Source: Candidatus Undinarchaeota archaeon | GTDB lineage: Archaea; Undinarchaeota; Undinarchaeia; Undinarchaeales; UBA543 | DNA: 28,347 nt | NCBI GenBank assembly: GCA_964636545.1 | Contig: CAZWSR010000009.1 | Location: 1-28,347 of the forward strand | Direction: 5' to 3' | In this document: positions 1 to 28,347 of the stretch, one piece after another | How positions within the stretch are numbered: position 1 is the first letter of the stretch | How the letters are laid out: each line of letters opens with the position of its first letter | Translations under genes and position numbers: made by a program | Notes under the pieces: model-generated | Database searches by the model: none | What the model saw: only the letters and a program-made list of their open reading frames with translations | What the model was told of the DNA's origin: nothing

Positions 1-192
1 CCTGTTGTAACTGACGATTACGGAATTCAGAATATTGCTAAGAAACTTGGTGTTGAATTTATTCCAGTTTTAGAAGAAGGAATTACAAAAATAATTGAGT
101 GGGAATATTATTGTTCTGGATGTAGAAGAAAAGCTGGAAAAAGTGGTGTTTGCAAAACATGTGGTGGGAAGATTAAGAGAAGAGAAAAATAA
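1..192 (+). CDS. nob1: Nob1-family PIN endonuclease, C-terminal part (5' truncated by window)
   Basis: Frame 1 reads PVVTDDYGIQNIAKKLG...YYCSGC...CKTCGGKIKRREK*: the PIN TDDY.IQN motif plus C-terminal Zn ribbon of archaeal Nob1. Confidence 0.88.
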   Translation, partial: PVVTDDYGIQNIAKKLGVEFIPVLEEGITKIIEWEYYCSGCRRKAGKSGVCKTCGGKIKRREK

Positions 193-194
193 TG

Positions 195-264
195 TTTGTT
201 ATTAGTTTTTGGTTATTAGTTATCTGTTTACTAAAGACGAATAACGAAGTACAAAAAACGATTT
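195..264. repeat. Inverted pair of degenerate heptamer arrays (5+5 units)
   Basis: tttgtta-ttagttt-ttggtta-ttagtta-tctgttt followed by actaaag-acgaata-acgaagt-acaaaaa-acgattt, between convergent genes. Confidence 0.7.
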
Positions 265-1324
265 AAAAATGTTCAACTAATTCTTTCAAAATATGCCGTT
301 TCTCAATATACAATCTCAAAACTGCTTGAGCTAAACCAAGTACTAGCGGTCCAATTATAACTCCTTTTACTCCAAACAAGAGTGGTCCGCCAAAGAAACC
401 TAAAATTATGAGCAATGGATGTATGTCAGACTCCCGTTTAACAAGCATTGGCCGGATATACAGGTCTGGAGCAATTGTTAGGAAGAATAAACAACAAATC
501 AGGAATACTAGCACGCGAACTGGGCTTCCACCAGGTATCAAGAACCAGTGCCATAATGCAAGAGGCACGTACATTGACCATGGGCCAATCACTGGCATAA
601 ATGAAATTATGAACATCATTACTGTCAAGAACACAAGTGCAAACAAGGTTGGTTGGAAAATCACCCAGTAAATTGCACTGAATAAGAGTGCAATTATTAT
701 TGATGTAAAGAAGTGTCCAACAAATAATCCATAGCAGATTCTGTCAAATGAAGTAATAAGTTCCTGTAGGAACCTTTCTTTCTTTGGAACATTTTTTGCA
801 ATGAATCTTTTAATTTGTGGTCCTTCATAAATAAAGTAGAATGATGTTATGAATAGTAAAAATATTCTCAAAATCAAGTCCAAGAGCCAAGTTGGGCGAG
901 TTATAAAATTTCCAAGTGTTGATGAAAGTCCAACCATAACTTTTCCTATTTCAGACGCAATCCTTTCACTTAAAACCCCGAATCCCATATCTTGTAGTCC
1001 ATATTTTAGAGTTCCTGCAAATTCACCTGATTGTACTGCTGGGAAATTTTGAATAAACCATTGAAGTAAATAATTTAAACCATATAAAATCGAAACAATA
1101 ATTGGTATAGTAACAATTCCAACTGCCAATACTGAAACAATAAGGTAGCGCTTGTTTTTCTTTGGCGGTTTCTTGTTCATCCACTTTGCAACTGGATACG
1201 CAATGTACGCTACTGCTAAACTGAGTAGTAGTACATCAGCAAACTCAAGTAAAACATAGCCAGCGAATCCTAGGATTACAACTAATAAACTAATTCCTGC
1301 AAATTTCCAACTGCGCGCTCCCAT
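263..1324 (-). CDS. AI-2E (PerM/UPF0118) family transporter
   Basis: 353 aa multi-TM protein with SFMPVIGP, DLYIRP and IHPLLIILGFFGG...GVIIGP motifs. Confidence 0.88.
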   Translation of the reverse strand: MGARSWKFAGISLLVVILGFAGYVLLEFADVLLLSLAVAYIAYPVAKWMNKKPPKKNKRYLIVSVLAVGIVTIPIIVSILYGLNYLLQWFIQNFPAVQSGEFAGTLKYGLQDMGFGVLSERIASEIGKVMVGLSSTLGNFITRPTWLLDLILRIFLLFITSFYFIYEGPQIKRFIAKNVPKKERFLQELITSFDRICYGLFVGHFFTSIIIALLFSAIYWVIFQPTLFALVFLTVMMFIISFMPVIGPWSMYVPLALWHWFLIPGGSPVRVLVFLICCLFFLTIAPDLYIRPMLVKRESDIHPLLIILGFFGGPLLFGVKGVIIGPLVLGLAQAVLRLYIEKRHILKELVEHF

Positions 1325-1371
1325 AAAAAAGAGATGTGTTTATATACTTTAAAAGCTTTTCTTTTTCTGAA

Positions 1372-2364
1372 ATGAAGAAAACGCTTGCTGCAATCATTTG
1401 GGGAACAGGAATTTTATTGATTATTTTAGTTCTTCTTGCTGGTTTGCGGGTGGAGCGCAGTCCTGTTGAAAATCTTGAAGAAGTAACTTTGCGACTTAGT
1501 TTTGAAGGTGAGTTTGAGATTAAACAACTTCGTGGAGAAACTCCAAAAATTGCATGGGCTGCTGTTAAGTCCTTGAATTATCCTGAAGCAAGTGAATATC
1601 TTGAAATAATTGATTTTGGCGCTTCAGAGCCGTATACTATTTCTAAAGATGCTTTTGGTAATAGTGTTGTTACTTTAAATTTTTCAGAACCAAAAATTGG
1701 GATTAACGCATACCGCTTGTGGACAACTGTTAAAACCAAAAAGATTATTGTAAATGAAATTCCTGACTCACTTGAAAGAATTCCTGATGAGTTTAGATAT
1801 GAAAATGACATGATTCAGAGCAAAAATCCAGAAATAGTTGCAAAAGCTGAAGCTGTAACGCAAAACAGTTTGACCCAATATGAAAAAGTCCGAGATGTTT
1901 CTGAATGGGTTTTTGATAATATTAAGTATGATTTAGCTGTTGAAAATGAAACCCTTGATGCACTTTGGACATTGCAGAACAAGAAAGGTGTTTGTGTTGA
2001 AATGTCGCACTTAGCAGAAGCAATGTTGCGTTCTCTTTTCATTCCAGCAAGACATGTTTATGGAGCAGCACCTTATAATTTCCCGTACGGCTGGCAAGAG
2101 CACACGTGGGTTGAGGCTTATGTCGGAAAATGGATTCCAGTTGACCCAACTTGGGATGAAACCGAGTATTTAGATCCAGCGCATGTAACTTTTGCTAGAG
2201 TGCCTGATCAAACAGATGTTGAGGAGAAAGTTAGTGTTTCAGGACGAGGAATTGAAATGGGGTATATGATTTTACCTGCAATGAGTGTTGAGATTATTGA
2301 TGAAAAGCGTGGTGAAGAACCGATTTATTTTGAATTGTTTGGGAAGAAGATAAAGTTGCGTTAA
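1372..2364 (+). CDS. Membrane-anchored/secreted transglutaminase-like domain protein
   Basis: N-terminal hydrophobic helix; Cys-His-Asp triad motifs GVCVEMSH, HTWVEAY, WIPVDPT. ATG 1372 chosen over GTG 1336 because TATA-like sequence lies at ~1339-1354. Confidence 0.85.
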   Translation: MKKTLAAIIWGTGILLIILVLLAGLRVERSPVENLEEVTLRLSFEGEFEIKQLRGETPKIAWAAVKSLNYPEASEYLEIIDFGASEPYTISKDAFGNSVVTLNFSEPKIGINAYRLWTTVKTKKIIVNEIPDSLERIPDEFRYENDMIQSKNPEIVAKAEAVTQNSLTQYEKVRDVSEWVFDNIKYDLAVENETLDALWTLQNKKGVCVEMSHLAEAMLRSLFIPARHVYGAAPYNFPYGWQEHTWVEAYVGKWIPVDPTWDETEYLDPAHVTFARVPDQTDVEEKVSVSGRGIEMGYMILPAMSVEIIDEKRGEEPIYFELFGKKIKLR

Positions 2365-2367
2365 ATT

Positions 2368-2379
2368 TTATACCGCAAA
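2368..2379. repeat. 12-bp direct repeat ttataccgcaaa, copy 1 (copy 2 at 3137-3148 in the aRF1 3' end)
   Basis: Exact 12-nt match seen in sequence. Confidence 0.7.
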
Positions 2380-2472
2380 TTAGAAGAAATTTATTGTATC
2401 TATTTCTTCTCCAACTCTCGTAAGTTTATTTAGTTGCTGAATTTTTATAAACATTCCCTGAACATTTTTTCT

Positions 2473-2829
2473 ATGAACAAACCAATTCGTGTTGTTCTTC
2501 TTGACAATGCTAAAAAAATGTTTGAAAATCTCAGAGAAACCACTATTAAGCAGGTTATTTCTGGAAAATCGTCTTCTTTTGAGCTTCAATTGCTTCGAGC
2601 AATCCATAATAAAATAAATTTAATTAAGAAAAATCCTTTTTATGGTGATAATATTCCTAAAAAATTAATTCCAGTAACTTATGCTGTTCAAAATCTTTGG
2701 CGGATTGAGCTTCCTGGGTTTTGGCGGATGCTTTATACAATCAAAGGTAGTCAAATAGAGATAGTTTGTTTTGTTAAAGATATTCTGTCACATAAAGATT
2801 ACAATAAAAAGTTCGGTTATTCCAGTTAA
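2473..2829 (+). CDS. RelE/ParE-superfamily toxin-like protein
   Basis: 118 aa basic protein with NPFYGD...NLWRIELPGFWRMLYTI...ILSHKDYNKKFGY; TATA tttataaa about 25 nt upstream of ATG 2473. Confidence 0.7.
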   Translation: MNKPIRVVLLDNAKKMFENLRETTIKQVISGKSSSFELQLLRAIHNKINLIKKNPFYGDNIPKKLIPVTYAVQNLWRIELPGFWRMLYTIKGSQIEIVCFVKDILSHKDYNKKFGYSS

Positions 2830-3092
2830 ATTTCAAGCCCTGCTTTTTTCAATTTCTTTAGCTCTTTTTGTTCTGTGAATATCCAGAGTACTCCTTTTGT
2901 CCCAATTATTATTTTTCCGCTGAGCTGGAGATAATCAAGAATGTGCAAAAGCGTGTTGTGCATTATTTTTTTTGGAAGCTTACGTTTTATATCTGCTATT
3001 GTCATCAAGTCTCCTGTTTTAAGAACCGACTCTACCATTAAAATTGTTTTTAGTGTTGGTGAGTGAATTGGTATTTCAAGAACTTGTTTCAT
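2826..3092 (-). CDS. Small winged-HTH DNA-binding protein, putative antitoxin/regulator
   Basis: 88 aa with SPTLKTILMVE...IADIKRKLP...ILDYLQLSGKI wHTH-like pattern; stop overlaps the toxin stop; palindrome at its own promoter. Confidence 0.6.
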   Translation of the reverse strand: MKQVLEIPIHSPTLKTILMVESVLKTGDLMTIADIKRKLPKKIMHNTLLHILDYLQLSGKIIIGTKGVLWIFTEQKELKKLKKAGLEI

Positions 3093-3123
3093 ATTGATAT
3101 AAGTCTATATCAATTATATATAA
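3093..3123 (-). promoter_or_regulatory. TATA box plus perfect 9-4-9 inverted repeat (putative autoregulatory operator)
   Basis: attgatata-agtc-tatatcaat (3093-3114) lies between ttatatataa (3114-3123) and the ATG at 3092. Confidence 0.6.
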
Positions 3124-3129
3124 ATGTTT

Positions 3130-4215
3130 CTATAACTTATACCGCAAAATCGCAGCAGCTCCACCCAAACTCTTAATCTGCTGTCCTTCTCTTGTTTCAA
3201 GTGAAATAATTTCTAATTTAGAGCCAGCATCTTCTGCTAGTTTTTCAAATTCTTCAATAAGTGCATCTTCAGAATCTTCTGAAAGCATTGCAGTTTCAAC
3301 AGCACCTTGCGTTAATGCACCACGAATTTCATCAACACCATAAGCAGTAAGTCCATCGTCCTTGCCCATGTGTCCAAGGAATTCATTAACTAAGTTCCGT
3401 TCTTTTGTAATTTCAGCTTCTGCAAGAATATCTTTTGCTTTTTCAAGTAATTCAGTAATTCCTTGCTCTCCAGTATAACCAATATCTAACACTCCAATAA
3501 CTTTCTTTTTCAAAGATGTTTCAAGATTACCAACCTCTAAAAATTCTTCTTTTGTTGGTCCAGGTCCTCCAATCAGAATTCCGCGCAAATCCTTAACTTC
3601 TTTGAAACTAGTATTAGCAACATCTGCGACTTTTCTGTAAAATTCCTTAGCCATTCCCTCAATAACGCGCTCAAATCTTTGTGCAGATTGACCTCCTGCC
3701 CGGAATTTTCCAGGAATTAGTGAGTTAAACTTTTTCACAATTTCAAAACGCTTTCCTCTGAGCAGAACAACATCAGCATGTTGTCTTTCAATTACAATAA
3801 TTCCGTAGGTCTCAACATCTTCAAGCATTTCCTCCATTGGTTCCATTACAAATTTCTGAGAACATCTGTACAAGTTCATATTCAATGGCTTTGGCGGAAC
3901 AATTGATTCAATAATAAAGTCCTCTCTTCCTTCAACCTCTGAAACATTACCGCAAAAAACCGCCATACCGTTCTTTGGAGTTCTTTTAAATAATTTAAAA
4001 TGCTGAAGAATTTTTGTTAATGCAGTTGTAACATTCTTCCGTGTGGTTGCGCTTTTAATATTAACAGCTGTTCCTTGCTCATCACCTAGTCGCTGAGCAA
4101 CCTTGTCTAAATTATACCCGTCAGCAATATAAACTGTAATTAATTCAGTATGACGTCCCCTATAGGAAGCAAGTTCTTTCAGCTTCTTTTTGAGATTACG
4201 GCCTTCATCAGTCAT
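3130..4215 (-). CDS. prf1: Peptide chain release factor aRF1
   Basis: NIKS, YRC and GGQSAQRFER motifs; C-terminal GGAAAILRY; compact 361-aa form. Confidence 0.97.
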   Translation of the reverse strand: MTDEGRNLKKKLKELASYRGRHTELITVYIADGYNLDKVAQRLGDEQGTAVNIKSATTRKNVTTALTKILQHFKLFKRTPKNGMAVFCGNVSEVEGREDFIIESIVPPKPLNMNLYRCSQKFVMEPMEEMLEDVETYGIIVIERQHADVVLLRGKRFEIVKKFNSLIPGKFRAGGQSAQRFERVIEGMAKEFYRKVADVANTSFKEVKDLRGILIGGPGPTKEEFLEVGNLETSLKKKVIGVLDIGYTGEQGITELLEKAKDILAEAEITKERNLVNEFLGHMGKDDGLTAYGVDEIRGALTQGAVETAMLSEDSEDALIEEFEKLAEDAGSKLEIISLETREGQQIKSLGGAAAILRYKL

Positions 4216-4963
4216 TGATTTCTCCGTGTATTACCGCAATTAACATGTTAAAATAGTCTTCGCCCAGAGCGTTATAAGATTTTTCTGTAAAATCTAATGA
4301 ATTAAAATGTGGTTGTTTCAACATCCCATGGTATATTTTTTCTATTGGAAACCTTTTTCCAAACATTTTTTTAACTTCTTCTTTTCCTTTTCTAAAGTCC
4401 AAACGTGCTTTTTCTGTTATATAAAGCGGTTTTAAATTTAAACCAAGAATCATTGTTTTTCTTTTGAATTCAACATCCTCTACAAGTATCATTTCTTTAA
4501 AATCTTGTTCATATGCTTTCTCAAATTTTTCATTCTTTTTTGAAAAATATATAACTGCACTATCTCCATATATTTCTGTAATGTACTGATTTCTTTCAAT
4601 TTTTTCATTAGCTAATGTACATTCTGTTTCAGCTACTTCATGTGCTATTTCTAGAAAGAAAACTTCTTCAGGATATTTTTGGTGCATTATAGATTTATAC
4701 ACAAGTGGCGGAATACAAATAGCTGCGATCTTTTTTTTTGTATTAACCATGGATATTAAGGCTTTATTTGTTTTTGCAGAAAATGTGTCATACTCTTTTT
4801 CAGTCATATTCAATTTCTTTTTCATTTTTAAATAATTTTCTGGAGTAATTTCTTCTGAAACAAGATAAAATTTTACTTTTGGAACAACTCCTAATTTTTC
4901 AGCACAAAATATTTTAGTTTCATCAACTGCTTTTTGGAATAATTCCATTGTTAATTCAGTCAT
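4208..4963 (-). CDS. Hypothetical protein with zincin-like EIAHEVAETE segment
   Basis: ~251 aa ORF coupled to valS (TGATG overlap) and overlapping the aRF1 start; HExxE rather than canonical HExxH. Confidence 0.7.
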   Translation of the reverse strand: MTELTMELFQKAVDETKIFCAEKLGVVPKVKFYLVSEEITPENYLKMKKKLNMTEKEYDTFSAKTNKALISMVNTKKKIAAICIPPLVYKSIMHQKYPEEVFFLEIAHEVAETECTLANEKIERNQYITEIYGDSAVIYFSKKNEKFEKAYEQDFKEMILVEDVEFKRKTMILGLNLKPLYITEKARLDFRKGKEEVKKMFGKRFPIEKIYHGMLKQPHFNSLDFTEKSYNALGEDYFNMLIAVIHGEIND

Positions 4964-7452
4964 CACAACTCCATAGTCATTTCAACAGATAACTCACAAT
5001 TTACTTTCTCACCTTCGCCTTTTCCAATCACAAGTTTCTCTGCTCTTGAAGCGCCTTGCAAGTCCAATTTAAACATTGTTATGGCTTTTTTCAATTCTTC
5101 TTTCCTTGCATCAATGTATAATGTTTTTACTTCTTTTCCAAGTGAAATTGCTTTCTCTTGTTTGAATTGTCGCACTGAAGCAAGCAATTTCTTTAAAATT
5201 TCACCAGCAGTTTCAATTTTCACATCACTTTTATCCGCTTTTGGCCATTTGCAAACATGAATGCTCTTTGCTTTTTCAAATTCTTTGAAATACATTTGAT
5301 AAATTTCTTCAGTAACATATGGCATTATTGGTGCAAATAATTTGAGAACATTTGATGCAACTGTGTAAAGTGTGTATTGAGCAGCTTCTTTCTCTCCTTT
5401 TGCATATTTTTCAGGTGAATAAATTCTATCTTTTACAATTTCTAGGTAATAATCGCAGAATTCATGCCAGAAAAGTTTCTCGCATTCAAGTTTTGCTTTG
5501 GAATATTCATATTTTTCAAAACTTTCAGTTGAAAACTTGATAACGGTGTTCATTCGCGACAAAATCCACTTATCAACTGCTCGCAGTTTCGGCTGTTGGC
5601 TTTTAGCTGTTGGCTTTTTGCCTGACTGCTGATTGCTGAGGGCTGATGCCTGTTTCGGTTTGTAACCTTCCAATTGCATTATAACAAATTTACATGCATT
5701 GAACATCTTGATTGCAAATTTTTGACCAGTTGCAAGATCTTTTTCTTGGAAAGGCAAATCATCACCAAGTGAACTGCCAGCTGCCCAGAACCGCAATGCA
5801 TCAGCACTGTAATTTTCAATCATTGCATGTGGGTCAACAACATTTCCAAATGATTTTGACATTTTCTTTCCATGGGGATCAAGTGCCCAACCAGAAATCA
5901 TTACATCTTTCCATGGGTTTACTTTATCATGCATCTGCGCTTTTACAACAGTGTTGAAAAGCCAAAAAGTGATTATGTCGTGTGCCTGTGGTCGTAAATC
6001 CATTGGATAAATCTTGTCAAATTGCTCAGGGAACATTTCTGCAGCAAGTTTTGGAGTAAGTGAAGAAGTTGCCCAGGTGTCAAGCACATCTTTTTCTGGT
6101 TCAAATTCACTAGATCCGCAAGTACAGTCTTTTTTTGGTTTATCAATTAATGGATCAATTGGCAAATCTTCTATAGCTGGTAAAGTTACTTTTCCGCAAT
6201 TTTTACAATACCAGCAAGGAATTGGAACTCCGTAGAATCGTTGTCGTGAAATACACCAATCCCATTGCAAACCTTCTACCCAATTTTGATAACGGTTTAC
6301 CATGTGATTTGGATACCAGTTTAGTGATTCTCCTGCTTTACGCAGATCATCTTTTAGATCAAGATATTTGATAAACCACTGTTTGGAATTAATAATTTCC
6401 ATTGGAGTTCCGCAGCGTTCATGTACATTAACTTCATGCTTGATTGGTGTTTGTTTTACCAGAAGTTTTGCAGCTTTCAAATCAGCAAGAATTGCTTTTC
6501 GTGCATCTAGGATACTCATTCCCTGATATTTTCCTGCTTTTTCAGTCATTTTGCCATCAGGAGTAATGCTCATAACAAGTGGAAGATTGTGTGCATGGTA
6601 CCATTCAATATCGGTTTGGTCACCAAAAGTACAACACATAACAATGCCTGTTCCTTTTTTCATATCAACACGGTCATCTTTCTTAATATCGACTCTAATA
6701 TTGAATAACGGAACTTTTGCTGTTTTTCCAATTAATTCTTTGTATCTTTTATCTCGTGGATGCGCGAAAATCGCAACACAGCTTGGCAATAATTCAGGCC
6801 TAGTTGTTGCAATTACGAGGTCTTTTCCATTATCAAGCTTGAAAATAATATCATTGAAAGTGCTGTCAAGTTCTTTGTCAATTAATTCAACTTGTGCAAT
6901 AGCCATATGACATTCTGGGCACCACATTGTTGGTGCTTCTTTCTGGTATTCGCGTCCTTGGTTGTATAAATCAATAAACGATTTTTGTGAAATTTTCTGA
7001 GAGTTGTTGTTTATTGTGGTATAAAAAATATTATAATCAGCAGATACGCCGATTTTTTTCCAGTCAGAAATGTATTTTGGTCGTAGTTCATTGTCAAGTG
7101 TGTCTAAACAGAATTTTCTGAATTCTTCCCTACTCATGTTTGTGTGCCTGACATTCTTGGTTTTTTCAATTAATCTCTCAGTTGCAAGACCATTATCGTC
7201 AGTTCCAAAAGGATAGAACATGTTGAACCCTTGCATTCGTTTGTATCGTGCAATAAAGTCCATTTGTGAGTATGAAAACGCATGACCTATGTGCATTCTT
7301 CCAGAAACAGTTGGCGGTGGAGTGTCTATTGAATAAATGGGATTCTCACTTGTTGGATCAAATGCATAAATTTTTTCAGTGTCCCACCACTTAGTCCATT
7401 TTGGTTCTGATTCTTTTGGATTGTATTTTTTTGGAAGTTCTTTTTTTGTCAT
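4963..7452 (-). CDS. valS: Valine--tRNA ligase (archaeal type)
   Basis: DTPPPTVSG, HIGH, DWCISRQR and KMSKS motifs; 829 aa. Confidence 0.97.
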   Translation of the reverse strand: MTKKELPKKYNPKESEPKWTKWWDTEKIYAFDPTSENPIYSIDTPPPTVSGRMHIGHAFSYSQMDFIARYKRMQGFNMFYPFGTDDNGLATERLIEKTKNVRHTNMSREEFRKFCLDTLDNELRPKYISDWKKIGVSADYNIFYTTINNNSQKISQKSFIDLYNQGREYQKEAPTMWCPECHMAIAQVELIDKELDSTFNDIIFKLDNGKDLVIATTRPELLPSCVAIFAHPRDKRYKELIGKTAKVPLFNIRVDIKKDDRVDMKKGTGIVMCCTFGDQTDIEWYHAHNLPLVMSITPDGKMTEKAGKYQGMSILDARKAILADLKAAKLLVKQTPIKHEVNVHERCGTPMEIINSKQWFIKYLDLKDDLRKAGESLNWYPNHMVNRYQNWVEGLQWDWCISRQRFYGVPIPCWYCKNCGKVTLPAIEDLPIDPLIDKPKKDCTCGSSEFEPEKDVLDTWATSSLTPKLAAEMFPEQFDKIYPMDLRPQAHDIITFWLFNTVVKAQMHDKVNPWKDVMISGWALDPHGKKMSKSFGNVVDPHAMIENYSADALRFWAAGSSLGDDLPFQEKDLATGQKFAIKMFNACKFVIMQLEGYKPKQASALSNQQSGKKPTAKSQQPKLRAVDKWILSRMNTVIKFSTESFEKYEYSKAKLECEKLFWHEFCDYYLEIVKDRIYSPEKYAKGEKEAAQYTLYTVASNVLKLFAPIMPYVTEEIYQMYFKEFEKAKSIHVCKWPKADKSDVKIETAGEILKKLLASVRQFKQEKAISLGKEVKTLYIDARKEELKKAITMFKLDLQGASRAEKLVIGKGEGEKVNCELSVEMTMEL
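5586..5658. repeat. In-frame heptamer-array insertion in valS flanked by 7-bp direct repeat
   Basis: Coding strand: ccgaaac aggcatc agccctc agcaatc agcagtc agg caaaa agccaac agctaaa agccaac ag ccgaaac. Confidence 0.7.
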
Positions 7453-7459
7453 AGCAGTA

Positions 7460-7554
7460 TATTTTCACAGAAAAAAACTGTGAAGAAAATAAGCTAGTTC
7501 CCCTACACAGGGGTCATATAACGACAACGATATTTGAGGTCATTTTTACTAGCT
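7460..7554 (-). promoter_or_regulatory. Putative leader-peptide attenuator of valS (alternative stem-loops and U7 tract)
   Basis: Hairpin CCCCU-GUGU-AGGGG (7513-7500); hairpin UUCACAG-U7-CUGUGAA (7484-7464); competing stem between them; AGCUAGU/ACUAGCU helix (7554-7548 with 7498-7492). Confidence 0.65.
7514..7543 (-). CDS. Val-rich leader peptide MTSNIVVVI upstream of valS
   Basis: atg acc tca aat atc gtt gtc gtt ata tga: three tandem Val codons; the stop lies 61 nt upstream of the valS ATG. Confidence 0.7.
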   Translation of the reverse strand: MTSNIVVVI

Positions 7555-7575
7555 GTATACCATTTAGGTAAATTA

Positions 7576-7589
7576 TTTATAAGCTTTCG
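7576..7589. promoter_or_regulatory. Likely bidirectional TATA box (valS leader / MFS gene) with BRE-like cgaaag on minus strand
   Basis: tttataag at 7576-7583; about 20-28 nt from the MFS ATG and 33-40 nt from the leader ATG. Confidence 0.55.
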
Positions 7590-7603
7590 CATAACCTTGC
7601 GCA

Positions 7604-8764
7604 ATGACTCTTATAGACCACAAACATTTTCATCATTTTTTTGCAAACAAAAAGATTAATGAATTATACGGAGCCATGGCAATTTTTCGATTTGGAGTTT
7701 CCTTAATAGCACTCTATGTTCCGATTTTCATGTATCAGCGCGGGTTTTCAATTTCTCAAATATTGATGTTTTTTGTGATTGCAGCAACATATTACACTTT
7801 ATTTTCAATACCAAGCTCTAAATTTACATCACGCTTTGGAGTAAAACACACTATGCTGTTAAGTCTGCCAATTTTAGTTGCTTATTATCTTGGTTTGAAT
7901 TATCTTCATCCTGGAAGTATGCTTTATTACATACTGCCTGGTGTTGCGTCAGCTCATTCTGTTTTGTTTAATATTGCGTATCACCTGAATTTTATAGAAC
8001 ATGCGGAGCGTGACAAAACTGCACGGCAGATGACTGTTCTTAGCATGATTTCTAATATTGTTCAGTTCGCTAGTCCATTCCTTGGTGGTATTATAATAAT
8101 GAATTATGGGTTTGGCGCGAACTTTGCTCTGGGTTCTATCATAATTGTTCTGTCAATGCTCCCTCTTTTGCTTACCAAGGATGTACATGAGCCAATGAGC
8201 TTTTCTGTAAAAGATATTTGGCACTACATAATTTCTAAAAAGCATTTGGGGATGAATCTTTCTTTTCTTGGATATGCTGTTGAGTCCATAATCAGTTTCT
8301 TGCTTTGGCCAGTGTTTCTGATTATTATGCTGAAAACAGTTGCGATGGTCGGTGGCGTTGTATCCTTAACTGCGTTTTTTACAATAACAACAATTTATTT
8401 TATTGCAAAACTTGCAGACAAGTGGGATAAGAAGAAGTTAATAAGAATCGGAACAATATTGCACTTTTTCGGATGGCTTGGTAGATTATTTGTGTACTCA
8501 CCATTAACTATATTTTCTGTTGACACTTACAAAAACATTTCACTGAACACTGTTCAGATCCCTTTGGGTGCTTATTTTTATGAAGTATCACACAAGAAGA
8601 ATTATTTTGAGTTGATTGTTGCTAGAGAAATTATATTTAATGTATCAAGAATCGTAGTTCTGCCATTGTTGGTTCTTTTGTTAAAGTTCAGTGGGCTTGG
8701 TTTCAAAACAGCTTTTGTAGTTGCTGCACTGTTCTCGTTATTGTATATGTGTATAAAAGAATGA
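7604..8764 (+). CDS. MFS transporter
   Basis: 386 aa, about 12 hydrophobic segments, motif-A-like SKFTSRFGVK and AKLADKWDKKK. Confidence 0.85.
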   Translation: MTLIDHKHFHHFFANKKINELYGAMAIFRFGVSLIALYVPIFMYQRGFSISQILMFFVIAATYYTLFSIPSSKFTSRFGVKHTMLLSLPILVAYYLGLNYLHPGSMLYYILPGVASAHSVLFNIAYHLNFIEHAERDKTARQMTVLSMISNIVQFASPFLGGIIIMNYGFGANFALGSIIIVLSMLPLLLTKDVHEPMSFSVKDIWHYIISKKHLGMNLSFLGYAVESIISFLLWPVFLIIMLKTVAMVGGVVSLTAFFTITTIYFIAKLADKWDKKKLIRIGTILHFFGWLGRLFVYSPLTIFSVDTYKNISLNTVQIPLGAYFYEVSHKKNYFELIVAREIIFNVSRIVVLPLLVLLLKFSGLGFKTAFVVAALFSLLYMCIKE

Positions 8765-9049
8765 TTACATTGTTTTTAATCGTTCTTCGCAGATTTCTGC
8801 TTCTTCAGTTCTTCCCATTTTTCTAAGAATTTTTATTCTCAATCTTAATGCTTTTTTGTTATTTGGTTTTTGTGTTAAAGCTCTAGTTACAATTCCAAGT
8901 GCAAGGTCATAATCACCTTTTTTCATATGTGTTTTTGCAACCGACATTCTTGTCCTGAATGTTTCTCTCCCCACTTCTTCTGTTAGTGGCAGAACTCTTG
9001 GTGTTTTTTCCCTCTTATCTTTTTTAGTTTTAAAAAATTTAAATCCCAT
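8765..9049 (-). CDS. Tetratricopeptide-repeat protein
   Basis: KGDYDLALGIVTRALTQKPNNKKAL...KMGRTEEA TPR pattern. Confidence 0.7.
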   Translation of the reverse strand: MGFKFFKTKKDKREKTPRVLPLTEEVGRETFRTRMSVAKTHMKKGDYDLALGIVTRALTQKPNNKKALRLRIKILRKMGRTEEAEICEERLKTM

Positions 9050-9080
9050 AAATAATACTTAGTAAAACAAGTTAATAACT

Positions 9081-9431
9081 CTATTCCTTTTTCTTCCGCT
9101 TCTTTCTTTTCCCTTTAACTTTCTCTTGTTTGAAAACAATTGTTTCGCACCCTTCACACGTAATTGTGTACGGCTTTTCCATGTCAATTTCGCCACCGCC
9201 TTCTTTTCCACAGTTTGGACATTTGTAAGCGTATTTCATCAAGCTTTCAGCATCTTTCTTAAATAAAATATATTTACCAACTCCTCGGCTTAAATAACCT
9301 AAGAATTTCTCATCGCCAAACATAAAATCTTCTGCTTCCTTTTCCAAATTAGCAAGTGTGATTCCAGAACTAGTTGAGGGTTTTGTTACTGCGGCTGAGC
9401 TTGTCTCTTCGTTTGCTTCTGCGAAGCTCAT
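9081..9431 (-). CDS. Zn-ribbon protein (CPNC...CEGC) with basic tail
   Basis: Two CxxC pairs; ATG immediately follows the rpl12 stop (TAAATG). Confidence 0.75.
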   Translation of the reverse strand: MSFAEANEETSSAAVTKPSTSSGITLANLEKEAEDFMFGDEKFLGYLSRGVGKYILFKKDAESLMKYAYKCPNCGKEGGGEIDMEKPYTITCEGCETIVFKQEKVKGKRKKRKKKE

Positions 9432-9725
9432 TTATCCGAACAGAGCTCCAAGCCCTGCAGATGCTGCTGCTTTATCCTCTTCTTTAGTTTCTTCTTTCTT
9501 TTCGCTGGCTGCTTCTCCGCCTGCTGGTGCTGCTGCAGCTGGTGCTGCAACTGCTGCTTCTGAGATTGTCTTTTCAATGTCGACACCGTCTAGTGATGCA
9601 CAAACAGCTTTTATCATAGCTGCGTCTGATTTATCACCAGTAGAGTCAACCACTTTTGAGAGGTTAGCCTCGTTAATCTCTTTTCCTGCAGAGTTCAATA
9701 GCATTGCGCCGTATATGTATTCCAT
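9432..9725 (-). CDS. rpl12: 50S ribosomal stalk protein P1/L12 (archaeal)
   Basis: MEYIYGAMLL N-terminus, Ala-rich hinge, acidic stretch and GLGALFG C-terminus; GGAGG SD at 9738-9734; TATA at about 9774-9781. Confidence 0.96.
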   Translation of the reverse strand: MEYIYGAMLLNSAGKEINEANLSKVVDSTGDKSDAAMIKAVCASLDGVDIEKTISEAAVAAPAAAAPAGGEAASEKKEETKEEDKAAASAGLGALFG

Positions 9726-9836
9726 TTTTTAATCCTCCAATAAATTTGAGTGGCTTATGTGTAGCGTGGGGGGTTTATAAAGTTTGTCCCGATTGATTGG
9801 AAAGGGTTTTATAGTTTGGTTGTAAATAGTTTATTT

Positions 9837-10676
9837 ATGTTTGAAGACGATTTCCTGAAAGGAGTTGAAAAGAAGTATCATTATCAAAAATATAAAAAGA
9901 AATTGGGATCTGCGGCAAATGTTCTTTGGGAGTATGATTCTCTTTTGCGTTTTCTTGCAATGCTTGTATATTTTTTTGGTTATGTTGATTCCACGTTTAA
10001 AACATCTAATAAAACAGAACTCACTGTTGTTGATGTAGGTGCTGGTCTTATGCCATATTTACATCCATTATTAACTTTCTTAAAGCATCCATATAGAAAA
10101 GATATTAAAGTAAATTTACTTGCACTTGAACCCGAGGATCATAAAATTGAACTTACAAAACTGCAAATAGATGAGCTTGGTATTGATGATAGTGTTATTA
10201 CTCTTAGTGGAAAGCGTGGAGAGTCTATTGATAAAGTTTGTGAGGAACATGGCATAGATAATATCGATGTACTTTTTTTGTTTAATTTTAGACATACTGA
10301 AAGTGTTGAAGAAGTTTTAAAAAGGGTAAAAGGAAAATTAAAAAATCTTCCTTTTGTTTTTGTTGCAGTTTTTAGTGAGTTTGATCATGCACAGGTAGTA
10401 GAAGATGCAAAAAAGCTTAAAACTTATTTTCCTGAACACATGAAAAAATATATTAACTCTTTAGAATCTTTTGAAGAACTGAATACCTCTATTGGAATAT
10501 TCAAAAAACATGAGCTAACACCATCTCGTTTATTAAATCTCATTAAATCTACATTTGGTGATGATTCTGAAACAGTTTTTTCTAATCAAAATCCATATCC
10601 ACCTAGCAAAGGCAACTCTCTCGTTGCAGCTGGTTATAGACATGTTACTTTATTAGCTCCTAAAAAACAAAAATGA
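9837..10676 (+). CDS. Putative class I SAM-dependent methyltransferase-fold protein
   Basis: VVDVGAG motif I followed by LLALEP (acidic residue at end of beta-2) and IDVLFL; ATGA overlap with the next gene. Confidence 0.55.
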   Translation: MFEDDFLKGVEKKYHYQKYKKKLGSAANVLWEYDSLLRFLAMLVYFFGYVDSTFKTSNKTELTVVDVGAGLMPYLHPLLTFLKHPYRKDIKVNLLALEPEDHKIELTKLQIDELGIDDSVITLSGKRGESIDKVCEEHGIDNIDVLFLFNFRHTESVEEVLKRVKGKLKNLPFVFVAVFSEFDHAQVVEDAKKLKTYFPEHMKKYINSLESFEELNTSIGIFKKHELTPSRLLNLIKSTFGDDSETVFSNQNPYPPSKGNSLVAAGYRHVTLLAPKKQK

Positions 10677-11380
10677 AAACAGCAATCCTCTTCTCAGGTG
10701 GAAAAGATTCCACAATGGCACTTTACTGGTGCTTACAGAATGCATATACTGTAAAGTATCTTGTATCTGCTTTTCCAGCAAATCCTGACAGTATGCTGTT
10801 CCACACTTCTAATATTGAATTAGTTAGGTTAATCTCAGAAGCAATTGGAATTGAATTAATTGAAGTTCCAATAACTTCTCAGGACGACAAGGGGGAAACT
10901 GAAGAACTAAAAAAAGCTTTAGAAAAGTTACGAAAAACGAACAACGAAAAACCAACAACCAATCACATTGATTCAATAGCAGTTGGCGGCGTCTCCTCAA
11001 ATTATCAAGGCAAAATCTTTGGGAAAATGGCTGAGGAATTAGAAGTATCTCTTTTAGCACCGTACTGGAATGTTCCACACTCTGATTTAATTCAAGAAGC
11101 AATTGATGCTGGTTTCAAAATTATTTTCACAAGTGTTTCAGCAGATGGATTAGATGAATCCTGGCTTGGAAAAGAATTAAACACTCAAACCTTTGAAGAA
11201 CTGAAAACGCTCTGCGAAAAGTACAGAATCAACATTGGCGGAGAAGGCGGCGAATATTGCACAACTGTTATTGACGGTCCGATTTTCAAAAAATCAATCA
11301 AAATTATTGAGTCAGAAACTAAATTTTCTGGAATGAGTGGTAAATATTTCATAAAAAAAGCTGAGCTAACAGATAAATAG
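10673..11380 (+). CDS. dph6: Diphthine--ammonia ligase (Dph6 / PP-loop ATPase family)
   Basis: LFSGGKDS, SMLFH, GLDESWLG and GEGGEYCTTVIDGPIFKK motifs. Confidence 0.88.
   Translation: MKTAILFSGGKDSTMALYWCLQNAYTVKYLVSAFPANPDSMLFHTSNIELVRLISEAIGIELIEVPITSQDDKGETEELKKALEKLRKTNNEKPTTNHIDSIAVGGVSSNYQGKIFGKMAEELEVSLLAPYWNVPHSDLIQEAIDAGFKIIFTSVSADGLDESWLGKELNTQTFEELKTLCEKYRINIGGEGGEYCTTVIDGPIFKKSIKIIESETKFSGMSGKYFIKKAELTDK
10930..10964. repeat. In-frame heptamer tandem array in dph6
   Basis: acgaaaa-acgaaca-acgaaaa-accaaca-accaatc, encoding RKTNNEKPTTN. Confidence 0.65.
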
Positions 11381-11404
11381 TAGTTCTACTATTCTTTGGT
11401 TATT

Positions 11405-11809
11405 ATGTCACCAAATCCACCTGAACCATTACCAATTCGTCTTGATAAAGATGCATTATTAAAATCTATAGAACAGAATGCAGAGGAAACTGGCATTCCT
11501 AAGGATCTTGATGATTATAACAAAAAAATAAAGTTACTTTTTCAAAAAAAAGATACAATTGGCATACTCTTATCAATGGTAGATATTCGAATACAACAAT
11601 GTGAAAAACTAATTTCAATGTTTGGTTTCTTATTTAAAAATCCTTTATTGGCGTTTATTAAAGATATATATCCTCGAGTAGATCATGTTCGTAATGCCAA
11701 GAGCATACTTGGCGGCGCTACTTCTCAATTTACTGCAGAAATTGTAGAACTCAAGAAAATAAAAAAATCTATTGAATCTGGCAAAGGGCCTGGCGTTGTT
11801 CTTGAATAA
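11405..11809 (+). CDS. Hypothetical protein
   Basis: 134 aa ORF filling the gap between genes; no recognised motif. Confidence 0.6.
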   Translation: MSPNPPEPLPIRLDKDALLKSIEQNAEETGIPKDLDDYNKKIKLLFQKKDTIGILLSMVDIRIQQCEKLISMFGFLFKNPLLAFIKDIYPRVDHVRNAKSILGGATSQFTAEIVELKKIKKSIESGKGPGVVLE

Positions 11810-11874
11810 GTAGTTTATTCTACTCCCAAAACTATTAAAACACTCAACCCACTATATTTTTTGGAGGAATTAAT

Positions 11875-12474
11875 TTGGACATTGTACTAGTCATGCTGCT
11901 CTGTGTATACCTCGCCCAAGGAGCACTGCTGTTCTTTGACAGATTCCTAGAACCCAAGCGGCTGAAGTGGCTCATGGCTGTTGGTATTTTCGCACTTATT
12001 CTCTCATTTATTAATCACACACTCTTTCTTTTTGTTCTTCTTTTTGCTCTTGTTTTCTTTTCACGCACTTGTCGATTATCTGATTATGGTTTCAGTTATC
12101 ATTTCACATTAATTGTTGCAATTGGTTTTGTTTTTGGACCAATTGCTGGATTATTATTTGGTTTGGTTCCTCGCTTATTAATCCCATATGTCCGCCCAGA
12201 TATCCAGATTATTGACATAATAATTGGTTCAATTATCCTGACACTTGTTGGCCTTGCTAGTGGTTTCATCTCGTTTTTCTCACCTGATCTTTTCCTTTCA
12301 GCCGCCCTCATTCTTCTCATTATTTACAATATAACTCGCTTTGTTGCGCTTTATGGAAAAATCCATTCAGCCAAAAACTCAATCCGGATCATTATCAATA
12401 TCGCACTCAATTACTATCTCATAACTTTCTATCTCATTAAAGGGATGGGAATGCTTGGATATGTTGCATCATGA
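11875..12474 (+). CDS. Integral membrane protein, possibly ECF S-component-like
   Basis: About 6-7 TM segments; IGFVFGPIAGLLFG resembles the S-component G..FGP..G pattern; GGAGG SD at 11863-11867 before TTG. Confidence 0.6.
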   Translation: MDIVLVMLLCVYLAQGALLFFDRFLEPKRLKWLMAVGIFALILSFINHTLFLFVLLFALVFFSRTCRLSDYGFSYHFTLIVAIGFVFGPIAGLLFGLVPRLLIPYVRPDIQIIDIIIGSIILTLVGLASGFISFFSPDLFLSAALILLIIYNITRFVALYGKIHSAKNSIRIIINIALNYYLITFYLIKGMGMLGYVAS

Positions 12475-12508
12475 AAATCACATTCAAAATTCACCGAGGG
12501 AGAATTCA

Positions 12509-13399
12509 ATGAAAGATATACTACGAACTAAAGCAAAAGAATACAAAGAGAAATTTGCTATCTGGCGAAAACGTCCGACTAGCACTTTCGAAGAAGTTGC
12601 AGATATTTGGGCAAAGAAGCCTATTCTGGAGCATGCGTACAAGGATGCTCTCTACATGTTGCAACGTGACAAATTCATGTTTAATGAAGTTTGTAATGTT
12701 CTGATTTCTGGAATTACAATTCGGAAAGAGCACGGTGACAAGAATATTGTGGATATAATTACTGCTGAAGATCTTAAAATTAATCAGAATGCTCAGAAAC
12801 TCCGCAGTCGCATAATGGAATACCTTGGTGCAAATTCTGCTCCAAATGTTCCATCTGCTTTGATTTTGACAAGTATCATAATTGATCTTGAGCGGCTTGG
12901 CGATTATACAAAAGATCTTGCGCGTTTGACTTTGCTGAAACCAATTGAAATGAAAGGCAAATATTTTACAGGGGTCTGCAATGTTAAAAACAAAATCCTG
13001 AAAATGTTTGAGCTTACAATAAATGCTTTTGAGAACAAAAACAAGGAGCAAGCAACTGAAGCAATGAATGTGAATAGCGACATTCGCAAAGACACTGATA
13101 ACATTCTGCACCAATTAGATGCTGATAAGAATCTTGAAGGTCACTATGGTGTTGTGTATGCATTTTATTTGAGATTTTTCAGACGAGTTTCAGCTCACTT
13201 GGAAAATATTGCATCAAGTGTAATTGCGCCATTCCCTTATTTGGGTTTTACAAAAAGCATTGAATTTATAAAAAATGCAGAAGATGCAAAAAAGAAAAAA
13301 GAAGGGAAAGAAGAAAAGAAAGCAGAAAAACAAAAAGCAAAAGGTGAAGAACCAAAAGTTGAATTAAAAGAACTAGTAAATGTTGGAGAAAAACATTAG
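12509..13399 (+). CDS. PhoU-domain protein with Lys/Glu-rich tail
   Basis: DLERLGDYTKDLA and RRVSAHLENIA repeats of PhoU; GAGGG SD upstream of ATG 12509. Confidence 0.8.
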   Translation: MKDILRTKAKEYKEKFAIWRKRPTSTFEEVADIWAKKPILEHAYKDALYMLQRDKFMFNEVCNVLISGITIRKEHGDKNIVDIITAEDLKINQNAQKLRSRIMEYLGANSAPNVPSALILTSIIIDLERLGDYTKDLARLTLLKPIEMKGKYFTGVCNVKNKILKMFELTINAFENKNKEQATEAMNVNSDIRKDTDNILHQLDADKNLEGHYGVVYAFYLRFFRRVSAHLENIASSVIAPFPYLGFTKSIEFIKNAEDAKKKKEGKEEKKAEKQKAKGEEPKVELKELVNVGEKH

Positions 13400-14100
13400 A
13401 AACCGACTTGCGTGCCTGTGAATTTTTCGCCAGCAAGAATCTTGGCAATATTTTCAAGGTTTTTGCCATTTACAATAGCGATTTTAATCTTTTCCTTAAC
13501 AAGTAATTCACTTGCTTTTGCATCCATTATTGTTGGCGCACATGCTTGAGTATGTTCTTGGTCGCCAAGTTTTCTTAATTCTGCAAATGTAAGTTTTTTT
13601 AGTGGTTTTGCATTTTCGAATTCATTTGGGTCTTTGTCATAAGCATAATCAACATTTGTTCCTTTGATAATCATTTTTGCTCCCCATGTTTTTGCAATTT
13701 CAACTGCAACAGCATCTGTTCGCTGTCTTGGCCTAAAACCACCTGAGATTATTATTTTTTCTGGATATTTTTTTGTAAGTTCTGAGAATTCTGCTTCTGA
13801 TCGTGGAATTTCTGGACAAGCAATTTCTCCAAGAGCTGAAATCAGCATTGCTGCATTTACTCTTGCAACCATTATTCCAACCATATCAATTTTATCTTCA
13901 TCTGTTGTAAAACTTCTACAAATCTTTGCAAATTCTCTTGAATATTTTCCTGCTCCAACAACAATTGCAAACTCGTGATTTTCTCTATGTGTTGCTAAAA
14001 ATATGCCTAATTCTCTAATAAATTCAGTATCTGCTCCGCTCTCAGGCATGAAAATTGAACCACCGAATTTAAGAACGGCTTTCATCTTTTTATTCACCAT
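13396..14100 (-). CDS. pyrH: UMP kinase
   Basis: VLKFGGS, D.VGI...R.NA, GGFRPRQRTDAVA and TNVDYAYDKDP motifs. Confidence 0.92.
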   Translation of the reverse strand: MVNKKMKAVLKFGGSIFMPESGADTEFIRELGIFLATHRENHEFAIVVGAGKYSREFAKICRSFTTDEDKIDMVGIMVARVNAAMLISALGEIACPEIPRSEAEFSELTKKYPEKIIISGGFRPRQRTDAVAVEIAKTWGAKMIIKGTNVDYAYDKDPNEFENAKPLKKLTFAELRKLGDQEHTQACAPTIMDAKASELLVKEKIKIAIVNGKNLENIAKILAGEKFTGTQVGF

Positions 14101-14332
14101 ACATATCTGGTTTTTTCTTTATGTTTAACCCTTTAGCTATCAAAACTTTGCGGGATACAAATCCAGCAAGCTTGTTTCTAACCATTTTGCTTGGGCTGTT
14201 TAGGGTACCATCGTTTATCATTTGCTGTAATTCTTTTTTGTTATGGTCAAACTCAGGCGTAAAACGCTCTGCGTCCTTTTCCATAAGTGCTTTTCCTATT
14301 CTCTTGATAAACTTCTGTTTTATACTTCCCAT
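14090..14332 (-). CDS. rps17e: 30S ribosomal protein S17e
   Basis: MGSIKQKFIKR...FTPEFDHNK...SKMVRNKLAGFV. Confidence 0.94.
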   Translation of the reverse strand: MGSIKQKFIKRIGKALMEKDAERFTPEFDHNKKELQQMINDGTLNSPSKMVRNKLAGFVSRKVLIAKGLNIKKKPDMYGE

Positions 14333-14382
14333 CGTGCTTTTTTAATCAGGTACGGGGTTTATAAATTTATGCTATTTGTTAA

Positions 14383-14457
14383 GATTTTGGAATTTAGAAT
14401 TTGGAATTTAGAATTTGGGGTCAATTCTAAACTCAAAAATCTAAACTCTAAATTCTA
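14383..14457. repeat. Inverted pair of heptamer arrays (gaatttR x5 / taaaYtc x5)
   Basis: gattttg-gaattta-gaatttg-gaattta-gaatttg ggg tcaattc-taaactc-aaaaatc-taaactc-taaattc, between the divergent rps17e and corA promoters. Confidence 0.8.
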
Positions 14458-14500
14458 TGTGAAACTTAACTTTATAAACCAACATCTACTATTTGTCCAT

Positions 14501-15544
14501 ATGGAAAAACCAACAAAAAATCCGATTTCTGTTGGGAAATCTATTGTTATTAAAACTAAGAACCCAACAGTTCTTCGAGTTCTTGATTATACAAAATCTG
14601 GTGTTATTGACAGAAAACTTACAAATGTTAAAGAATGTTTTAAATTTAAAAACAAGGCATCTGTGTCTTGGATTAATATTACTGGAACACCCGATACGAA
14701 TTTTTTGAATTCACTTGCAAAACATTTCAAGCTCCATCACCTTACACTTGGAGATTTATCTAATCTTGAACATCGCCCAAAATTTGAAAATCTTGAAGAT
14801 TATTTGTTTCTTATTCTTAAATTAGTATATTATGATGAAATAAAGAAAGAAGTGCGTACCCAGCAAGTTGGAATTATTCTTGGGCAAAAATTTGTTTTGT
14901 GTTTCCAGGAAAAAGAAACTGATGTTTTTAATAAAATAATCAAGCGGATAAAGGATAGCAACGATAGAATCAGAAGAAACAGTACAGATTATCTAGTGTA
15001 TGAACTGGTTGATTCAGTTATTAATAATTATTTTATTGTTCTTGAAAAACTGGAAGATGATTTGGAGCGCATAGAGAAAGAAGTTTTACAGGATCCAAAT
15101 GAGCATACTTCATGAATGATTCACAAGATTGAAAGTGAGATTTTGTTTTTGCGAAAGTCAGTCTGGCCATTAAAAGAAGTAATAAACAGTCTGGAGAAAA
15201 TTGATTCAAAATTAATTAAAAAACCAACTAAAGTTTATCTGCATCACGCATATGACAGCATAATTCATGTGACTGACTCGCTTGAAACTTTTCGGGAAAT
15301 GAATTCAGATATGCTTAATATTTATCTTTCAAGTGTGAATAACCGAATGAATGAAGTAATGAAAGTGCTTACAATTATTGCAACAATTTTCATTCCACTT
15401 ACTTTTATTACTGGATTGTACGGGATGAACTTCAAATTCATGCCGGAATTGTATATGCGATTGGCGTATCCTGCGGTTTTGGGTATAATGGGCGCTATTT
15501 CACTTGGTATGGTGATTTATTTCAAAAGGAAGAAGTGGTTCTGA
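14501..15544 (+). pseudogene. corA: Magnesium/cobalt transporter CorA interrupted by one in-frame TGA (15113-15115); split gene or nonsense allele
   Basis: SWINITG, HRPKFE, LRKSVWP, MNEVMKVLT and YGMNF..MPEL motifs; both parts in the same frame, 347 codons if joined; TATA at 14471-14478. Confidence 0.85.
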
Positions 15545-15588
15545 TAAGCAAAGCTTTTAATACGCGAATGTTTTGAATAATTGGGTAT

Positions 15589-16614
15589 ATGACAACAGAA
15601 TTAGCACAATTACGAGAGAAGTGCATGAAACGCACAAGAGTTGACTTGAAAATAGCTTTAGCCTTGCCTGACCGCGTAATTTCTCAAGCAGTTTCAGCAA
15701 TTGGCGAACTTGAGGAGTCACTTTGCGTTAGTTCTGATCGTTTGCGAGAATGGTATTCACTTTATTATCCAGAAGCAGTTAAAAGAATTCGAAAACAGGA
15801 TGCATTTGCACGAATAACTGCAGAGAAGAAGCAGAGAAGCGATTTTAAGGACATTGAGCAAGATAGTATTGGTGCTGATTTGTCTGGAAAAGATCTTTAC
15901 ATTCTTCAGGGTTTTGCAAAATCACTTTCTGGTTTATATTCAAAAAAAGGCGAGCTTGAAGAATATCTTGAAAAATTAATGAAAAGGCATTTTAAGAATT
16001 TGTACGCTGTTGCAGGATCTATTGTTGGTGCAAAATTAATTGCGCATTGCGGTGATTCTGCTCGATTAGCAACACTTCCTTCTTCAACAATTCAGGTGCT
16101 TGGAGCTGAGAAAGCATTGTTCAGACACTTGATAACTGGTGCAAAGCCACCAAAATACGGAATTATTTTAAATCATAATTTATTGCAGAATGCTAGAAAA
16201 GAACAACGTGGAAAAATTGCACGTGCGCTTGCTTCTGTTATTAGCTTGGCAATTAAAGTTGATGTTTACAGTCAGGACGATCAAATTGAATTCCTTACAA
16301 AGAAATTAGAGAATAAGCTTAAGGTTATTGAAAGAAGAGCAGCAAGTAAAAATTATGGCGCTCCGGAAAATAGGAAATCTGAAAATAAGAAACAAGAAAA
16401 TAAGAAATCTGACTACAAAAAACCTGAAAATAAAAAGTCAGAAACTAAGAAACAAGATTTCAAGAAATCCAATTACAAAAAACCTGAAAACAAGAAACAA
16501 GAATACAGAAAACAGGATTACAAGAAAAAAGGAAATCGGGGGCCAAGAGGTCAAAATCCAGTGCATCGTGATTTCCAGCTTTCTGGACCTACAAAGCGGG
16601 GTAGAAGAAGATGA
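15589..16614 (+). CDS. nop5: C/D box RNP core protein Nop5 (Nop56/58)
   Basis: LREWYSLYYPE, PSSTIQVLGAEKALFRHL, PPKYGII and RGKIARALA motifs. Confidence 0.95.
   Translation: MTTELAQLREKCMKRTRVDLKIALALPDRVISQAVSAIGELEESLCVSSDRLREWYSLYYPEAVKRIRKQDAFARITAEKKQRSDFKDIEQDSIGADLSGKDLYILQGFAKSLSGLYSKKGELEEYLEKLMKRHFKNLYAVAGSIVGAKLIAHCGDSARLATLPSSTIQVLGAEKALFRHLITGAKPPKYGIILNHNLLQNARKEQRGKIARALASVISLAIKVDVYSQDDQIEFLTKKLENKLKVIERRAASKNYGAPENRKSENKKQENKKSDYKKPENKKSETKKQDFKKSNYKKPENKKQEYRKQDYKKKGNRGPRGQNPVHRDFQLSGPTKRGRRR
16366..16530 (+). repeat. 11 x 15-nt coding tandem repeat in the Nop5 tail
   Basis: ENRKS ENKKQ ENKKS DYKKP ENKKS ETKKQ DFKKS NYKKP ENKKQ EYRKQ DYKKK. Confidence 0.85.
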
Positions 16615-17255
16615 ATGAATTACTTTTAAAATTTGGAAGAGATTTCACAACAGTTAATTTGAATCCTGGAACAAAAGTTTATGGTGAGCGGATTCTCAAG
16701 AAAGGCGGAAAAGAGTGCCGAGTGTGGGATCCATACAGGTCAAAATTAGCAGCTGCTCTACGGAATGGTTTGAAAGAATTTCCATTTAAAAAAGATTCAA
16801 AAGTTCTTTATTTAGGTGCTGCAAATGGAACTACTGTGTCACATATTTCTGATTTGTGTCCAAATGGAATGGTTTTTGGAGTTGAATTTTCACCAAAGCC
16901 AATGATTGATTTTTATTTGCTTGCTCAGGAGCGAAAAAATATTGCACCTATTTTGGAAAGCGCAAATCATACAGATGCTTATAAAGATGTTGTTCCAAAA
17001 GTTGATATTATTTATGAGGACGTTGCTCAGAAAACTCAGCTTGATATTTTGAAAAAGAATGCTGAAATGTTCTTGAAAAAAGGCGGTTATGTTTTCTTAA
17101 TGATTAAAGCAAGATCAATTGATGTAACACGAAGCCCGCAAAAGATTTTCAATGAAATTGCTAATCACATGTATACACACTTTAAGGTTATTGAAAGAAT
17201 TGATCTGGGTCCTTTTGAGAAAGATCATATGTGTTTGGTTGGGAAATACGAATAA
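16611..17255 (+). CDS. flpA: Fibrillarin-like rRNA/tRNA 2'-O-methyltransferase
   Basis: VYGER, WDPYRSKLAA, VLYLGAANGTTVSH, DVAQ and IKARSIDVT motifs; ATGA-coupled to nop5. Confidence 0.97.
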   Translation: MNELLLKFGRDFTTVNLNPGTKVYGERILKKGGKECRVWDPYRSKLAAALRNGLKEFPFKKDSKVLYLGAANGTTVSHISDLCPNGMVFGVEFSPKPMIDFYLLAQERKNIAPILESANHTDAYKDVVPKVDIIYEDVAQKTQLDILKKNAEMFLKKGGYVFLMIKARSIDVTRSPQKIFNEIANHMYTHFKVIERIDLGPFEKDHMCLVGKYE

Positions 17256-17299
17256 AATTCTCTTTAATTTCATTCAGATTTATTCACCTAACAAACTTA

Positions 17300-17542
17300 C
17301 TACTTCTTTCCTAGTATCAGTTTCTTAGTCCACCAGAAAATTGCTGAAACCATAAATGTTACAACTGCAAGGCAAATTAGTTTTATAATTATCCAACCTA
17401 GTATAAAACCACAACCATGTCCGCCGCCAGCCATTTTTGCTCCAACCATTCCAGTTACAAGCTCTGGGCTTCCGTATTGAGCAATTCCTAAAATACCTAG
17501 AACCACTAATGCAGATAATCCAAGAACAATTTTTTTGTCCAT
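17300..17542 (-). CDS. Small membrane protein (two hydrophobic segments)
   Basis: 80 aa; TATA-like sequence about 25 nt upstream. Confidence 0.65.
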   Translation of the reverse strand: MDKKIVLGLSALVVLGILGIAQYGSPELVTGMVGAKMAGGGHGCGFILGWIIIKLICLAVVTFMVSAIFWWTKKLILGKK

Positions 17543-17649
17543 AAGCTGTCTAGCTATTTTGAATATATAAGGTTTCGTAATGTTTATTCAAAAATTAAAA
17601 CGATCACACAAAGCAAATACTTATTAATAAATAGCATCATTTCAATTAT

Positions 17650-18609
17650 ATGGGACTACTAAATCGTCTTTTTGGTTCAACAGAATCTATTGCAATAGAA
17701 ATTAAAGAAGGTGAAGAATTTATTATTAAACACTGGAAAGATTATCTTGCTACTATTCCTAAAAAAAAGAAAATCATTAACAAGTTAAGTTTAGGTGATA
17801 AATTTCAAAGCAATCTGCAAGAATTAGAAAAATTATTAAAGTTGGAATTAGTGGATATTTCTGATGAAGAAAAAGAAGAATTAGAACTAATATCTGATTT
17901 AGATGCAATGGGACATTCTGAAAAAATAGAAAGGGTGCATACATTAGCACGGTGTTTGGGGTATGCAGCAACAAAATACAAATATGCGCATAAATTATTA
18001 GATACATTACATTCAATTTTAAAATCTCAGATGCATTTAGTGGAAAAACTGCAAAAGGAATCAAAAAAGAATGAGGAATTAATATCACATTTCAAATCAC
18101 AATTTGAATTAGAATTTGAAATACAGAATAAGATAAAGAAATTAGAAACATTTCGCAGCTGGAGATTTTCTGATTCAGTAAAGGAAAAAACAAGAGAAAT
18201 ATTCCATAACTTGTTTTTGGCAGTTGTTACAGGAGAAAAAATCATTAGTACTATGAATTCTGAAGAGGAAAAGCTACTTGAAAAAATGCAGGAGACATTT
18301 AATAAAGTAGCATCTGGCGAGATTAAGAGCGGAATATTACATAAGTGGGCAGTGACTGTTTTGGTTGGGATTGAAGATAAGGTTCATGAAGCAGTTGTTA
18401 CTGGAATGTTTCGCGGTTATCAACCAGACAGTGATTTTGAATATGTAAACCGGCCTGAATTTATTGATTTAGTAAAAGAAAGTATGCCACAGCAAGAACT
18501 AGTAAGAAACTCAAAGCAAAGGATTAATGTTTTTGTTCATTTATTTAGAGAATGGTATAACCATGTTCCCTCATTTAGAGAATTGTATACTCCTAAGACA
18601 ATAATTTGA
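17650..18609 (+). CDS. Hypothetical helical/coiled-coil protein
   Basis: 319 aa Glu/Lys/Leu-rich ORF; TGATG-coupled to the next gene. Confidence 0.7.
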   Translation: MGLLNRLFGSTESIAIEIKEGEEFIIKHWKDYLATIPKKKKIINKLSLGDKFQSNLQELEKLLKLELVDISDEEKEELELISDLDAMGHSEKIERVHTLARCLGYAATKYKYAHKLLDTLHSILKSQMHLVEKLQKESKKNEELISHFKSQFELEFEIQNKIKKLETFRSWRFSDSVKEKTREIFHNLFLAVVTGEKIISTMNSEEEKLLEKMQETFNKVASGEIKSGILHKWAVTVLVGIEDKVHEAVVTGMFRGYQPDSDFEYVNRPEFIDLVKESMPQQELVRNSKQRINVFVHLFREWYNHVPSFRELYTPKTII

Positions 18610-19568
18610 TGACACGAGATAAACTAGTATTAGATATAATTCAAACCCTTGAAGAAAATGGGTTTTCAGTAGCTCGCCAATTAGCTCCAAGTTGTTTTGA
18701 TATTCTTGCTCGAAAAGGAGACTCAATCCTTCTCCTGAAAGTTCTTGTAAATATTGATTCTTTATATCAAGATCAGTCAGAAGATTTACTCAGGATTTCA
18801 AATGTTCTAGAAGCTTCTCCATTAATAATTGGAATAACTGGATTAGGTGACCATTTACGTGATCACACAATTTATGAACGTTATGGAATTCCTGCAATTA
18901 GTGCTTTAACTTTTCAGGAAACAATGATGGGTGGCAAGCTCCCTTTTGTTTATGCAAAACGCGGTGGTTTCTATGCTCACATAAATGCTGATTTCCTGAA
19001 AAAGCTTAGGGAGAAAAAGAAACTTTCACTTGGGGATGTTGCACGCGAAGCAGGTATTTCTAAAACAACTGTTGAAAATTATGAAAAAGGGGAAGGCGCT
19101 GACATTGAAAATATTCTGCGGATTCAGGAAGCACTTGGTGAACTTATTATTGATCCAATTAATGTTTTTAGCTTTGAAATTGGTTCAGGGGCTCAGGGGC
19201 GCGGGGGCCCAGGAGCTCAGATAGAAGAGCCAATAGCTAAAAGCCAAGAACCTTTTGAAAAATCAATAACTGGTCAGCTGAGTGATATTGGTTTCAAAAC
19301 AACTTCTGTAACAAAAGCTTCATTCAGCATGATTGGAAAACATGGAAAAGATATTTTGCTAACTGGTTTAAAGCAACAGCAAATTCAGAAAAAGGCACAA
19401 GATATTCATGATACAGCCAATACTTTGGAACAGCACGGCATGTTTGTTTTCCAGAAAAAGAAAGATACAAGCATTGCTGGAGTTCCTATTTTAGAAAAAA
19501 GTGAATTGGAAGATGTTATTACAAGTCGGGAATTAATTAAGATTTTGAAGGAATTAGAAGAAGAATAA
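18609..19568 (+). CDS. Conserved archaeal HTH (cro/C1-type) transcriptional regulator, COG1395-like
   Basis: SCFDILAR, LLLKVLVNID, YERYGIPAI, AKRGGFY and central HTH LSLGDVAREAGISKTTVENYEKG. Confidence 0.88.
   Translation: MTRDKLVLDIIQTLEENGFSVARQLAPSCFDILARKGDSILLLKVLVNIDSLYQDQSEDLLRISNVLEASPLIIGITGLGDHLRDHTIYERYGIPAISALTFQETMMGGKLPFVYAKRGGFYAHINADFLKKLREKKKLSLGDVAREAGISKTTVENYEKGEGADIENILRIQEALGELIIDPINVFSFEIGSGAQGRGGPGAQIEEPIAKSQEPFEKSITGQLSDIGFKTTSVTKASFSMIGKHGKDILLTGLKQQQIQKKAQDIHDTANTLEQHGMFVFQKKKDTSIAGVPILEKSELEDVITSRELIKILKELEEE
19183..19252. repeat. In-frame octamer plus heptamer arrays in the HTH regulator linker
   Basis: gttcaggg-gctcaggg-gcgcgggg-gcccagga-gctcag ... agccaat-agctaaa-agccaag-aacc. 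Confidence 0.7.
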
Positions 19569-20753
19569 TTATTGCACAAACCCCAATAAAACATCCTGCG
19601 CTTTCTGCTTAACCATTTCCCTATTCTTTTCTTCACAATAAACACCAATATTCCAATAACTCCATTGTGCTGCTCGCAAAGCTTTCAAAAGTGGTGAAAC
19701 TTCTTCAATTGGTATTGGAACTCCTTTATACAAAATCTCAGCAGTTGCTTCTGAAGCATATAATGGGTCTGGAATATCCAGCAAAAGTTCTCCATCTTTC
19801 AGATCACATGTTTCAGTTAATTCAATTTTCAATGCATCAAGTTTATCTTTTTGTAAAGTAAGTAATTTTTTATAACCTGGTCCAATTTCTTCTCGAGTCA
19901 AACTAATTGCACTTTTGTAAAGTTTCCTGTGTTCAAGCCGTTGCATCATTTCTCCTGAAAAAGTTGTTTGAAGCCGCAATCGTGAAATCAATTCAATATC
20001 ATCCATGTTGTAAAGATCTTCAACTGAAAACAAGCCTTCTTGCAAACATTCAACAAGTGCAGCTGAGAACATTGCATCGCAAATACGGGTTGTGTGGTGC
20101 TGATAAACTGCAGGATACATCAGATAACGTGCAAAAACAAGGGCTTCTATTGCTGAAAGTCCGTTTTCCTTGATGCGAAGCTTGCCTTTGTGAAGAGTAG
20201 CAGTATGCATTAGTCTTTCTAAGTCAATTACGCCATATGCTGCGCCTGTGTAGTAAGCATCTCGAACAAGATAATCCATTCTATCAACATCAATTTCACT
20301 TGCAACAATTTCACCAAGAGGCAGTTTTTTACCAACTGAAATCTCTGCAATTTCTTTTGGATTGAATCCATGTTTTTCAAGTAAATCTGAAATTATACTT
20401 GTTTTAATGATCTCAACTGTTTTTGCTTCATGAACAACATTGACATGATCGCTAATTGCAGTTTCAGATGTGTGCGAAAATGGTCCATGCCCAATATCGT
20501 GTAGCAATGCAGCCATCTTCACTTTTTGAGCATCATTTTCTTTTAATCCAGAATATCTTGAAAGTTTCTCAGCAAGATAATATGCTCCTAATGAATGTTC
20601 AAAACGAGTATGCGTTGCTGTTGGATAAACAAGATATGTAAAACCAAGTTGTTTCACTCCGCGCAATCTCTGCATTTCTGAAGTGTCCAGAAGCTCTAAG
20701 CTAATTTCATCAATTCCAATTGTTCCATGAATTGCGTCTCGGATAGTTTTCAT
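19569..20753 (-). CDS. HD-domain phosphohydrolase (dNTP triphosphohydrolase-like, COG1078)
   Basis: IRDAIHG, QRLRGVKQLG, HTRFEHSLG, ALLHDIGHGPFSH and DVDRMDYLVRD motifs. Confidence 0.92.
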   Translation of the reverse strand: MKTIRDAIHGTIGIDEISLELLDTSEMQRLRGVKQLGFTYLVYPTATHTRFEHSLGAYYLAEKLSRYSGLKENDAQKVKMAALLHDIGHGPFSHTSETAISDHVNVVHEAKTVEIIKTSIISDLLEKHGFNPKEIAEISVGKKLPLGEIVASEIDVDRMDYLVRDAYYTGAAYGVIDLERLMHTATLHKGKLRIKENGLSAIEALVFARYLMYPAVYQHHTTRICDAMFSAALVECLQEGLFSVEDLYNMDDIELISRLRLQTTFSGEMMQRLEHRKLYKSAISLTREEIGPGYKKLLTLQKDKLDALKIELTETCDLKDGELLLDIPDPLYASEATAEILYKGVPIPIEEVSPLLKALRAAQWSYWNIGVYCEEKNREMVKQKAQDVLLGFVQ

Positions 20754-21562
20754 TAAAACATTTCAGAAAAACCTTTTGGGTCTTTCAATTTTTTAGCAAC
20801 AATTGCTTCAGCATCTTTGCTAGTTTGGAATCTGAATTGGCCAGCTGTATCTTCAACTGCGTCCACATATGCTTGTGCAGCATCTTTGGAGGTTTGTCCA
20901 TCTTTCAACATTCCTCCAATACTTTCAAAGAATTTGTCTATTGCTTTATCATATGGATTTTCATTAAGTTTCCTAGTTCCTTTTATCATGTCCTTGTTGA
21001 AGTTGGTTGCAACTGGTCCCGGTTCTACAATTTTTACATCAATTCCATGTGATTTAAGTTCCACTTGCAATGTTTCACTCATTCCCTCAAGTGCGAATTT
21101 TGTTGAAACATAAGCAGACATAAATGAAAAGCCGAAGATTCCAGCAATACTACTGACATTTATTATTCGTCCTGATTTCTGTTTTCGCATATATGGTAAA
21201 ACTTCTTGAATACAGCGAAGTGTTCCAAAATAATTTACATCAAATTGTTTTTGAAATTCTTCAATTGTTAATGTTTCAACTGCACCTGCAACACCGAATC
21301 CAGCATTGTTTATCAAAACATCAATCTTGCCATCGTTTTTAATAATTGTATCAACAGCTTTCTTGATTGTTGCTGGTTTTGTAACATCAAGTTCAAGACA
21401 AGTTATTCCGCATCCCGCTTTTTTAGCGCATTCTTGAACTGTTGATTCAGAATCTAATTTGTGCAGGGTAGCGTACACTTTGTGTCCTTTTCCTGCGAGC
21501 AGAAGAGCTGCTTCTAAGCCCATTCCACTTGAACAACCAGTTATTAGGATTATTTTTGCCAT
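20753..21562 (-). CDS. Short-chain dehydrogenase/reductase
   Basis: ITGCSSGMG, INNAG, YVSTK and VEPG motifs. Confidence 0.93.
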   Translation of the reverse strand: MAKIILITGCSSGMGLEAALLLAGKGHKVYATLHKLDSESTVQECAKKAGCGITCLELDVTKPATIKKAVDTIIKNDGKIDVLINNAGFGVAGAVETLTIEEFQKQFDVNYFGTLRCIQEVLPYMRKQKSGRIINVSSIAGIFGFSFMSAYVSTKFALEGMSETLQVELKSHGIDVKIVEPGPVATNFNKDMIKGTRKLNENPYDKAIDKFFESIGGMLKDGQTSKDAAQAYVDAVEDTAGQFRFQTSKDAEAIVAKKLKDPKGFSEMF

Positions 21563-21641
21563 AAAAGGTGTAAAGAATACAGGTTTTTAAAGTAATTGGT
21601 CTTTAGGTAGATTAAAATACTCAAAACTGTATTGTTTTGAT

Positions 21642-22289
21642 ATGTCCAAAGTAGAAATGCCAATGTTTGGAAACTTTTTTGTATATAAAAATAAAGGTGT
21701 TTTTATTACAGGTGATGAAGATATTGGTAAAGGGAGCATTGTTCTTGAGATGCATGATGAAAAAGGAGCACAGGTAAGTCTAACTGAAGCGCATTTTTTT
21801 ACTTTTTTAGATAAAAAATCGGTTGTTGTTGCAAATCCAATACATCCTGATGATGTTATAAATAATGATTTGATAAAAACATTAGTAAAAAGACTGAACG
21901 GGTTTTCTATTGAGAACAAAACGGAAAAAATAAAGAATATTTTAGAAAAAGAATTTAAACAACCGCCAAATTTGATATATCCAGGTATTGAATTAACACA
22001 TTTTATTTTTCTTGTTAAAGAAGAAACAAAAGATAAAACAAAAAAACCAGAATTTATAAAATATAATTCCTTTTCTGAATGGGAAAGGTCTGGTTGTACA
22101 TATGAGGCTGCTAAGAAAAGTAAGGCAGAGGTTATGTTTAATGAAATAATACGGTTGCTTTTTCAACATAAAATTCAAATATGTAAACTTGTAAAACCTG
22201 TTTACACACAACTTTTTAAAAACTCAAAAATTACACAGTATTATCTAAAAGAAACTGCTGATTTACTTGAAAAAGAATTAAAAAAATAA
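21642..22289 (+). CDS. Hypothetical protein with degenerate HPr-kinase-like P-loop
   Basis: KGVFITGDEDIGKGSIVLEM resembles HprK GVLITG.SG.GKS..ALEL. Confidence 0.55.
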   Translation: MSKVEMPMFGNFFVYKNKGVFITGDEDIGKGSIVLEMHDEKGAQVSLTEAHFFTFLDKKSVVVANPIHPDDVINNDLIKTLVKRLNGFSIENKTEKIKNILEKEFKQPPNLIYPGIELTHFIFLVKEETKDKTKKPEFIKYNSFSEWERSGCTYEAAKKSKAEVMFNEIIRLLFQHKIQICKLVKPVYTQLFKNSKITQYYLKETADLLEKELKK

Positions 22290-22308
22290 TTTGTAGAACA
22301 ATATTTTC

Positions 22309-23280
22309 CTAAAACCAAATAACAGCATCAATAGCATTGTCACTCAATTTAAAATTCTCTGGTTTTAAAATTACTTCATCTTCAAGATTGCATCCACCTG
22401 TAAATGCGCCCTTATCTCCAATATAAACACCACTTTCATGTACTGCTAAGTGGCTTAGTATTATGTGTACGTGAATAATATTAACTGATTGGCGATCTGG
22501 TACTGAAACGCCTTCCCACAGCTGTTCAATTTCCATCAGCATTTTAAGAGCTGATTTAAGTACAGATATTTTATCTATAAAAATAAAACTTCCAACATAA
22601 TGTTCTTGATTACATTTTCGTTTATATTCTTCTACAAATTCTTTAAAAGAATTTATTTTTTTAGCATCATCCCACTTTCTACAATCTGTCAATTGTTTTG
22701 CTTTGTTATAATTTTCTGTCCAAGAACTACCTTTACCAAGCTTATTTTCATTTACCAAAGCAATGGCTTTTTCTAAAGTGTATTTTTTACCTCTAAACAG
22801 GATACCTCCCATATATTTTGCTTTCCATAATGCTTCAAATTGTTCTTTTGCTAAAGAATGTCCATAGTAAATATTTGTAACTGTTTCAATAATCTTATTA
22901 CGTTTTTCAAAGTTTTCCGCGCCTATGCGTTTGAGCGCGATATTAGATAAAATTATCATTATTATGAGGGCAAACAATGAAACAACAAATCTTTGTGGTT
23001 TATCATCTAATTTCCATTTAATATGGTCATTAAATTTTTTTGCTAATTCCTCATCTTCAAAAACATCTTCAAGCCAATTATTTGTAACTCGTATAAGCTC
23101 ATCTGTTAATTCTTCTAAATTATTTTCACCTGTTTTTACATTATATTTGAATTTCTTTTCTACTATTGAAAGATAAAATCTTCTAAGTGAATATTCTACT
23201 TCTCCCTCTCTTGTTATTAGCATTAGTAATCTTGAATAATCTGCACGCCAATAAAGTGGCCCACCCAAAAGTTCTTTCAA
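22309..23280 (-). CDS. Hypothetical protein, putative R-S-E ADP-ribosyltransferase; true start probably 23437 across an A9 frameshift
   Basis: ILFRG ... GSSWTENYNKA ... LEDEVILKP in canonical order; reading frame stays open upstream of the TTG to the poly-A tract. Confidence 0.6.
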   Translation of the reverse strand: MKELLGGPLYWRADYSRLLMLITREGEVEYSLRRFYLSIVEKKFKYNVKTGENNLEELTDELIRVTNNWLEDVFEDEELAKKFNDHIKWKLDDKPQRFVVSLFALIIMIILSNIALKRIGAENFEKRNKIIETVTNIYYGHSLAKEQFEALWKAKYMGGILFRGKKYTLEKAIALVNENKLGKGSSWTENYNKAKQLTDCRKWDDAKKINSFKEFVEEYKRKCNQEHYVGSFIFIDKISVLKSALKMLMEIEQLWEGVSVPDRQSVNIIHVHIILSHLAVHESGVYIGDKGAFTGGCNLEDEVILKPENFKLSDNAIDAVIWF

Positions 23281-23495
23281 GATGTTTTCAGAAAAATAAG
23301 ATGTTGCAACAGGAATACTATGTCTTTCTTCAATCCATTTTTCAAGAAGCTCATCCAGTTTTCCAATATTTTTTTTTGAGTAATTTGTCTATATTTTGAA
23401 TTACACCTTTAAATGCACGATTTTTTATTTGTATCATATTGATAATGTTTACTTGTTTTCTATCTTTAAATTACTTTCTTTAAGTGAAAAAGTAG

Positions 23496-23581
23496 TGCGG
23501 GGGGAGAGATTCGAACTCTCGAAAGCACTAAGCTACAGGATCTTAAGTCCTGCCCATTTGACCAAGCTCTGGTACCCCCGC
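23496..23581 (-). tRNA. tRNA-Leu (UAA)
   Basis: Cloverleaf with GCGGGGG/CCCCCGC acceptor, CAGGA-CU UAA GA-UCCUG anticodon arm, long variable arm and GUUCGAAUC T arm; CCA not encoded. Confidence 0.95.
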
Positions 23582-23688
23582 GTTGGGTGTCATGCTCAAG
23601 CAAAACTTGAACAAACATTTTTATTACATTTATGCTCCTGTTTGCGCTGAGTTTCGTCAGAGAGGCGACACACAACGCGGAGCGGAAT

Positions 23689-23764
23689 TGGTAGCCCCGA
23701 GCGGATTCGAACCGCTGTCATCAGCTCCAAAGGCTGGCATGATTGACCACTACACTACGGGGCT
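23689..23764 (-). tRNA. tRNA-Gln (UUG)
   Basis: A1-U72 pair typical of archaeal tRNA-Gln, CU UUG GA loop, GGUUCGAAUCC and encoded CCA; C27-A43 mismatch. Confidence 0.95.
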
Positions 23765-23836
23765 ATTTTATTTATCTTAGATTTTGAAAATAGTTAACAC
23801 TACCTACTTAAGAACTTTCTGTTAAAAATTTTTAAA

Positions 23837-24298
23837 TTAAAAAGTCCCTGTTCGGGCTATTCGGTTCCACTGCACAGGACCTTGTTGGCCCATTTGTTCT
23901 AATAACGTATTGAACAGACCTTCAGTTACAAGTTTTGCATCTGATGTGCCGTGCTGGTCCATGCTTTTAACAAGCAGACCATCTTTGTCTTTTCTAATTC
24001 CTTTTAGGAGTGTCATTTCAAATCGTGTAATAAATGGTCGTTTTCCCATGAGTTTTCTTCGATCTCCACTCAATTTACCACTGTATTTCTTGTAATTAAA
24101 GCCTTCAAAAACGCCGCCTTTTTGTCCTTTTCCAGATTCTGTTTCTTCAACTGAAACATGGTCTGGGCGGATCTTGTTTCTTTTTAGAACATCCTTTAGT
24201 AAAGAGCTCATCTCGCCCTTTTTAATCAGGGTTTCTAGATGTTTAATTGCATCTCCCTGTTTTGGTATGAAACTCAAATGAAAATTTGGTCCTTCCAT
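23837..24298 (-). CDS. Hypothetical protein
   Basis: 153 aa ATG-started ORF, divergent from trm56; no recognised motif. Confidence 0.6.
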   Translation of the reverse strand: MEGPNFHLSFIPKQGDAIKHLETLIKKGEMSSLLKDVLKRNKIRPDHVSVEETESGKGQKGGVFEGFNYKKYSGKLSGDRRKLMGKRPFITRFEMTLLKGIRKDKDGLLVKSMDQHGTSDAKLVTEGLFNTLLEQMGQQGPVQWNRIARTGTF

Positions 24299-24336
24299 AG
24301 TACTAATATAGGTGTAAAGTGTTACTTTTATACCTT

Positions 24337-24846
24337 ATGGTAAGCGTTACTGTGTTTCGATTAGAACATCGCGCTGTTAGGGACAAGCGCATTAGCACGC
24401 ACGTTGCTCTTGTAGCTCGCGCTTTTGGGGCTGATGGGATTTTTTACAGTGGTGACAAGGATTCTGAAATGGAAAAGAGTGTTAATGATATTGTAGCTTC
24501 TTGGGGCGGACCATTTAATATTGAACATGTTGATAGTTATCGAAAATTTATCAAAGGTTTCAAAGGTGAGAAGTTGCATTTGACAATGTATGGACTTCCG
24601 TACAAAACTGAATTAAAGAAATTGAATAAAACAAAAGACAAATTAATTATTGTTGGTGGTGGTAAAGTTCCATTTGAAGTTTATGAAATGTCTGATAAAA
24701 ATATTGCTGTTACAAGCCAGCCGCATAGTGAAGTTGCTGCTCTTGGTGTTTTTCTTGAGCATTTGAATGGCGAAAAGAAAAGTTTTGAAGATGCTAAACA
24801 AAGTATTAAACCGCAAGTCTGCGGGAAGGATGTTGTTAAAAAATAA
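24337..24846 (+). CDS. trm56: tRNA (cytidine-56 2'-O)-methyltransferase (SPOUT)
   Basis: RLEHRAVRDKRISTHVALVARAFGA, WGG.F, HLTMYG and QPHSEVAAL motifs. Confidence 0.95.
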   Translation: MVSVTVFRLEHRAVRDKRISTHVALVARAFGADGIFYSGDKDSEMEKSVNDIVASWGGPFNIEHVDSYRKFIKGFKGEKLHLTMYGLPYKTELKKLNKTKDKLIIVGGGKVPFEVYEMSDKNIAVTSQPHSEVAALGVFLEHLNGEKKSFEDAKQSIKPQVCGKDVVKK

Positions 24847-24851
24847 GATCA

Positions 24852-25634
24852 TTATTCACTCATTATCCCATTAATTCCAACAATAATTTTCTTTAATGGA
24901 ATTTCTTGTCCAGAGTCACTTAATGCCTGTTCTACTGCATCATAAAGCCCATAACAGCATGGAACTTCCATTATTGCAACAGTAATTGTTTTTAGATTAT
25001 TCATTTTTATAATTGATTGGATCTTTTCTTTATATCCAGAAATATCATCAAGTTTTGGACAGCCAATAGCAATACTTTTCCCTTTTAACAGTGTGTTATG
25101 CAAATTAGGGTTTGCAAATCCAACACAGTCAGCTGATATTAATAAATCAGAATTTTGGAAAAAAGGCACATTTGGTGGCAATAAATTCAACTGGATTGGC
25201 CATTGTTTTAATTGAGAGGTTTGTTCCTTGCTAGTTTGATCTGGTTCAGCATCAGGTTCCTCTCTTAAATCCCTGACCATTGTTCCTGGGCAACCGCAGG
25301 GAAGCTCTTTTGGTTTTTCTTCAGTTGGTTTTGCCTTTTCTTCAAGTGGATTTTCTTCTAGTTCAGGTTTTCCAATATCTTTCAGATGCGTGTTAGTTGC
25401 TTTAAAATCAAATTCTTCAACATCCCGTTCAATAATCTTAATAGCATCCTGTGGACAATGGCCTAAACAATTTCCTAGGCCATCGCAATAGATATCTTTT
25501 ACTAACTTTGCTTTACCATCAACTATTTGCAAAGCTCCTTCGTGGCATGACGTTATACATAAGCCGCATCCATCACATTTTTCTTCATCTATCTCTACTA
25601 TACTTCTCTTTACCATAGTTCTTTTCACTAACAT
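24852..25634 (-). CDS. 4Fe-4S ferredoxin-domain protein with C-terminal Cys-rich domain (type often found near hcp/stress genes)
   Basis: CDGCGLCITSC, CDGLGNCLGHCP, CGCPG, WPIQL, ADC, GCPKLD and MEVPCC motifs; start may be 25616. Confidence 0.85.
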   Translation of the reverse strand: MLVKRTMVKRSIVEIDEEKCDGCGLCITSCHEGALQIVDGKAKLVKDIYCDGLGNCLGHCPQDAIKIIERDVEEFDFKATNTHLKDIGKPELEENPLEEKAKPTEEKPKELPCGCPGTMVRDLREEPDAEPDQTSKEQTSQLKQWPIQLNLLPPNVPFFQNSDLLISADCVGFANPNLHNTLLKGKSIAIGCPKLDDISGYKEKIQSIIKMNNLKTITVAIMEVPCCYGLYDAVEQALSDSGQEIPLKKIIVGINGIMSE

Positions 25635-25645
25635 ATGCTGTGTTC

Positions 25646-25822
25646 TTAAGCAGCAGCAAGTATTTTTTTGTTTATAGCCTTTGCGCTTGCACGGTTCTTT
25701 AATTCACCAATTTTTCCCATGTTCCACGAATTTACTTTGGAAAAAAATCCTGTAACTCGTGTCATGATTTCTATTTTGTCAGAGCCGCATTCTTGGCAAG
25801 TTCCAAGTTGTGTTTCAGTCAT
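25646..25822 (-). CDS. Stand-alone class III ribonucleotide reductase (NrdD) glycyl-radical-domain-like protein, 58 aa
   Basis: MTETQLGTCQECGSDKIEIMTRVTGFFSKVNSWNMGKIGELKNRASAKAINKKILAAA*; AGGAGGT SD 7 nt upstream; not in the ORF track. Confidence 0.85.
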   Translation of the reverse strand: MTETQLGTCQECGSDKIEIMTRVTGFFSKVNSWNMGKIGELKNRASAKAINKKILAAA

Positions 25823-25852
25823 TTTTTGAACCTCCTAATGTTCTAATACTTG

Positions 25853-25897
25853 GTATACAAAAGATACTTATATAGGGTAGAGTTTCTAAAAAGATAG
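25853..25897. promoter_or_regulatory. Divergent promoter with shared TATA and two candidate HxlR-family operator sites
   Basis: gtat-acaaaag-atac (25853-25867), ttatatag (25868-25875) and gtttc-taaaaa-gatag (25882-25897). Confidence 0.45.
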
Positions 25898-25898
25898 T

Positions 25899-26258
25899 AT
25901 GGAAAAGAATTGTACTGTTTACAAAACAATGGATTTTGTAGGAAAGAAGTGGACGATACTGGTTTTGCTAGAATTATACAAAGGCGATCAGAAGTGGAAA
26001 CGCTATTCTCAAATCAAAAGAAAAATGCCGGATATTACTCCAAAAATTCTTTCTGCAAGATTAAAAGAATTAGGGGCGAAAGGTATGGTTAAAAAACGAG
26101 TGGATGCAAGCAAATTTCCAATCAAATGTGAATATAGCTTAACTAAAAGCGGAAATGATTTTGTAAATATCGTTGGTGATATTAAGAAATGGTCTTTAAA
26201 GTGGAAAATTAAAAGCAAGCAGTGTAGCAGTACAATGTGTAAATATTGCAAGTTATGA
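25899..26258 (+). CDS. HxlR/DUF24 (MarR-like) redox-sensing transcriptional regulator
   Basis: NCTV...VGKKWTILVL, ITPKILSARLKEL and EYSLTKSG; N-terminal Cys plus C-terminal CxxxxCxxC. Confidence 0.9.
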   Translation: MEKNCTVYKTMDFVGKKWTILVLLELYKGDQKWKRYSQIKRKMPDITPKILSARLKELGAKGMVKKRVDASKFPIKCEYSLTKSGNDFVNIVGDIKKWSLKWKIKSKQCSSTMCKYCKL

Positions 26259-26312
26259 TTTGAACTGACCAGCAATTAAAAACTTTATAAACCAGTTTTG
26301 CCTAGTTATTTT

Positions 26313-27215
26313 ATGAAAAACATTATTCTTATATTAATTTTGATAATTGCAGTTTTTGCAAGCGGCTGTGTAAAGATCGAAGACGGTTCTCAAATTGAAA
26401 CAATGCCATCTCAAATTGGGGATGCTCCAGAAGAGGAAGATAATTATTACACAGAACCAGTTCCAGATCCAGTTGAAACAATTACAATTTTAGTTGACAG
26501 TCCGGAAAAAGAAGAACCTAAACCATCTTCTGTAGAGTCAGATTCTCTTCTTCCAAAAACTTCACTACTTGGAAATGATCTAAAAAGAATGAACAAATAT
26601 GTTTCTGATAATCCTGAATATGAACGATGTCCGTACAATGAAATGGGACTTTACAATGTTAATGATGTTGGTAATAGAGCAAAATATGCCATCTTGATTT
26701 ACAAATGCAGAAATGAACAGGAAGCAATTGATCACTTTAAACACAAAACTTCTTCAGTCAGTTTTTCATCTATTGATGGGTACGGTACAGAAGCAAAAAC
26801 AATTGGGGATAATGTGAAGTTCTATTATGGAATTTATTATGTTGATGTTGGTGGTTATAATTCAGATGCAAGAATGAATGTTGCTCATGATTTATGGACT
26901 AAAGCTTCTGATCATGTAAAAGAATTATATGACGGAACAGCTCCTGTAGATGAGGCCCCAACTGATTCTGAAACTTCTGGGACTGAAGAACCAATTGAAA
27001 TTTCTTGTAGAATAGGTACATCTCCATCAGAATTTTACAATAAAGATGGTCACGCAACACTTTACACTTGTCCAGATGAAAAGCCACAGTGCCATATTTC
27101 ATCTTCCAGAGATCATGGTAGGGCCATGTGCTGCAAAGAGAAGATAATTAAGAAAGAGTATTATGATTCAACTGAATTAGTTGAGTGTACTGAAATCTTG
27201 TTTAAATATAATTAA
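26313..27215 (+). CDS. Putative lipoprotein/surface protein with Cys-rich C-terminal module
   Basis: MKNIILILILIIAVFASGC lipobox-like signal, acidic Pro-rich linkers and six Cys in the last 70 aa. Confidence 0.75.
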   Translation: MKNIILILILIIAVFASGCVKIEDGSQIETMPSQIGDAPEEEDNYYTEPVPDPVETITILVDSPEKEEPKPSSVESDSLLPKTSLLGNDLKRMNKYVSDNPEYERCPYNEMGLYNVNDVGNRAKYAILIYKCRNEQEAIDHFKHKTSSVSFSSIDGYGTEAKTIGDNVKFYYGIYYVDVGGYNSDARMNVAHDLWTKASDHVKELYDGTAPVDEAPTDSETSGTEEPIEISCRIGTSPSEFYNKDGHATLYTCPDEKPQCHISSSRDHGRAMCCKEKIIKKEYYDSTELVECTEILFKYN

Positions 27216-27592
27216 GATTTCCACAAACCATGGATATTGCAATTAGCTTCAGCAAATAGCACTTTTCCTTTTTCTTCAAATTCAACTTCTGGAAGATCAC
27301 CTGGTTTCAAAACTTTCCATTGGCTTTTTCCATTTTCAACAAAAATTCCAATTCCGCCAATAAAATGTTTTTCTTCCATTGGATGCGGTACTGAACCAAC
27401 TTTTACTTTAACTCCAGTTGGTGTTTTTTCAATAACTGGCACATGTTTTTCATTTCCTTCTTCCTCTATTGTATGCGCTTTTATCAAGTTCATTGGTTTT
27501 CCACAACAAACAAGTTCTCCGACTCCAGCATGCAGGACTTTTATAACATTGTTACAAATTTCACATATGTAAACTTGATTGTTTTCAGTCAT
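27212..27592 (-). CDS. dfx: Desulfoferrodoxin (2Fe superoxide reductase)
   Basis: CEIC...CCG desulforedoxin domain; EKHVP, HPMEEKH and CNIHGLW. Confidence 0.95.
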   Translation of the reverse strand: MTENNQVYICEICNNVIKVLHAGVGELVCCGKPMNLIKAHTIEEEGNEKHVPVIEKTPTGVKVKVGSVPHPMEEKHFIGGIGIFVENGKSQWKVLKPGDLPEVEFEEKGKVLFAEANCNIHGLWKS

Positions 27593-28107
27593 TTTAACCT
27601 CTCTTCTGAAAGTTGCAAGTGGTCAATTTCAACATCTATAATTGCTTCAAATAGTTCTTTTATTCGTTCATTATCAGCTTCTTCAGCAGCTTTTTTGTAA
27701 AATTCAATTGCTTTTGTTTCTAGAGCATGCGAATCTTCAAGATTTTTTGTGTATTCCTCACTGCATTCTTCTTTTCCTTCTGGAGTTTTATCAAGTTTCA
27801 ATACTTTTTTCCAAATACTTGCATGTTCTGCTTCAACTTTTCCAAGTGTTTTGAAAAGTTTCTGAGCTTCAATTCCTGGAGTTTTCTTTGCAGCGCAGAA
27901 ATAGAATTCTGCATTACTTACTTCAACTTCAAGAGCATGCTCCACATTTTTCTTGTCAGTTTCAGTTAATGGAACATCAAAATTAACTTCTGCTTCTTGA
28001 ATTTCCAAAATAAATTTGCCTTTTGCACCGCAAAAAGGACAATTAGTTGGCGCAGCTGCCCCAATATAAGCATCTCCGCATATTTTACATCTCCAAAGTT
28101 TAACCAT
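27589..28107 (-). CDS. Reverse rubrerythrin-like protein (N-terminal rubredoxin, ferritin-like domain)
   Basis: WRCKICG...CPFCGA followed by E..N..FY, EAEH, E...IEFY and EIDH diiron motifs; ATG 28107 with GAGG SD. Confidence 0.88.
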   Translation of the reverse strand: MVKLWRCKICGDAYIGAAAPTNCPFCGAKGKFILEIQEAEVNFDVPLTETDKKNVEHALEVEVSNAEFYFCAAKKTPGIEAQKLFKTLGKVEAEHASIWKKVLKLDKTPEGKEECSEEYTKNLEDSHALETKAIEFYKKAAEEADNERIKELFEAIIDVEIDHLQLSEERLK

Positions 28108-28108
28108 T

Positions 28109-28347
28109 TCAATATTCCTCACATTTTAATTGATAATAAGCTCGTGAATGATTGCAAGCTGGGCATTTTTCAGGAGGTTCTATTCCTGTGTGCATGTATC
28201 CACATTCTCTGCATACCCAAGTCATTTCCTTATCTTTTTTGAAAATAGTTCCAGCTTCAAGTTCTTTCAAAAGTTTTTGATATCTTTCTTCGTGGTGTTC
28301 TTCTGCTTTTGAAATTGATTTCAGACGAGCTGCAATTTTTGAAAATC
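28109..28347 (-). CDS. rbr: Rubrerythrin, C-terminal part (5' truncated by window)
   Basis: ...ISKAEEHHEERY...WVCRECGYMHTGIEPPEKCPACNHSRAYYQLKCEEY*. Confidence 0.93.
   Translation of the reverse strand, partial: FSKIAARLKSISKAEEHHEERYQKLLKELEAGTIFKKDKEMTWVCRECGYMHTGIEPPEKCPACNHSRAYYQLKCEEY

Follow-up and report, generated by a model that had tools for sequence, protein, structure and literature searches.

A candidate valine-sensing leader ORF upstream of valS in an Undinarchaeota genome and comparable leaders at other archaeal aminoacyl-tRNA synthetase genes

The valS locus and its leader

The host is a metagenome-assembled genome of the Undinarchaeota (DPANN), approximately 0.84 Mb (840 kb) in size and about 83% complete; the window, i.e., the whole stretch of DNA analyzed, comprises 28,347 nt. 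On its minus strand, an 829 aa ORF (4963–7452, ATG at 7452) was identified as valine–tRNA ligase (NF009687, 1054.8 bits versus a cut-off of 738), confirming the valS assignment made in a first-pass annotation of the sequence. valS is followed on the same strand by a 252 aa ORF and by the gene for aRF1 (4215–3130), and valS–aRF1 synteny was present in this genome and in 5/5 relatives checked. The divergent neighbor on the plus strand, an MFS transporter gene (MFS_1), starts with an ATG at 7604. Judged from sequence, valS would be expressed with the segment 7453–7589 as its 5′ leader, probably as part of a valS–aRF1 operon. valS of this genome has no Shine-Dalgarno (SD) sequence. It also has no TATA box at the canonical −30 position and would therefore have to be transcribed through the leader. 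Contigs from four other public DNA runs, covering 7380–7660, match the leader with zero differences, so that it is not an assembly artefact.

The predicted promoter of the leader consists of a BRE-like A-rich stretch and a TATA box (cgaaagCTTATAAATAA) at 7573–7589 on the minus strand, with the BRE/TATA sequence cgaaagcttataaa at 7589–7576. Its A/T element is also found at −30 of the divergent MFS gene. The motif AAA(A/G)(C)CTTATAA is conserved across three members of the genus, though the upstream neighbor differs in two of them (G001 and G002). TATA-like hexamers are found at −39/−38 relative to the start codon of a short upstream ORF (uORF), which lies on the valS strand between valS and this promoter as predicted from spacing. 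Genome-wide, such hexamers peak at −30 to −28 (649 genes), as expected for a genome of leaderless transcripts. Going by the TATA spacing, the transcription start site (TSS) would be located at about 7551–7554, and the −39/−38 distance implies a 5′ UTR of about 8–11 nt for the uORF.

The uORF (7514–7543, minus strand; ATG ACC TCA AAT ATC GTT GTC GTT ATA TGA) encodes MTSNIVVVI, with the Val codons GUU GUC GUU at 7528–7520 and a UGA stop codon 61 nt before the valS ATG. In the minimum free energy (MFE) structure it is enclosed by a helix, P0, whose 5′ arm AGCUAGU (7548–7554) coincides with or adjoins the predicted 5′ end of the transcript and whose 3′ arm is ACUAGCU (7492–7498). Hairpin A (CCCCU-GUGU-AGGGG, 7500–7513, −7.8 kcal/mol) is situated directly 3′ of the stop codon. 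P0 is directly followed by a first U-rich tract, UAUUUUCUU (7483–7491), which on sequence grounds is the proposed site of pausing or termination. Hairpin C (UUCACAG-U7-CUGUGAA, 7464–7484, −7.9 kcal/mol) ends 11 nt 5′ of the valS AUG and carries a second U-tract, U7 (7477–7471), in its loop. A further pairing, stem B, joins 7510–7499 with 7489–7478 (11/12 positions paired, −8.1 kcal/mol). The positions of BRE/TATA, uORF, A, B, C and the enclosing helix given by the first-pass annotation proved correct to the base on the minus strand. The arrangement of hairpins and U-runs is not of the bacterial form, since UAUUUUCUU comes after the enclosing helix and hairpin C bears U7 within its loop instead of behind it.

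Cognate-codon uORFs in Undinarchaeota and Halobacteria

Valine enrichment in orthologous leaders, the absence of which had been named as refuting the sensor idea, was present in two genomes of the same genus (G001, MITNTVVNV; G002, MKTNVMVVV) and in a genome of another family (G004, MSNSSVVVV; TATA at about −28). In total, a Val-rich valS uORF occurs in 4/17 genomes of the phylum, belonging to two families; it always has nine codons followed by UGA, with 3–4 Val residues in each of the four. The choice of Val codon differs from genome to genome (GUU/GUC/GUA), but the amino acid stays valine. The relatives are not near-identical strains, as the N-terminal identity of ValRS to the same-genus genomes is 77–82%. 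Three more metagenome valS loci carry MINVLETVVVVV, MYSLWKTLSVVVV and MYSIWKTLSVVVAN. Outside the cognate run, the uORF peptides diverge (MTSNI, MITNT, MKTNV and MSNSS; MNTDTS, MSTISG and MARTAS).

Two other features of the valS neighborhood were considered. All four Undinarchaeota valS uORFs end with UGA and the aRF1 gene comes after valS, but sensing of aRF1 was set aside as unspecific because the synteny is also found in genomes G005 and G006, where this leader is missing. In family f2, ARAGORN without introns called no tRNA adjoining valS; with the option -i, an intron-bearing tRNA adjoining valS was reported, labeled Ser(UGA) and of doubtful identity.

A scan of the other synthetase (aaRS) genes for cognate uORFs, proposed as a check in the first-pass annotation, revealed a second case in the same genome: MNTDTSIIIIIR, with five Ile codons, is located 86 nt before ileS (TIGR00392, 927.8 bits). 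TATA hexamers at −31/−29 of this uORF correspond to the leaderless spacing of the genome. Of the 16 aaRS genes found, 14 lack a cognate uORF, valS and ileS being the exceptions; the survey covered families other than Arg, Ala, Lys and PheRS-beta in a genome that is 83% complete. Ile-rich uORFs precede ileS in 10/17 genomes of the phylum, from four families, each with 4–6 Ile residues. As a cross-control, we counted the loci having at least three of one residue within a 5-codon window. At valS, 4 loci were positive for Val, 1 for Ile and 0 for Leu (17 Undinarchaeota); at ileS, 0 were positive for Val, 10 for Ile and 1 for Leu (17 Undinarchaeota); and at leuS, none for any of the three (9 Undinarchaeota loci; the query detected no leuS in the other 8/17 genomes). 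AUA accounts for 40/50 Ile codons of the ileS leaders and a tRNA called Ile(UAU) by ARAGORN abuts ileS; therefore, the ileS leader may specifically monitor the minor AUA-reading tRNA.

To judge these runs against background, the 13,437 ATG-initiated sORFs of 5–30 codons in the 840-kb genome were taken: 39 contain a run of at least three Val, and the only one with a run of five Ile is the one before ileS. From these counts, about 0.0035 Val-run sORFs and about 0.0001 five-Ile sORFs are expected in any given 150-nt strand segment. Among the promoter-associated intergenic sORFs of this genome (n = 41), the uORFs of valS and ileS are the most biased towards a single residue when only those of at least nine codons are compared.

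A parallel was detected in Halobacteria. There, pheS is preceded by uORFs ending with GFGFFF (F-rich in 22/30 loci), the short-type (second) trpS by uORFs with WRW motifs (11/13 loci) and valS by uORFs ending with V[FR]VGA[PS] directly before the stop codon (strict motif in 10/30 loci). A Trp-rich uORF was found in 0/17 loci of the long-type trpS of Halobacteria. The pheS and trpS uORFs are similar in length to those detected in long 5′ UTRs by dRNA-seq of Haloferax volcanii, namely 26 aa for pheS (HVO_2948) and 23 aa for trpS (HVO_A0127), and no second TSS is marked in these two leaders in the accessible part of that publication (PMC4983044). In the same accessible part, the uORFs are listed uninterpreted and with no peptide or nucleotide sequences, cognate codons are unmentioned and the string “attenuat” has 0 occurrences (PMC4983044).

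Leader folding, proposed mechanism and alternatives

The MFE structure of the 107-nt valS leader combines the enclosing helix with hairpins A and C at −27 kcal/mol (z = −3.41); 0/200 dinucleotide shuffles fold as well. Leaders were folded one by one, as column-wise covariation is powerless for three valS sequences with invariant helices and for ileS leaders in which the enclosing stem slides. The covarying stems that the first-pass annotation proposed to test for did not appear: over the three genus sequences covariation is nil, P0 keeps six pairs invariant (3/3), hairpin C has 7 pairs of which 6 are invariant and one changes from U-A to U-G, and A shifts register. A GC-rich hairpin 0–4 nt after the stop codon is predicted in all four Undinarchaeota valS leaders, with differing sequences (ACCCU/AGGGU, CCCC/GGGG, CGGG/CCCG), and the enclosing helix is followed by a U-rich tract in each relative (UAUUUUCUU in G001, UUGCUUUUU in G002, AUAUUCUUUU in G004).

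According to the first-pass annotation, stem B would compete with A and C and, being followed by U7, resemble a terminator. The pairing itself stood (11/12 positions), the competition did not: at −8.1 kcal/mol versus −15.7 kcal/mol for A plus C, B cannot compete with them. In the genus alignment, B is paired in 76.5% of cells versus 50–62% in slid controls and shows no compensatory change. The U7 tract is not conserved in the third genus member, G002, which has UUUUGAUUG instead. Constraint folds with a masked ribosome footprint were rejected, since the enclosing helix could form around the ribosome, and the downstream part was folded alone; with the ribosome on the Val codons, this RNA still forms C. 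The idea of a Val sensor gains strong comparative support from the orthologous Val-rich uORFs, the ileS case and the clean cognate matrix, whereas its A/B/C mechanism is not supported.

A different pairing recurs. The duplex between the 5′ part of the uORF and the segment after its stop codon beats the shuffle mean in 15/17 leaders, with p = 0.002–0.09 in 12; segment z-scores are weak for the three metagenome-type valS leaders (−0.93, +0.74 and +1.35). When ileS leader RNA is cut at the U-tract, the 5′ codons of the uORF pair with the last bases before U4–6 in 9/10 leaders (MFE), and in the tenth (L206) the stem closes 4 nt before the tract. Full-length ileS leader RNA refolds to a hairpin, P2, which is excluded by the former pairing in 9/10 leaders, the arm sequences differing between families. 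RNAalifold on the 10 leaders recovers P2 alone, without double changes, because the uORF-enclosing stem slides between families. The anatomy common to these leaders is a promoter-proximal uORF within a helix that abuts a U-rich tract.

Archaea couple transcription and translation, and archaeal RNA polymerase terminates at oligo-T tracts. We assign a probability of roughly 0.8 to the reading that a leader ORF sensing the cognate tRNA acts in cis on valS. The leader probably represents a new archaeal variant of ribosome-mediated attenuation. In the proposed mechanism, the pace of the first ribosome over the Val codons of the nine-codon ORF would signal how much Val-tRNA(Val) is available. Transcription would begin a few bases 5′ of the uORF and a ribosome would load on the nascent RNA. 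With plentiful Val-tRNA, it would finish and leave, and the 5′-terminal AGCUAGU could pair with ACUAGCU past the stop codon; the closed P0 and hairpin A would then abut UAUUUUCUU, with U7 behind, and the polymerase would pause and terminate at oligo-U. A ribosome stalled on the Val codons would instead sit inside the hairpin and hold it open, so that the polymerase would continue into valS. The ileS leader of this genome has a similar predicted build, its putatively leaderless uORF having 5′ codons that pair with the segment just before a U4–6 tract.

We infer the output and the direction of control; for the latter, the bacterial scheme in which stalling switches expression on was adopted. That control is exerted through termination at the U-tract is put forward tentatively, at somewhat less than even odds. 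We know of no requirement for hairpins in archaeal termination, and a hairpin-dependent decision is therefore an assumption. Further, the timing is tight: with only about 25–35 nt separating the uORF stop codon from the U-tract, the ribosome has to depart during the polymerase pause. In families f1, f3 and f4, a separate TATA for ileS is present at about −30, beyond the leader; therefore, read-through may not be the sole route to ileS expression. The lack of an SD in valS on a leader of roughly 100 nt was counted against the model.

The same sensor could act on translation, as in ermC/cat-type systems, on a leader that is always full-length. Here a stall would open P0 and A, and the freed segment would pair with the 5′ arm of C as stem B, thereby exposing the ribosome-binding region of valS. 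This alternative needs no tight termination timing for a stall to switch valS on, B and C are mutually exclusive, and in G001 and G002 an extended hairpin C covers the valS SD (GGGAGG and GGAG..GGGG, respectively; MFE). Nevertheless, we consider it unlikely. Sequestration of the ribosome-binding site is predicted in these two relatives but not in the present genome, where valS lacks an SD and C stops short of the AUG, and the second hairpin of the ileS leaders contains no SD, its distance to the ileS AUG being 15–100 nt. The low stability of B, its slight excess of pairing without compensatory changes and the persistence of C beside a stalled ribosome count against it as well.

Alternatively, the uORF may aid translation instead of sensing, recruiting ribosomes that reinitiate at valS about 61 nt downstream; the Val or Ile richness would then couple synthetase synthesis positively to elongation capacity or be a by-product of RNA structure. 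A leaderless-type genome, a valS with neither SD nor a TATA of its own, and the frequency of uORFs near main ORFs in archaeal Ribo-seq, as far as the accessible text of the respective studies goes (PMC10117724, PMC11456600), would fit. However, we give this explanation a small chance only, as it leaves unexplained why, in two phyla and five aaRS systems whose cross-controls are clean, enrichment always concerns the cognate residue, and why the third base of Val codons varies while the amino acid is kept. Moreover, families without the uORF just have a canonical leaderless promoter.

Slimmer still is the chance of functional hydrophobic micropeptides, or of a conserved promoter element or structured RNA that happens to contain the ORF. 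Nucleotide conservation is indeed seen in the ileS leaders (AUAAUACGA) and in the P2 loop (UUUUCAAAAAUUU, across four families), and the valS TATA element is common to the divergent gene. On the other hand, the peptides diverge freely outside the cognate run, and one would have to accept five independent coincidences between the enriched residue and the synthetase encoded downstream. Rfam offered no family for the leaders: at gathering threshold, the whole window yielded 2 tRNAs only, and a search of leaders L001 and L031 at E-values up to 0.5 gave no family. The single match in a search for P2 paralogues in this genome was P2 itself. Finally, a chance ORF with hairpins in AT-rich DNA, where short ORFs and U-tracts abound, has next to no probability and is already disfavored by the low expectation for either run, the retention of uORFs across families, the divergence of the relatives and the z-score of the leader fold.

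Implications and relation to known systems

Sensing of cognate tRNA by the leader ORF would not be confined to valS. We lean towards an unrecognized archaeal class of ribosome-mediated aaRS attenuators, spread over at least two distant phyla and characterized by leaderless or near-leaderless uORFs with cognate runs, whose 5′ end pairs beyond the ORF beside oligo-U; valS and ileS of Undinarchaeota and pheS, the second trpS and valS of Halobacteria would be its members. If true, leaderless initiation, ribosome stalling and oligo-U termination would be tied together in archaea. Archaea, including a DPANN member with a reduced genome, would then use the ribosome to sense tRNA charging, regulatory uORFs could ride on leaderless mRNAs, and translation could gate oligo-U termination by the archaeal, eukaryote-like polymerase. 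Owing to the counterparts in Halobacteria, the idea is open to direct tests in Haloferax volcanii, for which genetics, auxotrophs, dRNA-seq and Ribo-seq are available. The leaders also suggest a simple annotation rule for archaeal genomes: to look before aaRS genes for promoter-proximal uORFs that contain a run of the cognate residue.

In line with the first-pass annotation, in which no established archaeal aaRS attenuator was known, a leader-peptide (cognate-codon) attenuator of an archaeal aaRS was not found in the literature searched, most subscription journals being outside its scope. In the accessible text of one study, archaeal uORFs are called merely “reminiscent” of leader peptides (PMC10117724).

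With regard to the archaeal parallel, Haloferax volcanii pheS and trpS are likewise archaeal synthetase genes with a uORF-bearing leader, according to the accessible part of PMC4983044, though of another phylum and for other amino acids than valS of Undinarchaeota.

Among bacterial systems, the leaderless attenuators of Deinococcus and Mycobacterium would be similar in having an ORF at or near the 5′ end of the transcript, and they likewise have cognate codons and tRNA synthetase genes among their targets; those of Deinococcus were predicted on the basis of TSS maps. Compared with this type, the ileS uORF has leaderless spacing (−31/−29), while the valS uORF would have a short 5′ UTR of about 8–11 nt.

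T-box riboswitches let the expression of bacterial aaRS genes answer tRNA charging, which is the role proposed for the present leaders as well. However, they bind uncharged tRNA directly and without a uORF, whereas the leaders described here have a uORF and no Rfam T-box match. In ermC and cat, as proposed here, stalling of a ribosome within a short leader ORF causes hairpins further downstream to refold; there, however, a drug and the nascent peptide jointly act as the trigger, and what becomes exposed is an SD, which valS of this genome does not have.

Leader-peptide attenuation is a textbook mechanism in bacteria. Runs of branched-chain amino acid codons are the sensed element in ilvL and ivbL, but these leaders control biosynthetic operons (ilvGMEDA, ilvBN) and mix Val, Ile and Leu codons. 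In contrast, each Undinarchaeota leader is rich solely in the residue that matches its own synthetase, and no such leader precedes leuS (0/9 loci). In E. coli, transcription of the aminoacyl-tRNA synthetase operon pheST is attenuated by means of the pheM leader peptide. Shared with it are a short leader ORF rich in cognate codons of the downstream synthetase, an RNA behind it that can refold and a presumed logic by which low levels of charged tRNA lead to more synthetase. The pheM ORF has an SD and is followed by a GC-rich terminator hairpin and then a U-run. In the valS and ileS leaders, on the other hand, the uORF is predicted to be leaderless or close to the promoter and to be enclosed in its entirety by the helix, the U-tracts lie after this helix or in the loop of the next hairpin, and the polymerase is archaeal, with termination rules that differ from those of its bacterial counterpart.

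The valS leader and its transcription

All leader elements named by the first-pass annotation are present on the minus strand at the expected bases. In 5' to 3' order on that strand, they are a BRE-like A-rich stretch with a TATA element (7589-7573), a leader ORF (ATG ACC TCA AAT ATC GTT GTC GTT ATA TGA, encoding MTSNIVVVI*; 7543-7514), hairpin A immediately 3' of the uORF stop (7513-7500), the U-rich tract at 7491-7483 (UAUUUUCUU), hairpin C at 7484-7464, whose loop contains a U7, and the valS ATG (7452). A helix AGCUAGU/ACUAGCU (7554-7548 with 7498-7492) encloses the uORF and hairpin A. The valS product of 829 aa is a valine--tRNA ligase (NF009687, 1054.8 bits, cut-off 738). The predicted fold of the leader combines the enclosing helix, A and C (-27 kcal/mol, z-score -3.41), and none of 200 shuffles equalled it. 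Assembled contigs of four further public DNA runs carry this leader without change.

The genome that contains the window as contig C9 comprises 840,427 bp in 39 contigs (82.8% complete, ~34% G+C). Among named records, its IleRS is closest to Candidatus Undinarchaeota MAGs. Across the genome's 649 long ORFs, the position of TATA-like hexamers relative to the ATG has a sharp maximum at -30 to -28 (fractions 0.119, 0.102 and 0.094), indicating that most genes are leaderless; an SD-like peak at -15 to -8 is minor. In this promoter-spacing scan valS showed no TATA-like element at -30, and its uORF has one at -39/-38, which argues that valS must be transcribed through the leader from an upstream promoter. 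The transcript would start at ~7551-7554, where the enclosing helix has its 5' arm. The same A/T-rich TATA element (7573-7582) serves both directions, since it also lies at -30 of a divergent MFS transporter gene (7604-8764, ATG 7604, plus strand). Both same-genus genomes retain the sequence AAA(A/G)(C)CTTATAA at the same distance from the uORF despite another upstream neighbour.

Downstream, a 252-aa ORF without Pfam or NCBIfam match (4966-4208, minus strand) overlaps the valS stop and is followed by aRF1 (4215-3130, minus strand). Synteny of valS and aRF1 was seen in the window's genome and in five of five other Undinarchaeota genomes checked, whether the leader was present or not.

Cognate codons upstream of valS and ileS

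Orthologous leaders were compared in the 17 Undinarchaeota genomes of our collection, 13 of which belong to the window's order. The first-pass annotation had read the uORF as valine-sensing, and the Val enrichment it predicted for orthologous leaders was found in two same-genus genomes and in another family. The same-genus uORFs (ValRS N-terminus 77-82% identical to the window's) have nine codons followed by UGA and encode MITNTVVNV and MKTNVMVVV; that of the other family encodes MSNSSVVVV. Valine remains constant while its codons vary (GUU GUC GUU; GUA GUA GUA; GUA GUU GUC GUA). UGA is the stop of all four uORFs. Three metagenome loci with ValRS identities of 62-69% carry the uORFs MINVLETVVVVV, MYSLWKTLSVVVV and MYSIWKTLSVVVAN. 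No Val-rich uORF precedes valS in the other 13 of 17 genomes, where the gene instead follows a short canonical promoter or a tRNA-like gene. The latter, intron-bearing and directly upstream of valS, occurs in three genomes of family f2 (L012, L013, L017), in two of which a GC-rich hairpin follows it; its ARAGORN -i label, Ser(UGA), is doubtful.

An unbiased scan of the window's genome detected MNTDTSIIIIIR* 86 nt upstream of a 978-aa ORF on contig C13, outside the window, which is an isoleucine--tRNA ligase (TIGR00392, 927.8 bits, cut-off 621.4). In this ileS leader (~10623-10499, minus strand; L031 / L197:2398-2533:-), the uORF has leaderless spacing and is accompanied by an enclosing stem, a U4 run and the conserved hairpin GUGCUCC-UUUUCAAAAAUUUCC-GGGGCAC. 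Its run of five Ile is the only one among 13,437 sORFs of the genome; runs of at least three Val occur in 39. Ten of the 17 genomes, spanning four families, have an Ile-rich uORF in front of ileS, and the remaining seven lack one there. The ten uORFs read MNTDT[SQ]IIIIIR (three genomes), MNTDSEIIIIR, MSTIIETIIIRN, MSTISGIISIIIRE, MSAISGTISIIRE, M[AK][RS]TASIIIVIGIVA (two genomes) and MVYTAGIIIAIGIAA. These ten leaders contain 50 Ile codons, 40 of them AUA; in the long ORFs of the window's genome the share of AUA among Ile codons is 24%. A separate scan of genome contigs found Ile-rich uORFs at 6 of 78 usable loci; five are the same Undinarchaeota genomes and the sixth is a Woesearchaeota record (MMRRAIIRAILHAGLSSR). 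In three families ileS has its own canonical TATA at ~-30; in f2, the ileS ATG instead lies 15 nt past P2, the second hairpin of the leader. An intron-bearing tRNA (C13:7464-7576, minus strand; L031:365-477), called Ile(UAU) by ARAGORN -i and scoring 49.8 bits with the Rfam tRNA model, adjoins the 3' end of ileS, overlapping it by ARAGORN coordinates. This tRNA and the AUA-rich leader are suggestive of a module of ileS and an AUA-reading tRNA.

The bias is cognate. Counting loci whose uORFs have at least three of one residue within a five-codon window, the 17 valS loci gave 4 for Val, 1 for Ile and 0 for Leu, the 17 ileS loci 0, 10 and 1, and the nine leuS loci none for any of the three. Among the 16 synthetase genes found and named by NCBIfam in the window's genome (Ile, Val, Leu, Met, Cys, Glu, Tyr, Trp, Ser, Pro, Thr, Gly, Phe-alpha, Asp, Asn, His), a cognate uORF precedes valS and ileS alone, the other 14 having none. 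When intergenic sORFs preceded by a TATA at -40 to -27 are compared (41 in total), these two uORFs also show the strongest single-residue bias among those of at least nine codons. Conserved Val uORFs, the ileS case and these controls thus strongly support a Val-sensing leader ORF upstream of valS.

tRNA genes also lie beside hisS and leuS in this genome. hisS starts ~42 nt downstream of tRNA-His(GUG) (C1:88485-88559, minus strand) on that strand; a long inverted repeat, AGCUGAUAGCU / AGCUAUCAGCU, flanks the tRNA gene, and tRNA and synthetase may be co-transcribed. An intron-bearing tRNA-Trp(CCA) (C5:26761-26893) lies 47 nt upstream of leuS (26940-29612), whose product scores as bacterial type (TIGR00396 1003.6 bits vs leuS_arch 337 bits).

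Leader structure and a possible mechanism

In the genus alignment of valS leaders (mean column identity 78%), the enclosing helix (six pairs) and hairpin C (seven pairs) are paired in every sequence and never vary, and are therefore uninformative on covariation. The whole structure has 92.7% of cells paired versus 33-58% when slid. A switch in which a stem B competes with A and C, as initially proposed, is not supported: B pairs 76.5% of cells versus 50-62% slid, shows no compensatory change and reaches -8.1 kcal/mol against -15.7 for A plus C (-7.8 and -7.9).

In the valS leader of the other family, the start-codon region AUGAGC is predicted to pair with GCUCAU past a CGGG/CCCG hairpin, followed by AUAUUCUUUU. 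The ten ileS leaders were folded as RNA cut at the U-tract, i.e., as the transcript when polymerase arrives there. Nine form a single long hairpin: the opening codons of the uORF pair with the sequence right before U4-6, and an inner stem surrounds the Ile codons. L206, the tenth, closes its stem 4 nt earlier. In the full-length RNA, the same 3' segment refolds into P2 (GUGCYCC/GGRGCAC). The arms vary by family (CACAG/CUGUG, GAGCACA/UGUGCUC, GGCACG/CGUGCC, GCACCGC/GCGGUGC, GGUUUACAC/GUGUAAACC), and this same build from different sequences is more telling than the genus alignment. For 15 of the 17 leaders, the duplex of the uORF's 5' part with the 33-nt segment beginning at the stop codon exceeds the mean stability of shuffles; individual p values range from 0.002 to 0.8 and are not independent, as the sequences are relatives. 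Segment z-scores range from -1.6 to -4.75 for ileS and from +1.35 to -2.65 for valS leaders.

The sequences show conserved runs of cognate codons, a valS that depends on an upstream promoter, and predicted helices; which step is controlled, and in which direction, we infer. A ribosome would load on the nascent, nearly leaderless uORF. Once the Val codons are cleared and the ribosome is gone, the 5' end of the transcript could pair with the post-stop segment, and the resulting hairpin would adjoin the oligo-U tract, where polymerase would pause and terminate; archaeal RNA polymerase does so at oligo-U tracts. Stalling at the Val codons would leave the ribosome in the hairpin interior and keep the hairpin from forming, so that transcription would go on into valS and probably aRF1. 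The timing between stop codon and U-tract would be tight. We assign such ribosome-gated termination a probability of roughly 0.45, slightly short of even odds. The main alternative, the same Val sensor with a translational output, seems less likely: in both same-genus genomes the valS SD lies within an extended hairpin C, but the window's own valS has no SD.

Apparent counterparts in Halobacteria and known systems

Among the metagenome matches, GC-rich brine contigs carry uORFs ending V[FR]VG..* upstream of valS. From their phylum 301 genomes were sampled, of which 32 (2.5-4.4 Mb) have a close ValRS homologue. A strict motif, GUNGGSG(N5-9)UAGCCCC, which forms a GGGGC/GCCCC hairpin spanning the stop codon, is present at 10 of 30 valS loci, and a relaxed form matches a few more; the Halobacteria valS uORFs end V[FR]VGA[PS]* (L223-L252). 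pheS (L253-L282) and trpS (L283-L312) were surveyed in 41 genomes of the same class. The pheS uORFs (e.g., MAPEPHSRCLARQPATRPGFGFFFAR) end GFGFFF, and short-type trpS uORFs (e.g., MQSAPTRWRWRTSGADSLAFAA) carry WRW motifs. Requiring at least three F in eight, two W in six or three V in six residues, we counted 0, 2 and 8 at the 30 valS loci, 22, 1 and 0 at the 30 pheS loci, 0, 11 and 2 at 13 short-type trpS loci, and none at 17 long-type trpS loci. In pheS leaders, codons CCCGAACCCC near the 5' end are predicted to pair with GGGGUUCGG right before a UUC/UUU run; they thus resemble the Undinarchaeota leaders in 5'-end pairing beside a U-rich stretch. In Haloferax volcanii, where transcription starts have been mapped (Babski et al., 2016; PMC4983044), long 5' UTRs hold uORFs of 26 aa (pheS) and 23 aa (trpS), no second TSS is marked for either gene, and the paper's passages on them are silent on codons or attenuation.

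No Rfam family matched the Undinarchaeota valS and ileS leaders, in the window or at the leader loci. The full-text literature searched (supplements and subscription journals being outside its scope) contained no archaeal leader-peptide attenuator of a synthetase gene. The nearest described systems are bacterial: the pheM-pheST and ilv leaders, leaderless leader peptides upstream of tRNA synthetase genes in Deinococcus deserti (PMC4007540), and leaderless polycysteine uORFs in mycobacteria. Two archaeal Ribo-seq papers (PMC10117724, PMC11456600) go no further than calling 5'-UTR sORFs “reminiscent” of leader peptides or possible uORFs. The valS leader, accompanied by a sister element at ileS and by apparent counterparts in Halobacteria, through which the regulatory idea becomes experimentally testable, probably represents a new form, in archaea, of a regulatory principle that is already known.

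Follow-up and report, generated by a model that had tools for sequence, protein, structure and literature searches.

A stand-alone NrdD-type glycyl-radical subunit in an archaeal oxygen-defence cluster, a probable replacement part for a class III ribonucleotide reductase split into two chains

The window, which is the whole 28,347-nt stretch of DNA analysed and represents contig C9 of an archaeal genome (G000, 840 kb, 83% complete), contains a 58-aa gene for a stand-alone glycyl-radical subunit of NrdD, a ribonucleotide reductase (RNR) of class III. This gene provides a further, separately regulated copy of the small Gly subunit of an NrdD that is itself split into two chains and encoded on another contig, C4. 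As read from its sequence and context, the 58-aa protein is probably a replacement glycyl-radical subunit for this two-piece enzyme, regulated by oxidative or nitrosative stress. Two of the alternatives given in an earlier note on this DNA, an additional radical-bearing piece and a subunit of a naturally split NrdD, are both true at once.

Results

The 58-aa gene encodes a conserved NrdD glycyl-radical subunit

The small ORF with a perfect Shine-Dalgarno sequence, which had been noticed from the sequence alone, is confirmed at 25646..25822 on the minus strand. It starts with ATG, and the sequence AGGAGGT is located 7 nt before this codon (25830-25836, minus strand). The protein contains the motifs CQECGS, TRVTGFF and WNMGKIGELKNR, with the second CxxC of NrdD at C9/C12 and the radical Gly at position 25 (codon 25748-25750, minus strand). 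An HMM comparison with the NrdD C-terminus, suggested in the earlier note, is positive. Positions 522-560 of 562 of PF13597 (NRDD) match the ORF with an E of 2e-9 (37.1 bits, where the cut-off is 26.2), which is its sole Pfam match, and positions 539-580 of 581 of the NCBIfam model TIGR02487 match it with an E of 3.9e-10. When Prevotella copri NrdD (8p23) is aligned to a profile of the 58-aa ORF and seven relatives (E 2.6e-8), Gly25 is opposite Gly711, the radical residue of that enzyme (PMC11226230). The protein sequence is NrdD-specific by these three comparisons, and the class III RNR tail, an R(V/I)xG(Y/F) loop followed by (W/F)NxGK..E...R, is found in it. The monomer fold of the protein is predicted without confidence (pLDDT 60.8, pTM 0.29).

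The residues that are invariant among 28 small subunits, among them the Gly, both Cys and WNxGK..EL..R, are all kept in the 58-aa protein. Orthologues are found in the same context in two genomes of the same genus, G001 (86% identical) and G002 (93% identical), and are likewise preceded by purine-rich ribosome sites akin to AGGAGGT; the three genomes are 78-83% complete. The dN/dS values in the three pairwise comparisons of G000, G001 and G002 are 0.15, 0.13 and 0.14 (about 0.09 for hxlR). The 58-aa gene is under purifying selection, with its frame and ribosome site intact in three species. Two features that had been regarded as odd are native ones. Of the two CxxC pairs, the split assigns one to this piece and the other to the C-terminus of the barrel ORF, and F in place of Y after the Gly is the usual reading, RVTGFF, in the full-length NrdDs of the same clade.

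The gene is located in an oxygen-defence cluster

The neighbours named in the earlier note are identified by Pfam and NCBIfam. A gene for a two-[4Fe-4S] ferredoxin-domain protein (24852..25634, minus strand; Pfam) begins 11 nt downstream of the 58-aa gene and is probably co-transcribed with it. This gene is also located 3' of the orthologues in G001 and G002, the G002 copy being cut by the contig end. Divergent from the 58-aa gene is that for an HxlR/DUF24 (MarR-type) regulator (25899..26258, plus strand; E 4e-23), in which the N-terminal Cys5 is conserved and of which the best NCBIfam matches are the redox regulators RrpB/RrpA, below cut-off. Desulfoferrodoxin/superoxide reductase (SOR; 27212..27592, minus strand; TIGR00320 over cut-off) is encoded 1.38 kb from the 58-aa gene, as claimed (about 1.4 kb). 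It is accompanied by the genes for two rubrerythrins on the minus strand, one with an N-terminal rubredoxin-like domain (27589..28104; Pfam), whose start was chosen by comparison with G001 and G002, and the 3' part of a classical one (28109..28347), which is cut by the contig end and is complete in G001 and G002. The hxlR, SOR and rubrerythrin context is the same around the orthologues, and this cluster is the only O2-defence cluster detected in G000. The slot between hxlR and SOR is filled by different genes in the three genomes; in the window it holds a 305-aa ORF (26298-27215, plus strand) with a lipoprotein-like signal and no Pfam match. Elsewhere in the window, the tRNA-Leu(taa) and tRNA-Gln(ttg) genes are found about 2 kb from the 58-aa gene (23495-23764, minus strand), and two abutting in-frame ORFs of 290 and 142 aa with one stop codon between them are found at 14243-15544 (plus strand), presumably the two halves of a CorA-type transporter.

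The stretch of about 45 nt between the 58-aa gene and hxlR is nearly invariant in the three genomes. It contains a TATA-like element (25867..25874; TATATAAG on the minus strand), which is invariant in the three genomes and probably serves both divergent genes, and two candidate HxlR operator boxes. Box 1 (25853..25867; GTAT-N7-ATAC) is also invariant and is located between the TATA box and the 58-aa gene, and box 2 (25882..25897; GTWTC-N6-GATAG) is a putative operator as well. The half-sites of both boxes resemble the operator of Bacillus subtilis HypR, GTATCAAAATTGATAC (PMC3351151). The N-terminal Cys of DUF24 regulators senses oxidants, and HypR is an activator, not a repressor (PMC3351151). 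HxlR may bind at these boxes, to activate or to repress transcription. A box-2-like box is found upstream of hxlR at four of eight loci of another archaeal phylum, where hxlR adjoins a stand-alone Gly-domain gene. The sequence GTAT-N7-ATAC alone has nine matches in G000 and is hence not unique; as a genome-wide regulon motif it was rejected, with 23-36 matches in five shuffled versions and no enrichment.

NrdD of this archaeon is encoded as two chains

The earlier note had reported no catalytic NrdD barrel in the window, and none is found on contig C9 by profile search. It had also suggested a check of the genome for nrdG and for a full-length nrdD with its own Gly loop; nrdG is present, a full-length nrdD is not, and the barrel on C4 has no Gly loop. 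A PF13597 profile search of G000 gives three matches. The barrel ORF on C4 (651 aa; G000:C4:68009-69964) covers positions 1-517 of this profile and stops shortly past the first CxxC. It is directly followed, after a gap of 2 nt, by a 67-aa ORF (G000:C4:67803-68006) that is preceded by a GGAGGT site and in which the second CxxC and the Gly loop are found. Next come a 100-aa ORF and nrdG. The 100-aa ORF is called thioredoxin-like from its CPNC motif and has no match to Pfam and NCBIfam at the cut-offs used. The barrel passes the cut-off of TIGR02487 (394.9 bits), and the activase passes that of TIGR02495 (NrdG2; 191.8 bits). The barrel contains an ATP-cone-like N-terminus, HxHD, an ECCR finger loop and EQTPAES. 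The finger loop has no Met, which points by sequence to the thioredoxin-type NrdD subclass, for which this absence is a mark (PMC9669993, section 2.5). The Cys pairs of the predicted zinc site are divided, one CxxC being present in the 58-aa ORF and the other at the barrel C-terminus. Upstream of nrdD on C4, between it and a divergent ArsR-family gene, a GTTCGG-N6-CCGAAC palindrome, a second similar site and a run of 7-nt repeats are observed (L001:3424-3643).

The same split of nrdD is found in G001 and G002, with gaps of 3 and 1 nt, so that the junctions are in three different frames. Frameshift or read-through at the junction is ruled out by these gaps of 2, 3 and 1 nt and by the Shine-Dalgarno sequence before the small gene. 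An assembly error is ruled out as the source of the split, because the same cut is found again in other archaeal groups. In a quick tree of 56 barrels, from which L045, L046, L154, L024, L200 and L030 were left out by a motif filter, the 13 barrels with this cut after the first CxxC form one group (SH-aLRT 87). Neither a class I or II RNR nor a PFL-like enzyme or PF01228 domain over cut-off was found in G000, G001 and G002, genomes that are 78-83% complete.

Another split of NrdD is seen in a different clade (L028, L051 and L053, in G003, G047 and G027 respectively), with the cut after the zinc motifs, an MCCR finger loop in the barrel and subunits of 43-75 aa with RVVGY or RPVGY. Paralogues of about 610-740 aa that are NrdD-like and contain neither a recognisable finger-loop CCR/GCR nor a Gly motif are encoded at L054 (partial), L055, L057-L060, L207 and L208.

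The 58-aa gene is a second copy of the operonic subunit

The 58-aa protein is 69% identical to the operonic 67-aa subunit, with 33 of 38 core residues the same, and its C-terminal tail differs consistently from that of the operonic copy. These shared core residues leave no sequence mark of a repair specialist in the 58-aa protein. At synonymous sites the stand-alone and operonic copies have diverged strongly (pS 0.54-0.91 over the core), which indicates that the duplication is older than the split of the three species. The 58-aa gene does not directly follow a truncated barrel, as this place is taken by the 67-aa gene, and the nrdD operon has its own regulator, other than HxlR. According to the earlier note, the peptide would be simply part of a split enzyme if the NrdD of the genome lacked the Gly domain. 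The NrdD does lack it, but the 58-aa gene is not simply the other half of a split enzyme, because the operon has its own small subunit; the gene is a paralogue of that subunit. Likewise, the idea of a spare for anaerobic RNR fails in this genome in its strict YfiD form, where the client would be one chain that includes a Gly loop, and is retained for an extra small-subunit copy beside the operonic one. Such a copy beside a split NrdD is found only in this genus and in G062. It is absent from all 14 other split-NrdD genomes searched, so that split enzymes in general do not need a spare.

Stand-alone Gly domains are associated with stress genes in other lineages

The small-subunit alignment, used as a query, yielded 52 loci from genomes, one viral locus and, from metagenomes, the best 80 of 477 matches; further fetched regions were added to these. 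The loci were classed by script; 24 duplicate or ambiguous views and contig-edge and fragment rows were left out, and one misclassified full-length gene was moved. The core markers were rubrerythrin, SOR, rubredoxin, flavodiiron protein, Hcp and peroxiredoxin, identified with Pfam and NCBIfam, with those for SOR and rubrerythrin confined to the catalytic domains; one "Hcp" marker was a CO dehydrogenase and was dropped. Of 27 stand-alone loci, 12 have a gene for a core O2/NO-detoxification enzyme within 4 kb; of 143 full-length or split nrdD loci, none has. Co-occurrence of the homologues with stress genes, which the earlier note had proposed to examine, is thus observed. Where the flank reaches 4 kb or more, the counts are 12/24 and 0/87. 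The markers had come from stand-alone loci, and the counts of 12/27 and 0/143 are unchanged when self-matches are barred. The stand-alone loci are related, so that Fisher values overstate the association, which is carried by about four or five independent lineages. No core stress enzyme is encoded that close to the other 15 stand-alone loci, among which a four-genome Thermoplasmata clade has a housekeeping context.

Stand-alone Gly domains of other types are also found. Eleven of 201 genomes in the class of G064 (Thermoplasmata) encode a Cys-free type of about 100 aa, and nine of these also encode a full-length NrdD. The Cys-free type is encoded by 28 of 121 genomes in the phylum of G066 (27 also with a full-length NrdD), and a third, Cys-rich type by 12 of 61 genomes in the phylum of G030 (10 also with a full-length NrdD). 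The latter two phyla served as held-out sets, fetched once the markers were fixed. Core enzymes are encoded within 4 kb of the stand-alone genes at 14/28 loci in the G066 phylum and at 4/11 in the G030 phylum, where L269, a contig-end piece of a full gene, was left out. When the Rrf2, Fur, HxlR, Isc or 4Fe-4S families are included, the counts are 27/28 and 8/11. In background sequence, taken as twenty arbitrary 20-kb stretches from these genomes, no core match is found in the 180 kb and 60 kb scored, and matches of the extended markers amount to 1.5% and 0%. The regulators beside the stand-alone genes (HxlR, Rrf2, Fur and AsnC) and the N-termini vary across phyla. The exact YfiD-like layout, that is a full-length NrdD together with a stand-alone Gly domain in a stress cluster, is common in other lineages. 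The NrdDs of the G066 phylum group with Saganbacteria and Margulisiibacteriota records in the tree of 56 barrels, and two tandem full-length nrdD paralogues, each with a Gly loop, are typical of this phylum (L079, L081, L083, L085, L086, L090, L167 and L198).

Homologues of the 4Fe-4S protein of the window (46-59% identical), a family which we take to be FrdX-like, are encoded within 4 kb of stand-alone Gly-domain genes at 15 loci outside the genus, six of them with Hcp. The pairing of hcp with frdX is known (PMC1274295).

Over 26 residues around the Gly, stand-alone proteins match the NrdD of their own host with a score of 454, as compared with a shuffled-host mean of 391 (21 pairs, p 5e-5; p 3e-4 for the 12 Thermoplasmata pairs alone); 5 of the 21 match their own host no better than other hosts, and kinship alone can yield host matching. 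Some split barrels are followed by a gene of the Cys-free type. In these, both CxxC are retained and the chain stops a few to about 20 residues further on, as in an O2-cleaved NrdD. Such barrels arise at least twice among the full-length enzymes in the tree of 56 barrels, which suggests that a Cys-free spare part became obligatory in them. The N-terminal 62 residues of the Cys-free type are predicted confidently (pLDDT about 85) as a helix, three strands and two helices (L094:698-994 and relatives), and its Gly loop is not. A Foldseek search of this type against the PDB gives no match at E<=0.001. By this model, the 62-aa domain is a candidate recognition domain for cleaved NrdD.

Several further arrangements are observed. 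A small glycyl-radical subunit is fused to a thioredoxin-like domain at L116:1201-1665, L119:3722-4252, L120, L133 and L148. A truncated barrel immediately precedes it in L116, L119 and L133; the contigs of L120 and L148 are short and carry no barrel. Judged from its sequence, this fusion would unite the radical tip and the reductant on one chain. At L089:6700-8102 and L049:5098-6144, stand-alone genes adjoin an nrdG-like activase and are distant from the full-length nrdD that the genome also encodes. A 53-aa CxxC-type stand-alone domain is encoded near a phage capsid gene in a head/tail-like module (L187:7998-8156, identical to L193 of a viral collection), and a further stand-alone copy is found on a phage-like contig (L165:5366-5716).

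Discussion

The 58-aa protein is likely to act as a stress-induced replacement for the small subunit of the two-piece NrdD by the following mechanism. The protein would dock on the barrel, complete the four-Cys zinc site in trans and set Gly25 beside the finger-loop Cys, and NrdG would install the radical on it. Glycyl-radical enzymes are cleaved by O2 at the Gly (PMC8683613, PMC12288474), cleavage of class III RNR by O2 is published (PMC12288474), and NO destroys the radical of class III RNR and damages its activase (bioRxiv 2025.02.23.639758). In the two-piece enzyme, O2 would cleave, or NO would quench, the radical-bearing small chain, and the barrel would be left intact. The Cys-bearing HxlR may then sense the oxidant and, through the box beside the TATA element, induce both the spare copy and the 4Fe-4S protein; the latter may serve to feed or repair NrdG. 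A fresh small subunit would exchange in, and dNTP synthesis would resume without the barrel being remade. In relatives with a single-chain NrdD, stand-alone domains with other N-termini may do the same for the O2-cleaved enzyme, as YfiD does for pyruvate formate-lyase (PFL).

The 58-aa protein may instead be a functional second small subunit that serves dosage or as an isoform and is made constitutively or in response to a non-oxidative cue, and its stress-gene neighbourhood would be incidental in the genus. The near identity of its catalytic core to that of the operonic copy, the housekeeping contexts of the stand-alone genes at L213-L215, L217 and L095, and the variable slot that parts hxlR from SOR in all three genomes are consistent with this explanation. 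We consider it unlikely, however, as only 0.6% of the G000 assembly is within 4 kb of a core stress marker and the stress association is seen again in other phyla with different N-termini and redox regulators. A stress context suits protection as well as repair, and the distinct C-terminal tail may also fit a protective or regulatory decoy, which would occupy the barrel or titrate NrdG so that the operonic subunit escapes activation and cleavage, or would be a sacrificial radical sink. A decoy would not need all the residues that are invariant among the small subunits, but the 58-aa protein keeps them all, and we regard this role as quite improbable.

That the gene is a duplicated nrdD 3' end in decay, or encodes the partner of another glycyl-radical enzyme, is very improbable. 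No barrel is encoded nearby, and G000 is 83% complete, so that another enzyme could be unassembled. Decay, which the earlier note had listed as an alternative, is nevertheless rejected by the dN/dS of 0.13-0.15, and a frame and ribosome site that are undamaged in all three species argue against it as well; another partner is opposed by the NrdD-specific sequence and by a search of G000-G002 that gave no PFL-like barrel and no PF01228 domain over cut-off. A stress-regulated replacement subunit remains the best explanation of the 58-aa gene.

On a wider scale, the chances are slightly in favour of class III RNRs having a widespread and repeatedly invented family of spare parts, with at least three unrelated N-terminal designs (the half zinc-finger of the 58-aa gene, the folded Cys-free domain of about 60 aa and the Cys-rich domain) and a host-matched Gly loop. 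These parts would belong to O2/NO regulons of HxlR, Rrf2 or PerR/Fur, often with an FrdX-like ferredoxin, and would be obligatory in several lineages. In such lineages the barrel would have lost its own tip, at least twice for the Cys-free type, to give an RNR of two subunits whose radical cartridge is disposable. On this wider reading, the present archaeon would show both states together, the cartridge enzyme and its stress-regulated refill.

[quoted passage not shown] A literature search, mostly of open-access texts without supplements or RNRdb, whose sequence tables may list split NrdDs, gave no paper on a split NrdD or an NrdD spare part; in the available portions of PMC9669993, PMC4390871 and PMC9531940, "split" refers to class II enzymes or is used in unrelated senses. 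The 58-aa gene would extend the idea of an autonomous glycyl-radical cofactor to a second enzyme class, in a form that genomics indicates to be real, conserved and mechanistically specific. Annotation pipelines call such proteins NrdD or leave them unnamed, and thereby hide them as fragments. The stand-alone NrdD genes are concrete, small and easily expressed spare-part candidates for the essential anaerobic RNR. If they act as proposed, they would explain how DNA synthesis restarts after exposure to O2 or NO in anaerobes in which no other RNR is found. With a natively two-piece NrdD, the installation and transfer of the radical could also be examined on a chain of 58 residues.

Comparison with known systems

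The split class II RNR NrdJa/NrdJb resembles the present enzyme in having a barrel and a separate C-terminal chain that bears a zinc finger (PMC9669993). It differs in that it is B12-dependent and its detached chain has no radical, and no spare copy is mentioned for it in the available part of that article. The single-chain NrdDs of the double-Cys, thioredoxin-type subclass with their NrdG (P. copri 8p23, Thermotoga maritima 4coi and phage T4 1h78) share with the enzyme of G000 the barrel motifs, CxxC...CxxC, the Gly loop and WNxGK..E...R, as well as NrdG2 and, in the operon, a thioredoxin-like gene. In the genus, by contrast, all three genomes encode the chain in two genes, with the cut between the CxxC pairs, and a second small-subunit gene is present on another contig of G000.

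The closest parallels to the 58-aa protein are the Escherichia coli protein GrcA/YfiD and the phage T4 protein Y06I, which serve PFL as autonomous glycyl-radical cofactors. Each is a small stand-alone copy of the C-terminal radical piece of an O2-cleavable glycyl-radical enzyme, with viral carriers as well (here L187/L193), and activation by the enzyme's own activase and action in trans may, by analogy, be common to them. The 58-aa protein is of the NrdD type (PF13597), not of the PFL type (PF01228), and is missed by a PF01228 search of G000, in which no PFL is found. According to PMC8683613, YfiD and Y06I are constitutive, whereas the 58-aa gene adjoins that of a redox regulator. G000 has no full-length client with its own Gly loop. 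The client is natively two-piece, so that the 58-aa spare would replace a whole subunit and complete the zinc site rather than patch a chain that has been cleaved. By this comparison, the 58-aa protein is not a member of the GrcA/YfiD family but probably works like one.
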